Source of the DNA: an uncultured Gammaproteobacteria bacterium
GTDB lineage: Bacteria; Patescibacteriota; Microgenomatia; Daviesbacterales; UBA10151
DNA: 9,256 nt
Reading direction: 5' to 3'
NCBI GenBank assembly: GCA_964522265.1
Contig: CAZFVS010000036.1
Span: 1-9,256 of the forward strand
Shown: positions 1 to 9,256 of the stretch, one piece after another
How positions within the stretch are numbered: position 1 is the stretch's first letter
How the letters are laid out: each line of letters starts with the position of its first letter
Notes under the pieces: model-generated
Databases searched by the model: none
What the model was told of the DNA's origin: nothing
What the model saw: the letters and a program-made list of their open reading frames with translations, nothing else
Position numbers and translations under genes: made by a program

Positions 1-134
1 GTGATTCTGAAGGTAAATTTATGGGGAAATTGCAACTTGATTCAGGAGAAAATACATTGACGGTTACAGCCTTTTCAGATGGCGGAGAAGAAAAAACTTT
101 AAGTGTAGATATTGTATACAACCCAAAATCATAA
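1..134 (+). CDS. 3' end of a gene truncated by the window edge; possible surface or Ig-like-fold protein tail
   Basis: Frame 3 is open from the window edge to TAA at 132-134. It translates as DSEGKFMGKLQLDSGENTLTVTAFSDGGEEKTLSVDIVYNPKS*. The alternating hydrophobic/polar pattern (TLTVTAF, LSVDIVY) is beta-strand-like. It is absent from the ORF track because it is truncated and short. Confidence 0.4.
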   Translation, partial: DSEGKFMGKLQLDSGENTLTVTAFSDGGEEKTLSVDIVYNPKS

Positions 135-135
135 T

Positions 136-849
136 ATGAAAAATCTAATAAAATTCTTCTGCCTGGTGGTTATTTTGGCTCTATTTGTAATTGGCCAGAA
201 CCAACTTTTTGCAAAATCTGATAACTCATCCGAAGGCAGTTCCAATAGAGGTAAATCAGAAATAAAGGATCAGGACAAAAGTCAGGATAGTGCCGGTAAT
301 CGGGGAAAGCCAGAGCAATCTGACGATGATGCAGACCATGATAATGATAAAAGTCAAGGTAAAATCACGAAAGCAAGCAGAGAAGATGAAAAAGAAATGG
401 AGGAAGAAGAAAAAGAAATGGAAATAAAGAAGGAAGAAGCAAGTAAGAGTAGTAAGGTTAAGGTAAAAAAACTTGAAAAAATTGAAGTGAGAGAGGCAAC
501 GCAGTCAGCTCAAGGGAAAAGACATGCAATCCAGGGGTTAGTAACTGCAATAGATGGTTTAATGATTACTTTAGTACACCAAATACAAAGAGATAGGGTT
601 TATAAAGTTTTATATAGTAGCTCAACATTAATTAAAAGCAAAGAAAGTTCGGGAAGCGCCAGCCTGCAGGTTGGTTTGAGGATCATAGTGGTGGGTGATT
701 TGAATGACCAGGGAGTTTTAGTTGCCAAAAGGATATTTGTAATTCCAGGTAAAGCAACAGGAATTTTTAAAAGGCTTCCACTCTCAACATCTTCTGCCAC
801 ACCCAGTGCATCTGTTTGGGCCAGTCCTTCTGCCAGCCTGAGTCCTTGA
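136..849 (+). CDS. secreted protein with an N-terminal signal peptide, a long acidic/charged low-complexity linker and a C-terminal DUF5666-like beta-barrel region
   Basis: The track ORF is 112-849 with a TTG start. The in-frame ATG at 136 gives MKNLIKFFCLVVILALFVIGQNQLFA/KSD, a classic signal peptide (n-region, h-region, cleavage site). A D/E/K/S-rich region follows, with repeated NRGK(S/P)E and EKEME units. The C-terminal part GLVTAIDGLMITL...SLQVGLRIIVVGDLNDQGVLVAKRIFVI fits the DUF5666 pattern as I remember it. Confidence 0.7.
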   Translation: MKNLIKFFCLVVILALFVIGQNQLFAKSDNSSEGSSNRGKSEIKDQDKSQDSAGNRGKPEQSDDDADHDNDKSQGKITKASREDEKEMEEEEKEMEIKKEEASKSSKVKVKKLEKIEVREATQSAQGKRHAIQGLVTAIDGLMITLVHQIQRDRVYKVLYSSSTLIKSKESSGSASLQVGLRIIVVGDLNDQGVLVAKRIFVIPGKATGIFKRLPLSTSSATPSASVWASPSASLSP

Positions 850-852
850 TGA

Positions 853-2268
853 TCAGTTGATGCGGGGGAAAAGAGGGGGAGCAGATTTTATTTCTCCTGA
901 AAATTGATTTAAAATTTTTTCTGAAGTTTGAGGCAAAAATGGTTGAAGATTATATGCAATTTTTTGGATTAACCTAACTAACTCATCTAAAACTTCTGCC
1001 AGATTGTTGTCCTCCAACTCCCATGGCCTGGTTCCATTAATTCTTTGATCGGTCATTGATACAATTTTCCAGATCCATTGTAAGGCTTCATTAAATCTAT
1101 ATTCCTTGATTAGTTTTTCCACCTCCGGGTCAAACCTTTCCTCCAATTTTGGAGCAGTAAAATTTATCTTTTCGCAAAGCTTGGCAACCCTTGCAACTAA
1201 ATTTCCGATCCCGTTAGCCAGATCTGCATTATAAACTTCTTCAAGTCTTTCCGGATCAAAATCCCCATCATTATTAATCGGAATTTGGGAAAGCATATAA
1301 AATCTCACTGGTTCCAAGCCATACTTATCCATGATCTCTTGCGGCTGCGGAGCATTGCCTAAAGATTTCGAGAATTTTTCGCCGCCCTTAGCATTGACAA
1401 AGCCGTGGATTAAAATCTGTTTTGGTAAAGGTAATCCGGCAGAGAGAAGCATCGCCGGCCAATAAACGGTATGGAATCTGTTAATATCTTTTCCGATAAT
1501 ATGCAGGTCAGCCGGCCACCACTTTTCCCATAAATTTTCATCCCAGCCAAAACCCACCCCTGTCATATAAATATTTAATGCATCAAACCAGACATAGATT
1601 TTTTGACTGTCATCACCCGGTATGGGAACCCCGACCCCTTGCGCCCTGGCATTAGACCTGGAGATACTGAAATCTTCCAGTCCGCTTTTTATAAAAGATA
1701 AAGCTTCGGCTTTTTTATTTTCAGGAGTAATTTTAAACTCTCCGGATTCAATCAGTTTAATAAGCCGGTTCTGATATTTTGAAAGCCTGAAAAAATAATT
1801 TTCTTCCTTTATAAAATCAGGTTTTTGCTTATGAATAGGACAGAGTCCTTCCTGCAGGTCAGATTCTGTTTTAAAGCTTTCACAGCCGATGCAGTAGTAT
1901 CCTTCATAAACTTTTTTATAAATGTCCCCGCTTTTATCACAGAGTTGCCAAAGTTTTTGAACACCCGGCCAATGTTTTTTTTGGTCCGAGCCCCTTTGGA
2001 AGACATCCAGACGGACACCAACCAGCTCATAAGTGTTCTGCCATATTTTAGAATACTTATCCAGATATTCCTGAACCTCCAACCCTTCTTTTTGGGCTGC
2101 CTGGACATTTTTTAGTGCATTTTCATCTGCACCTGAGAGCAATAGTGTCTCATCTCCAGTTAGCTGATGATAGCGCCTGACGGTGTCAGCCTGAAAATAT
2201 TCTAAAGTATGGCCTATGTGTGCACGGCCATTTACATAAGGGATGGCAGTGGTCAAATAATATTTCAT
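853..2268 (-). CDS. metG: methionyl-tRNA synthetase, short form without the C-terminal tRNA-binding appendage
   Basis: The N-terminus reads TTAIPYVNGRAHIGH (class I HIGH motif in MetRS context). KFSKSLGN is the KMSKS motif. YCIGCESF...LCPIH is a zinc-knuckle insertion, and the WFDAL and YVWFDA blocks are present. An AGGAG Shine-Dalgarno lies 9 nt upstream of the ATG. Confidence 0.95.
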   Translation of the reverse strand: MKYYLTTAIPYVNGRAHIGHTLEYFQADTVRRYHQLTGDETLLLSGADENALKNVQAAQKEGLEVQEYLDKYSKIWQNTYELVGVRLDVFQRGSDQKKHWPGVQKLWQLCDKSGDIYKKVYEGYYCIGCESFKTESDLQEGLCPIHKQKPDFIKEENYFFRLSKYQNRLIKLIESGEFKITPENKKAEALSFIKSGLEDFSISRSNARAQGVGVPIPGDDSQKIYVWFDALNIYMTGVGFGWDENLWEKWWPADLHIIGKDINRFHTVYWPAMLLSAGLPLPKQILIHGFVNAKGGEKFSKSLGNAPQPQEIMDKYGLEPVRFYMLSQIPINNDGDFDPERLEEVYNADLANGIGNLVARVAKLCEKINFTAPKLEERFDPEVEKLIKEYRFNEALQWIWKIVSMTDQRINGTRPWELEDNNLAEVLDELVRLIQKIAYNLQPFLPQTSEKILNQFSGEIKSAPPLFPRIN

Positions 2269-2627
2269 AGTTTTAATCTCCTGAACTTTGAAAGTGTATG
2301 GATTTTTTTGTATTTTGTCAAACTTTGCCTTGCTGAGATAAAAAGAAAGAGTGTAATAAGAAAGGTAATTAAAAATGTGGCAAAATTAAATAGGTTAACA
2401 GCCCAAAGTACGATTATAAACATAAACCCCAATCCTAAAGCAAAACTACCTGGGGTATAGTTTAAAAATAGATTTATTAAGGTTGTAAAAAATAAGAGTA
2501 GGGGAACAAAAAAAACTAATATTTGGAATATTGATGCATTTTCCCAGGATAGAGGTGGCTCGATAAAGTAAACTATGAGCACAATTAAAACAAGACTAAG
2601 CAGCATAAAGAAAATTCTTTTTAACAT
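2265..2627 (-). CDS. small integral membrane protein (about 4 predicted TM segments), function unknown
   Basis: The 120-aa ORF is highly hydrophobic with several ~20-aa apolar stretches. Its stop overlaps the metG start (ATGA, 2265-2268), implying translational coupling. I recognise no family. Confidence 0.6.
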   Translation of the reverse strand: MLKRIFFMLLSLVLIVLIVYFIEPPLSWENASIFQILVFFVPLLLFFTTLINLFLNYTPGSFALGLGFMFIIVLWAVNLFNFATFLITFLITLFLFISARQSLTKYKKIHTLSKFRRLKL

Positions 2628-2679
2628 ATATGTATATTAATTTTAACCCAAATTTGACTTTTATGGTAAACTATTACAT

Positions 2680-2961
2680 ATGCGTGAAACTGAATACACT
2701 GGTTTTAACGATACTGCAGGATTAATCCCTGAGAAGATAAAAGAATTTCTTGATGTTTTAAAAAGAAAGTTATTCCCTGAAGATCCGGTTATTGCACAAG
2801 GGATATCGGAAGATCCTCTTACAGAAATGCAGAAATTATGCAAAATTATGCAAAATAATAGGGATTCTTACTATGCGCTACTATTTTCTAGGCGACTTTG
2901 GGTTTTATCGAAACAATTACCAAATTACTTAAAAAAAACCAGATCAGCTTCCAAGGCTTAA
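2680..2961 (+). CDS. hypothetical 93-aa protein
   Basis: This is the longest ORF in the interval; the competing minus-strand ORF 2661-2843 is shorter. There is no recognisable motif and no clear Shine-Dalgarno. Its TAA stop (2959-2961) is the first triplet of repeat copy 1. Confidence 0.4.
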   Translation: MRETEYTGFNDTAGLIPEKIKEFLDVLKRKLFPEDPVIAQGISEDPLTEMQKLCKIMQNNRDSYYALLFSRRLWVLSKQLPNYLKKTRSASKA

Positions 2962-3016
2962 ATTCCAATAATTTCAAAAGCAGAACCTCCTGGATTTTTT
3001 GAAACCTCAATTCTTA
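2959..3016. repeat. direct repeat copy 1 (detached duplicate of the sbcC 3' end)
   Basis: 2959-3011 is identical to 4561-4613 (53 nt: TAAATTCCAATAATTTCAAAAGCAGAACCTCCTGGATTTTTTGAAACCTCAAT). Partial identity continues to about 3016. The minus-strand reading gives K-L-RIEVSKNPGGSAFEIIGI*. Confidence 0.9.
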
Positions 3017-3038
3017 ATTTTGTGATATTATCAGACTT

Positions 3039-3359
3039 ATGATTTTGGCTACTGCTATTTCTAAAAATGGTGTGAAGGTGCGTTTAACTAAAGAGCGCTG
3101 GGAACATGTTATAAAAACACATCAAGAGATAGAAAAAAACGATTTTTCTAAATTTGTGAAAGTAATTTCTGAACCTGGGTTTATTCTTAAAGGGAATAAA
3201 GGAGAACTTTTAGCGATTAAAAAAGTACCTAGAAAAAAGCTATGGATTGTGGTACCATACAAAGAGTTAAGTAAACAAGATGGTTTTGTATTAACCGCTT
3301 ATTTTACAAGCGATTTATTTTGGTTGTTTAAAAAGGAGATGATATGGAGCAGGCAATAA
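3039..3359 (+). CDS. small toxin-like protein partnered with DUF2283 (DUF4258-like or related; family uncertain)
   Basis: The 106-aa ORF overlaps the downstream DUF2283 gene by 16 nt, a typical type II TA architecture. The pattern RLTKERWEHVIKTHQEI ... GFVLTAYFTS resembles small toxin families found beside DUF2283. The assignment is from memory only. Confidence 0.55.
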   Translation: MILATAISKNGVKVRLTKERWEHVIKTHQEIEKNDFSKFVKVISEPGFILKGNKGELLAIKKVPRKKLWIVVPYKELSKQDGFVLTAYFTSDLFWLFKKEMIWSRQ

Positions 3360-3586
3360 TTAATTCTGGAAAATTAGCAATACCTGATTTTATATATTTA
3401 GCCAAATATAGTCACGACCAATTATTTATTGATTATGATGAAGAGGCAGATGTTTTATATGTCAGTTTTGGTAAACCCCAAGCAGCTGATGACTCTGTTC
3501 ATGGGGAGGACGATATTATTAGAAGAAAAAAAAGGGAAAAAATTATTGGTTTAACAGTACTTAATGCCAGCCGTTTTAAGAAGTAA
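3344..3586 (+). CDS. DUF2283-family protein (putative antitoxin-like partner)
   Basis: YDEEADVLYVSFGKP ... KIIGLTVLNAS matches the DUF2283 signature (YD-x-E-x-D-x-LY-[IV] ... G-[IL]-x-[IV]-L-x-AS). A strong AAGGAG Shine-Dalgarno lies about 8 nt upstream of the ATG at 3344. Confidence 0.7.
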   Translation: MEQAIINSGKLAIPDFIYLAKYSHDQLFIDYDEEADVLYVSFGKPQAADDSVHGEDDIIRRKKREKIIGLTVLNASRFKK

Positions 3587-3679
3587 ACTTGGTGAGTTTC
3601 TCATCACATACCATAAGCAGAGTTGTTGGTAATCATATAAAAATTATATCAAAGCCAGGGTTTAATAAGCAAAGAATAC

Positions 3680-3871
3680 TTAAATTCCAATAATTTCAAA
3701 AGCAGAACCTCCAGCATTTTTTTGAAACTTCAATTCTGATTGGAAAGTTCTCTTTATGGTATTATTGGGCGGTTCAACACAATAAATAACAACACCCAAA
3801 ATAAGAGCAGAAAATACCACAAGGAAGATTTTTTTAAAATATGCATTTGATATATTGTATTGCATAAGCAT
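3680..3871 (-). CDS. chimeric 63-aa mini-ORF with a TM-helix N-terminus fused to a remnant of the SbcC C-terminus; possibly a non-functional junction ORF
   Basis: The C-terminal residues ...KNAGGSAFEIIGI* come from repeat copy 2. The N-terminal FKKIFLVVFSALILGVVIYCVEPP resembles LKRIFFMLLSLVLIVLIVYFIEPP of the 120-aa membrane protein at 2265-2627. No Shine-Dalgarno is seen, and only 23 nt separate it from the divergent 222-aa gene. Confidence 0.3.
   Translation of the reverse strand: MLMQYNISNAYFKKIFLVVFSALILGVVIYCVEPPNNTIKRTFQSELKFQKNAGGSAFEIIGI
3681..3752. repeat. direct repeat copy 2 (diverged remnant of the sbcC 3' end)
   Basis: 3681-3712 is identical to the first 32 nt of copies 1 and 3. 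After that it has AGCA where they have TGGA, and a T7 run where they have T6. It also has one 1-nt deletion and scattered substitutions. Similarity to sbcC sequence 4614-4632 is traceable to about 3752. Confidence 0.85.
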
Positions 3872-3894
3872 TTGTAGTTAAATGCTATTTGAGC

Positions 3895-4563
3895 ATGACT
3901 GAAAAATTAGCAGAAATATCAGAAAAAGACCTGCAGGATTATTTTGGAGATAATACGGCTAAAGGCAGAGTCTATTTAGACGGCGAAACTCCATTTTTGC
4001 AACTTCATAAATTTGCAGATGTTTATACTCTTTTTTGGAGAAGCAAGCCCGAAGATAAAATCTTGAGAGACCTGACACCTAAATTACACGAAGAAGTTAT
4101 CAGAAACCAAAATGCTCACTTTGAGGAGCTACCGATATCGATCAGGTTTGCAGTTTTAGAGACAGTAAGAAACAGTGGAAAGATGGAAAGGCTTACCGGG
4201 GTAAGAAAATATTATAAGGTTGATAGGTTAAAACCGGAATCTTTCGGTAAGAAAATCGGAACTTTCCTTGATAAAAACCTTTCAGCTGCAGTTTCACTTC
4301 TCACAAGATTAAGCGTTGACCCTGCATCACCCTACCAACCACACATTTTGTCTTTTTGGACGGGCACAAAGAGATTTTCAAATAAAAATATAGAAACAGG
4401 ATTAATGGTTGCTTATGGGCCGTGTCTGCCAAGGGAATCTTTAAGGGAGCTATTATCTAAAACATCGCCTTTTTTTGGAAAAATAGGAGAAACTGCAACA
4501 GAATCTTTTGTAGAAAAATTAATTGCAGAGCAGGGTCTAAACGTAAGATTTACTCGAGGCTAA
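3895..4563 (+). CDS. hypothetical 222-aa protein, no recognisable family (orphan cargo of cassette B)
   Basis: A long ORF (track 3889-4563 with a TTG start; ATG at 3895 preferred). Its composition looks soluble and mixed alpha/beta. No catalytic or nucleotide-binding motif is recognisable by eye. The TAA stop (4561-4563) is the first triplet of repeat copy 3 and overlaps the sbcC stop. Confidence 0.6.
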   Translation: MTEKLAEISEKDLQDYFGDNTAKGRVYLDGETPFLQLHKFADVYTLFWRSKPEDKILRDLTPKLHEEVIRNQNAHFEELPISIRFAVLETVRNSGKMERLTGVRKYYKVDRLKPESFGKKIGTFLDKNLSAAVSLLTRLSVDPASPYQPHILSFWTGTKRFSNKNIETGLMVAYGPCLPRESLRELLSKTSPFFGKIGETATESFVEKLIAEQGLNVRFTRG

Positions 4564-6788
4564 ATTCCAATAATTTCAAAAGCAGAACCTCCTGGATTTT
4601 TTGAAACCTCAATCCTGACTGGGAATTCTTCTTTTAGCTCCTCCAGATGGGTAATAATCAAAATTTTCTCAAAATCATCTTTTATGGTATCAATTACTCC
4701 AACCAGTTTTGCTCTGCCTGTTGCATCCTGGGTTCCAAAACCTTCATCAATTATCAAAAACTGCAGTTTCGCCCCGGCTCTGTTTGCTAAAAGTTTGGAG
4801 ATGGCGAGCCTTAATGCAAAGTTCACCCTGAAAGTTTCTCCTCCTGAATATAGCTCATACGGCCGCTCGCCCATCTCATCAGAGATAATAATATCCAAGG
4901 TTTCAACAGTTGCATGGATTTTTCCCTCTAGAGTTTGCACTTTGGTTTTAGTTTCTTTTTGCGTTTCCAATGCAACCTTCATCCTGCCTTCTGTAAGTTT
5001 ATCCAATAAATTATTTGCTTCCTCCTCAATTTCAGGAATTGCAGATTCAATAATCATCGCCTGTATCCCTTTTTTGCCAAACGCTAAAGCCAGTTCTTCA
5101 AACGCTTCTTTTTCTTTTGATAAATTGCTTTTTTCCTCACTTTTTTGTTTTAGCAGTTTTGCCATTTGCTGGGCCCGGTCAATTAATTGTTTAGCTTGGC
5201 CTTCCTGGCCGGTTAGCTCTAACAATTTTTGGTTTAGTTCTTCCCTGGTGGAAACTTGAGTTTGCAGGCGGTTTTGGATCTTAGCTAGTTTTTCCGAATA
5301 GACCTCCAAGTCGGTTTGAGAATTTTTGGCTTTTTCAAACTCATGTTTTTTGGCCAGATACATCTTTTCTAAATCAACTAAAGTTTCCTGGTGGGTTTTG
5401 ACAGCCACCTCAGCTTGCTGGAGTTTTAAATAACCTTCTTGAAAACGGTCCAGCTCACTGATTTGTTTGGAAATTTCAAAATAGTCTTTAGTCTCTAGTT
5501 CCAGTTTTTTGGCTTCCTGCCCGTTTTCCTTAGCTTGAGCTGCTTCAGGCAAAATGATTGATTTAAATTTTTTAATTTTTGAGTAAAAATTGATTAGCTC
5601 CGCTTTATTTTTGTCTATTTCACTATTATTTTTGCCAATCAATTCTTTGTTTTTTTCTGCACCAATTGGTTGACCGCAAGTCGGGCAGACCGTTTTTTGT
5701 TCCATTAACCTTTTGTTTTGGTTTGCCAGCTGATCACATTTTGTTTCAAATTCTTTAATTAAAACTTCTAAAGCGGAGATAGCTTGTTTTCTTTTATCTT
5801 CCCGCTCATTAATAATTTTTTCTAAAGTTGCCAGTTCGTCTTTGACTTTGATCAGTTCACTCCGTTTTGTATCTAAAACTTTTTTTTGGTCCTGCAGCTT
5901 GAGAAGTTTTTGGTAGTTTGTTTCAATCAGCTCTTTTTTGTCTAAAATCTGTTGATATTCTTTGGCGGCTTTTTCTTTTAGATCTATTTTTAGCCTTAGA
6001 TCCAGAACTTCTTGATTTAAGTTTTCAAACTGTTTTTTTTGTTTTTGTAGAGTTTTTACAGTTACTTCAATAGCCTGTTTTTTCTGGTCGATGTTTTTTA
6101 TTATCTCCTCAATTTCTTTTACATCGCGTTTCGCTTTTTCTACCTCTTGCTGGATTAGGGAATATTTTTTTTCTCTTTCTATTTTTTGAGAAAGCTCGGC
6201 TTCAATTTCTAATAGTTGATAATCCAGTAATGTCAATTTGGTCTGTAACTCCTTGGTTTTTTCTCTGGCTTTTTCCTCTAGCCTGTCGTAATGGTCCAGT
6301 CCTAAGATATCTGCCAGGATTCTTTTTCTGTCAGTTGGGCCTTTGGTTGTAAACTCATCAGCATGACCTTGTCTCAGATATGCGGAGTTGCAAAAAGTCT
6401 CAAAATTTAAATGGAGCGTTTCAATAATCTTTTGCTGGGTTGATTTAATAGTTCCTTCCGTTAAATTGTATGTACCTGACCAGAACTCTAAAGAAGTATG
6501 TCCGCCAGATTTTTTATTTCTGTTTCTTTTAATAATGTAACTGTGTCCGTCCAGTTCAAAAGAAAATTCTACCAACATCTCATTTTGGCCCAGTTTCACA
6601 AGATCATCTGATGAATCGCCGGCTCTGGAGGAGCCCCAAACACACCAGGTGATAGCATCAAGCAAAGAGGATTTTCCCGCGCCATTTAAGCCCGAGATAG
6701 CAGCCAGTTTGAACTTGGTAAAATCCAGCTCAGGTGGACTTTCCCCGTAACTTGTGAAATTAGATAACTTAAGATTTACAGGAATCAT
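4560..6788 (-). CDS. sbcC: SbcC/Rad50-family DNA repair ATPase (nuclease SbcCD subunit C)
   Basis: Walker A is GLNGAGKSS near the N-terminus. A long K/E/Q/L-rich coiled coil carries a central CPTCGQP zinc hook (CxxC at 5676-5687). The C-terminal ABC signature YSGGETFRV, Walker B LQFLIIDEGFG and H-loop IITHLEEL are present. The start overlaps the sbcD stop (ATGA, 6785-6788). Confidence 0.9.
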   Translation of the reverse strand: MIPVNLKLSNFTSYGESPPELDFTKFKLAAISGLNGAGKSSLLDAITWCVWGSSRAGDSSDDLVKLGQNEMLVEFSFELDGHSYIIKRNRNKKSGGHTSLEFWSGTYNLTEGTIKSTQQKIIETLHLNFETFCNSAYLRQGHADEFTTKGPTDRKRILADILGLDHYDRLEEKAREKTKELQTKLTLLDYQLLEIEAELSQKIEREKKYSLIQQEVEKAKRDVKEIEEIIKNIDQKKQAIEVTVKTLQKQKKQFENLNQEVLDLRLKIDLKEKAAKEYQQILDKKELIETNYQKLLKLQDQKKVLDTKRSELIKVKDELATLEKIINEREDKRKQAISALEVLIKEFETKCDQLANQNKRLMEQKTVCPTCGQPIGAEKNKELIGKNNSEIDKNKAELINFYSKIKKFKSIILPEAAQAKENGQEAKKLELETKDYFEISKQISELDRFQEGYLKLQQAEVAVKTHQETLVDLEKMYLAKKHEFEKAKNSQTDLEVYSEKLAKIQNRLQTQVSTREELNQKLLELTGQEGQAKQLIDRAQQMAKLLKQKSEEKSNLSKEKEAFEELALAFGKKGIQAMIIESAIPEIEEEANNLLDKLTEGRMKVALETQKETKTKVQTLEGKIHATVETLDIIISDEMGERPYELYSGGETFRVNFALRLAISKLLANRAGAKLQFLIIDEGFGTQDATGRAKLVGVIDTIKDDFEKILIITHLEELKEEFPVRIEVSKNPGGSAFEIIGI
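4561..4616. repeat. direct repeat copy 3 (the functional 3' end of sbcC)
   Basis: Identical to copy 1 over 4561-4613. It is contiguous with the sbcC reading frame (...VRIEVSKNPGGSAFEIIGI, stop TAG at 4560-4562 on the minus strand). Confidence 0.9.
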
Positions 6789-8044
6789 TCTAAGATCTGT
6801 TTTGCAAATTCTCCTAACTGTTTTTGTTTTTCTTCTGAGAATTTTTTAGTTTCAAAATATTTTTTTAAAGCATCTATAGGTGTTAGACTTTCCACTTCAT
6901 TGGTCCCCTCCAGTCTTTGGCGCTCGCGTCTTTCGATATTCCTTGAGATGCCTGCAATAACGTGAGCATCGGATAAAGCTTTTTTAACCTGATCCATCTT
7001 TATCTCTTCCTCACAACCTGCTGGGATATTAATAATCACCCTGATAATTTTTTCTTTTGTATCTGATTTTTTTATTTCATCTAAAATAGTTTGGGTGGGG
7101 TCTTTGTCCTCAGGGGAAAGTGAAACAGTGATGGTTAGAAATTGTCTGGCGTTGGTGGGGATAAACTGGTAAGAGGCTTGCCAGTTTGTCATCCCGGATT
7201 TAATCCGGGATCCAGCACTTGAACTATTTTTCTGGATTCCCGCCTGCCTGCCGGCAAGGCAGGCTTCCGCGGGAATGGCAGAAGACAGTTGGTTAATATC
7301 TACCAATATGACTCCTTTTTCTTCTTTTTCTTCACCAAAATCTATCCTGTGAGGGGAGCCAGCATAAACAACTAATGGATTTTTTGATAAAACTTGGTGT
7401 TTGTGGATATGGCCTAAAGCAACATAGGAGAGTCTTCTGTCTTGAATTAAAGATAAGGGGATTGTGACATCATTTTGGATAGCCATGCCTTTTTCTGAGC
7501 CAAAAGATGCTCCTTCTACTTCAGCATGGGATAGAAAAATAGCTGGGCCGCCAGCTGGCGGAGGTTTAATTTTGTCATATAAAGACAGAAGTTTTTCCCC
7601 GACAGATTTGTAGTCATTTTTATGCAGCCAAGGAAGGGTGATGACCTGTAAATTTCCAGATTTGGTAGGGATATTGAGAAGCTCTGGTTTTCTTGAGACA
7701 TAAACATTATCAATCTCCAAAGCTGAATAAATATCTAAAGTATTTGCTCGGCCTTCTGCATTAGGGGTGTCATGGTTACCTACCACCAAAACTACAGGCA
7801 TATACTTGGTAGCTTTTTTAACCCTTTCACCAAAACCTCTTTGCTGGGTTGGGTTAGGATCGCGGGTTTTATAGGCATCACCTGCAAAAATTAAAGCATC
7901 ACATCCTTCTTTGATAGCAGTATCAACTATGAAATCAAAAGTTTTAAAAAAATCGAGTAACCTGGTAGATAATCCGCTCTGAGGGTCAAGCTTGGAATAA
8001 TTTTCCATGCCGATATGGATATCAGCAAAATGCAGAAGCCTCAT
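6785..8044 (-). CDS. sbcD: SbcD/Mre11-family nuclease (nuclease SbcCD subunit D) carrying an in-frame inserted repeat
   Basis: All calcineurin-like phosphoesterase motifs are present in order: HFADIHIG, FAGDAYK, VVGNHD, LSHAEV, LGHIHKHQ. The gene is translationally coupled to sbcC. Residues about 254-288 are encoded by the palindromic element at 7187-7280. Confidence 0.9.
   Translation of the reverse strand: MRLLHFADIHIGMENYSKLDPQSGLSTRLLDFFKTFDFIVDTAIKEGCDALIFAGDAYKTRDPNPTQQRGFGERVKKATKYMPVVLVVGNHDTPNAEGRANTLDIYSALEIDNVYVSRKPELLNIPTKSGNLQVITLPWLHKNDYKSVGEKLLSLYDKIKPPPAGGPAIFLSHAEVEGASFGSEKGMAIQNDVTIPLSLIQDRRLSYVALGHIHKHQVLSKNPLVVYAGSPHRIDFGEEKEEKGVILVDINQLSSAIPAEACLAGRQAGIQKNSSSAGSRIKSGMTNWQASYQFIPTNARQFLTITVSLSPEDKDPTQTILDEIKKSDTKEKIIRVIINIPAGCEEEIKMDQVKKALSDAHVIAGISRNIERRERQRLEGTNEVESLTPIDALKKYFETKKFSEEKQKQLGEFAKQILE
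7187..7280. repeat. GC-rich nested palindromic (MITE/REP-like) element inserted in frame in sbcD
   Basis: ATCCCGGATTTAATCCGGGAT (7191-7211) is a 21-nt perfect palindrome. ATCCAG (7210-7215) pairs with CTGGAT (7232-7237). An outer stem ATTCCCGC (7236-7243) / GCGGGAAT (7269-7276) encloses an inner stem CTGCCT (7244-7249) / AGGCAG (7257-7262). The ends are imperfectly inverted (TGTCATCCC vs GGGAATGGCA). Its composition contrasts sharply with the AT-rich flanks. Confidence 0.65.
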
Positions 8045-8071
8045 TGAATGGATTATAACATTGCCGATAAA

Positions 8072-9130
8072 TTAATCCTGGATCAAAATATCATGGTAGT
8101 TGTTTTCGCGAAGGCCCAATGAGGTAACTCTGATGAATCTTGCCTTTTGCTGGAACTGATGAATATCTTTTGCCCCGCAATAACTGAATGCGGATTTAAG
8201 ATTGGCTTCAAATTGGAGAACAATTTTTGCAACAGGTCCTTTGAGTTCTACTAACCCCTCAACACCCTCAATATGGTTTAAATAATTATTTGATAGATTT
8301 GAAAGTTTTCCTGTGTGATCTTTCTTTGCTTCGGTGGATGTTGAGCCACGGTATATCTTATATTTTTTGCCATTTTTTATGATTATTTTGCCGGGTGCTT
8401 CATCTGTTCCGGCAAAAACATTGCCTAAAGATACAGCCGCTGCCCCAGCGGCCAAAGCCTTAGCTATATCTCCTGAGTTTTTAATGCCACCGTCTGCAAG
8501 GATTGTCCTTTTCCATTTTTTTGCAGCTCTGACGGCTTCCATAATAGCTGTGATCTGGGGGATGCCGACCCCGGTTACTATCCTGGTTGTGCAAATACTG
8601 CCTGGGCCGACACCAACCCTGACGCAATCCGCGCCGGCTTTAAATAAATCATCGGCCCCCGCGTAAGTTGCTACAGCACCCGAGATAATCCCTGTTTTTT
8701 TGCCGAACTTATTTTTCAGTTTTTTGGTTGCATCAATTGCCTGTTGCATATGTCCGTGTGCAACATCCAAAAGAAGGATATCCACATTTGCCTGGACTAA
8801 TTTTTCAGCCCTGTCCAAAAACCCCTCTTTACAACCCACTGCAGCAGCAACTAAGACGTCATTTTCCTTAACCTTTTTAACCATGTCCGCCTGTACTTCC
8901 GGGTTCTCAAATCTGGGTAAAATACCCATTCCGCCCAGTTTGCCTAATTTTATTGCCATTTCAATTCCGGTTACATCTGACATATTTGTACTCAAAAGCG
9001 GAAGTTTAAGTTTTACAGCAGGGGTGATCTGTGTTGTTAAATCTACAAGAGAACGGCTCTCTATTTCAGAGTGTTGAGGTATGAGCAGAACATCATCAAA
9101 TGATAATCCTAAAGGGAAAACCTGATCCAT
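8072..9130 (-). CDS. guaB: IMP dehydrogenase / GMP reductase family enzyme lacking the CBS (Bateman) subdomain
   Basis: The N-terminus [11 protein letters not shown], catalytic loop [52 protein letters not shown] and C-terminal [10 protein letters not shown] are all IMPDH-like. At 352 aa there is no room for the ~120-aa CBS pair. IMPDH versus GMP reductase cannot be settled by eye, so the guaB symbol is tentative. Confidence 0.8.
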
Positions 9131-9163
9131 ATAGCCTGTAATGACTATGAATCATTACGACTA

Positions 9164-9193
9164 AATATACTAAAATTATACCTAAAAAGTCAA
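9164..9193 (-). promoter_or_regulatory. candidate sigma70-type promoter for the guaB-like/sbcD/sbcC transcription unit
   Basis: On the minus strand, TTGACT (9188-9193) is followed after 18 nt by TATATT (9164-9169). A perfect TATAAT (9175-9180) also lies here but has no properly spaced -35. It sits 35-60 nt upstream of the ATG at 9130. This is a motif match only. Confidence 0.25.
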
Positions 9194-9256
9194 GAGTGAG
9201 TTTGGTAATTGTTCAGGATTTGACAAAACCTTCTAGGATTAGGCACACTTAATTAA

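Follow-up and report, generated by a model that had tools for sequence, protein, structure and literature searches.

The question raised by this locus is how three direct copies of the 3′ end of sbcC came to lie, with small genes between them, at the junction of sbcC and a resident membrane-protein gene, memb. The window, i.e. the whole stretch of DNA that was analysed (9,256 nt), is an entire 9.3-kb contig of Candidatus Daviesbacteria, an uncultivated CPR bacterium. A sequence-only reading had proposed that the copies delimit two elements which integrated site-specifically into the 3′ end of sbcC. The genomic comparisons described here tip the balance slightly towards another origin, in which the repeats, themselves real, are remnants of the flanking genes left behind when DNA was swapped under the guidance of homology, whereby homology-anchored and partly illegitimate recombination would stack alternative alleles of a hotspot.

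The left flank of the locus is sbcC itself (4560-6788, minus strand), which encodes a 742-aa SMC-family ATPase with Pfam AAA_23, SbcC_Walker_B and Rad50 zinc hook matches and has at least 120 homologues in Daviesbacteria, bearing out the view that copy 3 is the genuine sbcC end. The conserved right flank consists of memb (2265-2627, minus strand; a 120-aa ORF also recognised by alignment to the nearest relative) and, as identified by homology, the methionyl-tRNA synthetase gene metG (853-2268, minus strand), which form an operon with a 4-nt overlap. Convergent with sbcC is ORF224 (3889-4563, plus strand, probable start ATG at 3895), an orphan accessory gene whose stop codon overlaps that of sbcC; it has no match in Pfam, NCBIfam, PADLOC or PDB, and its only homologue occupies the same position in GCA_016186955.1 (87-91% nucleotide identity). 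An intergenic region and an old memb 5′ end follow (3764-3888, minus strand), the latter with a -10 TACAAT at 3854-3859 and its native ATG at 3846; this old 5′ end matches the memb N-termini of L024 and L048 (tblastn), is now a pseudogene owing to a 1-nt deletion in an A-run, and forms the N-terminus of a 63-aa ORF (3680-3871). Beyond copy 2 lies a 94-nt spacer (3587-3680) that lacks ORFs and matches no RNA family; it may be the relic of a truncated earlier cargo gene. It is followed by two genes that overlap by 16 nt, encoding a DUF2283 protein, the putative antitoxin partner (3344-3586, plus strand; Pfam PF10049, scoring 39.2 bits where the cut-off is 23), and a toxin-like small protein (3039-3359, plus strand) with a weak match to PBECR3, a BECR-fold nuclease (Pfam PF18812, E=9e-5, 22.8 bits, under the cut-off of 30), for which PADLOC, NCBIfam and PDB searches gave no support. 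The remaining cargo, ORF93 (2680-2961, plus strand), is an orphan gene without a homologue among 5.8 billion proteins.

The direct copies of the sbcC 3′ end are located at 2959-3014, 3681-3763 and 4561-4616, and a 32-nt core occurs in all three on the same strand, compared with 0 expected occurrences (200 shuffles). As previously described, an identical 53-nt string is present at 2959-3011 and 4561-4613, and the match covers 56 nt (2959-3014 and 4561-4616) if one mismatch is allowed. By repeat comparison, copy 3 (minus strand) is the functional sbcC 3′ end, while copy 1 (minus strand) comprises 56 nt of such an end and agrees with the window's own at 52 of 53 positions, stop codon excluded. 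It was confirmed that copy 1 still encodes the sbcC tail, its translation being RIEVSKNPGGSAFEIIGI* with a synonymous AGA where sbcC has AGG; the toxin promoter region is joined to it upstream and the ORF93 stop codon is fused to it downstream. Copy 2 (minus strand) represents about 78 nt of the sbcC 3′ end (KENFPIRIEVSK+A+NAGGSAFEIIGI*). Its earlier description as a diverged copy at 3681-3752 held with respect to the 32 exact nucleotides (the last 32 in the sbcC direction, identical to copies 1 and 3) and the ensuing substitutions and T6-to-T7 run, but homology to sbcC reaches approximately 3757-3763, and in the sbcC frame the extra A/T in this homopolymer run is the sole indel required. The evidence further supports that the repeats are direct and derived from the sbcC end, that their first TAA supplies the stop codons of the plus-strand ORFs 2680-2961 and 3889-4563, and that SbcC would be unaffected by recombination of copy 1 with copy 3.

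The accessory nature of the DNA behind sbcC, also part of the sequence-only reading, is supported for the 1.9 kb between sbcC and memb by 54 relatives in which the order sbcD-sbcC-memb-metG is syntenic. The site is empty at 28 of these 54 loci, where sbcC abuts memb-metG (sbcC-to-metG gap 385-491 nt), and about 22 are occupied by varied small genes between sbcC and memb, nearly always antisense to sbcC, including DUF5674 pairs, HigB/HTH, retropepsin/DUF5678, NUDIX, CDGSH and orphans. No recombinase gene was found at the approximately 26 occupied sites examined or, in agreement with the earlier inspection, in the window. Additional pieces of the sbcC end, 14-78 nt long, are seen in at least seven other lineages and in independent assemblies (L014, with two copies, L067, L070, L020, L041, L027, L048 and L013), all direct and all ending at the stop codon, and those in L070, L020 and L067 are closer to the sbcC ends of other lineages than to their own. 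In different genomes the DUF5674 cassette is joined to sbcC fragments from about -58, -50, -25 and -5, and cargo stop codons lie at -4 in at least seven gene families. The same architecture is found at other sequences, namely in L033 at the end of sbcD and in L030 at an R2|R1 joint.

In the nearest relative, GCA_016186955.1, contigs L049 and L088 share an overlap of exactly 141 nt and together give sbcC-ORF224-memb-metG, so that sbcC and memb are separated by the 224-aa gene alone. The window is 90.65% identical to this genome from 4329 down to 3764 (L088 9869-10435), where homology ends at ...CCGCCCAAT, and the alignment resumes at 2549, with 39/40 identical positions in 2505-2549 and about 65-74% identity in memb beyond this stretch. 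The 1,214 nt in between (2550-3763) have no counterpart in the relative and sit at codon 28 of memb; they start with 78 nt of another sbcC end, finish with a replacement memb 5′ end (codons 1-26, 2550-2627), and have a GC content of 30-33% versus 38-42% in the flanks. This argues against two elements delimited by the repeats, because the relative already possesses ORF224 beside sbcC and differs by this single block, of which copy 2 is the left end. Rather, the 2550-3763 segment constitutes an entire foreign hotspot allele, including about 78 nt from either flank. At its right joint (2549/2550) the register of memb is kept, a sign of homology, and its left joint (3763/3764, CCCAAT|AATACC) is novel. 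The genes flanking the hotspot are mosaic: the best match of SbcD is in L049 (78% aa), to which the sbcC heads are 0.76-0.91 identical at the nucleotide level as opposed to only 0.29-0.53 for the coiled coil, and MetG is 77% identical to that of L005 versus 42% (aa) to that of L088, its type differing from that found in the nearest relative, while the last ~100 nt of metG show 82% nucleotide identity to the latter. Since the window is unlike its nearest relative downstream of 2505, the number and order of events are ambiguous.

The toxin-like/DUF2283 pair had been regarded as promoterless, a view that is not supported, as an extended -10-like box, TGATATTAT (3023-3031, plus strand), lies 7 nt 5′ of the toxin ATG; this pattern match would imply a leaderless transcript. 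ORF93 is preceded at the same distance by TGGTAAACT (2664-2672), and the layout TGnTAnnnT, ~7 nt, ATG is shared by the DUF5674 cassette (five genomes) and, at 20 of the 28 empty sites, by memb. In 20 of these 28, compared with 25 of 2000 random positions, the arrangement TTGAAG-16 nt-TACAAT-4 to 9 nt-start is found with its -35 box inside sbcC, so that the final ~27 nt of that gene would include the -35 box of the putative memb-metG promoter.

The sbcC|memb junction of Daviesbacteria is best regarded as a recombination hotspot at which the window stacks three alternative alleles head to tail: ORF224, the DUF2283/PBECR3-like pair and ORF93. Each would be compact, with its own predicted -10 box, antisense to sbcC and terminating on the sbcC stop codon. 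DNA from related strains may have recombined with the chromosome by one-sided homology, anchored either in sbcC (left) or in memb-metG (right), with the opposite end joined illegitimately. The pathway could be homology-facilitated illegitimate recombination (HFIR), as defined in PMC3240628, or, as an equivalent, the general recombination of the host could have inserted a circularised fragment in the Campbell manner. The incoming fragment would carry its own short flank piece while the resident piece stays with its old neighbour, so that the sbcC 3′ end and, once, the memb 5′ end would come to be repeated as short direct copies. Such fragments would be kept short because longer sbcC homology would give ordinary allele replacement instead of stacking and because longer direct repeats would quickly be deleted, and copies adjoining memb could be retained by selection, as the predicted -35 box of memb-metG falls in the last ~27 nt of sbcC. 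We infer that Daviesbacteria take up DNA; Saccharibacteria have been demonstrated to be naturally competent and to recombine by way of homologous flanks, and com genes are a conserved feature throughout the CPR (PMC10633639).

A recent exchange, or gene conversion, among the copies is what the perfect identities over 53 and 32 nt point to, and these also make the array deletable. That copies 1 and 3 share 53 identical nucleotides around a composite of different ages nonetheless calls for a further step, for example gene conversion or an event that took place within the population very recently. A counterpoint is the regularity of the arrays (all fragments below 80 nt, exact stop-codon ends, cargo stops at -4), which a dedicated mechanism could explain.

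An in-situ tandem duplication, extending by unequal or illegitimate exchange from ~78 nt inside sbcC to memb codon 28 and followed by double-crossover replacement of the cargo in one unit, would create exactly the memb-5′|sbcC-3′ joint at 3763/3764; the L030 R2|R1 joint follows the same logic, and recombination is evident in the flanks. We consider it unlikely, however, as a foreign allele could be inserted directly in fewer steps and no memb remnant is present beside copy 1. Moreover, identity between the two memb 5′ copies is just about 55-60%, as opposed to the 91% identity with the relative seen for ORF224 plus the old memb 5′ end, and the units thus do not derive from one recent duplication.

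Site-specific integration, in which a tyrosine or serine recombinase encoded elsewhere would use the sbcC 3′ end as attB for tandem insertion of circular cassettes whose attP carries a replacement sbcC end, appears rather improbable. It would account for the restoration of the target gene by direct repeats, the empty sites and different cargo, the recurrence of repeats that always end at the stop codon, and the tight cassette ends with their repeat-supplied stops. Islands carrying an integrase occupy the 3′ ends of genes for tRNA, tmRNA or proteins, and composite SCC and pseudo-SCC arrays at rlmH (orfX) are mobilised in trans by Ccr recombinases; with these the locus shares direct repeats containing the target 3′ end, a restored target, tandem arrays and some units lacking a recombinase. 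Here, however, no recombinase is found nearby and neither a fixed core nor a fixed crossover point is seen, as junctions range from -5 to -78 and vary within a single cassette family as well. The boundaries of the block that brought copies 1 and 2 lie in memb, the neighbouring gene, instead of in the repeat, units measure only 0.7-0.9 kb, and the same pattern occurs at unrelated sequences. In addition, the repeat core has no dyad symmetry or stable hairpin, and the last 80 nt of sbcC are not more conserved than the preceding 260 nt. The resemblance to integron arrays that had also been suggested is limited to small co-oriented one- or two-gene cassettes, often toxin-antitoxin pairs, with a repeated element between them, as intI, attI and Pc are all absent, the repeats are housekeeping-gene fragments that do not fold like attC sites, and the cassettes appear to have their own -10 boxes. 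IMEX elements and dif modules use the host XerCD and likewise form tandem recombinase-less units bounded by chromosomal-site repeats, but here the repeat lies within a coding region without an 11-6-11 dif-like architecture, joints are variable, and, because genes are co-oriented on both sides, the locus is not a terminus.

Finally, concatenation of co-existing strains with different cargo at shared k-mers is very improbable, although a mis-join at copy 1 alone is conceivable: the exact 53-nt repeat is within the common assembler k-mer range, the window is a short MAG contig and the sole assembly on record, and the break of the relative's assembly inside ORF224 at the k=141 overlap shows that strains vary at this locus, but the memb|copy 2 and toxin-promoter|copy 1 joints share no sequence traversable by a graph, copy 2 is diverged with indels and hence not a collapsed k-mer, and equivalent arrays occur in independent assemblies from different assemblers (L014, k141; L067 and L070, NODE-type and others).

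The stacking of hotspot alleles also has parallels in known systems. Homology-facilitated illegitimate recombination reportedly occurs during natural transformation, and the in-register joint at 2549/2550, the novel joint at 3763/3764 and the ~1.2 kb of foreign DNA resemble it, with no dedicated enzyme needed; recipient DNA is usually deleted in that process, whereas here, judging from genome comparison, it would have been retained, giving a duplication. Chromosomal hotspots flanked by core genes are said to turn over accessory genes via homologous recombination in their flanks, and the conserved flanks (sbcC and memb-metG), empty or variously occupied sites, small cargo without mobility genes and mosaic flanking genes are similar. 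We know of no description of tandemly stacked hotspot alleles with flank scraps in CPR bacteria. Unlike in those hotspots, several alleles are found here in tandem, separated by flank-gene scraps of 14-78 nt, and the left flank overlaps the putative promoter of the right flank.

The repeats at this locus, a complete 9,256-nt NCBI contig from a Candidatus Daviesbacteria MAG (CPR/Patescibacteria), are real and were correctly described in the sequence-only reading. A 53-nt string occurs without any difference at 2959-3011 and 4561-4613 (56 nt if one mismatch is allowed), a third direct copy begins at 3681, and the 32-nt core was observed three times where none was expected. Copy 3 (4561-4616) completes sbcC (4560-6788, minus strand), whose product carries AAA_23, SbcC_Walker_B and zinc hook domains according to Pfam, while copy 1 (2959-3014) retains the last 18 sbcC codons and the stop, and copy 2 (3681-3763) retains approximately 78 nt that read, in the sbcC frame, KENFPIRIEVSK, one extra A and then NAGGSAFEIIGI*. 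The view that direct repeats contain the 3' end of the target and restore the gene has therefore been upheld, as all copies are direct and copy 3 finishes sbcC. The TAA opening a repeat copy supplies the stop codon of two orphan genes, ORF93 (2680-2961, plus strand) and ORF224 (3889-4563, plus strand). Perfect identity over 53 nt between copies 1 and 3, and over 32 nt among all three, would imply gene conversion or recent exchange among the sbcC ends, and recombination between copies would remove 1,602 or 880 nt with SbcC unaltered. A mis-join in the assembly is possible at copy 1 alone, but the remaining joints cannot be graph artefacts.

In the first three relatives compared, the locus is laid out as sbcD-sbcC, 18 nt, a gene for a small membrane protein of ~125 aa (memb; 2265-2627, minus strand, in the window) and metG (853-2268, minus strand). 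A scan of the genome collection yielded 80 sbcC loci. The sbcD-sbcC-memb-metG synteny is retained in 54 of them, and in these the distance from sbcC stop to metG start is bimodal: 28 are empty, with a gap of 385-491 nt holding memb alone, and 26 are enlarged to 700-2,900 nt. The added genes sit between sbcC and memb in ~22 loci, nearly all of them antisense to sbcC, and in occupied loci the cargo stop codon very often overlaps that of sbcC by 4 nt. This cargo forms 48 clusters, including DUF5674 with a 94-aa partner (in five genomes), HigB/Gp49 with an HTH protein, a retropepsin-like protein with DUF5678, NUDIX, CDGSH, Bro-N and cupredoxin proteins, and many orphans. The presence of empty and alternative states among relatives indicates that the site is a genuine hotspot, and it confirms the earlier proposal of an accessory insert. 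The locus fits best among core-gene-flanked recombination hotspots, of which it is a new case, found in a CPR bacterium and marked by unusually legible recombination scars. A second hotspot lies between sbcD and sbcC, which are -3 to 3,193 nt apart in the relatives (loci L004-L083), with an insert of ~400 nt in many loci and 1-3 kb of toxin-antitoxin (TA) modules in several; positions 6785-6788 of the window represent the empty state of this spacer.

The nature of the insert became legible by comparison with GCA_016186955.1, which is the closest genome at the locus (SbcD 78% aa identity vs at most 70% for all others) and which encodes, as a partial protein, the sole homologue of ORF224. Its contig L049 breaks off within ORF224 and shares exactly 141 nt of this gene with contig L088; joined, the two give the order sbcD-...-sbcC-ORF224 (antisense)-memb-metG-tatD. 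The overlap is a k-mer graph break and points to strain-level polymorphism at the hotspot in that sample. The sbcC heads of the window and L049 are 0.76-0.91 identical at the nucleotide level, and window 3764-4329, spanning the 5' part of ORF224, the intergenic region and memb codons 1-28, matches L088 at 90.65%. Homology to L088 stops at ...CCGCCCAAT (3764) and restarts at 2549 (TCCTGGGAAAATGCATC...) within the resident memb, so that relative to this genome the window contains a single extra block of 1,214 nt (2550-3763) at memb codon 28. In the orientation of sbcC, the block opens with copy 2, which is 78 nt of a different sbcC end, and a 94-nt spacer; the DUF2283/PBECR3-like pair, copy 1 and ORF93 follow, and it closes with a promoter region and 26 codons that replace the memb 5' end. 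Its GC content is 30-33% vs 38-42% in the flanks. The block thus amounts to an entire hotspot allele of another lineage, ~78 nt of each flank included. At the right joint memb resumes in frame (39/40 identity), and at the left joint, CCCAAT/AATACC, memb is fused to sbcC at -78, with a possible AAT overlap at 3761-3766 as candidate microhomology. ORF 3680-3871 is the orphaned 5' end of the old memb, which still has a TACAAT box of its own and the native ATG (3846); now with a 1-nt deletion, it runs out of frame into copy 2 and is thus a pseudogene, which serves as a warning for annotation that ORFs of this kind are fusion pseudogenes.

Within the block, the putative toxin and DUF2283 genes (3039-3586, plus strand), a candidate type II toxin-antitoxin module, overlap by 16 nt; DUF2283 scores 39.2 vs a Pfam cut-off of 23, and the PBECR3 match, at 22.8, lies below its cut-off of 30. 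The cargo sequences gave nothing significant when searched against PADLOC, NCBIfam and PDB, and Rfam gave no match in the window at E<=1. No donor genome for the block was found by exact look-ups (window SbcC, toxin and ORF93, none present on other contigs), by a metagenome scan for the core as the degenerate pattern SAFEIIGI* (four chance matches only, one of them within the recO gene of an unrelated bacterium), by a viral-contig scan for the core (none) or among 5.8 billion proteins, where ORF93 had no homologue.

The flanking genes are themselves mosaic, as the nearest relatives are discordant among sbcD, the sbcC heads, the sbcC coiled coil and metG, a sign of homologous recombination in the flanks. 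The sbcC coiled coil (window ~5190-6240) is only 0.29-0.53 identical to L049 in nucleotides, below every other relative, suggesting that it was swapped by intragenic recombination. Downstream of 2505, nucleotide identity to L088 is ~65-74% and MetG identity 42% aa, with an island of 82% nucleotide identity in the last ~100 nt of metG. At least two metG types segregate at one syntenic position in Daviesbacteria, the window MetG being 77% identical in aa to that of locus L005 and 42% to that of L088. The divergence below 2505 may reflect either a second replacement or one mosaic event responsible for both. Horizontal transfer of ORF224 had been suggested by its 85% match in L049 vs 57% overall SbcC identity; this reading was dropped because L049 is the nearest relative once the swapped coiled coil is set aside.

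When the relatives were searched against themselves and with an nhmmer profile built from sbcC ends, extra sbcC-end fragments proved to recur: two copies of 28 and ~47-58 nt in L014, fragments of ~36-50 nt in L067, 30-34 nt in L070, 24 nt in L020 and 14-16 nt in L041, a 44-nt scar in L027, and fragments of 22-25 nt directly upstream of memb in L048 and L013. All share the stop codon as their common end, the upstream ends vary, and lengths range across loci from 14 to 78 nt. The DUF5674 cassette common to L013, L014, L017, L041 and L067 is sharply bounded, by the sbcC stop at one end and at the other by a point ~18 nt before its ATG, and sbcC fragments starting at about -58, -50, -25 or -5 are joined to it. 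Across independent insertions, then, a fixed crossover or core position was not found, and four different joints of one cassette argue against a single site-specific recombinase, which would yield a single joint. The L070 fragment matches its own sbcC end at 19/27 positions vs 24/27 for that of another lineage, and the L020 fragment at 15/21 vs 19/21, indicating that flank pieces move between genomes. In L033 a 63-nt repeat of the sbcD end flanks a DUF433/PIN pair in the sbcD-sbcC insert (L033:6808-9900), and in L030 (8160-9327) HicAB and DUF433/PIN cassettes are parted by a composite R2/R1 joint, in which 37 nt of the PIN gene 3' end directly abut a 42-nt duplicate of the sequence that lies upstream of the array; the like architecture away from sbcC speaks against an sbcC-specific enzyme. 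The L030 joint and window 3763/3764 share the same right flank/left flank logic. The L033 insert also contains a 327-aa reverse-transcriptase-like ORF beside a pair of 108-nt repeats, 85% identical, that resembles the TR/VR of a diversity-generating retroelement, and a comparable 112-nt repeat pair is found at L035:7152-7731. In L014, adjacent paralogues of 226 and 270 aa have an identical 62-nt 5' end (696-757 and 1531-1592; MYFDFAQYEGNFLLRNKQKG) and differing bodies, and may represent further stacked alternative alleles.

The reason why sbcC ends are duplicated appears to lie in the memb promoter. At 20 of the 28 empty sites, TTGAAG is followed by 16 nt, TACAAT or TAAAAT, 4-9 nt and the memb start codon, a TTGAAG/TACAAT pattern matched by just 25 of 2,000 random positions; TTGAAG corresponds to Phe-Glu codons of sbcC, and the TACAAT/TAAAAT box starts 2 nt past the stop. 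Thus, a leaderless memb-metG promoter probably draws its -35 box and spacer from the last ~27 nt of sbcC. If both SbcC and this promoter are to survive an insertion, that stretch must be duplicated, hence the remnants beside memb in L048 and L013, and the internal sbcC-end copies, with no -10 box behind them, are scars. Cargo modules are built just as compactly, and extended -10-like boxes precede their genes, with TGATATTAT (3023-3031) 7 nt upstream of the toxin ATG (3039), TGGTAAACT 7 nt upstream of the ORF93 ATG (2680) and TGGTAAAAT-like boxes in the DUF5674 cassette, so that promoterless cassettes, as first proposed, would seem unlikely on this pattern match. A generic promoter scan yielded no excess of sites over shuffled sequence and is uninformative in such AT-rich DNA.

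Taken together, variable joints, a memb-bounded block with one in-register and one novel joint, flank scraps of foreign origin, mosaicism of sbcD, sbcC and metG and the lack of a recombinase at the occupied sites examined argue for homologous recombination by the host, with one end joined illegitimately, rather than for a dedicated integrase. Candidate pathways would be homology-facilitated illegitimate recombination, as defined in PMC3240628, or Campbell-type insertion of a circularised fragment. The sbcC fragments may stay below 80 nt because a longer match to sbcC would end in ordinary replacement of the allele and because extended direct repeats would soon be deleted. Natural competence with homologous integration has been shown only for Saccharibacteria, and com genes are reported to be conserved across CPR (PMC10633639).

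The regularity of the sbcC-end tags, which are direct, shorter than 80 nt, end at the stop and adjoin cargo stops at -4, leaves room for a dedicated tag-based system. Small leaderless CPR modules would then each be permanently fused to a housekeeping-gene 3'-end tag of <80 nt serving as a portable recombination site, on which either a dedicated enzyme in trans or a host pathway needing unusually short homology would act, an 'integron without integrase gene' at the sbcC end/memb promoter with analogues at ends such as that of sbcD. We consider this improbable; if true, it would represent a new type of platform for gene cassettes. The evidence also goes against the island of integrase type proposed earlier: by Pfam no recombinase or transposase was found among all window ORFs and 30 cargo proteins from 26 occupied loci, no crossover is fixed, and boundaries lie off the repeats: relative to GCA_016186955.1 they do not match copies 1 and 3, the extra DNA being bounded instead by memb codon 28, so the copies do not delimit site-specifically integrated elements. 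Nor does an integron-like array find support, as the window lacks a tyrosine recombinase (the intI that, with attI and Pc, defines integrons) and attC-like folding. An attC-like or terminator hairpin was rejected on DNA folds of the three copies on both strands (z-scores -1.2 to +0.3), and the TTTCAAAA...TTTTGAAA inverted repeat is accounted for by the codons for S-K and F-E in a conserved peptide. A dif/IMEX origin was rejected on sequence architecture and gene orientation, and a cDNA (transcript-derived) origin of the cargo-plus-tag units on their inclusion of the -10 box upstream of the start.

The locus offers a concrete sequence-level picture of small accessory-gene exchange in streamlined, uncultivated Patescibacteria without visible mobile-element machinery, in which TA pairs and orphans turn over at one address between essential genes, flank scraps record single recombination events, and a housekeeping gene end doubles as the promoter of the next operon. 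These scraps are natural markers with which to count and order such events in metagenomes.

Several further features were observed in the neighbouring genes. Some SbcC homologues (P0065 and P0067; 1,213-1,217 aa) contain intein and LAGLIDADG homing-endonuclease domains, and a free-standing LAGLIDADG ORF occupies the memb-to-metG interval of L020 (6998-7834). The window SbcD has a lineage-specific insertion of ~65 aa (~7160-7360; …SSAIPAEACLAGRQAGIQKNSSSAGSRIKSGMTNWQAS…), poorly aligned to all relatives. At the tatD position of relatives, the window encodes a DUF5666 protein (112-849), convergent with metG, with an acidic, Lys/Glu-rich region derived from 21-nt tandem repeats at 368-425.
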